A program made the position numbers and the translations under genes. From an uncultured Erysipelotrichaceae bacterium (GTDB lineage: Bacteria; Bacillota_I; Bacilli_A; Erysipelotrichales; Erysipelotrichaceae): 32,000 nt of DNA. The notes under the pieces are model-generated. The model was not told where the DNA came from. It did no database searches and worked only from the letters and a program-made list of their open reading frames with translations. This document shows, piece after piece, positions 1-32,000 of this stretch (positions within the stretch are counted from its first letter, which is position 1; each line of letters starts with the position of its first letter). Where the stretch lies: positions 60,001-92,000 of the forward strand of contig CAYNZZ010000002.1 in NCBI GenBank assembly GCA_964401865.1, written 5' to 3'.

Positions 1-107
1 TCGCTATTAGCATTCATTTCAACGGCGTAGAAGATGACAAATACTACTGCTAATATTGCTAATGTAAAGACAAACCAATACTTTTTGATTAAATCTTTTG
101 TTTTCAT
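1..107 (-). CDS. N-terminal fragment of a membrane protein (gene continues off the left edge)
   Basis: Reverse strand ATG at 107-105 preceded by AGGAGG (revcomp of cctcct at 113-118). It encodes MKTKDLIKKYWFVFTLAILAVVFVIFYAVEMNANS, a basic N-terminus followed by a hydrophobic helix. Not in the ORF track because it is truncated by the window edge. Confidence 0.5.
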   Translation of the reverse strand, partial: MKTKDLIKKYWFVFTLAILAVVFVIFYAVEMNANS

Positions 108-227
108 AAATTCCTCCTAAACACCACGTTATTATATAATACTAATTTTTTTTATACAATTTATACCGGTAAAATTCAGCTAAAATTCAGTTTATAGATT
201 GTATTTAAAGCTTAGTTTGCGGTATTA

Positions 228-236
228 TGTTATAAT
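228..236 (+). promoter_or_regulatory. extended -10 element (TGtTATAAT) upstream of the suf operon
   Basis: TG at 228-229, TATAAT at 231-236, about 20 nt upstream of the AGGAGG/ATG of sufC. No good -35 seen. Confidence 0.35.
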
Positions 237-255
237 TTTCTAGCAGGAGGTAATT

Positions 256-1083
256 ATGGCACACTGTTTACAAATAAAAGACTTACATGTTCAAGTTGAA
301 GATAAAGAAATATTAAAAGGTTTAAATTTAACAATCAATAGTGGTGAAATACACGCTATTATGGGGCCTAATGGCAACGGTAAATCAACATTACTACAAA
401 CTATAATGGGCAATCCAAGTTATACTGTCAGTCAAGGCGAAATTCTTTATGATGGTAAAGATGTTTTAAAAATGACTGTTGACGAAAGAAGCAGAGCTGG
501 GATCTTTTTGGCTATGCAATATCCTAAAGATATTCCTGGTGTTACTAATTCAGACTTTTTAAAGGCAGCAATGAATTCCAGAAGAGAAGAACCGATATCG
601 CTTTTTACTTTTATTAAAGAGATTGAAGCTAATATCAAAAAATTACATATGAAAGATGATTTGGCTCATCGTTTTGTAAATGATGGTTTTTCTGGCGGTG
701 AAAAAAAACGTAATGAAATACTTCAAATGTTGATGCTTAAACCGAGTTTGGCAATGTTAGACGAAATAGATAGCGGTTTAGATGTCGATGCAATCAAGAT
801 AGTTTCATCAGCCATTGAAGATTATTGTTTAAATAATGATTCAATGTTGCTTGTCGTATCACATTATGAAAGATTTTTTACAATGATTCACCCAACGCAC
901 TCTCATGTCATTGTTGATGGCAAAATCGTGGTTGAAGGTGATTATGAACTAGTTGAAAAAATAGATAATGATGGTTATGACTGGTTATACAAAGAATTAA
1001 ATATTTCATTTGTTAAAGAGATGAAACCGATGGTATATAGCTTAGGCACCTGTGCTAATAACAAGAGGCTAAAAAATGAGTAA
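256..1083 (+). CDS. sufC: Fe-S cluster assembly ATPase SufC
   Basis: Walker A GPNGNGKST, ABC signature FSGGEKKRNE, Walker B LAMLDEIDSGLD. AGGAGG lies upstream. First gene in the canonical sufCDSUB order. Confidence 0.95.
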   Translation: MAHCLQIKDLHVQVEDKEILKGLNLTINSGEIHAIMGPNGNGKSTLLQTIMGNPSYTVSQGEILYDGKDVLKMTVDERSRAGIFLAMQYPKDIPGVTNSDFLKAAMNSRREEPISLFTFIKEIEANIKKLHMKDDLAHRFVNDGFSGGEKKRNEILQMLMLKPSLAMLDEIDSGLDVDAIKIVSSAIEDYCLNNDSMLLVVSHYERFFTMIHPTHSHVIVDGKIVVEGDYELVEKIDNDGYDWLYKELNISFVKEMKPMVYSLGTCANNKRLKNE

Positions 1084-1822
1084 GGTCATAAATATCGTAA
1101 ATGAAAAACCGCTTTTAATCAGTGAAAAAGAAGATGCTAATATTATGATTATTATCGATTCAAATAAAGCGAATATAAGTTATGAATTTAAGGGTGGTAA
1201 CTATAATATTTTTATCTATCGTAAATCTAAGAACTTAGATTTAAGGGAAAGTGCTATTCTTTCAAATGAGACTAATTTGAATATTAGTTATTTAGATCTT
1301 GAAGATAATGATTTAATTCAAAACTCAGCTTTTACATTAAATGCTCGTTCTGTTTTAAATTTAAATTCGATATATTTAGGCAGCAAAAACAAAGATATTA
1401 ATTTTGATATCACCAATAAAGGTGCTCATAGCGAGGCTTATGTCAGTAATTCGATAGTTGCTCTTAAGGACTCAGATTTGAAATTAAATGTTATCGGCAA
1501 TATTGTAAGTGGGGCTAAATCTTCTATCCACCATCAAAAAAGTCGCTGTTTAACTATCGATTCATTAACTAAGGCTTTGATAAGACCAGTATTAAATATT
1601 GATGAGAATGATGTTGTGGCATCACATTCTCTATCATCAGGCACTATTGATGATGAAGTTTTATATTACATGAATGCTCGCGGCTTAGATAAGAATAGTG
1701 CTTTGTTGCTGATGATTGAAAGTTATCTTTCATTTGAACCATCACTTTATAAATTATTCGACGGTGGTGAGAACATTGAAGAAGAGAATAGAAAGAAAGT
1801 GAAAAGCTTATGTTTGATGTAA
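1076..1822 (+). CDS. sufD: Fe-S cluster assembly protein SufD (unusually short, 248 aa)
   Basis: Sits between sufC and sufS. SufB/SufD-type C-terminal region (HHQKSRCL...ASHSLSSGTIDDEVLYYMNARGL). AGAGG SD; 8-nt overlap with sufC. Confidence 0.8.
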   Translation: MSKVINIVNEKPLLISEKEDANIMIIIDSNKANISYEFKGGNYNIFIYRKSKNLDLRESAILSNETNLNISYLDLEDNDLIQNSAFTLNARSVLNLNSIYLGSKNKDINFDITNKGAHSEAYVSNSIVALKDSDLKLNVIGNIVSGAKSSIHHQKSRCLTIDSLTKALIRPVLNIDENDVVASHSLSSGTIDDEVLYYMNARGLDKNSALLLMIESYLSFEPSLYKLFDGGENIEEENRKKVKSLCLM

Positions 1823-3033
1823 ATAAAATCCGTAACGATTTTCCAATGTTTAAAAATAATCCTAATTTAATATATTTTGATTCAGCAGCCACTTCATATA
1901 AACCACAATGTGTAATTGATGAAGTGATGAATTATTATACTAATAAGACAGTTAATATTCATCGTGGCGACTACGATCTATCTTTTGAAGTTTCTAATGA
2001 ATATGAACAAGCAAGAGAAGTGGTCAAAAAATTTATTAATTCTAAAAGTAAAGATGAAATTATTTTTACTAACGGTGCTTCATCAGCTTTAAATTTAGTT
2101 GCTTATGGCTATGGACAAAAGTTTCTAAAAAAGGGTGATGTTATTTTATCATCTGAGGCTGAACATGCGTCTAATATTTTACCTTGGTTTAAGGTGGCAG
2201 AGGTTACAGGAGCCAAGGTTGAATATATTCCATTGAATAAGGATGGTTCCTTTGAAATAGAATTATTTAAAAAGGCTATGCATGAAGGAGTCAAAGTTGT
2301 AACTTTAGCCCATGTTTCTAATGTTTTGGGATATATTTTGCCAATGAAAGAAATAGCTGAAATCGCGCATAGTTATGGTGCTGTTGTCGTATGCGATGGT
2401 GCGCAATCGGTTCCTCATATTAAAACTGATGTTCAAGATTTGGATGTCGATTTCTTAGCCTTTAGCGGACATAAAATGTGTGGACCTAGTGGCGTTGGTG
2501 TTCTTTATGGTAAATATAATCTTTTAGAAAAAATGGATGCTTTTATGCTTGGCGGTGGTTCAAATGCTAGATTTGATATATGTGGTAATATCTTATTGAA
2601 GAAACCCCCTTATAAATTTGAAGCTGGAACACCTTGCATTGAAGGGGTTTTGGGCATGAAAAAAGCTATGGAATACTTGATGAATATCGGCATGGAAAAT
2701 GTCGAAAAAAATGATTTAGAATTGGTTTCTTATCTAGTTCAAGAACTATCTAAATTAGATAATGTTCAAATATATAATCCGCATAGTGATTGTGCCATTG
2801 TTACATTTAACTTTAATGGTATATTTGCTCAAGATGCTGCTACATATTTGAACAGTCAAAATATTGCCGTGAGATCTGGAAATCATTGTGCCAAGATATT
2901 GTTAAATGTCATTGGTGCATCAGAAACAATCAGGGCATCACTTTACTTATATAATACAAAAGAAGAAATCGATAAGTTTGTTTCGATATGTAAAGAAGTA
3001 ACTTTAGAGAAGTGCGTAGGAGTGTTCTTATGA
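1810..3033 (+). CDS. sufS: cysteine desulfurase SufS (class V aminotransferase)
   Basis: PLP-lysine motif FSGHKMCGPSG and catalytic Cys in RSGNHCA. 407 aa, in suf operon context. Confidence 0.93.
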   Translation: MFDVNKIRNDFPMFKNNPNLIYFDSAATSYKPQCVIDEVMNYYTNKTVNIHRGDYDLSFEVSNEYEQAREVVKKFINSKSKDEIIFTNGASSALNLVAYGYGQKFLKKGDVILSSEAEHASNILPWFKVAEVTGAKVEYIPLNKDGSFEIELFKKAMHEGVKVVTLAHVSNVLGYILPMKEIAEIAHSYGAVVVCDGAQSVPHIKTDVQDLDVDFLAFSGHKMCGPSGVGVLYGKYNLLEKMDAFMLGGGSNARFDICGNILLKKPPYKFEAGTPCIEGVLGMKKAMEYLMNIGMENVEKNDLELVSYLVQELSKLDNVQIYNPHSDCAIVTFNFNGIFAQDAATYLNSQNIAVRSGNHCAKILLNVIGASETIRASLYLYNTKEEIDKFVSICKEVTLEKCVGVFL

Positions 3034-3467
3034 TGGATGAAAATTTTAAAAGAACTATTTTGTTAGATCATTATAATCATCCGAGAAATAAAGGATTATT
3101 AGATGATGAAAGATATAAGACTATTCATATGGCATCAGATTCTTGTATTGATGATATAAAAGTACAGGCATTGGTCGAAGATGGTGTTGTTAAGGATATT
3201 CGTTTCGATGGGATAGGTTGTACTATTTCTTTTGCTTCAACATCTATTTTTTCAGTTTTACTAAAAGGTAAAAAAGCCAACGAAGCTTTAAGTATCATCA
3301 ATGAATACTATGCAATGTTAGATGAAAAGCCGTATGACAGTGACATACTTGAAGAAGCTAATGCTTTTGATACTTTATATCGTCAAGCTAATCGTATTAA
3401 ATGTGGGACAATAGGCGTTAAGGCAATCGAAGAATTGATTAAAGCGGGTATGAGTAATGAAAAATAA
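3030..3467 (+). CDS. sufU: SufU/IscU-like Fe-S scaffold / sulfur acceptor
   Basis: Three conserved Cys contexts ([18 protein letters not shown]). AGGAG at 3017-3021, then ATG at 3030 in an ATGA overlap with the sufS stop. The ORF-track start at 3012 is probably too early. Confidence 0.88.
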
Positions 3468-4860
3468 AGATATAATTGATAGCCAAGAGAATTATAAGTA
3501 TGGTTTTAAGGATGAAGACGTATCAATCTATAGAACTAAAAAGGGTTTAAGTGAAGAAGTAATTAGAGAAATATCCAAACATAAAAATGAGCCTGAATGG
3601 ATGTTGGAGTATCGATTGAAGGCTTATCATAAATTTTTGGAATTAGATAATCCAAAATTTGGACCTGATTTAAGTGATATTAATTTTGATGATTTTACAT
3701 ATTATATCAAACCATCAGAAAGAGTTGAAAAAGATTGGGATGATGTTCCTGATACTATCAAGACAACATTTAAAAAATTGAATATTCCAGAAGCTGAAGC
3801 TAAATATTTGGCTGGCGTTTCTACGCAATACGAATCAGAAGTTGTTTACCACAACATGCTTAAGGAAGTTGAAGAAGCAGGAGTTCTATTTTATGATACA
3901 GACACTGCTTTAAAGGTATGTCCAGATATTTTTAAGGAGTATTTTGGCAAGGTTGTATCATATGCTGATAATAAATATGCAGCTTTAAATGCTGCAGTAT
4001 GGTCAGGTGGCTCATTTATTTATGTCCCTAAAAATACCAAATTGGATAAACCGCTTCAGTCATATTTTAGGATTAATTCTGAATTGATGGGCCAATTTGA
4101 AAGAACACTAATAATTGTTGATGAAGGAAGCGATCTTCATTATGTCGAGGGATGCACAGCTCCTAAATATTCTAATGATTCTCTACATGCTGCTGTTGTA
4201 GAAATATATGTTAAAGAAGGAGCAAAATGTCGTTATTCAACTGTTCAAAATTGGTCGAACAATATTCTTAATCTTGTGACAAAAAGAGCCTATGTAGAAA
4301 AACATGGCATTATGGAATGGATTGATGGAAATGTCGGCTCTCATTTAAATATGAAGTATCCAGCATGTATTTTGGCTGGCGAATATGCAAAAGGGGTATG
4401 TATCTCGGTTGCAGTTGCCACTAAGAATCAATATCAAGATGCAGGCGCTAAAATGATTCACTTAGCTCCGCATACATCTAGCACCATTATCTCTAAGTCA
4501 TTATCTAGATTAGGTGGCAAAGTTAATTATCGCGGTTTGGTATCGATGAGCAAAAATGCTGATTATTCTAAGGCTAAAGTTGAGTGTGATACCTTGATTT
4601 TAGATGAGATATCATCAAGCGATACTATACCTACTAATATTATGACCAACGATACTTCAACTATTGAACACGAAGCAACGGTTTCCAAGATATCCGAAGA
4701 GCAGTTGTTTTATTTGATGTCTAGAGGTTTAACTAAGGATGAAGCTTCTCAGATGATTATCTTAGGATTTATTGAACCTTTCACTAAAGAGCTACCTATG
4801 GAATATGCCGTTGAATTGAATCAGCTCTTAAAAATAAATATGGAAGGTTCTATAGGTTAA
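3457..4860 (+). CDS. sufB: Fe-S cluster assembly protein SufB
   Basis: 467 aa with typical SufB sequence ([17 protein letters not shown]-terminal [12 protein letters not shown]). Last gene of the suf operon. Confidence 0.95.
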
Positions 4861-4874
4861 ATATTTGCGCATCA

Positions 4875-4905
4875 AAACAAATCCCTGAGGGGTTTGTTTT
4901 TTTTA
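4875..4905 (+). terminator. Rho-independent terminator of the suf operon
   Basis: 11-bp stem aaacaaatccc / ggggtttgttt (one G-U), 3-nt loop tga, followed by a T-run at 4900-4908. Confidence 0.8.
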
Positions 4906-4955
4906 TTTTAGTTATTGACTCGGGTGTTTCATAAAAGAGGAAAGAAGGTAAAGAA

Positions 4956-5382
4956 ATGGAAAAAGTAATTTTTATGAATGGAAGTCCAAATAAAAATGAT
5001 AATACTTTCAAAATTGGTGAAGAGGTATTAAAAAATGTTAAACATGATGTTTTGTAGATGTAGATTATAAAGTATATCAGTATGGTCAAGTTTATGAAGA
5101 TGATCAAATTAAGGAAATTTTTAAAAAGTTAGAAGATGTAAATATTATTGTAATAGGAACACCGGTCTATTGGTATACAGTAGGAGGAATAATAAAAACT
5201 TTCATCGATAGATTATATTTATTCCCAGAAGCTGAAGTCTTAAAGGGTAAAAATTTATATTCTTTTGCACAAGGATCTGCTCTGGATGAGGAGACAGTAA
5301 AAACGATAGAACATTCGATGAAGATAAAGCTACAATAGTAGGATTTCGGCAGGAGGCATTGCAAATGGTAGAGCAGTGTTAG
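4956..5382 (+). pseudogene. frameshifted flavodoxin-like NAD(P)H-dependent FMN reductase gene
   Basis: ATG 4956 gives MEKVIFMNGSPNKNDNTF...HDVL, then TAG at 5055. Homology resumes in another frame at 5060 (VDYKVYQYG...IGTPVYWYTVGGIIKTFIDRLY...) up to TAG 5336-5338, with further frame switches after about 5311. The GSPxK..NT loop and TPVYW..K.FIDR are hallmarks of the family. Confidence 0.65.
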
Positions 5383-5710
5383 AATATGGAAATAATATAA
5401 ATGGTACTTCACTTGATAGTAATTGTATTTCAGATAAGATAGATGACATATCACCAACACCTAATGCAGTTATTATGAGGTATTCTTTTTATGGAAGATT
5501 GTCTGTCGCGGATTTAAATGAAAGTACATTTAAAGATTATGGTTTATCCACAACATATTATGCGTATGACGATCCATTCTATAATCAATTTAATGCTCAA
5601 GCAGATTTATTAAAAGATTTAAAAAAGAATATTGAATCGAAAGTATTAATAAGTATCCACACGGTTTTGGAACTAGAGAAAATTTTATAAATATTAAAAA
5701 TATACAAATT

Positions 5711-5739
5711 GAAAATGATGGCTATTTGTCATCATTTTC
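5711..5739. terminator. 10-bp perfect inverted repeat overlapping the 3' end of the MerR gene (likely bidirectional terminator)
   Basis: gaaaatgatg (5711-5720) and catcattttc (5730-5739) with a 9-nt loop. T-rich sequence follows on the minus strand (aatttgtatattttt). Confidence 0.5.
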
Positions 5740-6129
5740 TATTGGAATTAAATAACTAAAATACTTTGTTTTTCCAGATAATACATCATCATAAAAGTTT
5801 TGTTTCCAGTGAATATAATCAATACTATTTTGTATTTTCTCTATCTTTTGTTCAAGTTCTAGAAGCTTAGCATCTAAAATAGTCATTCTTTCAGGAATTG
5901 TCGATTCTCCCTTTAAACATAAGTTGAGGTATTCTTTCATTTCGTCAATACTCATGTCACAATTCTTTAAACATGAGATATCATTGTCATCAAATATTTG
6001 ATAATTATTTTTGTTTCTTTTGACATTAGGAATTAACTCCTCATTACAGTAAAACTTTAATGCATCATATGTAAGACCTGTTGCTTCGCGTGTTTCTTCC
6101 ATGGAATATGTTTTGTATTTTTCTCTCAT
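5722..6129 (-). CDS. MerR-family transcriptional regulator (AdhR/YraB-like subgroup)
   Basis: N-terminal wHTH (YSMEETREATGLTYDALKFYCNEELIPNVKR), a conserved Cys context SCLKNCDMSIDEMKEYL, and a C-terminal coiled-coil dimerisation helix. GGGGGT SD upstream of the ATG. Confidence 0.85.
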   Translation of the reverse strand: MREKYKTYSMEETREATGLTYDALKFYCNEELIPNVKRNKNNYQIFDDNDISCLKNCDMSIDEMKEYLNLCLKGESTIPERMTILDAKLLELEQKIEKIQNSIDYIHWKQNFYDDVLSGKTKYFSYLIPIENDDK

Positions 6130-6376
6130 TTATTTTACCCCCTTATTTTAAAACATGGGTGTAGGACACGGTCAATAAAATGATTTAATAATAGCTATCT
6201 TTGATATTTGATGAATATATTTTTAAGTGATGAAACACCAATTGATGCAAGTATAAACAAAATATTCTACAACACCAGTGCTGAGATAATGACTTTAGAA
6301 TGAACAAAATATTGATGATGGATTAGTTATTCAACAAAGTTGAACTTTTGATAATTTATTAGATTATAATATAATC

Positions 6377-8533
6377 ATGTATTTATTAGAAGTTTATGTC
6401 ACTAATTCCAATTTAAAAGTTGATCGTCCTTTTGTCTATTATTCACTTAAAAAGGTAAATAAATACGCAAGAGTCAAGGTTGACTTTAATAATAAAAATA
6501 CAACAGCTATTGTGTTTGATATTAAAGAATATAGTAACTCTTTAGAAGAACTGAATAATGATTATGGTTATCAAATTAAAGAAATAAGATCCATTGTTGA
6601 TGATAGTCCTGTTTTGAATGATAAGCAATTAGAGATAGCTAGATGGTTAGCCAAAACAACAATTTCGCCATTTATATCATGTTTGAATGTCATGCTTCCC
6701 AAAATCCTTAAAACATCCACAAATATAAAAGAGAGTAAAAAAGAAATATTTCTTATCAAAAAAAATAGTGATAGAGTTTTGACCAAAAAACAAAACGAAG
6801 TTTTAAATATGTTACCAGAAGAAATAACACTTAAAGATGCAAATAAAATTTCTCCTTCTATCATCAAGAAATTAGAGGAAAGCGGATATCTTTCAAGAGA
6901 AACTAGAGAAAGCGAATATAAGAATATTAAACCGCTGAATATCGTAAAATTTAAGAAATTAACAAGCGACCAACAGGCGGTTTACGATAAAATGATTCAA
7001 AGTGAAAAAATTGTTTCTCTATTATTTGGGGTTACCGGTTCAGGCAAGACTGAGGTGTATCTTCATCTTGCAAGATTTTACCTTTCTTTAGGTAAGGAAG
7101 TACTTATCTTGGTGCCTGAAATATCTTTGACACCTCAGATGATTTCAAGAGTTAAAGAACGTTTTTCAGATGTTATATTTTTTCATTCAGGTCTTAACGA
7201 CACTGAACGATATGAACAGTATAAAAGGGTAATAAGAAGCGAAGCTAAAATTGTTGTCGGCACAAGATCTAGTATCTTTTTGCCATTTAATAATCTTGGA
7301 TTAATTATTATTGATGAGGAACACGATTCATCATATAAGCAGGACTCTATTCCGTTATATGAAACCAGAAATGTCGCTAGAAAAATAGCAATGATGCATA
7401 ATGCAAAGGTTTTGTTGGCTAGCGCAACTCCGTCGCTAGATAGCTATACTAGAGCTTTAAAAGGCGATTATAATTTGTTTAGATTAGACAAGAGAATCAA
7501 TTTATCTTTACCCAAGATTTCTATTGTTGATATGTCTTTGATGCGAAATAAAAAATCTAGTATCATCAGCAATGAATTGATAAAAGATATTGATGAAGTT
7601 TTATCCAAGAAACATCAAGCGATCATTTTACTGAATAGACGAGGTTATTCGCCGATTATCAAATGCGCTGATTGTGGGGAAGTGATGAAATGCCATGACT
7701 GTGATATACCTTTGAGCTATCATAAAGATGAAAATATTTTAAAATGTCATCAATGTGGTAGAACATACAAGATTATCAAAAATTGCCCTAATTGTCATAG
7801 TAATGATTTAGTTTATTATGGCTTTGGAACTAAAAGAATAGAAGAAGAGATTGAAAGGTTATTTCCAAGTGCTAGAGTTAAAAGAATGGATAAAGATAGC
7901 ACAAATAAAAAAGGAGCACATGAGCGGATTCTGAGCGAATTCGACCGACATGAAATTGATATTTTGATTGGTACTCAAATGATTGCTAAAGGACTAGATT
8001 ATCCATTGGTTGAATTAGTTGGTATTATTAATGCCGATGCCGGTCTAATGCATCAAGATTACAATGCTGCTAAACAAACTTTTGACTTACTGATGCAAGC
8101 ATCTGGAAGAAGTGGCCGTAGTGATATTGAAGGAAAGGTTGTAATACAGGCTTTTAATCCAAATCATTATGTTTTAAAAGCTGTTATGAAACAGGACTAT
8201 AATTACTTCTATAACATTGAAATGAACTATCGAAGAAAAGCCGGATATCCACCATATACTCATTTAATAGCTATTTATTTACATGATATATATGTCAATA
8301 GATTGGAAAATAGTAAAAAAATACTTATTGATTTACTTAGTGACTGTACATTTCGTAAATATCCGTTAGTAGATATAAATAAAATAAACAAGTTACATCG
8401 ATCGAGAATTATTATTGTAGATAAGGATTTGATTTTGATGTTGAATTATTTAACTAAAATAGTTAATTTATATATATCTAATAGTAACATATCTAACATA
8501 AAGATCGATATTGATCCTAATTATCTGGAGTGA
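6377..8533 (+). CDS. priA: primosomal replication-restart helicase PriA
   Basis: Walker A GVTGSGKTE, DEEH box IIDEEHD, and a Cys-rich zinc module (CADCGEVMKCHDC...CHQCG...CPNCHS). 718 aa. Confidence 0.93.
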   Translation: MYLLEVYVTNSNLKVDRPFVYYSLKKVNKYARVKVDFNNKNTTAIVFDIKEYSNSLEELNNDYGYQIKEIRSIVDDSPVLNDKQLEIARWLAKTTISPFISCLNVMLPKILKTSTNIKESKKEIFLIKKNSDRVLTKKQNEVLNMLPEEITLKDANKISPSIIKKLEESGYLSRETRESEYKNIKPLNIVKFKKLTSDQQAVYDKMIQSEKIVSLLFGVTGSGKTEVYLHLARFYLSLGKEVLILVPEISLTPQMISRVKERFSDVIFFHSGLNDTERYEQYKRVIRSEAKIVVGTRSSIFLPFNNLGLIIIDEEHDSSYKQDSIPLYETRNVARKIAMMHNAKVLLASATPSLDSYTRALKGDYNLFRLDKRINLSLPKISIVDMSLMRNKKSSIISNELIKDIDEVLSKKHQAIILLNRRGYSPIIKCADCGEVMKCHDCDIPLSYHKDENILKCHQCGRTYKIIKNCPNCHSNDLVYYGFGTKRIEEEIERLFPSARVKRMDKDSTNKKGAHERILSEFDRHEIDILIGTQMIAKGLDYPLVELVGIINADAGLMHQDYNAAKQTFDLLMQASGRSGRSDIEGKVVIQAFNPNHYVLKAVMKQDYNYFYNIEMNYRRKAGYPPYTHLIAIYLHDIYVNRLENSKKILIDLLSDCTFRKYPLVDINKINKLHRSRIIIVDKDLILMLNYLTKIVNLYISNSNISNIKIDIDPNYLE

Positions 8534-8535
8534 AA

Positions 8536-9741
8536 ATGAATCAAAGAACATTAGCTTTTCAAATATTAAATGCAACCATCAATAACGGCGAATATGCTGG
8601 CTTGATGATGAAAAACGAATTAAATAAGCTTCCTTTAATCCAAAGGGCTTTTGTAACAGAACTCGTAAATGGTGTCTTGAGACATTTTTATGAGCTTCGT
8701 GCCCAATTCAAAGATGAGGGTAAGATATCTTCTAAAGTTGAAATCATTTTATCAATGGCTACATATGAACGTTTTTTTCTTAAACAAAAAGACTATGTCG
8801 TATTTAATGAGTATCCAAACTTAGTCAACAAGAAAGGCGAGAAGAGTTTTATTAGTGCTATTTTGCATAAATTGAACAATTATGTCGAATATCTTGGTGA
8901 TGATGATGAGAAGTTATCGATTCATTATTCTCTTCCTTTATGGATGATTAAACTTATAAAAAAACAATATCCTCAAAGGGAATTTAGAACATTTTTAGAT
9001 AATGTAAATAAAATTCCACAAGTTTTTTATCGAATAAACAAGCGCAAGACAAACTATGCTTACCTTAGTGACAAATATGATATTAAAATAATCAATGAAG
9101 ATACTTTTACGTCTAATCAAAATTTGATCAATACTAGTGACTTTAAAGAAGGCTTATTTTATATCCAAGATGTTAACAGTTCTAAGTTGTATCATTATTT
9201 AGGGCTTGAAAAAGACAACACTTTATTAGATGTCTGCAGCGCACCCGGTGGTAAGCTATTCAATGCTTTGGATATCATAAAGCCAACTAATGCGTATGCT
9301 AATGATTTTCATGAACATCGTTTAAATTTGATTAAAATGACAGCGAAGAAGCTTGGTTTTGATGAGATTAATTATTTAAATCATGATGGACGCTATTTAA
9401 AAGATAAGATAAATTTGGAATTTGATCGCATTTTATTAGATGTGCCTTGTTCTGGGCTTGGAATCTTGAGACGTAAACCAGATTTGAGATATCACATTAA
9501 ACCTGAAAATCTTGATGAATTACAATTACTGCAAATGGAACTGGTGGAAAACAACATTCCTTTGTTAAAAAAAGGTGGAATCCTTGTCTATTCAACTTGT
9601 ACAATTAATAAAAAAGAAAATGAAAGGCAGGTAGCGGCTTTGCTTGAAAGGCATAGCGATATGCATCTTTTGGAAGAAAAGACTTTTGTTGGCGAAGATG
9701 ATGGCGATTTATTTTATGTCGCTAAAATCAAAAAAGATTAG
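8536..9741 (+). CDS. rsmB: 16S rRNA (cytosine967-C5)-methyltransferase RsmB
   Basis: NusB-like N-terminal domain plus SAM-MTase motifs DVCSAPGGK, DVPCSGLG and the catalytic Cys in YSTCT. GGAG at 8527-8530, then ATG at 8536 (alternative GTG at 8530 overlaps the priA stop). Confidence 0.9.
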   Translation: MNQRTLAFQILNATINNGEYAGLMMKNELNKLPLIQRAFVTELVNGVLRHFYELRAQFKDEGKISSKVEIILSMATYERFFLKQKDYVVFNEYPNLVNKKGEKSFISAILHKLNNYVEYLGDDDEKLSIHYSLPLWMIKLIKKQYPQREFRTFLDNVNKIPQVFYRINKRKTNYAYLSDKYDIKIINEDTFTSNQNLINTSDFKEGLFYIQDVNSSKLYHYLGLEKDNTLLDVCSAPGGKLFNALDIIKPTNAYANDFHEHRLNLIKMTAKKLGFDEINYLNHDGRYLKDKINLEFDRILLDVPCSGLGILRRKPDLRYHIKPENLDELQLLQMELVENNIPLLKKGGILVYSTCTINKKENERQVAALLERHSDMHLLEEKTFVGEDDGDLFYVAKIKKD

Positions 9742-9843
9742 TATAATGAAAGTGTGAAAAACTATTTCTTCAATTATTGGAAAAGCCTTTAAATAAGGGC
9801 TTTCCTGTAATTGCGTTTAATAGAAAACAGTCATAAATTAACA

Positions 9844-9867
9844 CTGTAACTAACATAAACTAACAAA
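9844..9867. repeat. left boundary direct repeat (attL-like): CTGTAACTAACATAAACTAACAAA
   Basis: Matches 16849-16873 except for a single-A indel. It contains an internal tandem AACTAACA x2. Confidence 0.75.
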
Positions 9868-9870
9868 TTA

Positions 9871-9900
9871 AGAGGGCAAATTAGCCCTCTATTTTTATTT
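9871..9900. terminator. hairpin AGAGGGC-aaatta-GCCCTCT plus T-run
   Basis: 7-bp GC-rich stem (9871-9877 / 9884-9890) followed by ATTTTTATTTT on the plus strand. The stop codon of the integrase relic (9883-9881) lies in the loop. It now acts as the first strong terminator downstream of rsmB. Confidence 0.7.
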
Positions 9901-10030
9901 TATTTACTTCTTGTATTAGATATTTAATAGGTGCGTGTGTGTAAACATCATCGGTTATATCTTGACTAGAATGTCCCATAATTTTTTTGCGTGCATATTC
10001 GCTAAGAGCCATAGAAATCGCCAAGCAAGC
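9881..10030 (-). pseudogene. 3'-terminal relic of a tyrosine recombinase / phage integrase (49 codons)
   Basis: The minus-strand frame reads ACLAISMALSEYARKKIMGHSSQDITDDVYTHAPIKYLIQEVNKIKIEG*. The (L/M)GHSS...T...YTH block is the box II / catalytic-Tyr signature of tyrosine recombinases. The frame is closed upstream by TGA (10033-10031) and nothing upstream looks integrase-like. Confidence 0.65.
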
Positions 10031-13000
10031 TCATACGAAGGTATTAAGAATATAGTATCTAATACTAATACCGCACAAGATATAGAGTATAACTTCTTAA
10101 AAGCATTTAGGAATGCAAAGATTGACACTTCAAATATTAAAGTAGCTGGAGATTTAGTGTATAGTACGAATTCTAATTTTGAAGATGCCGTTGAATCCAT
10201 TAGTAATGGAACATTTACTAGTTCAGCTAATGCTATAGAAGTGCGAAATAATTCTCCTAAATGGATGACTGATTTGGGCTACAACGATTATCCGATGCTT
10301 ATGACAGAAAATCATATAAAAAATGGCATGGGAATTGGCGCGAAAGGAAACCAACACAATATTTCAAAAGAGACTTTTAAGCAACTTCCTAAATTATTAG
10401 AAGATCCAATCGGTGTATTTAAGTATCAGAATGATAGTATTGTCGCTTTAGTAAAAGCAATAGATAATGATAATCGTGTTATGTTAGTTGCGATTAAACC
10501 TGACGGAAGTGGAAAATATAACAATGTTGATATTGATTCAAACTTTATTTTAAGTTCTTATGGAAAAGAAAATTTAATTAGTTATTTTAACAAAAAACTT
10601 GATGGAAATCTAATTTACCCAGCCGGAAAAACAAAAAAAGATATCATTACTGAGACTCTTTGGCTCCAATTGCCAAAGAAACAGTCTATCGGAAGCTCGA
10701 GGCTCCAATCGCCAGGGACATCCGATGGATATCTTTATGACAATAATATCTCAAATAATGAAACAAATGTCAATAAGAATTCTTTACCGATAGAAGATTA
10801 TTCAAATTCTACTAATACAGAAACAGAGACAAATAATCGCAAACAAAAGCAATTAGATATTATTCTAAAAGAAAATCCAGTTTATGATGATTACCACACT
10901 TGGATTAGTAATATAGATGATATAAAAACATTTGAAGAAACACTCCAAGATAGTGATTGGGAAGGTTGGGAAGAAAGCGATTTCGATCCTGATTATACAG
11001 GGCATATGGCAAAAGAAGCGTTGAATAATGGCGAAATCACCGTATACAGTTCAAATCCTATTGAAAATGGTATCTTTGTAACTCCTTCAAGAATGGAAGC
11101 AGAATCATATTCTAGCAATGGACAAGTGTATTCAAAGAAAATGAATTTGGATGATATAGCCTGGATAGATCCAACGCAAGGAATGGTAGCTAAGATTGAT
11201 AATAACAAATATTCTATTGATCTAAATAATGATGAGCAACAAAATAATTCTTTTAATATAAATAGAGCTAAGAAACTATCTCCTAATTCTTTTACCAAAA
11301 ATGGAAGTTTATTAAGTACAATTAAACAATTATTGAATATGAAAAAAGACCCAGGAAGATATGGTTTTGTGGTTACTGATACAAACGATGCTCTTGACTT
11401 TATTGGTATAAATAGTGAGATTTATCTAGATAATAAAACTAGAAGTAAAATCAACAATAAGCACGGTATAAGCGATGAATTAATAGCTGACTTATTAGAT
11501 AATATTGACGATTATGTAGTATTGGGAACTGATTATGTTGACAATAGAAACAAAACACCTTTAAAAACTGCTATCTTAGAAAAAGGAGATAATATTTATA
11601 TTCTTTCCTTAAAAGGTAAGGATGTTAGAGGGTATGAAGTAAATAATATTTCGAGTTTATATGATAAAGACAATTTCTCTGAATATTTGAATGGTTTAAT
11701 TGAAAATGGCAACAAACTATATAAAAATGAAAAAAGCGACAATTTTGTATCGCGTTTTACCCTCGCAAGGGGTAGCGTGGATACGGCTGTCGCTTCTAAT
11801 AACAATATCTCAAATAAATCATCAAATGTCAAATCTAACGAAACATTAGATTATATAGAAGATCAATACAATATCAAAGATGAAAGAATAAATGAACTAT
11901 ATAACAAAATGGTAGATGAAATAAAGAATGATGGTTTTATATATGATGATACTTATAATGAGATAGTTGATTATATTGTAGAGAATGCCAAAGTAGAAAA
12001 CATCAATCCATTAAAAGAAGATGCTAAGGAATTCTTTAAAAACAGAACTTTCTATTTGCCATCAAAATATTCAAGAGATATATCAGGCGAGAATATGTTC
12101 ATCACTAATCAAAGTTTACCTAACGGAATGAAACTTACTAAAAATGTGAACGCTGAAAGTTTAGATTCTGCGCTTCATGAATTTGAAAGCAAACATCCGG
12201 AAATAGGGGACAGTTGGGGCATTGATGAAACCGACCGTTTAAATAGTCTATTAAATTTATTGAGAAGTGATGATTATGTTTCTTTAAAACAAATTAACGG
12301 CGAAGAAATGTTAAGACAAGATGCTATTAGTGATTTAAATAGATTTATTGATGATATATATCTTGAAAATGATATCCAAAAATATAATGATTCTTTAAAA
12401 GAATACGGATCTATTAAACAAGGCGAAAGTCCAAAAACGGATTTTGAAGCACCTAAACAAACCGATGCCAATACCAAGACCAGACAATTTGTAAGAACGA
12501 TAGGTGAAAGCGGTGTTATGGATAATGAAGCCTTAAAGGCCGAAATAGGCAAAGGGACATTTGCTTATCGCCCTGAATCTAATAAAAGATTAGTTGAAAG
12601 AGCTAAAAAAGAATTAGACGGTTTAAGTAAAGAAGATGCTTTATATAGGTTCTATACAAGTAAAAACAATTCATCTAGAATTGCAAAGGGTGAAGTCTTA
12701 TTAAATTACTTAGGTTCTATCGGTGATACAGAAAATGCCATTAAGGTTGCTTCTGAATTAGCCACTCAATTAACTGAGGCCAGTAAACAAACTCAGGCAT
12801 CTAGAATTTTAAAACGCTTAACTCCTGAAGGTAGACTTGTAACTTTAGAACAAAACATCAATAAAATTCAAAATATCCTTGATATCAATCATGGAAATAA
12901 AGAAATTGAAATTGAAGTTCCAACTGAATTAAAAGAAAAAGTATTAAACAGTAAGAATGAAACCGAGTTAAATCAAGCGTTAGAAGAAATATCTAGAAAT

Positions 13001-15502
13001 GTCGCTGAACAGATACCGCCAACATTAAAAGATAAACTTGATACTTGGCGTTATTTATCAATGCTTGGAAATCATAGAACTCATATCCGTAATATACTTG
13101 GCAATGCTATCTTTTCGCCGGTTGTCGATATTAAAAATTATGTAGGAACAGCTATAGAATCTTTCGCTCAAAAACAAGGTCTTATCGATACCAGAACTAA
13201 AACTTTATTACACAATCATATGAATGTCAGTGATAAAGCATTATACGATTTTGCCAAAGCTGATTATGATAGTTTCGCTAAAAATATTATCCAAGAAAAT
13301 GGTAAGTACGATATTAGCGAACTGGTGCAAAAATATAAAAAAGCCTTTAAAGACAAAGGTGTAGGTAAATGGATAAATAAGGCTGCGGAATTAAATGGAA
13401 AATTATTAGATGCGGAAGATATCCTTTTCTCTAAAAACAGATACGCAAAATCTTTAGCTCAATATATGAAAGCTAATAATCTAACCGAGAACGATGTAAA
13501 TACCGAACTATTCCAAAAAGGTCAAGATTATGCGATGCAAGAAGCCTTAAAGGCGACATATCGTGATGATAACATGATAGCTAATTGGATAAACGAATTT
13601 GCCAACATAAATAAAGTTACTCGATTTATTACAGATGCAGTGCTTCCTTTTAAGAAAACACCTATGAACATTGTCAAAAGAGGTATTGAGTATTCGCCAG
13701 CTAATCTTTTATACACTGTAACTAAAAGGGCCGGCGATCTAAAAAGCGGAAAGATTACCGCTAATGAATATATCGATAGTTTATCGCAAGGTTTAACCGG
13801 AACAGGTATTGCCTTATTAGGAATGTTTTTAGCATCAAAAGGCATCTTGAAAATTACAGACGATGATAAGGACCGTAAACAAAGATACGATAATGAGTTA
13901 GGAGAACAGACTTATTCAATTCAATTTCCTTTTGGTTCTTATACTATAGACTGGGCATCTCCGGTAATTATGCCAATGGCAGTTGGTGCGGAATTATGGC
14001 GACAACTATTTGAGGAAAGTGATGATAATTTTGGCGATAGAGCCTTAGACATGATTACTTCGGTAGCTGAACCAATATTCGAAACTTCAATGTTGTCGGG
14101 GCTAATGAATATGATAAATTCTTATGGCGATGGAAACAGTGCAAAAGCGGTGGATATGATACTCGGTGCTACAAGTTCTTATGCACTTCAATATATCCCA
14201 ACAGGATTAGGTCAAGTAGCTAGAATAATAGATGGTACGCAAAGAACCACATATCCAAATAAAGGGGCTGTGGATAAATTTAAGCGACAACTATTTAATA
14301 AAATTCCGTGGTTGTCTATGTTGAACCAACCATCTATCAACTCTAAAGGCGAAGAAGTACAAAGAGAAGACTTAGGAATGGGAATGTTTGGTAGATTCTT
14401 ACTTGAATCGTCTCCAGGCTACTATAAATCAAATAAGTCTGATGAGTTCTCTGATGAGCTGTTAAGACTATATGACGCGACAAGCGAAGATAATGTATTA
14501 CCTGCAAGCAGTACAACTCAAATCAGTTATGATGGGGAAAAATACAAATTATACGATGAAGAATTTACAAATTTCCAAAAGACCAAGAACAAGTTAGGCT
14601 ATGACTATGTACAAGAGTTTATGAATTCAATGGGTTATTCTTCTTTGAATGATAGTGAAAAAGCGGGTATCATAAGCGATATTAGAGATTATGCAACCAA
14701 ACAAGCCAAGAGTGAGTTCTTAGGAACAAGAGGAGTCGATTTCGAAGACACCGGACTAGATAAGATTAATGGTGCATTAGATAATGATATAAACTTATAT
14801 GATTACTTTGCTACCAAAAATGAATATAATAGTTTAAATGGCGATGATAAGAAATTAGATTATATTGATCATCTAGAAGATAGCGATATTTCAAGTTCAG
14901 GTAAAAACTATATGTATGATATACAGTACGGAGATTCAAAATTCGCTAATTCAATTAACGATTTTGCCGATGATTACAATGTTGACGATAAAACAGCATT
15001 TGAAATCAAGAAGACCAGTACCATTGAAGGAGTGAAAGATAGTAACGGTAATACTATCCCTAACTCAAAAGCTCTGCAAGTAAGAAAGGAACTTGAAGAT
15101 TTAGGACAGTATGATAATTTAATTGATTATCTGTCAGATAACGGACTAAAGCCAAATGATATCGGTTTAACTAAGAAAGTAGTTTCTATGAGCGATAATG
15201 AATTTATGAGCGAGTATGAATCGATGTTTAGCGGTAGGGCAGTAGCTGATATTCCATCAACAAAACGCACTCGTTCAAATACTTCTAAAAAGCAAACACA
15301 AGCAATGATTAAAAAGATAAAGAATATAAGTGGTGATACTTATAAACAAATAAATGACATTCTTGAAAGGTTTGTTTATAACAAGAAATCAGTAAATTCT
15401 AGCAAAGTTAAAGTAGAATTTCAAAAAGCCGGTTTAACAGACATAATTCAAAAATATTTAAAAGAAAATCCATATGTCGATAAGTCGGTGTTTGGACTAT
15501 AA
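9935..15502 (+). CDS. giant 1855-codon ORF, phage/ICE polyvalent-protein-like, probably 5'-truncated (true start unknown)
   Basis: Uninterrupted 5.57 kb frame in AT-rich DNA. Contains two paralogous ~165-aa modules, a middle domain, a long helical region and a hydrophobic core. The first ~35-50 codons are simply the antisense of the integrase relic. No SD-preceded start is found in the first ~400 nt. Confidence 0.6.
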   Translation: MCVNIIGYILTRMSHNFFACIFAKSHRNRQASSYEGIKNIVSNTNTAQDIEYNFLKAFRNAKIDTSNIKVAGDLVYSTNSNFEDAVESISNGTFTSSANAIEVRNNSPKWMTDLGYNDYPMLMTENHIKNGMGIGAKGNQHNISKETFKQLPKLLEDPIGVFKYQNDSIVALVKAIDNDNRVMLVAIKPDGSGKYNNVDIDSNFILSSYGKENLISYFNKKLDGNLIYPAGKTKKDIITETLWLQLPKKQSIGSSRLQSPGTSDGYLYDNNISNNETNVNKNSLPIEDYSNSTNTETETNNRKQKQLDIILKENPVYDDYHTWISNIDDIKTFEETLQDSDWEGWEESDFDPDYTGHMAKEALNNGEITVYSSNPIENGIFVTPSRMEAESYSSNGQVYSKKMNLDDIAWIDPTQGMVAKIDNNKYSIDLNNDEQQNNSFNINRAKKLSPNSFTKNGSLLSTIKQLLNMKKDPGRYGFVVTDTNDALDFIGINSEIYLDNKTRSKINNKHGISDELIADLLDNIDDYVVLGTDYVDNRNKTPLKTAILEKGDNIYILSLKGKDVRGYEVNNISSLYDKDNFSEYLNGLIENGNKLYKNEKSDNFVSRFTLARGSVDTAVASNNNISNKSSNVKSNETLDYIEDQYNIKDERINELYNKMVDEIKNDGFIYDDTYNEIVDYIVENAKVENINPLKEDAKEFFKNRTFYLPSKYSRDISGENMFITNQSLPNGMKLTKNVNAESLDSALHEFESKHPEIGDSWGIDETDRLNSLLNLLRSDDYVSLKQINGEEMLRQDAISDLNRFIDDIYLENDIQKYNDSLKEYGSIKQGESPKTDFEAPKQTDANTKTRQFVRTIGESGVMDNEALKAEIGKGTFAYRPESNKRLVERAKKELDGLSKEDALYRFYTSKNNSSRIAKGEVLLNYLGSIGDTENAIKVASELATQLTEASKQTQASRILKRLTPEGRLVTLEQNINKIQNILDINHGNKEIEIEVPTELKEKVLNSKNETELNQALEEISRNVAEQIPPTLKDKLDTWRYLSMLGNHRTHIRNILGNAIFSPVVDIKNYVGTAIESFAQKQGLIDTRTKTLLHNHMNVSDKALYDFAKADYDSFAKNIIQENGKYDISELVQKYKKAFKDKGVGKWINKAAELNGKLLDAEDILFSKNRYAKSLAQYMKANNLTENDVNTELFQKGQDYAMQEALKATYRDDNMIANWINEFANINKVTRFITDAVLPFKKTPMNIVKRGIEYSPANLLYTVTKRAGDLKSGKITANEYIDSLSQGLTGTGIALLGMFLASKGILKITDDDKDRKQRYDNELGEQTYSIQFPFGSYTIDWASPVIMPMAVGAELWRQLFEESDDNFGDRALDMITSVAEPIFETSMLSGLMNMINSYGDGNSAKAVDMILGATSSYALQYIPTGLGQVARIIDGTQRTTYPNKGAVDKFKRQLFNKIPWLSMLNQPSINSKGEEVQREDLGMGMFGRFLLESSPGYYKSNKSDEFSDELLRLYDATSEDNVLPASSTTQISYDGEKYKLYDEEFTNFQKTKNKLGYDYVQEFMNSMGYSSLNDSEKAGIISDIRDYATKQAKSEFLGTRGVDFEDTGLDKINGALDNDINLYDYFATKNEYNSLNGDDKKLDYIDHLEDSDISSSGKNYMYDIQYGDSKFANSINDFADDYNVDDKTAFEIKKTSTIEGVKDSNGNTIPNSKALQVRKELEDLGQYDNLIDYLSDNGLKPNDIGLTKKVVSMSDNEFMSEYESMFSGRAVADIPSTKRTRSNTSKKQTQAMIKKIKNISGDTYKQINDILERFVYNKKSVNSSKVKVEFQKAGLTDIIQKYLKENPYVDKSVFGL

Positions 15503-15530
15503 AGGGAGCTTAATTGCTCCCTGTTTTTTA
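15503..15530. terminator. terminator hairpin AGGGAGC-ttaatt-GCTCCCT plus T-run, shared by the convergent giant ORF and abi
   Basis: 7-bp stem directly after the TAA stop (15500-15502), followed by GTTTTTTATT. The abi stop codon is at 15540. An identical copy lies at 16784-16804. Confidence 0.8.
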
Positions 15531-15539
15531 TTGTTAAAA

Positions 15540-16475
15540 TCATATTTTTTCTTGTTTTATGCAATGACTATTTATTAAGTATAAAGTACTTTTCCAGTTT
15601 TTTTCAAAACCGTAGTCTTTGATAAAATCAGCTTTATAATGTTTTTCAATATTTTTTATTTTTTCTATTACTCGCTTACCCAAACTTTGATTAGGATTTA
15701 CATATAATAAAGACAAAACCAAAGCATATGTAGAACTTGAATCGAATGAACCTAAAGCGATTTTGGTCGGATTGTATTGCATAGGTTTAATAGGGTGTTT
15801 TTTTCTATATAATCTTTGATAATGGCAACATTGATTTCTTAAATAAGAAACAGAATGGTAAAGGCTTTCCAATTTTTCGTAGCTAATATCGTTATATCCA
15901 ACTTTTAAAACAGCCTTTTTATCTTTTGTTTTTAGTGTTGAGTAAAATTTTGAAATCATGCCTAGAGACATCAGTTCAACTAATGCCCAGATAGGAATGA
16001 AACCGTTATAAACTTTGTTATGGTGTTGAACGATTAGGTTATATGAATTCTTTTTATTAACATCACTGCAACGTTTTAAAAAATCTATAACTTCACAATA
16101 ATTTGATTGATTTTTAATAAAAAAGTTTGACGGTTCTAGATAACCCAAAGAACCATAAGTTAATGCAAAATAATTAGCTATTTGTGTTTTTAAATACACC
16201 TCGATATCATTTATCAATTCAAAAAGAGCAGAACGAATTTCTTTATCTACTATGTATATGTTATAAATTTGCTCGAATGTTATATTATCTTTAAATTTAT
16301 CGTTAGAATCTAAAAAATCAATCATATATCCACTTAAACGATAGTAATTCTCGTGTTTAAGAATACATAAAGCATTATCTGGATTTTTGACAATTAGTTT
16401 TTTATCGTTAATAAGGTGATTTAATTGTTGTTCAAAAGTTAAGGCAGGTTTCATTTTTGCTTCTTTCTTTTCCAT
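15540..16475 (-). CDS. abortive-infection protein, Abi_2 (AbiD/AbiF-like) family, HEPN-type
   Basis: Family-typical YYRLSGY near the N-terminus and SYLRNQCCHYQRLY (R-x4-H) near the C-terminus. Start chosen at ATG 16475 (MEKKEAK...) because AGAGG lies 7 nt upstream. The ORF-track start at 16508 has no SD. Confidence 0.85.
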   Translation of the reverse strand: MEKKEAKMKPALTFEQQLNHLINDKKLIVKNPDNALCILKHENYYRLSGYMIDFLDSNDKFKDNITFEQIYNIYIVDKEIRSALFELINDIEVYLKTQIANYFALTYGSLGYLEPSNFFIKNQSNYCEVIDFLKRCSDVNKKNSYNLIVQHHNKVYNGFIPIWALVELMSLGMISKFYSTLKTKDKKAVLKVGYNDISYEKLESLYHSVSYLRNQCCHYQRLYRKKHPIKPMQYNPTKIALGSFDSSSTYALVLSLLYVNPNQSLGKRVIEKIKNIEKHYKADFIKDYGFEKNWKSTLYLINSHCIKQEKI

Positions 16476-16542
16476 AAATACCTCTAAAAAAAGAGCATTC
16501 TGGGCCACATTGTTAAGAGGTGCGAATGCTACGATTAATCAA

Positions 16543-16570
16543 ATTATACCAATTTTATTAAAGTTGTCAA
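16543..16570 (-). promoter_or_regulatory. consensus sigma-A promoter for abi (TTGACA-16 nt-TATAAT)
   Basis: On the minus strand: TTGACA = 16570-16565, a 16-nt spacer, TATAAT = 16548-16543. It lies about 65 nt upstream of the abi ATG. Confidence 0.75.
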
Positions 16571-16625
16571 ATTATTTGTGTTGTCTAAACGCTAAAATAA
16601 ATATTATTTTATATATTGAGAGAAG

Positions 16626-16658
16626 AAAAAAAGATGATACAATGTTTCGCCTCATCTT
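16626..16658 (-). terminator. possible minus-strand terminator/insulator upstream of the abi promoter
   Basis: AAGATGA (16631-16637) / TCATCTT (16652-16658) with a 14-nt loop. On the minus strand it is followed by T7 (16632-16626). The stem is weak and AT-rich. Confidence 0.35.
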
Positions 16659-16783
16659 GAAAGTGATGATATATAAGGTTTTTAAAACCGTAACATCATA
16701 TTGCGACTCACTAAAAAGAACTCAGACATTTATCACACCAAAGGGCAGAGAAACATTTAGAACATTGTTTTTTAAAGATTATT

Positions 16784-16810
16784 AAGGGAGCTTAATTGCT
16801 CCCTTTTTTG
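16784..16810. repeat. second, identical copy of the AAGGGAGCTTAATTGCTCCCT terminator hairpin
   Basis: A 21/21 match to 15502-15522, followed by TTTTTTG. Flanking similarity extends a few nt upstream (GAYTATWAAGGG) and more loosely downstream (TTGTTTWATGCAAT). Confidence 0.85.
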
Positions 16811-16848
16811 TTATTTTTGTTTAATGCAATATTTTCTTAATATTTACT

Positions 16849-16873
16849 CTGTAACTAACAATAAACTAACAAA
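16849..16873. repeat. right boundary direct repeat (attR-like): CTGTAACTAACAATAAACTAACAAA
   Basis: Matches 9844-9867 with one extra A. It lies 48 nt upstream of the rlmN ATG. Confidence 0.75.
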
Positions 16874-16921
16874 AAGTTCACTTTATGCCCTAAATAAAAG
16901 AAAATAATATATAATGAAAGA

Positions 16922-17956
16922 ATGAAAAAAAATATCTACGATTATAGTTTTGAAGATTTAGAAAACTACTTATTAGAAAACGGAAGTAAGAAGTTTCATG
17001 CTAAGCAGATTTTTAAGTGGCTATATGAAAAAAGAGTAAAAGATTTTACTTCAATGAGCGACTTATCAAAAAAGTTGCAAGAATTGCTCATAAGCGATTT
17101 CGATATACCTAGTTTAGAAGTAGCTGCTAAACAGGTGTCACGCGATGGAACTACAAAATACTTGTTTAAGCTTAGCGATGGTGCGCTAATCGAAAGTGTG
17201 TTAATGATTTTTGATTACGGAAATAGTGCATGTCTTTCTACTCAGGTTGGATGTAATATGGGTTGTACTTTTTGTGCGAGTGGACTTTTAAAAAAACAGA
17301 GAAACTTGACAGTTGGAGAAATAGTTTTACAAGTTTTAGAGATCCAAATGTATCTCGATGAAAAAGATGAACGTCTAGGAAATTTGGTTTTAATGGGTAC
17401 TGGAGAGCCCTTTGATAATTATGAAAATGTCATGAAAGCTTTGAGCATCATTAATCATCCATATGCTTTAGAAATCGGTGCAAGACATATTTCTATCTCG
17501 ACTTGTGGTTTAGTACCGATGATTTATCGTTTTGCTGACGAAGATGTGCAATACAATCTGGCCATTTCTTTACATGCTTCAAATAATGAACTCAGATCTA
17601 AACTTATGCCCGTGGCAAGAGCTTATAGTTTAGAAGAACTATTTAAAGCATTAAAATATTATAGTGATAAAAACAATCGTCGTTTAACTTTTGAATATTT
17701 ATTGCTTAAGGATATAAATGACAAATCATCTAATGCTGATGAATTAAAAGAACTGTTAAGTGGTTTAAATGCATATATCAATCTAATACCTTATAACAGC
17801 GTTAAAGAGAATGATTATACATCTTCCAGCGAGAAGGCGACCTTGGAATTTTACGATATGCTTAAAAAAAGAGGAGTAGCTGTTACTTTGCGACAGAAAA
17901 AAGGCGATGATATCGATGCTGCTTGTGGACAATTGAGAGCGAATTATAAAGGATAG
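16922..17956 (+). CDS. rlmN: 23S rRNA/tRNA adenine-C2 methyltransferase RlmN (radical SAM)
   Basis: Radical-SAM Cys triad GCNMGCTFCASG and the C-terminal catalytic Cys context DDIDAACGQL. 344 aa. Confidence 0.93.
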   Translation: MKKNIYDYSFEDLENYLLENGSKKFHAKQIFKWLYEKRVKDFTSMSDLSKKLQELLISDFDIPSLEVAAKQVSRDGTTKYLFKLSDGALIESVLMIFDYGNSACLSTQVGCNMGCTFCASGLLKKQRNLTVGEIVLQVLEIQMYLDEKDERLGNLVLMGTGEPFDNYENVMKALSIINHPYALEIGARHISISTCGLVPMIYRFADEDVQYNLAISLHASNNELRSKLMPVARAYSLEELFKALKYYSDKNNRRLTFEYLLLKDINDKSSNADELKELLSGLNAYINLIPYNSVKENDYTSSSEKATLEFYDMLKKRGVAVTLRQKKGDDIDAACGQLRANYKG

Positions 17957-17957
17957 T

Positions 17958-18683
17958 ATGGAATTTTTCAGTTTGACCGATATCGGATTAGTGAGAGAAA
18001 AAAACCAAGATAGTTATATGACAATTTATAATTCATATGATGATTTTTTTGCGCTTGTTTGTGACGGCATCGGTGGAAATAAAGCTGGAGAAGTCGCTTC
18101 GGGTGAAATGGTTAAATTCATGTCAAATGCTTTTGTGTCAAGTGGACCTTTTGAATGTGAAGACAACGTTAAGAAATTTTTATTTCACACACTCAAACAG
18201 GCTAATCGTCATATTTATGAATTGTCTAAAAACAATTATGAATATAAAGGCATGGGTACAACTGCTACAGGGGTGTTGATTACCAAATTTGGTGTATATT
18301 CAATTAATATAGGCGATAGTCGAGTTTATGGACACAAAAATCATAAATTGTTTAGACTTACTGAAGATCATACATTAGTTAATGAAATGATCAAAAATGG
18401 TGAAATAACCTATGAAGAAAGTCTGACTCATAAAAAAAGGCACTACCTGATGAAAGCGATGGGCATTTGGGATGAAGTTACACCTGACGTATTTAAAGTG
18501 CCGGCAATGGAACATTATTTGATTTGTAGTGACGGTTTACATTCATACGTGAGCGAAGATATAATACTTAAAATAATTGATAATGAAAATTTAAGTATAT
18601 TAGATAAAACTAAAGAATTGATGCAAGCTGCTTTGTTTAGCGGTGGCTATGATAATATAACTATTGTATTGGTGAAGAGATAA
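17958..18683 (+). CDS. prpC: PP2C-family Ser/Thr protein phosphatase
   Basis: PP2C motifs REKNQDS, VCDGIGG, GDSRVY, CSDGL, GGYDNITIV. Directly upstream of the PASTA kinase, as in B. subtilis prpC-prkC. Confidence 0.92.
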   Translation: MEFFSLTDIGLVREKNQDSYMTIYNSYDDFFALVCDGIGGNKAGEVASGEMVKFMSNAFVSSGPFECEDNVKKFLFHTLKQANRHIYELSKNNYEYKGMGTTATGVLITKFGVYSINIGDSRVYGHKNHKLFRLTEDHTLVNEMIKNGEITYEESLTHKKRHYLMKAMGIWDEVTPDVFKVPAMEHYLICSDGLHSYVSEDIILKIIDNENLSILDKTKELMQAALFSGGYDNITIVLVKR

Positions 18684-18684
18684 T

Positions 18685-20364
18685 ATGTCAGAATATATTG
18701 GAAAAAGATATCGAATTATTAAAAATATTGGTAAGGGTGGAATGGCTGATGTTTATTTAGCTTTGGACACAATTTTAAATCGTGAAGTAGCAATCAAAGT
18801 ACTTAAGGGAGAATTATCTAGTGATCCTATCTCTTTAGAACGCTTTAAAAGAGAAGCTCATGCGACTACATGTCTTTCTCATCCTAACATCGTGGATATA
18901 TATGATGTAGGTGAAGATGATGGACGCCATTATATCGTCATGGAATATATAAAAGGATATACTCTTAAACAGTTAATCAAAAAAAGAGGTGCCTTACCAT
19001 ATAAGGAAGCGGTATGGTTGATGAAACAACTATCTGGGGCTTTGATGGAAGCTCATAGAAACGGGATTATTCATCGAGATATTAAATCGCAGAACATCTT
19101 GATTAAAGCTGATGGAACGATTAAAATTACTGATTTTGGTATTGCCTTAGCTCATGATGCCATTCAGATAACATCTAAAGATTCTATACTTGGTTCAGTT
19201 CATTATCTTGCACCTGAACTCACAAAGGGTGGGCAAGCTAATATGCAAAGCGATATTTATTCTTTGGGAATAGTTTTTTTTGAAATGCTTACTGGTGATG
19301 TTCCTTTTAAAGGTGATCAAGCTATACAAGTAGCTCTAAAGCATATCAAAGATGAAATACCGTCAGTTAGACTGTATAATGATAAAATACCTCAATCAGT
19401 TGAAAATATTGTTTTAAAATCGACAGCTAAAGATTTGAATCAGAGATACGAAAATGTCGCTTTAATGTTGCAAGATTTGAATAAATGTTTAAGTAAAGAA
19501 CATCTTGATGATAAAAAGATTGTATTAAATAAAGTCAATGATGAAGAGTTTTTATCTAAAGTGAAAGTTATGATTAGCGGTGAGGCGAAAAATAATAATA
19601 AAAAAGTTAAAAAGGAATTATCTAACGCTATATCAATTAGTTATATTATCATTGGCGTATTGATTAGTATTATTTTAATCATCGGCATCTTATTTATGAG
19701 TGGTGTAATTGGGCAGACAAGTAGTTTTGTTACTATACCTGATATAACTAATTTATCAATAATTGAGGCAAATGACATGTTGGCTGATTATTCGATTTCT
19801 ATTGATTTAAGTAACATTGAAAGAGTTATGACTGACGATATTGAGGAGGGTAAAATAATTGATTATTCCCCAAAAGGCAGTGAAATAGAAAAAGGTAGTA
19901 AAATTCATGTTACTGTTTCAAGTGGAAAATATGAAATAATGGAAAATTACTATCTTAAAGATGTTAATGAAGCATATGATGAGCTTCGGGCTAAAAAATT
20001 TGATGTTGATTTAAAACAAATGGAAAGTGATTTAAAACCAGGAACAGTTATAAAACAAGAGGGTTTAGTATATGGGGATAAATATAATCCTAATGTGGTC
20101 AATAAAGTGACTTTATATTATAGCGAATATCCTTCTATATTTTTGTCTTTTGACTTAAAAGGAAGAGATATTAATGATGTTAAGCACGAATTAGAAGAAG
20201 AGGGAATGAAAGTTGAACTAATAGAAATATCAACTAGTTCTATGACTGCAACTGAACTAGAGAAATATCCACCAATGACAGTTGTACGCATGACACCAGA
20301 AGCTGGAACGATGTACACACAAGAAAACGACAATACTATCAAATTGTATTATTATATCCAATGA
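18685..20364 (+). CDS. prkC: Ser/Thr protein kinase with PASTA repeats
   Basis: Hanks kinase motifs GKGGMADVY, VAIK, HRDIKSQNIL, DFG and APE. One TM helix (ISISYIIIGVLISIILIIGILFM) and three PASTA-like extracellular repeats. Confidence 0.92.
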   Translation: MSEYIGKRYRIIKNIGKGGMADVYLALDTILNREVAIKVLKGELSSDPISLERFKREAHATTCLSHPNIVDIYDVGEDDGRHYIVMEYIKGYTLKQLIKKRGALPYKEAVWLMKQLSGALMEAHRNGIIHRDIKSQNILIKADGTIKITDFGIALAHDAIQITSKDSILGSVHYLAPELTKGGQANMQSDIYSLGIVFFEMLTGDVPFKGDQAIQVALKHIKDEIPSVRLYNDKIPQSVENIVLKSTAKDLNQRYENVALMLQDLNKCLSKEHLDDKKIVLNKVNDEEFLSKVKVMISGEAKNNNKKVKKELSNAISISYIIIGVLISIILIIGILFMSGVIGQTSSFVTIPDITNLSIIEANDMLADYSISIDLSNIERVMTDDIEEGKIIDYSPKGSEIEKGSKIHVTVSSGKYEIMENYYLKDVNEAYDELRAKKFDVDLKQMESDLKPGTVIKQEGLVYGDKYNPNVVNKVTLYYSEYPSIFLSFDLKGRDINDVKHELEEEGMKVELIEISTSSMTATELEKYPPMTVVRMTPEAGTMYTQENDNTIKLYYYIQ

Positions 20365-21239
20365 GAGCAACTATAATTAAAATAATTTCCAATCAATATA
20401 CGGTTATCTTAGATGATAACAGTGTTCAAATTGCATATTTAACCGGAAAGATGCGTTTAAAAGGGCGTCTTTTTGTAGGTGATCATGTCGATGTTGAAAT
20501 AAATGAAGGAAAGTATGGCATTGTTGATGTATATCAAAGAATAAATTGCTTAAAACGTCCTTTTGTTGCCAATGTTGATAAAGCTTATATTTTGATGAGC
20601 TATGAAAATCCAAAGTTTTCTTTTGAATTGGTAAATAGACTGGCTATCATAATTGAATATTGTAATGTTAAACCGGTGATTGTCGTAACTAAATCAGACT
20701 TAGGAACTGGGGAACGTTTAAATAGAATCAAGAGTTATTATGAATTGTTGGGGTATGAAGTATATTTTTCATATAAAGACACATTGAATAATGATTTATT
20801 GGCATCACTTAAAAACTGCATTTCAGTATTATGCGGTCAAAGTGGCGTAGGTAAAAGCAGCATCTTAAATACATTTAATCCTGATTTTAATTTAAAAACC
20901 GATGAGATTTCTAAGGCTTTAGGGCGAGGGAAACATACAACCAGACATGTTGAATTGTTTAATATCAATGATGGTTTAATCGCTGACACACCAGGTTTTT
21001 CATCAATTGATTTAAGAGATATAGACATTAATTATTTAAAGGATAAGATTTCATCATTTGTAAAAAATGGTGAATGTTATTACCGCGATTGCATGCATAT
21101 TGATGAACCAAACTGTGGTGTTAAAAAAGCAATTGACGACGGATTGATTCCTGTTTCCTTTTATGAGACATATGTTGATATAATAAAGATGATTAAAAGT
21201 GGAAATTACTCTTTTAACAATCATAGAAGATTAAAGTAG
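20361..21239 (+). CDS. rsgA: ribosome small-subunit biogenesis GTPase RsgA
   Basis: Circularly permuted GTPase (TKSDL before GQSGVGKSS), DTPGF, and a C-terminal zinc knuckle CYYRDCMHIDEPNC. ATGA overlap with prkC. Confidence 0.92.
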   Translation: MRATIIKIISNQYTVILDDNSVQIAYLTGKMRLKGRLFVGDHVDVEINEGKYGIVDVYQRINCLKRPFVANVDKAYILMSYENPKFSFELVNRLAIIIEYCNVKPVIVVTKSDLGTGERLNRIKSYYELLGYEVYFSYKDTLNNDLLASLKNCISVLCGQSGVGKSSILNTFNPDFNLKTDEISKALGRGKHTTRHVELFNINDGLIADTPGFSSIDLRDIDINYLKDKISSFVKNGECYYRDCMHIDEPNCGVKKAIDDGLIPVSFYETYVDIIKMIKSGNYSFNNHRRLK

Positions 21240-21249
21240 GGGGGATTAT

Positions 21250-21885
21250 ATGATTATTGCACCATCAGTATTATCACTAGATTATTCAAAATTTGAAACA
21301 CAAGTAGCTATTTTAAATAATGAAGTTGAATGGTTACATTTTGATGTCATGGATGGACATTTCGTTCCTAATTTGACATTTGGACCAGATATCTTGAAAG
21401 CTTTTAAAAAAGCCAGTTCTTTATTTATGGATGTTCATATGATGGTCAGTGATCCAGCGTTTTTTTTAGAGACTTTTTATAAGGCTGGAGCCAATGCCTA
21501 CACATTTCATTATGAAGCTATCGAAAATAAAGATGATATCTTGCCACTTATTAGAGAAATAAAAAAATTAGGTTTAAAAGCAGGCATGTCAATTAAACCT
21601 AAAACAAATGTTGAAATATTGTTGCCTTATCTCAATGAACTTGACATCGTACTTGTAATGTCAGTTGAACCGGGGTTTGGTGGACAATCGTTTATTGAGA
21701 GTTCATATGATAAGATCGAGTATCTAAATAACTTGAAAAATCAATATAATTATCTTGTTGAAGTAGATGGTGGAGTTAATGATACTAATGCGCATAAATT
21801 AAAAGAAGCAGGTGTTGATGTATTGGTTGCTGGTAGTTTTGTCTTCAAAGGAGATATCGTTAGTAACATTCAGTTATTAAAATAA
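21250..21885 (+). CDS. rpe: ribulose-phosphate 3-epimerase
   Basis: HFDVMDGHFVPN, MSVEPGFGGQ and EVDGGVN motifs. GGGGGG SD. Confidence 0.93.
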   Translation: MIIAPSVLSLDYSKFETQVAILNNEVEWLHFDVMDGHFVPNLTFGPDILKAFKKASSLFMDVHMMVSDPAFFLETFYKAGANAYTFHYEAIENKDDILPLIREIKKLGLKAGMSIKPKTNVEILLPYLNELDIVLVMSVEPGFGGQSFIESSYDKIEYLNNLKNQYNYLVEVDGGVNDTNAHKLKEAGVDVLVAGSFVFKGDIVSNIQLLK

Positions 21886-21895
21886 TAGAAACATT

Positions 21896-21925
21896 AAAAA
21901 AAGACTTTATTTCAAGTCTTTTTTT
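21896..21925. terminator. bidirectional terminator between rpe and rpmB
   Basis: AAGACTT (21901-21907) / AAGTCTT (21914-21920), flanked by an A-run on one side and a T-run on the other. Confidence 0.8.
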
Positions 21926-21927
21926 AA

Positions 21928-22122
21928 CTAAGCTACTCTGCTTTTAGTTTTTAATGTTTTTAACGCACGGGCTGAAACGCGAACCTTCTTTGGTTTACCA
22001 TCAACCATAAGAGTAACATTTTGTAGGTTTACATTCCATTTACGACGTGTAGCACGAAGTGAATGTGAACGGTTATTACCTGATAGAGGTCCTTTACCTG
22101 TAATCTCGCATACTTTAGACAT
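21928..22122 (-). CDS. rpmB: 50S ribosomal protein L28
   Basis: [34 protein letters not shown]... is canonical L28. GGGGG SD. Confidence 0.95.
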
Positions 22123-22257
22123 ACGTCATGCCCCCTTTCTTAATCCTAATAGCTTTATAAATTTATCATATAAAACACGAAATTGCAAGCATTTATATGG
22201 TAAAATATTTCTGTGGTTTAATAAACCTAACTATGTTAGAATGAAAAAGGTTAAAAT

Positions 22258-23505
22258 ATGAAACAAATATATGCAGCATTAGAAATCAATAGTAAAGAAA
22301 TACGGCTTCTAATAGGGGAGTATTTTAATACTAGGATTAATATTATTAAATTGGAAAAAACTATTGTCGAAGGAATTGAGAATTATCGCATAGTAAACCA
22401 TGAAAAAGTTAAGAATTCAATTATTAAGACGATAAATGATGCCAGTAAAATGCTTGGCGCCAAGATTGAAAAAGTTATTCTTATTATTCCGCCATATAAT
22501 TTTAAACGTTATCCTTTAAAGGTTAATATCAAGACATCAAATGGTTTTATATCTAAGACAGATGCAGCACGAGCAGTGAAAAAAGCTATGCAGACTAAAG
22601 TAGATAATGATTTAACTATTATCAACGCTGTGTGTGTCAAATATACAGTTAATGGTATTTCATCAAGAAGACTTCCTGAAAAGGAGAACAGTGATGAATT
22701 ATCTGTTGATATCGATCTTCTTTGTGCGGATAAAGTTCTTACTTTCGAGTATGCGGCAATGTTGGATGATTGTGGCATTGAGATAATGGATATCTGTTTA
22801 GACCTATATGCAATATGTAAAGAAGCAGCTCTGTTTGAACAGACACTTAACCAAAATATTGTCTTGATTAAAACGGATTATGATAATACAGAATTTGCTT
22901 TATTATCTAAAGGCAAATTAGTAAATTCAGAACTTCTGTTTGATGGCTTCAATATGATTTTGAATGATGTATACGATAAATTGCATATTCCTATTTCCAC
23001 AGTGTCTAGGCTTGTAAAATTCAATACATCCTACAAGAAGGAATATATTGATGATGCGGTATATGCATGGGTTGATGAAAATGGTGGAAATATATCGGTC
23101 AATGAGAAAGAGATTAGCGAAATGGCATATCCTTCATTAAAGAAATATATTGACATTATTGCCAAAAGTTTAAGACCGATTTTAGAATCACATGATACGT
23201 CAATTGTAATTACAGGCGAAATGGCTAGTATGGAATCGTTTATTGATTTATTATCTAAAGAGTGCAATGCGAGTGTTAAAGCTTATTTTCCTGATACCAT
23301 TGGTGTTAGAGACAGTAATTTAACTGCTTTATATGGTTCTTTCTTTGTATATCGTGAAATGGCAAATATTAAGGGATTAAAAGAAAGCAGTGTTGATTTA
23401 TTGGAATTCGAAAATATTGTTGATCGAAAAATTGATGATGTCGAAGGTGAATCTTTGACCGGAAAAATTAAGAGCTTGTTTGAAATGAATAAGAGGGAGA
23501 AATAA
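22258..23505 (+). CDS. ftsA: cell division protein FtsA
   Basis: 415-aa actin/SHS2-type protein immediately upstream of ftsZ, with a typical N-terminus ([18 protein letters not shown]). Confidence 0.88.
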
Positions 23506-23506
23506 A

Positions 23507-24589
23507 ATGACTAACAAATTAGAATATAATCAAGTTGCGAGAATTAAAGTATTTGGTATTGGTGGCGCTGGATGTAACGCTGTGAACAGAATGGTTAATG
23601 ATGGCGTAAAAGGGGTTGAATTTTATGTATGTAATACCGATATTCAATCTTTAAATATGTCAAACTGCAAAAACAAAATTATCCTTGGTAAAGAAATGAC
23701 CAAAGGTCTTGGTGCTGGAGGTAATCCAGAAGTGGGCAAAAAAGCAGCTAGTGAATCAGAAGATGAGATTCGTAAGGCTTTAAATGGCGCTGATATGGTT
23801 TTCATTACAGCTGGTATGGGCGGTGGAACCGGTACAGGTGCTGCTCCTATTTTCGCAAAGATTGCTAAAGATCTTGGTGCTTTAACTGTGGGTATTGTTA
23901 CAAAACCATTTGATTTTGAAGGACGTAGGCGAATTGAACAAGCTAAAGTTGGACTTGAACAGTTGAAGGAACATGTAGATTCTTTGATTATTGTTTCTAA
24001 CAATCAATTATTATCAGTAATAGGTAAAATTCCTATGCAAGATTCATTCAAAGAGGCAGATAATGTGTTAAGACAAGGTGTTCAAACAATTACTGACTTA
24101 ATTGCTGTTCCTGCTTTTATCAATCTTGACTTCGCTGATATTCGCGCTGTAATGGAAGGAAAAGGTACGGCACTAATCGGTATCGGTATGGCACAGGGTG
24201 AAAATAAAGCTAAAGAAGCTGCTCAAAAAGCAATTCAATCGCCTCTTCTTGAAGCTCAGATTTCGGGTGCTAAGTCAGCAATTATCAATGTAACTGGTGG
24301 ACCTAATATTTCTATTTATGATTCTTCGGTAGCGGTTGATTACATTCGTGAAGCAGCCGGAAACGATATCGATATCATCTATGGTGTAGCCATCAATGAT
24401 GATATTGGTGAGAATATTATTGTTACTGTTATAGCCACTGGATTTGATCTTCCAAGAACCAAATATGGACAACCTACATTAAGCCAAACAAATGATACGA
24501 TTTACAAAAACGAAGATACTTTTGAGGAAGTGGTAGTTGCAAATGAACAAGAAGATACCGACATTCCTTCTTTCTTCAAGACAAGATAA
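23507..24589 (+). CDS. ftsZ: cell division GTPase FtsZ
   Basis: Tubulin signature [10 protein letters not shown], the NTD...L motif, and the C-terminal peptide [18 protein letters not shown]. Confidence 0.97.
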
Positions 24590-24611
24590 GAAGCACTTAG
24601 TGCTTCTTTTT
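24590..24611 (+). terminator. terminator after ftsZ
   Basis: GAAGCAC-tta-GTGCTTC followed by TTTTT. Confidence 0.65.
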
Positions 24612-24622
24612 AAAGGAGTTAT

Positions 24623-25336
24623 ATGAAAAATAATGTAGATTTACATACACATAGTATTTTATCAAAACACGCTTATTCATCTGTAACAGAAAATATTGAT
24701 GAAGCAATTAAAAAGGATTTAAAAGTATTAGGTGTACTTGAGCATCAATATGATGAAGTAGGAGTCGGAGCACACTACTTTGCCATTGGCAATTTAGAAG
24801 TCTTGCCAAGGAAAATAGGGGATTTACATATTTTAAGAGGTGTTGAGTTAAATATTTTGGAAAATGGTAAAATAGATATCTCAAGAGTATCTATTAATAA
24901 AATGGATTATACAATTGCTTCGATGCACCGATATGTGTATTCAACTGATCATACTATTGAAGAAAATACCAACGCCTATATTGAAGCCTGCAAATTAGAT
25001 TATGTTTCGATATTAGGACATATTGATCGTAATGGTTATCCATGTGATTACAAGAAGGTCGTAGAAGCATGCGTTGATACAGGAACAATTATTGAAATGA
25101 ATAATTCTTCTTTAAATAAAGAAGGAACGGGCGCAATATACAAAAGAGATTTAGAGATTTTGAAATATTGCAAAGAATATAATTGTCCGGTAATCATCAA
25201 TTCCGATTCCCATATACGTTATGATGTTGGTAAATTTGAATTATCTTTAAAGGCTATTGATGAAGCTGAATTTCCACACCATTTAGTTCTTAACTTTAAT
25301 GAGGAATTATTTAAAAAGTATTTTAGTCTAGGCTGA
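24623..25336 (+). CDS. PHP-domain phosphatase (YcdX-like)
   Basis: VDLHTHS at the N-terminus. Colinear with my recollection of E. coli YcdX, including the metal-ligand positions (LEHQ, SMHRY, LGHIDR, EMNNSS, NSDSH). AAGGAG SD. Confidence 0.85.
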   Translation: MKNNVDLHTHSILSKHAYSSVTENIDEAIKKDLKVLGVLEHQYDEVGVGAHYFAIGNLEVLPRKIGDLHILRGVELNILENGKIDISRVSINKMDYTIASMHRYVYSTDHTIEENTNAYIEACKLDYVSILGHIDRNGYPCDYKKVVEACVDTGTIIEMNNSSLNKEGTGAIYKRDLEILKYCKEYNCPVIINSDSHIRYDVGKFELSLKAIDEAEFPHHLVLNFNEELFKKYFSLG

Positions 25337-25344
25337 TTGCTAAT

Positions 25345-25373
25345 TTGCACTTTATATAGTGTTTTGATATAAT
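25345..25373 (+). promoter_or_regulatory. strong sigma-A promoter TTGCAC-17 nt-TATAAT ahead of the CNNM gene
   Basis: TTGCAC 25345-25350, a 17-nt spacer, TATAAT 25368-25373. This leaves a ~100-nt leader before the ATG at 25477. Confidence 0.65.
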
Positions 25374-25476
25374 ATTTTCATATTTTGAAAGGATGTGTAT
25401 TTAAAAGTGGGAGAAGTTCCTATACCCAGTCACAGTTTTATTGCATTATTAATCTTCGATTTTAAGGAGATTATTT

Positions 25477-26739
25477 ATGGATAACAATACGATAATTATA
25501 CTTTTAGTTTTCTTAGTTATTTTGTCTGCTTTCTTTTCGGCTACTGAAACAGCTTTCTCGAGCGTTAATAAAGTTCGCTTAAAATATTTAGCAAATAACG
25601 GTAATAAGAAGGCAGAGAAAGTTTTGAAGTTATCTGATGACTTTACGTCTTTACTTACGACGATATTGATTGGTAATAATATTGTAAATATTTTGGCATC
25701 ATCTTTGTCGACTGTTTTGTTCATTAATCTCTTTGGCGAAAATGGTGTATCTATTTCTACATTAGCCATGACAATCATTATCTTAGTTTTTGGTGAAGTT
25801 ACTCCAAAATCAATGGCTAAAGAAATGCCTGAATCCTTTACGATGGCTGTATGTTCAATTATTTCTTTCCTAAATACTATATTTAGACCAGTTAACTTTA
25901 TCTTTGAGAAGATCAAAAATCTTGCTTCTATTCCATTTAAGAATAAAGGCGAAGACAATTCATTTATTTCTGAAGAATTCATTACTATGGTTGAAGATGC
26001 GCAAGAAGAGGGGAACATGGATGAACATGAAGCCGATTTGCTCACTAATGCTATTGAATTTAATGATTTGGATGTTCGCGATATTTTAACGCCTCGTGTT
26101 GATGTAGTTGCTGTAGATATTGATGATTACACCATGGAAGAAATAAAGAATTTATATCGTGATAATGGTTATTCGCGTTTGCCGATTTATGAAGGAAGTA
26201 TCGATAATGTGATAGGTGTCTTACATGAAAAGGATTTCTATTTCTTGTATTATACAGATTCCACAACTCCTCTAAGACAGATGATTAAGTCTGTTATATA
26301 TACAAGTCCTCATGTAAAGATATTTGCCTTATTACGACAGTTACAGAGTACTAAATCGCATATGGCCATTGTTATTGATGAGTATGGTGGTACAGCTGGT
26401 ATCATTACAATGGAAGATATTTTAGAAGAACTGGTTGGTGAAATATACGACGAACATGATAAAGTTGTTGAATATTACAAGAAGATAGATGATTATACAT
26501 ATCTTGTAAAAGGCGATTTAGATATTGATGATTTGTTTAGCCATTTTGATATCGCTATTGATGAGGAATACGACTTCAATACTACATCTGGTTGGGTAAT
26601 CAACAATATGGATAAAATTCCGGTTGTAGGTGAAAGTTTTGATTTTAAAAATATGCATATCACCGTTACTGATGCCGACAATAAAAAAGTTAACGAAATT
26701 AAGATTGAATTTGCTAAAGATAAAAAGGAAGAAAAATAA
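25477..26739 (+). CDS. CNNM/CorC-HlyC family membrane protein (DUF21 + CBS pair + CorC_HlyC domain)
   Basis: N-terminal 4-TM DUF21 region, CBS pair (DILTPRVDVVAV...VIGVLHEKD...MAIVIDEYGGTAGIITMEDILEELVGEI) and a C-terminal transporter-associated domain. AAGGAG SD. Confidence 0.9.
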   Translation: MDNNTIIILLVFLVILSAFFSATETAFSSVNKVRLKYLANNGNKKAEKVLKLSDDFTSLLTTILIGNNIVNILASSLSTVLFINLFGENGVSISTLAMTIIILVFGEVTPKSMAKEMPESFTMAVCSIISFLNTIFRPVNFIFEKIKNLASIPFKNKGEDNSFISEEFITMVEDAQEEGNMDEHEADLLTNAIEFNDLDVRDILTPRVDVVAVDIDDYTMEEIKNLYRDNGYSRLPIYEGSIDNVIGVLHEKDFYFLYYTDSTTPLRQMIKSVIYTSPHVKIFALLRQLQSTKSHMAIVIDEYGGTAGIITMEDILEELVGEIYDEHDKVVEYYKKIDDYTYLVKGDLDIDDLFSHFDIAIDEEYDFNTTSGWVINNMDKIPVVGESFDFKNMHITVTDADNKKVNEIKIEFAKDKKEEK

Positions 26740-26745
26740 TATTTG

Positions 26746-26779
26746 CTCCTTAGATCATAAACTGATTTAAGGAGTTTTT
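26746..26779 (+). terminator. terminator after the CNNM gene
   Basis: 12-bp stem ctccttagatca / tgatttaaggag (one G-U), loop taaac, then TTTTT. Confidence 0.75.
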
Positions 26780-26838
26780 AAATGGTGGGACATGTTTTAT
26801 TGCTTTTTTTAATTATTTGAATGGGATATAATGTTTGT

Positions 26839-27534
26839 ATGCAACAGTATTTTATAAATGAAGAATTAGATGTTGGCAAAAGATATACATTAGATAAAGA
26901 AATGTATCATCATTTAAAACATGTGTTAAGAAAAGATGATGGTACAAACTTTCGCATCGTTGATACAAAAAATGAAATTTTTCTTGCGGAATTATCTTCT
27001 AATGAGGCGATAATTTTGGATAGAATTATTGAAGACAGAGAATTAGACATTAATATTACAGTTATTATGTCACTGATTAAAAATGATAAGTTTGATTTTT
27101 GCCTTCAAAAGTTAACTGAATTAGGCGTTAAAAGAATTATTCCATATTCTGCGAATCGTTCAATAATTAAAATAAAAGATAAGGATTCTAAAATTCAAAG
27201 ATATAGAAAAATTGTTCAGGAAGCAAGCGAACAGTCTTTGCGATCAATGGTTCCGCTGATTGATGATATTATTGATTTTAATGATTTAAGTAAATATAAA
27301 TCAAAATACAATTATGTAGCTTATGAAAAAAATAATTGTATTTATATTCCGTATCAGGAAATCGATGACTCTATTACTATTATTATTGGTCCAGAGGGAG
27401 GTTTTGAAGAAAGCGAAATCAAAAAATTTGAAAGTGAAGGATTTAAACCTATTTCACTTGGCAAACGCATTTTGCGTGCTGAAACTGCAGCATTATATGT
27501 GGTTAGTAATATTGTAGGGGCAAATGAAAGATGA
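26839..27534 (+). CDS. rsmE: 16S rRNA (uracil1498-N3)-methyltransferase RsmE
   Basis: Typical N-terminus MQQYFINEEL and the SPOUT C-terminal motif IIGPEGGF...LGKRILRAETA. The start is moved from the ORF-track 26821 to the ATG at 26839. It precedes mtaB, as in B. subtilis yqeU-yqeV. Confidence 0.88.
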   Translation: MQQYFINEELDVGKRYTLDKEMYHHLKHVLRKDDGTNFRIVDTKNEIFLAELSSNEAIILDRIIEDRELDINITVIMSLIKNDKFDFCLQKLTELGVKRIIPYSANRSIIKIKDKDSKIQRYRKIVQEASEQSLRSMVPLIDDIIDFNDLSKYKSKYNYVAYEKNNCIYIPYQEIDDSITIIIGPEGGFEESEIKKFESEGFKPISLGKRILRAETAALYVVSNIVGANER

Positions 27535-28793
27535 AGACATATGCAATGATGGTTCTTGGATGTAAGGTAAATGATTTTGAATCTAATTATGTCAAAGAAC
27601 AAATGGATAAGGATTATTTGGAAGTAAGCTTTAAAGAAAGTGCTGATATTTATATTATTTTTACTTGCTGTGTTACAAATTTTGCTGAAGCGAAAACCCG
27701 CAAATTTATTCGTTCTTGTCGAAGAAAAAATAAGAATGCATATATTGTAGCTGTAGGTTGTTACGCTCAGGTAAAAAAAGATGAAGATGTATTTAAAGAT
27801 GTCGATTTAGTTATTGGTTCTAAACATAAAGATAAGATAAAAGAGTATATTGATAAAGCGATTAAAAAGAATGATGTTTCTACGCTTGATGATGTGCAAT
27901 TTGAATATCTCGATTTAAATAATTATCTTCGTAAGACCAGGGCTTTCTTGAAGATTCAAGATGGCTGCAATCAATTTTGCAGTTATTGCATCATTCCGTA
28001 TGCTAGAGGAAGACAGCGCAGTGGTGAAATGAATATTTTGGTTAAACAAGCATCTAAATTAGCTGAACATTCTAAGGAAATTGTTTTGACTGGTATTCAT
28101 ACTGGCAGATATTTTGATGGTAGTCATAATCTAGTAGATTTATTAAGAGAATTGGAAAAGATTGATAATTTAAAGACGATAAGACTTTCCTCGATTGAAA
28201 TTACTGAAATAAGTGATGATTTATTAGAATTTTTTAAATATTCTAAGAAGATGGCTCATCATTTGCATATCCCATTACAATCAGGAAGTGATCGCATATT
28301 GAATTTGATGAACAGGCCCTACACAACAAAGTGTTTTTATGATCGTGTAACTGAGATTAGAAAAGCCATTCCTCATATTAGTATTTCTACTGATTTGATT
28401 GTTGGCTTTCCGACAGAAAGCGATGAAGATTTTAAAGAAACAATGAGTTTTTTAAAGAAAATATCTTTCTCTTTTATTCATGTTTTTCCTTATTCTCGAA
28501 AAAAGGGTACTAAAGCCGATACATTTGATGGACATTTACCTAACGATATTAAAAAGAAAAGAGAAAAAGATGTTTTTGAATTAGAAAAAGAAATTACTCT
28601 AGATTATAAAAAATCTTGGTTAAATAAGTGCGCTTATGTTTTTATTGAACAGGTTAAAGAAGGTTATAGTTACGGTTATTCTAAAGAGTATTTATATACG
28701 AAAATAAATAAAGAATTAACAATCGGAAGCATCGTACAAGTTAATTTTTTAAGCATTGATGAAGATGCTATGGTGGGTGAAGTATGCTATTAA
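27531..28793 (+). CDS. mtaB: tRNA threonylcarbamoyladenosine methylthiotransferase MtaB (radical SAM)
   Basis: N-terminal UPF0004 domain (GCKVNDFES, FTCCVT), radical-SAM CNQFCSYC, and a C-terminal TRAM-like region. ATGA overlap with rsmE. Confidence 0.88.
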   Translation: MKTYAMMVLGCKVNDFESNYVKEQMDKDYLEVSFKESADIYIIFTCCVTNFAEAKTRKFIRSCRRKNKNAYIVAVGCYAQVKKDEDVFKDVDLVIGSKHKDKIKEYIDKAIKKNDVSTLDDVQFEYLDLNNYLRKTRAFLKIQDGCNQFCSYCIIPYARGRQRSGEMNILVKQASKLAEHSKEIVLTGIHTGRYFDGSHNLVDLLRELEKIDNLKTIRLSSIEITEISDDLLEFFKYSKKMAHHLHIPLQSGSDRILNLMNRPYTTKCFYDRVTEIRKAIPHISISTDLIVGFPTESDEDFKETMSFLKKISFSFIHVFPYSRKKGTKADTFDGHLPNDIKKKREKDVFELEKEITLDYKKSWLNKCAYVFIEQVKEGYSYGYSKEYLYTKINKELTIGSIVQVNFLSIDEDAMVGEVCY

Positions 28794-30250
28794 GTAGTTT
28801 CTTTAAAAATGCACCAGATATTGAGATAAGACAACTTTCTTGTGATAGTCGAATGCCAATGGAAGATTGCATCTTTTTCTGTGCTAAGGGCATCAAAGAT
28901 GATGGACATAATTTTGTTAAAGAAGCCATCTTCAACGGTGCTAAAGTAGTTGTCTATGAAAATGATATAGATACTTCTTTACCTTGCATATATATCAAAG
29001 TAAATGATGTTTTGGATGTGTTGAATGTCATTGCCTCTAAGTTTTATGGTCATCCTGGAAAAGCGATGGAGAACTTTGTGATGGCAGGAAGTTCAAATCG
29101 TAACTCAGTATCATTCATCATTAATCAGATTGTTAGCAATTACCGTAGTTGTGGTTATATTGGTTCTTTAGGTATTAACTTTGCTAATACAAAATTGATG
29201 TCTTCTGAACCGACTTTAACTATATTGGACAATCAGAGATATCTGTTGAAGATGAAAGAGAGTGGTGTTGAAGCTTGTGTATTTGAAGCTGACTATTTGG
29301 GCTTAGATTTAAAGAAAATAGATGCAATATATCCTAAATCTATTACTTATACCAATACTATATCTTCTGATTCTGATTATAAAAAGATGTATTATGATTA
29401 TGCCGAATCGATCGTTCGTTATATTAAAAATTTTGATACACCACTAGATATCATATTTAATTCTGATGACGAAACTTATGAAAGAATTAAAAAAGTATTA
29501 GATAACAGAATTGTTACATATAGTATTAGAGATGAGGGAGCTGACTATTATGCAACTAATATAACTATTGGCAGTAAGGAAACTTCTTTTACTTTAAGAT
29601 GTTTTCAAAATACATATCAGGTTACAACCAATCTCATTGGTATGCAGAGTGTCTATAGTTTATTAGCTGCAATTGCAACACTATCAACTAGAGGATATCC
29701 TATTAGTGAAATAGTTGCATATTGTCGAAATCTTCTTCCACCTGATGGTATTATGCAGAGAATAGACTGTGGTCAGAAATATGAAGTTGTAGTTGATTCG
29801 GCAAATACATATAACGATTTAACCAATGTATTAAAATTTGCCAGATCAGTCGTAGATGCTAAACATCGCATCGTTGTAATGGTTGGACTTAGTGCTTATA
29901 GTAGTGAGGAAAAACGTCAAAAATATGGAACACTATTAGATAAATATGCTGATTTAATTATTTTGACGGAAGATGATGCCCATGAAGAGTCAGTTTTTCA
30001 AATATCTAATGATATAATAGAAAGCATAAAGAATAAAGAAACAATTGTTATCGAAAATAGAGAGTTAGCTATTTACAGTGCTATTGAATTGTTGAATGAG
30101 AGAGATATGTTTCTATGTTTGGGCAAGGGAAATGAAAAGATTATTTATCGTTCATTAGGTAAAGAAGCATATGATGGCGATGTAGAAATTGTTAAAAAAT
30201 ACATAAAGAAAAGATTGGAGGAAGAAAATGGAATTATCGAAGTATATTGA
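28784..30250 (+). CDS. MurE-like Mur-ligase-family protein with degenerate catalytic motifs (probable pseudoenzyme)
   Basis: Colinear with MurE over its full length (N-terminal DSR...DGH..F...A...GA block, 488 aa). However, the P-loop GTNGKT is GSSNRN and the other catalytic motifs are also altered (see findings). Confidence 0.8.
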   Translation: MLLSSFFKNAPDIEIRQLSCDSRMPMEDCIFFCAKGIKDDGHNFVKEAIFNGAKVVVYENDIDTSLPCIYIKVNDVLDVLNVIASKFYGHPGKAMENFVMAGSSNRNSVSFIINQIVSNYRSCGYIGSLGINFANTKLMSSEPTLTILDNQRYLLKMKESGVEACVFEADYLGLDLKKIDAIYPKSITYTNTISSDSDYKKMYYDYAESIVRYIKNFDTPLDIIFNSDDETYERIKKVLDNRIVTYSIRDEGADYYATNITIGSKETSFTLRCFQNTYQVTTNLIGMQSVYSLLAAIATLSTRGYPISEIVAYCRNLLPPDGIMQRIDCGQKYEVVVDSANTYNDLTNVLKFARSVVDAKHRIVVMVGLSAYSSEEKRQKYGTLLDKYADLIILTEDDAHEESVFQISNDIIESIKNKETIVIENRELAIYSAIELLNERDMFLCLGKGNEKIIYRSLGKEAYDGDVEIVKKYIKKRLEEENGIIEVY

Positions 30251-30869
30251 TCACACAATGTTAAAGGCAGATGCAGGTATTGAAGCAATTAAGAAGTTAT
30301 GTAATGAAGCTATCGAATATGATTTTAAAACTGTTTGCGTAAATCCGAGTTATATTGAATTATGCAAAGAATTATTAAAGGATAGCGATGTTAAAGTATG
30401 CACAGTTATTGGTTTTCCGCTAGGACAAATGACCACAGAATCAAAAGTTTTTGAGGCTAGTGATGCACTTGAAAAGGGAGCTGATGAAATAGATATGGTT
30501 ATCAATATCGCAAAGTTAAAGGACAGAGATATTGGATATGTTACAAATGAAATCTCAGAAATTAAAAAAGCATGTGGCAGTCATACATTAAAAGTAATTA
30601 TTGAAACTTGTCTTTTAACCGATGAAGAGAAACGATTAGCGTGCCAATGTATAATTGAAGCTGGAGCAGACTTTGTCAAGACTTCTACCGGTTTTTCGAC
30701 TTCGGGAGCAACATTTAAAGATGTTGAACTATTAAAACAATGTGTTGGGGATTCATGCTTGGTAAAAGCGGCTGGCGGAGTTAAAACACATGACGATATG
30801 CTAAAAATGATTGAACTCGGTGCAAATCGTATTGGTACATCGTCTGGTGTTAAATTAATGGAAAAATAG
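30228..30869 (+). CDS. deoC: deoxyribose-phosphate aldolase
   Basis: DERA motifs: IDHTMLK, VCVNP, Schiff-base Lys in DFVKTSTGF, KAAGGV. GGAGG SD. Confidence 0.93.
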   Translation: MELSKYIDHTMLKADAGIEAIKKLCNEAIEYDFKTVCVNPSYIELCKELLKDSDVKVCTVIGFPLGQMTTESKVFEASDALEKGADEIDMVINIAKLKDRDIGYVTNEISEIKKACGSHTLKVIIETCLLTDEEKRLACQCIIEAGADFVKTSTGFSTSGATFKDVELLKQCVGDSCLVKAAGGVKTHDDMLKMIELGANRIGTSSGVKLMEK

Positions 30870-30920
30870 TCTTTCTTGTATCTTTTGCTAACGCTTTTTC
30901 AAATAAAAATTAGTTTTAAG

Positions 30921-30949
30921 TTGTATTTGTTCAAAGAGTTTTATATAAT
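30921..30949 (+). promoter_or_regulatory. sigma-A promoter TTGTAT-17 nt-TATAAT for rpsU
   Basis: TTGTAT 30921-30926, a 17-nt spacer, TATAAT 30944-30949, about 30 nt before the rpsU start. Confidence 0.55.
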
Positions 30950-30979
30950 TATAAAGGATTATTTAAAGGGGGTGTTATC

Positions 30980-31159
30980 GTGGCAAAGGTAATCGTTAAA
31001 GAAAACGAGGCATTAGATGATGCTTTACGTCGTTTCAAAAGACAAGTTTCTCGTAATGGCACTCTCGTAGAAGCTCGTAAACGCGAATATTATGTTAAAC
31101 CTGGTGTTCGTCGTAAACTAAAATCAGAAGCAGCTAGAAAAGCTAGAAGAGGAAAATAG
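30980..31159 (+). CDS. rpsU: 30S ribosomal protein S21 (GTG start; absent from the ORF track)
   Basis: GTG at 30980 follows AAAGGGGG and encodes (M)[58 protein letters not shown], canonical S21 (59 aa). Confidence 0.93.
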
Positions 31160-31182
31160 TAAAGTTTATCTTTACTATTTTT
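31157..31182 (+). terminator. terminator after rpsU
   Basis: TAGTAAAG-tttat-CTTTACTA followed by TTTTT. The left arm includes the stop codon. Confidence 0.7.
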
Positions 31183-31199
31183 ATTATATGGAGGTTTTT

Positions 31200-32000
31200 A
31201 TGCCTAATCAAAAATATATTATTAATGGTAATGAGATGGATAAAATTCCATCACTGCTAGGTGTTCAAGATAAAAATTTAAAACTTTTAAAGAAGTTGTA
31301 TCAAACCGATATAACTTATCGCGATAACTATTTCTTTTTCTGCTCTGAAAATAAAGAAGATTTTGAAAAATTTAAAAAGCACATCAATCTTTTATTTGAT
31401 TGTATCAATCAAAACGATGAAATAAATGAAGACAAAATCGCAATTATATATCATTCCTTGAATAAGGATGATGTAGATAGCAAGCATTATAAAGTAATAA
31501 TTTATGATTCAAATAATAATCCAGTCATTGCAAGAAACAACAATCAAGCAAGTTTGATAAAATCAATAGAAAATCATGACTTGGTCTTTTCTATTGGTCC
31601 AGCCGGAACTGGGAAAACATATCTATCGGTTGCTATGGCGGTCAATGCTTTAAAAAAACGTGAGGTTGAAAAGATTGTTCTTACAAGACCAGCAGTAGAA
31701 GCGGGAGAGAAAATTGGTTTTTTACCTGGCGATATTAAAGACAAAATCGATCCTTATTTAATGCCTTTATATGACTCATTAAGCGATCTATTAGGATATC
31801 AACAGTTTATAAAATTATTAGAACGCAATGTTATTGAAATTATACCTTTAGCTTTCATGCGAGGAAGAACATTCAATAATGCGTTTATCATTTTAGATGA
31901 AGCACAGAATACGACCGAATCACAAATGTTGATGTTTCTTACCAGACTTGGTAAGAAATCAAAAATGGTTGTTAATGGCGATATTACTCAGATAGATTAT
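31200..32000 (+). CDS. phoH: PhoH-like ATPase (3' end beyond the window)
   Basis: ATG at 31200 after TGGAGG. Walker [28 protein letters not shown], Walker B/DEAQN (ILDEAQNT). The frame is open to the window edge. Confidence 0.9.

Follow-up and report, generated by a model that had tools for sequence, protein, structure and literature searches.

The insertion between rsmB and rlmN

In the window (the whole 32,000-nt stretch of Erysipelotrichaceae DNA that was analysed), priA and rsmB are followed by an insert and then by rlmN, the PP2C and PASTA kinase genes, rsgA and rpe. The 7.2 kb that a first, sequence-only reading had placed between rsmB and rlmN agrees with the gene coordinates (8530-9741 and 16922-17956, respectively), and its view that an insertion split an ancestrally contiguous pair is borne out: the two genes are adjacent in ~45 related Erysipelotrichaceae and other Bacillota loci, with gaps of 5-70 nt, and a conspecific contig (L003) carries the empty site, which reads ...GATTAG TATAATGAAAGA ATG... 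and leaves a gap of 12 nt. No sign of an integration hot-spot was found in the 2.4-4.4-kb gaps between rsmB and rlmN in L026, L030, L044 and L056, which hold host genes (TldD/PmbA, ABC-F, DsbD/redoxin, Pta) and no mobile elements.

The window agrees with the L003 empty site up to 9777 on the left flank and from 16882 on the right, which places the true junctions at an 11-nt core, TATAATGAAAG, found at both ends. Three-way comparison with L003 locates the attL core (9742-9752; repeat family D2) immediately after the rsmB stop codon, and comparison with the empty site locates the attR core (16910-16920) 1 nt ahead of the rlmN ATG. On either side of the core there are ~25-30 nt of imperfect homology, with 9753-9777 being a phage-derived, imperfect mimic of the rlmN 5' end and 16882-16909 a corresponding phage-borne mimic, likewise imperfect, of the rsmB 3' end. 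The duplicated core, together with the empty attB in a relative, marks the insert as prophage-derived. The remnant is carried by ~20 contigs at 99.97-100% identity, independently assembled in several studies, and the empty-site strain (L003) differs from the window by ~0.55-0.56%.

Two repeats near the ends, of 24 nt (9844-9867, plus strand) and 25 nt (16849-16873, plus strand), had earlier been taken to bound the insert. Their positions and their difference by one indel stand, but they are internal to the element, at distances of 92 nt from attL and 37 nt from attR, since the L003 comparison puts the junctions outside them. Each repeat holds two AACTAACA units, 10 nt apart in the left one (P' arm) and 11 nt apart in the right one (P arm); AACTAACA occurs five times in the window, four of them inside the two repeats, and the 25-mer gave 0 chance matches in 100 shuffles. 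These pairs are probably arm-type binding sites for the integrase.

An integrase tail fused to a truncated giant gene

Inside the left arm lie the last ~48 codons of a tyrosine integrase gene (9881-10030, minus strand), which retain the GHS...YTH box including the catalytic Tyr. This relic matches phrog_1 (E 1e-4) and positions 318-362 of a 373-position profile built from integrases that adjoin giant genes (E 1.5e-8), in line with the suggestion that the 3' end of a recombinase points toward the left end in a lambda-like attL-int geometry. The ~320 upstream codons are deleted; the att site thus adjoins these terminal codons and no functional integrase, and the element is therefore a remnant that cannot excise on its own. 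A terminator scan detected a bidirectional intrinsic terminator at 9871-9890, which ends the integrase relic on the minus strand and on the plus strand would stop read-through from rsmB ahead of the following open reading frame.

The deletion junction falls at 10025-10033, as integrase homology ends by ~10030 and homology to a giant phage protein starts at 10034; read directly against P0001 and P0002, the junction gives ...SLGYRLYEGIKN... opposite ...QASSYEGIKN.... What follows (10034-15502, plus strand; 1,822 codons plus stop) is the 3' part of a gene for a phage polyvalent/internal-virion protein, a pseudogene fragment. That the frame is open as far back as 9935 is due only to the chance absence of a stop in the antisense of int; codons 1-33 of the frame are antisense to the 48-codon integrase tail. 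Homology to phage polyvalent/internal-virion proteins of 2,300-2,800 aa begins at codon 34, with query residue 34 corresponding to subject residues ~730-824 (P0001-P0007), so that the coding sequence is incomplete, lacking the N-terminal ~730-820 residues present in every close homologue. In the homologues, this missing part includes a conserved N-terminal region with an HExxH (HExTH) motif.

The fragment comprises, all on the plus strand, a PBECR/MuF_C domain (10343-10618), a conserved module (10856-11311) and an internal-virion-like helical core (12797-14713). MuF_C is recognised by Pfam in two stretches (E 1.7e-23). The homologues carry PF18760, PF18798, PF18812, PF18819 and PF18838, and a Pfam scan of the full-length homologues returned MuF_C only. 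Such a combination of several effector domains, PBECR/MuF_C with LPD, is that of the phage polyvalent proteins (Iyer, Burroughs, Anand, de Souza & Aravind 2017; PMC5512222). In agreement with this assignment, an AlphaFold2 model (pLDDT 81) is matched by BFVD polyvalent proteins at TM 0.78-0.90, under names such as PolyVal ART and LPD3. The core itself gave no match in the PDB (sequence searches and Foldseek), Pfam or PHROGs. BFVD entries named 'Internal virion protein', from cyanopodoviruses and pelagiphages, match it at E 1e-9 to 1e-12 with a TM of just 0.4-0.6, and tblastn finds 'internal virion protein D' of phage ProddE at 22% identity (E 3e-7); this weak similarity in sequence and in predicted fold tentatively suggests the internal virion label for the core.

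The abi cassette and its leader RNA

Convergent with the giant fragment is an abi gene (15540-16475, minus strand; 311 aa) with the ribosome binding site AGAGG at 16481-16485. Its product matches Abi_2 (PF07751) at E 1.5e-45 in Pfam, PADLOC AbiD at E 2e-77, and AbiF (PDB 8VZ6_A) at E 1e-22 over residues 17-296; it has the R-x4-6-H motif of HEPN RNases as RNQCCH, in which LRNQCCHYQ aligns with TRNSCCHHA of 8VZ6. By sequence homology, Abi is an AbiF homologue and a member of the AbiD/F family. The 5.57-kb ORF and abi had both been described as completely intact, which applies to abi but not to the giant ORF, with its truncated 5' end and antisense start. One sub-lineage already carries a frameshift in abi.

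The cassette has its own transcription signals. A sigma-70 promoter (16543-16570, minus strand; TTGACA, 16 nt, TG-n-TATAAT; 12/12 matches), also kept in L177, precedes the leader-abi unit, and a terminator common to the giant gene and abi (15495-15527; terminator scan) closes it. This terminator is copy 1 of a 33-nt direct repeat (family D3, 91% identity) that flanks the cassette, with copy 2 (16777-16809) at its outer edge. A 91-aa ORF at 16510-16785 matched no family.

Between promoter and gene lies a leader RNA (16486-16535, minus strand), conserved in A4 and A5 and supported by covariation and a covariance model. It folds as a single hairpin in which P1 (16524-16530/16494-16500) is followed by a bulged G (16523), P2 (CAC/GUG; 16520-16522/16506-16508), an internal loop (CUCU/AU) and P3 (closing pair 16515/16511), which is variable among copies. 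An invariant 3' bulge, GCCCA (16501-16505), lies opposite the bulged G, and a U-run (16486-16492) follows the stem. Hairpin and U-run are ~100% conserved across homologues whose proteins are 47-74% identical, 49 cells show double changes (a value attained by 0/500 shuffles), and the covariance-model match reaches 62 bits (E 2e-16). Taken alone, the leader has an unremarkable thermodynamic stability (z = -0.5); the case for it is built on conservation and covariation.

A structured RNA upstream of the gene, with promoter and terminator, is a feature of AbiD/F systems. Rfam scans of the insert, the leader alone and related loci returned no relevant family, including the abiF motif RF03085, which a 161-nt stretch searched with a cutoff as loose as E<=10 did not match, and neither did related loci; an antitoxin role for the leader is therefore proposed by analogy. 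The leader is predicted to be an AbiF-type antitoxin/attenuator RNA. The actual partner of Abi, judged from the AbiD/F systems described, would be this upstream RNA and not the giant ORF.

Related phages and the origin of the insert

Homologues of the giant protein are phage proteins encoded among virion genes. In L009, a P22_portal gene and further virion genes lead to the giant gene (plus strand), followed by int, Abi_2 and an S24 repressor gene (all minus strand) and then by early genes; the L010 giant gene is close to the end of the prophage. A profile of the conserved core has 529 matches in IMG/VR. In the related phages the late genes end with the giant gene, which adjoins a convergent integrase: such an integrase lies downstream in 22 loci, 10 of which have it at a distance of 130-530 nt. 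Portal, virion, repressor and RecT genes are found in intact relatives, whereas the virion genes of the element in the window are deleted. The remark that almost everything expected of a phage or ICE is missing is therefore accurate, the structural/replication set having been reduced to one truncated internal-virion/polyvalent gene.

The insert is thus very probably the two ends of a temperate phage that has suffered a large internal deletion, comprising a dead giant-gene fragment and an AbiF gene of known type. The phage would have integrated through its tyrosine integrase at the 11-nt core spanning the rsmB stop and the rlmN start. It probably had a genome of ~35-40 kb, a P22-type portal and a podovirus-like layout, with a circular map running from the late/virion genes into the giant gene, then to a convergent abi moron, attP, and int and the lysogeny module in the abi orientation. 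A later deletion, presumably in a single step, would have extended from int codon ~320 to giant codon ~730-820 and taken the lysogeny, replication and virion genes, ~30 kb. The int tail and attL would have survived at one end; the other would retain attR, the abi cassette and the 3'-terminal 70% of the giant gene. With the late genes ending in the giant gene and a convergent int beside it, one deletion is enough to explain all three parts.

This scenario is reconstructed from relatives just 44-47% identical, and the order giant-int-Abi in L009 differs from the proposed giant-Abi-attP-int. Fuller versions of the element, which the sequence-only reading had expected in relatives, did not turn up: single-protein scans of IMG/VR with Abi and with the giant ORF were empty for an intact parent phage, and a search by the arm-repeat pattern gave 15 loci, none of which resembles the element.

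A different possibility is that translation from a fortuitous start yields the truncated giant protein, which then acts alone, for example as a PBECR/MuF_C RNase toxin or in superinfection exclusion. The gene caller places a start at the ATG at 9971, giving a 1,843-aa ORF in all contigs, the MuF_C domain is retained, and 5.5 kb are free of stops; a weak fortuitous promoter or start could yield a truncated protein with a PBECR RNase domain. Against this, no promoter-like site or Shine-Dalgarno sequence was found before 9935 or 9971, both positions are preceded by the terminator at 9871-9890, the protein has lost its conserved N-terminal third, and the homologues are virion components with no known extra-capsid role (PMC5512222). 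Such an activity is improbable. With native start, promoter and N-terminal region lost, a terminator upstream and no virion into which it could be packed, the giant fragment is a non-functional leftover and presumably is not expressed.

The absence of stops is accounted for by time. Only 5.4% of random substitutions in the giant ORF yield a stop, so that a divergence of <=0.56%, taken at its upper bound, should have produced ~1-2 stops at most. The frame is still open only through the shortness of the elapsed time, and the suggestion of a very recent deletion fits with this expectation as well as with the near-identity of the ~20 contigs and the small distance to the empty-site strain.

The same reasoning bears on the other suggestion of the sequence-only reading, namely that giant ORF and Abi are kept by selection as a domesticated, undescribed two-gene anti-phage module. 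Both frames are open in the window and the two gene families occur near each other in phage L009 and in L096, but the open frame is expected by chance, and the proximity follows from a phage layout in which the last late gene is followed by moron, attP and int. Furthermore, the giant ORF has lost its 5' end, has no promoter and is shielded by the terminator, and the abi frameshift in one sub-lineage also speaks against selection. When co-occurrence was tested across genomes, Abi_2 was present in 2 of the 56 informative phage loci (those with >=3 kb downstream of the giant gene); conversely, no giant gene lies beside the Abi homologues P0123, P0132, P0139 and P0148, and abi homologues of 47-74% identity reside in chromosomes or in sipho/myo-type prophages devoid of a giant gene. 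A selected two-gene system is thus highly improbable. Equally little credence is due to a small native integrative element or satellite, or to an assembly chimera, despite the compact insert, the att-like ends and the lack of other pseudogene debris, as neither an autonomous nor a helper-mobilised element could have an int cut to 48 codons and joined, in antisense, to the interior of a virion gene, and the same junction in ~20 independently assembled contigs from several studies excludes a chimera.

In the prophage remnant proposed here, the abi cassette would be autonomous. Its consensus promoter would drive a ~50-nt structured leader ending in a terminator-like hairpin, and read-through past this hairpin would produce the HEPN RNase of the AbiF family. 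If PbAbiF/AbiFr and C. difficile AbiF/RCd22 are a guide, the leader may both attenuate transcription and bind and block the toxin in the manner of a type III toxin-antitoxin system, and phage infection may free the RNase and thereby abort the infection.

Relation to known systems

Like this locus, cryptic (defective) lambda-like prophage remnants that keep lysogenic-conversion or defence morons are inserted site-specifically and have arm-type repeats, a duplicated core and int beside attL; in them, too, an internal deletion has left the ends, and the surviving moron has a promoter and a terminator to itself. Unlike them, the attB used here is the junction of the rsmB stop and the rlmN start, of which the phage carries mimics of both ends, and the reduction is extreme, with no more left than the tail of int, one moron and part of one other gene. 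The giant fragment resembles polyvalent proteins and podovirus internal virion (ejection) proteins (T7 gp16 position) in its multi-domain giant architecture with PBECR/MuF_C modules, in the location of its homologues at the end of the virion block, and in a helical core that matches proteins annotated as polyvalent or, at weak similarity, as internal virion proteins; it differs from them by its missing N-terminus.

AbiF-AbiFr of Prevotellaceae (PDB 8VZ6) and AbiF-RCd22 of C. difficile phi027 are type III TA-like pairs of protein and ncRNA, and a prophage location is known for AbiD/F systems of this kind (PMC12373285; PMC13064643; PMC12737573). With this group the abi cassette shares full-length homology, the HEPN RNxxxH motif, carriage as a prophage-borne moron, the order sigma-A promoter, structured RNA, terminator and abi, an upstream region more conserved than the gene, and an RNA with an invariant single-stranded bulge. 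In contrast to RCd22, which has two abiF motifs, the leader is a single ~47-nt hairpin; unlike in the group, it does not match RF03085, and abi lies beside attR rather than in a lysis module.

With this locus, a clean, strain-resolved case of prophage decay to 'ends only' at an unusual attB formed by the junction of two translation-machinery genes, the AbiF protein+RNA class gains a member from the Erysipelotrichaceae. The locus also illustrates that finding a long open frame beside a defence gene in an insert does not amount to evidence for a new system; in this case the frame belongs to a beheaded last late gene.

Leader-type hairpins in phage genomes

A hairpin of the leader type, absent from Rfam, occurs in at least 100 gut-phage contigs. 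Typically, these orphan hairpins either sit 2-4 nt 5' of a tRNA or precede virion genes, and Abi_2 is not nearby. They were also compared by eye with the HDV-like theta ribozyme (PMC10879173), a candidate that was rejected because the hairpin lies 5' and not 3' of the tRNA and has no P4, J4/2 or upstream P1 partner.

It is conceivable, though doubtful, that the leader hairpin represents an RNA family outside Rfam whose phage copies are either antitoxin mimics or a signal that the leader imitates. As mimics, the phage hairpins, freed by tRNA processing, could disarm host AbiD/F; as a signal, they could be RNA- or protein-binding sites of the phage, imitated by the Abi leader for sensing infection. 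Mimicry of an RNA antitoxin has reportedly been described by Blower et al. (cited in PMC13064643) for ToxIN and a phage pseudo-ToxI. Antitoxin-like RNA copies in phage genomes offer a possible analogy only, as the leader here has no tandem repeats, the toxin has another fold, and the phage copies are putative. If functional, the phage copies would be relevant to the ways in which Cas13 ancestors sense phages or are evaded by them.

Insertion site and attachment core

In the window, priA (6377-8533) and rsmB (8530-9741) are parted by a 7.2-kb gap from rlmN (16922-17956), which is followed by genes for a PP2C phosphatase and a PASTA kinase and by rsgA and rpe. Apart from about 400 nt of non-coding sequence, the gap is filled by a minus-strand ORF of 47 codons (9881-10024), a plus-strand ORF of 1,855 codons (9935-15502; the giant ORF) and a minus-strand Abi_2 gene. 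An exact look-up of the RlmN protein retrieved about 24 conspecific contigs; in one (L003) the rsmB-rlmN gap is only 12 nt and the empty junction reads GATTAG-TATAATGAAAGA-ATG. The window is 99.4-99.5% identical to L003, with the alignment reaching 9777 on the left and resuming at 16882 on the right, and since these two alignments overlap on the same 65 nt of L003, the crossover core is TATAATGAAAG, placed by this comparison at 9742-9752 and 16910-16920. At 9753-9777 the element itself bears an inexact copy of the rlmN 5' end, and at 16882-16909 one of the rsmB 3' end.

The sequence-only reading had proposed an insertion between rsmB and rlmN bounded by direct repeats at 9844-9867 and 16849-16873. 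The empty site in L003 confirms the insertion and the repeats are present just as described, but they sit within the element, by 92 nt and 37 nt, and do not mark its boundaries. The 25-mer repeat is far beyond chance (0 matches in 100 shuffles). Each repeat consists of two AACTAACA octamers at a spacing of 10 or 11 nt, and four of the five copies of this octamer in the window fall inside the two repeats. The arms of lambda-type attP sites carry integrase arm-type sites at such inside positions, and from their position in the element we infer that the AACTAACA pairs are candidate arm-type sites. The decamer GTAACTAACA of these repeats also occurs as four to five tandem units, spaced by 11-12 nt, in unrelated phage contigs from IMG/VR (L429, L433, L436, L437 and L439-L441), which suggests a candidate recurrent protein-binding iteron.

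The rsmB-rlmN gap measures 5-70 nt in about 45 related genomes, with the best RlmN match, from an uncultured Erysipelotrichaceae bacterium, being 80% identical, and the larger gaps of a few relatives hold ordinary host genes. The junction carries a TldD/PmbA pair, DsbD with a redoxin, an ABC-F ATPase and Pta in loci L030 and L044 (Longicatena), L026 and L056, and none of these four inserts looks mobile; given such host genes in some Erysipelotrichaceae, the junction is not universally tight. In the window, the insertion (ends at 9742-9900 and 16810-16921) cuts rlmN-prpC-prkC-rsgA-rpe off from priA-rsmB, which are coupled across 12 nt at the empty site, and terminators now stand between rsmB and rlmN. 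Ahead of rlmN the promoter scan gave no site of 9/12 or better; the TATAAT of the att core lies 6 nt before the rlmN ATG.

Truncation of the integrase and giant genes

The integrase relic (9881-10030, minus strand) reads ACLAISMALSEYARKKIMGHSSQDITDDVYTHAPIKYLIQEVNKIKIEG*. It matches PHROG 1 (integrase; E 1e-4). A 373-position profile made from the integrases that neighbour homologues of the giant gene is also matched, at its positions 318-362 (E 1.5e-8). Only the last ~13% of the gene survives, with the catalytic-tyrosine box kept, and it is directed to attL, in agreement with the integrase tail pointing at the left end that had been noticed from sequence.

Among the 8,000 best word-sharing candidates scored against the giant ORF, 655 proteins reached E<=1e-5, and the best matches were 2,314-2,784 aa long. 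BLASTP similarity begins at ORF residue 34, which corresponds to homologue residues 730-824 (for example, ...QASS-YEGIKNIVSNTNTAQDIEYNFLKAFRNAK in the window against ...SLGYRLYEGIKNLTNSSDRAKQIEYNFLKAFRDSK in the homologue P0001), and residues 1-33 are the antisense of the integrase relic, placing the deletion junction at 10025-10033. The ORF, which had been supposed completely intact, therefore is not: it lacks the N-terminal third, a region that family members conserve and that contains an HExTH motif. The promoter scan found no promoter-like site upstream of it and no Shine-Dalgarno sequence was seen before GTG 9935 or ATG 9971; a bidirectional terminator (9871-9890) sits between rsmB and the ORF. 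Residues 34-435 align to P0001 730-1125 and residues 433-673 to P0001 772-1007 (window 10034-11950), and Pfam marks two MuF_C stretches, which points to PBECR modules that may have been internally duplicated or shuffled relative to the closest homologues.

The giant gene in intact phages

Homologue P0002 is encoded on contig L009, where a P22-type portal gene and about twelve virion genes lead up to the 2,589-aa giant gene; beyond it come a convergent integrase, Abi_2, an S24 repressor and a set of divergent early genes with RecT among them. On L010, where the giant gene is close to the end of the prophage, small ORFs and host genes come next and there is no Abi. A convergent tyrosine integrase lies downstream in 22 of the 82 giant-gene loci analysed, at a distance of 130-530 nt in ten of them, and a profile of the conserved C-terminal core matched 529 IMG/VR stretches, mostly on contigs of 20-45 kb.

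The giant ORF contains a PBECR/MuF_C domain (E 1.7e-23) and its homologues carry ART-PolyVal and LPD domains; the gene belongs to the polyvalent-protein class, whose members are predicted to be packaged and injected (Iyer et al., 2017; PMC5512222). Residues 991-1536 match an 'internal virion protein D' of the T7-like phage ProddE (tblastn E 3e-7). An AlphaFold2 model of residues 955-1593 (pLDDT 80.8, pTM 0.74) has no match in the PDB; it resembles polyvalent proteins in BFVD (TM 0.78-0.90) and 'internal virion proteins' of cyanopodoviruses and a pelagiphage (E 1e-9 to 1e-12). On this weak sequence similarity and the predicted fold, the conserved core appears to behave like a podovirus internal virion protein, and we conclude that the giant protein is probably a phage internal core/ejection protein fused to effector domains. 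As a virion component, it would have no evident role in a cell without the rest of the phage.

A probable single, recent deletion

The parental prophage would have run attL, int (minus), lysogeny and early genes, late genes, giant gene (plus), abi (minus) and attR, and one deletion with one end within int and the other within the giant gene would leave exactly the three parts now present. That the giant fragment adjoins abi is a legacy of phage genome architecture rather than a product of selection.

The sequence-only reading had left a choice between a very recent deletion and retention by selection. Recency is favored by an identical remnant in about 20 contigs, with 0-4 SNPs per 21 kb. As for the open frame of the giant fragment, the empty-site strain is only ~0.55% divergent, stop-creating changes make up 5.4% of possible substitutions and 1.7% of transitions in the fragment, and by arithmetic ~1-2 stops would be expected even if all divergence post-dated the deletion, so few that the open frame is uninformative. 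What is left at the locus is an extreme prophage remnant of recent origin, with one live part, the abi unit.

The abi unit

The abi gene (15540-16475, minus strand; 311 aa, RBS AGAGG) encodes a product matching Pfam Abi_2 (E 1.5e-45), PADLOC AbiD (E 2e-77) and, over its full length, the solved PbAbiF (8VZ6_A; E 1e-22); the product has the RNxxxH motif of HEPN proteins. A perfect TTGACA-16-TGnTATAAT promoter (16570-16543, minus) precedes it, and between promoter and RBS lies a leader consisting of a hairpin and, after it, seven U (16486-16535, minus). This leader is nearly invariant upstream of Abi homologues with only 47-74% protein identity, with compensatory changes in its stem. AbiD/F systems show higher identity upstream than within the gene and the order sigma-A promoter, ncRNA, terminator, abi; their ncRNA acts as a type III-like antitoxin, blocking the HEPN site with a single-stranded bulge, and Abi_2 genes at prophage ends or in lysis modules have been described (PMC13064643, PMC12373285, PMC12737573). 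The window unit bears this published signature of a conserved upstream region and promoter-RNA-abi order; its leader has no match to the Rfam abiF motif. By homology, it is a member of this described protein-plus-RNA class, with a predicted function in defence.

Linkage to the giant gene was assessed with an Abi_2 HMM built on 56 homologues together with the proteins of the window and L009. Of the 82 loci, 56 extend 3 kb or more past the giant gene on its downstream side, and only two of these (L009 and L096) have Abi_2; the closest Abi homologues lie in quite different places: beside a chromosomal arylsulfotransferase gene (L177, 74% identity), after endolysin in two different tailed prophages with tape-measure genes (L180-L182, 62%), between dus and PTS genes in Amedibacillus dolichus (56%), and between glycogen synthase and a PRD regulator (47%). 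The suggested new two-gene system thus finds no support, the giant gene being beheaded and unlinked to an abi gene of an already described class.

A 33-nt terminator is duplicated on either side of the 1.25-kb abi cassette (15528-16776), as direct repeats at 15495-15527 and 16777-16809 (repeat family D3; 91% identical, same hairpin). Such bracketing is typical of a moron and suggests one gained by recombination at the giant gene's terminator. Contigs from one study (SRR14167410-21; L002, L007 and L172-L176) carry a 1-nt deletion in the A8 tract of the abi strand at 15591-15598 (position 15598), which shortens Abi from 311 to 299 aa and replaces its conserved C-terminus GFEKNWKSTLYLINSHCI... 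(compare GFPRGWES in 8VZ6), with loss of the NWK..LY..NG.CI segment; it may reflect early decay, phase variation or homopolymer sequencing error. Divergent from abi, a promoter-like TTGAGA-16-TGnTACAAT (10/12; within 16616-16805, plus) precedes the second terminator copy by about 140 nt, with a small transcript or a 47-aa ORF (MFRLILKVM...) as possible products; this ORF has no family match and the region is not conserved upstream of the L177 abi.

A leader hairpin family

Scanning for the loop pattern CACCTCT-N(2-20)-ATGTGGCCCAG gave at least 120 matches in the metagenome collection and at least 120 in IMG/VR, with 5-nt spacing in 110 of the 120 IMG/VR matches listed. Type A hairpins are flanked by CGUAG on the 5' side of the stem and lead into a U-run and Abi_2, in loci of ~39% GC; type B hairpins have (C/U)AGGAC before and GACAU after the stem, in loci of median 53% GC. 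Orphan copies abound in gut-phage contigs: among the 120 viral matches listed, 34 type B copies have a tRNA called by ARAGORN 2-4 nt downstream, others stand ahead of virion genes or tRNA-like starts, and an Abi_2 ORF was detected at none. In the metagenome contig L246, a promoter, a type B hairpin and a U-run precede Abi_2. Family members include the leader at 16486-16535 of the window and copies in L193, L197, L221, L243, L246 and the viral L307-L426.

In the hairpin, P1 (which in type B has a conserved A·A mismatch) is followed by a bulged G that faces the invariant GCCCA, by P2 (CAC/GUG), by an internal loop (CUCU|AU) and by P3 (C-AAC-G, or a longer stem with a GAAA cap). The proportion of cells that pair across 31 distinct sequences is 89.5%, compared with 76% in shuffles and 28-49% in slid controls, and the 49 double-change cells were reached by 0 of 500 shuffles. 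In 1.16 Mb of giant-phage and host loci, the only match to a covariance model was the window leader (62 bits). With no match in Rfam 15, the abi leader hairpin belongs to a covarying RNA family absent from that release. For the orphan phage hairpins, the leads are decoy antitoxins, a sensed signal that the Abi leader imitates, or a shared promoter-proximal regulatory RNA.

Follow-up and report, generated by a model that had tools for sequence, protein, structure and literature searches.

The open reading frame at positions 9935 to 15502 (plus strand) of the 32,000-nucleotide window, the whole stretch of DNA that we analysed, is very probably the surviving 3′ 5.5 kb, or two-thirds, of a giant virion gene in a defective prophage, and now a silent, young pseudogene. 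Its native portion, 1822 codons plus a stop codon at 10034–15502 (plus strand), derives from a phage-type polyvalent protein gene. The frame has no start signals because it is truncated at its 5′ end. The earlier note had called its retention beside an Abi gene unusual and had suggested that it could be a repurposed effector or sensor. We found no evidence of repurposing: the missing start signals are explained by an internal prophage deletion, and AbiD-like genes are ordinary accessory cargo of this phage group.

The open frame, which encodes 1855 amino acids and has GTG as its first codon, far exceeds chance. In the same stretch, at a G+C content of 31–32%, the longest stop-free runs of the other five frames are 50–142 codons, which bears out the proposal that the frame is or recently was coding. 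As also described before, in-frame ATGs are present at 9971 and 10265 and neither has a Shine-Dalgarno motif. We found no convincing Shine-Dalgarno sequence for any in-frame start in the first 1.5 kb of the frame, and no promoter-like site on the plus strand between 9500 and 10440. The terminator that had been noted upstream is real, with a stem at 9871–9890 followed by a T-run on the plus strand. On both strands this G+C-rich hairpin was scored as a terminator, and it would stop read-through coming from rsmB; it was overlooked earlier that it holds the stop codon (9881–9883) of an integrase remnant on the minus strand. An intact, expressed gene would be as long as its homologues and have a promoter and a native start with a ribosome-binding site; the frame has none of these features.

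The frame lies in a 7.17-kb island between rsmB and rlmN on the Erysipelotrichaceae chromosome, with TATAATGAAAG repeats on both sides. The attL core (9742–9752) is directly 3′ of the rsmB stop codon, with imperfect similarity to attR extending to 9777, and the attR core (16910–16920) lies directly 5′ of the rlmN ATG at 16922. The two att repeats (repeat D3) share an exact 11-nt core, are identical at 29 of 36 positions when extended and are spaced 7168 nt apart. Eight related species have an empty site, with 10–35 nt between the two genes: the rsmB stop codon, a TATAAT and the rlmN ATG, and no insertion. No such island was present within 9 kb in loci from 80 related genomes. The left arm carries the repeat ACACTGTAACTAACATAAACTAACAAAT at 9841–9868, with AACTAACA twice inside, and the right arm has a AACTAACA-containing copy at 16846–16873 (both repeat D9); judged from its sequence, ACACTGTAACTAACATAAACTAACAAAT is a candidate integrase arm-binding site. 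Apart from the disabled integrase, the phage genes in the island are the truncated virion gene and AbiD only, and the essential phage modules are absent. Together with the att direct repeats and the empty site in relatives, these are the features of a defective prophage. A search of the island against Rfam returned one chance-level match only. Downstream we also observed two pairs of ORFs of equal length (237 and 420 amino acids). Tandem duplication was considered for these pairs and rejected; the members are unrelated.

A search of 5.8 billion proteins identified 655 homologues of the product, the best of them 44–47% identical. Full-length relatives are 2,300–2,800 amino acids long, and homology begins at codon 34 of the frame: residue 34 aligns with residue 730 of one homologue (P0001, 2522 amino acids) and residue 824 of another (P0007, 2314 amino acids), confirming the suspected 5′ truncation and indicating that roughly 730–824 N-terminal codons are missing. 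No homologue aligned with residues 1–33. These first 33 codons (9935–10033, plus strand) are non-native and run antisense through the integrase remnant, which consists of the last 42 codons and stop codon of a minus-strand tyrosine integrase gene (9881–10009; ALSEYARKKIMGHSSQDITDDVYTH...IEG*). By tblastn against phage genomes, the remnant matched the annotated integrases of two [Clostridium] innocuum phages, Amboise (57% identity, E 2e-6) and Maintenon (E 5e-6), as well as those of other Firmicutes phages. Pfam did not recognize the 49-aa integrase fragment, and a BLASTP comparison with one relative's integrase was not significant. The deletion junction maps to 10010–10033: integrase homology stops by 10009 and polyvalent homology starts at 10034.

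The gene order of intact relatives suggests how this junction arose. In all five relatives examined, the giant gene sits amid phage portal, head, tail-fibre and lysis genes; this context is deleted in the window itself. The relatives are temperate, short-tailed-type phages of ~37 kb in which the giant gene typically comes last among the late genes and converges on the integrase across attP, so one internal prophage deletion explains the fusion. On contigs of 36.6 and 36.9 kb (L001 and L086/L087), the order is portal, major head protein, tail fibres, endolysin/holin, giant gene, convergent integrase, S24 repressor and early genes. In a further relative (L089) the prophage genes end with the giant gene, which adjoins host DNA, and in another (L088) it lies within the virion module. 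We propose that a temperate phage of ~37 kb with short-tailed-looking virion genes inserted at TATAATGAAAG between rsmB and rlmN. The prophage would have had its integrase leftmost and reading outward, and the polyvalent gene as the last late gene at the right, followed by AbiD. A single internal deletion of ~30 kb would then have taken out the genes for lysogeny, replication, packaging and the virion, together with most of the integrase gene and the first 730–824 polyvalent codons. What was left of the integrase gene, its 3′ end on the opposite strand, would thereby have been fused to polyvalent codon ~730–824, and the apparent 5′ end of the ORF would be a chance-open frame antisense to the integrase remnant. 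The short-tailed morphology and the deletion size are inferred from relatives that are just 33–47% identical.

Lacking a promoter, a ribosome-binding site and a virion to enter, the fragment most likely survives as a pseudogene that is silent and young in evolutionary terms. About 5.4% of single substitutions in the 1822 native codons create a stop codon; all of these codons are still open, which leaves room for only ~1% neutral divergence since inactivation. This fits two readings, a recent deletion or continuing selection on the frame. A conserved-column test gave no clear sign of decay: of the 42 nearly invariant positions the product deviated at 3, and 8 of the 55 homologues scored as poorly. 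Its unique substitutions at positions at least 96% conserved are G950S, P1047H and G1257N. A scan of IMG/VR for close relatives of the ORF returned none, and since no relative is closer than 47% identity, dN/dS, population and strain comparisons were ruled out.

The assignment to phage-type polyvalent proteins, proposed before from sequence alone, held up on the two MuF_C (PBECR-type) modules and on the domain repertoire of the homologues. The 1822-residue product combines disparate domains in one very large polypeptide: two MuF_C modules, a middle domain and a C-terminal helical module. MuF_C is a PBECR-type predicted RNase. The first copy (residues 137–228; 10343–10618, plus strand) matched Pfam PF18819 with an E-value of 1.4e-15 on the segment, and the second (residues 504–600; 11444–11734, plus strand) with 6.5e-09. 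The two modules, earlier called paralogous, both match this family; their pairwise BLASTP similarity was not significant. MuF_C was the only Pfam family found in eight segments of the ORF at E-values up to 5. Homologues carry further domains from the polyvalent inventory, ART-PolyVal, LPD23, LPD3, PBECR3 and SprT-like (PF18760, PF18838, PF18812, PF18798 and PF10263), and an HExxH motif that lies just upstream of the break point and is lost from the ORF. The ORF matched no PADLOC family and, by sequence or by profile, no PDB entry; neither it nor the AbiD gene has an NCBIfam family.

Between the MuF_C copies, the middle domain (residues ~300–425; 10832–11209, plus strand) proved to be a real and strongly conserved unit, as the earlier reading implied: it matched PHROG 13543 (E 3e-30) and was mostly 56–70% identical across the aligned homologues. 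It has 924 cluster representatives and a model with a pLDDT of 88.6; this model matched no PDB structure, and the domain belongs to no Pfam family.

The C-terminal module (residues ~850–1620; 12482–14794, plus strand, best-aligned core 13373–14641) is conserved and mostly helical and is covered by all 120 homologues among the matches listed. The "hydrophobic core" that had been placed at residues ~1230–1440 does fall inside this most conserved module, but it contains one membrane-helix-like stretch only, residues 1287–1305 (LTGTGIALLGMFLASKGIL; 13793–13849, plus strand; Kyte-Doolittle mean 1.51 over 19 residues), the sole strongly hydrophobic stretch of its kind in the product. By hhalign, the module matched internal virion protein D of Desulfovibrio phage ProddE (probability 97.9%, E 4e-13, 370 columns), which is gp34 and occupies the gp16 position of a T7-like genome; by tblastn, the module matched internal virion protein D with an E-value of 1e-7. 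The model of the module (pLDDT 78, pTM 0.70) was compared by Foldseek with the predicted structures of BFVD and matched internal virion proteins of cyanopodoviruses and pelagiphages (E 1e-13 to 1e-10). Those of Synechococcus phages S-CBP2, S-RIP1 and S-CBP3 and Pelagibacter phage Eyrgjafa matched with E-values of 4e-13 to 6e-11 and moderate query-normalized TM-scores of 0.35–0.50. Neither T7 gp16 itself nor any solved structure, ejectosomes included, was matched by sequence or by Foldseek against the PDB. This resemblance of the C-terminal 770 residues, in profile and predicted fold, suggests an ejection protein with effector cargo. In the intact protein, the C-terminal module may leave the capsid with the DNA and help to form a channel through the envelope, and the variable N-terminal and middle modules may be effectors for the newly infected cell. 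Such cargo would comprise the predicted MuF_C/PBECR RNases here and an ADP-ribosyltransferase, the metallopeptidase-like HExxH region and LPD domains in relatives. Polyvalent proteins have been predicted to be packaged and injected (PMC5512222). A tape-measure protein was also considered for the helical module and set aside: no genes for a tail tube, a sheath or a tail chaperone were seen in the relatives, and both the profile and the fold comparisons point instead to internal virion proteins of short-tailed phages.

The polyvalent fragment ends in a terminator (15503–15522, plus strand) within the left copy of a 33-nt direct repeat (15495–15527). The right copy (16777–16809; repeat D4) holds a second copy of the hairpin at 16784–16805, and the two bracket an AbiD cassette. 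The AbiD/Abi_2 abortive-infection gene (15540–16475, minus strand) likely starts at the ATG at 16475, preceded by AGAGGT. It matched Pfam Abi_2 (E 1.5e-45), PHROG 2158 and, over its full length, PADLOC AbiD (E 2.3e-77, profile positions 2–275 of 277). Its promoter at 16543–16570 (minus strand), TTGACA, a 16-nt spacer and TG-TATAAT, agrees with the consensus at 12 of 12 positions. The AbiD gene, with a consensus promoter of its own, is likely the functional survivor of the island. In one relative (L001) an Abi_2 gene adjoins the integrase.

Several features would fit an altogether different outcome, in which the host has co-opted the truncated gene, expressed from an unrecognized internal start. 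The frame is intact across 1822 codons, and changes at conserved positions are not clearly in excess. Both MuF_C modules are retained, as are the hydrophobic helix and the conserved middle domain, and a defence gene with a strong promoter adjoins. A membrane-inserted fragment with two RNase-like modules could, for example, block or sense related phages, alone or with AbiD. However, the fragment lacks a promoter, a Shine-Dalgarno sequence and a native start, and it is preceded by a terminator; AbiD converges on it from the opposite strand and therefore can have no transcript in common with it. The HExxH region is lost, G950S, P1047H and G1257N fall at highly conserved positions, and the same arrangement occurred in no other genome among the 655 homologues, IMG/VR and the loci from 80 related genomes. 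We consider co-option improbable. The more specific version, that the fragment is translated from an unconventional internal start as a host defence or exclusion factor, one that might hinder related phages in delivering their DNA or act as bait for AbiD, is more doubtful still.

A collapsed assembly would look identical to a deletion: if ~30 kb of an intact prophage had been lost in assembly, the integrase/polyvalent junction would be an artefact, and the relatives come mostly from metagenome assemblies. Against this, the junction has no repeat able to mislead an assembler, the host DNA on either side, like the two att sites, is colinear with that of related genomes, and internal deletion is the usual fate of prophages. 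An artefact is very unlikely. An origin as the remnant of an integrative conjugative element, with the protein associated with transfer, finds a basis in the ~40% of polyvalent proteins catalogued by Iyer et al. that occur in conjugative contexts (PMC5512222), but it is hardly credible here. The five relatives place the gene among virion genes, no conjugation genes were seen, and the C-terminal module matches phage internal virion proteins. Of the earlier comparison with polyvalent proteins of phages and conjugative elements, the phage half therefore stands and the conjugative half does not.

Read as the remainder of a deleted prophage, the locus passes from apparent oddity, a huge start-less ORF beside an Abi gene, to normal prophage decay. 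It is an ordinary prophage remnant, and the protein family is of some interest. In prophages of gut Firmicutes, this polyvalent protein appears to be built on the chassis of an ejection protein related to internal virion protein D, which would give effector modules a concrete route into the host cell. The family's middle domain of ~125 residues is far more conserved than the rest and occurs in more than 900 protein clusters; its fold is predicted with confidence and has no known relative. The island also documents the rsmB/rlmN junction as a phage attachment site in Erysipelotrichaceae.

The closest known counterparts are the phage-type polyvalent proteins described by Iyer, Burroughs, Anand, de Souza and Aravind in 2017 (PMC5512222). 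Like these, the family is a giant chain of unrelated modules, with MuF_C/PBECR here and ART-PolyVal, LPD23, LPD3, PBECR3 and SprT-like domains in homologues, and is encoded with virion genes in intact relatives. The present copy differs in having lost its first 730–824 codons and the accompanying phage genes, and its two most conserved parts, the C-terminal module of 770 residues and the middle domain, match no family in Pfam, whose LPD families are among those compared. Proteomics identified gp47, a 2811-aa polyvalent protein with MuF-C, in virions of the Stx phage phi24B, and a role as an ejection protein was proposed for it (bioRxiv 10.64898/2026.04.10.717836). It resembles the present family as a giant polyvalent protein with MuF-C in a short-tailed phage; what is reported for gp47 is its presence in the virion. 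However, it has different LPD domains and a phage with a Gram-negative host, and a phage database search detected no sequence similarity to the ORF family.

The C-terminal module shares profile homology, a PF-KTP-N motif and a predicted fold with the internal virion protein D of T7-like phages (for example ProddE gp34 and the proteins of cyanopodoviruses and pelagiphages). Both are large and helical, have a hydrophobic helix and are encoded by a late gene of phages without a long tail. In contrast to internal virion protein D, the module here is the C-terminal part of a far larger protein with effector-type modules ahead of it, and the hosts are Gram-positive, with no periplasm to span. For the island as a whole, the counterpart is e14 of E. 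coli, a cryptic prophage that retains the defence gene Lit. Both are att-flanked remnants with a disabled integrase, no virion genes and an abortive-infection gene under its own promoter. They differ in host phylum and phage type, and the present island still contains a virion-gene fragment that is very long and intact.

The 1855-codon frame at 9935..15502 (+), which opens on a GTG codon, is not a chance opening, since the longest open runs in the five other frames of this 31-32% G+C DNA span only 50-142 codons. Its start signals, however, are missing. Two ATGs lie in frame, at 9971 and 10265, neither with a Shine-Dalgarno motif, and no convincing motif was found for any candidate start within the first 1.5 kb, in contrast to several host genes of the window that carry clear GGAGG-type motifs. 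No promoter-like site was found on the + strand between 9500 and 10440, and a terminator scan identified a hairpin with a T-run at 9871-9890, upstream of the region with homologues. In all these respects (a long stop-free frame, two ATGs without Shine-Dalgarno motifs, and no promoter but a terminator just upstream), the earlier note described the sequence correctly.

The frame lies in an island between housekeeping genes of a Firmicutes-type chromosome, with sufCDSUB, merR, priA and rsmB upstream and rlmN, genes for a PP2C phosphatase and a PASTA kinase, rsgA, rpe and ftsZ downstream. The RlmN proteins of the window and of an uncultured Erysipelotrichaceae genome share 80% identity. In 8 related species rlmN starts 10-35 nt after the rsmB stop codon, with a TATAAT in between; in the window 7.17 kb separates them. 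Loci from 80 related genomes showed no similar island up to 9 kb from rlmN. A direct repeat, TATAATGAAAG, marks the two ends of the insertion, at 9742 and 16910, with similarity extending to 29/36 nt. This similarity (9742-9777 and 16910-16945) continues past the 11 nt of the exact core and resembles the opening codons of rlmN; the phage arm seems to have its own imitation of the gene start next to which it integrates. Each prophage arm also has one copy of a ~28-nt motif that contains AACTAACA twice (9841-9868 and 16846-16873), and these copies are plausible candidates for integrase arm-binding sites. In the flanks, priA (6377-8533) and rsmB (8530-9741, listed with a GTG start) overlap by 4 nt, with no def/fmt between them, whereas in many Firmicutes these genes intervene. 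The 415-aa ORF at 22258-23505, immediately upstream of ftsZ in the slot that usually holds ftsA, gave no Pfam hit at E 1e-5.

Of an integrase gene, no more than the final 42 codons and the stop remain (9881-10009, minus strand), reading ALSEYARKKIMGHSSQDITDDVYTHAPIKYLIQEVNKIKIEG and then stop. In tblastn searches this remnant aligned to the C-termini of annotated tyrosine integrases, best to those of two [Clostridium] innocuum phages, Amboise (E 2e-6, 57% identity) and Maintenon (E 5e-6); NCBI taxonomy places this host in the Erysipelotrichaceae. Its stop codon sits in the loop of the 9871-9890 hairpin. Codons 1-33 of the large frame are the antisense of the remnant, and no homologue aligns there. 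Homology starts at residue 34 (YEGIKN, nt 10034), which corresponds to residue 730 of P0001 (2522 aa) and 824 of P0007 (2314 aa), two full-length homologues; the gene therefore lacks its first 730-824 codons, and the break point falls at 10010-10033. An HExxH motif, found at residues 634-761 in the closest relatives and upstream of the break in each relative mapped, is absent from the large frame.

Comparison with intact relatives on contigs of 36.6 kb (L001) and 36.9 kb (L086/L087) suggests an origin for this junction. Their gene order runs from a P22-type portal, major head protein, collagen-like tail fibres, and CHAP endolysin and holin to the giant gene; a convergently oriented integrase, an S24 repressor and early genes, RecT among them, follow. 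Integrase and giant gene are convergent in both L001 and L086, whose lysogeny modules differ. In two other relatives, the giant gene is the final prophage gene, adjoining host smpB (L089), or lies within the virion module beside a faint SU10-type adaptor match (L088). The relatives showed no genes for a tail tube, sheath or tape measure, so their virion is likely short-tailed. If the giant gene and the integrase have attP between them, they would form the opposite ends of an integrated prophage, and a single internal deletion would fuse the 3' remnant of the integrase to a 5'-truncated giant gene on the opposite strand. The arrangement in the window matches exactly the product expected of one such deletion, which, judging from the genome sizes of relatives, would have removed ~30 kb.

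The earlier note had raised the possibility of a repurposed effector or sensor. In favour of a gene that is still functional, its 1822 codons are open although ~5.4% of substitutions would yield a stop, which leaves room for a neutral divergence of only ~0.2% (median) to 1% (95% bound), and its departures at conserved columns are unexceptional (3/42, with 8/55 homologues as bad). Against it, the gene has lost its N-terminal third, together with every gene for building the particle that would package the protein, and carries three unique substitutions (G950S, P1047H and G1257N) at positions at least 96% conserved. Start signals are absent, a terminator lies upstream, and the convergent AbiD gene makes a shared transcript impossible. 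A recent deletion would account for both sets of facts with no need for selection, and repurposing is not supported. No relative closer than 47% identity was found in the collections searched. We interpret the locus as a defective prophage that has kept a recently truncated virion gene and an AbiD gene that is probably functional.

The AbiD/Abi_2 gene (15540-16475, minus strand) is full-length and has a promoter with a 12/12 consensus match (16543-16570). Two 33-nt direct repeats, 91% identical and each a terminator hairpin (15495-15527 and 16777-16809), bracket this 1.25-kb cassette, which suggests that AbiD entered as an accessory gene right behind the polyvalent gene's terminator, duplicating that terminator. 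Such accessory defence genes shift position within this phage group: an Abi_2 gene lies between integrase and repressor in L001 (region 17898-20460) but not in L086 (region 18626-20409). As L001, too, has an Abi_2 gene, adjoining its integrase, an Abi beside this virion gene is normal for the group, contrary to the earlier note. The ~210 nt between the AbiD promoter and the right terminator copy (16571-16783) contain a promoter-like site (16616-16643, +); a 91-codon TTG ORF (16510-16785) had no family match, and an Rfam search found nothing. This stretch could specify a small transcript or be mere spacer.

Pfam identified two MuF_C copies, at residues 137-228 and 504-600, a domain classed as a PBECR-type predicted RNase by Iyer et al. 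(PMC5512222). Among the matches listed from 655 homologues, most are 1,700-3,200 aa and carry varying combinations of ART-PolyVal, LPD23, LPD3, PBECR3, SprT-like and nucleotidyltransferase domains. Together with the MuF_C pair this is the polyvalent signature, and the earlier assignment to that family was thus right. Virtually all homologues listed have in common a middle domain (residues ~300-425; 10832-11209) and a C-terminal module (residues ~850-1620). The middle domain is mostly 56-70% identical even where the remaining protein shares only ~25%, and is present in 924 cluster representatives, most of which are giant proteins. Its predicted model is confident (pLDDT 88.6); neither the PDB nor Pfam yielded a match.

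The C-terminal module is mostly helical (pLDDT 78, pTM 0.70), contains the protein's only membrane-helix-like stretch (residues 1287-1305) and had no match in the PDB. Its profile matched the C-terminal third of 'internal virion protein D' of the Desulfovibrio phage ProddE (probability 97.9%, E 4e-13, 370 columns), with a PF-KTP-N motif common to both. Foldseek searches of predicted viral structures also matched the internal virion proteins encoded by T7-like cyanophages and a pelagiphage (E 4e-13 to 6e-11, TM 0.35-0.50). In intact phages the module is probably an ejection protein that would exit the capsid and aid DNA passage through the envelope, and the front modules would be delivered as effectors. 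Consistent with this role are the packaging-and-injection model for polyvalent proteins (Iyer et al., PMC5512222) and a polyvalent protein of 2811 aa found in virions of phi24B (bioRxiv 10.64898/2026.04.10.717836). The locus in itself is ordinary; of modest interest at the family level are the apparent ejection-protein chassis and the puzzlingly strong conservation of the middle domain. The ProddE protein occupies the gp16 position in a T7-like genome, and the likeness of the C-terminal module is to internal virion protein D and its kin, short of the T7 gp16 family proper.
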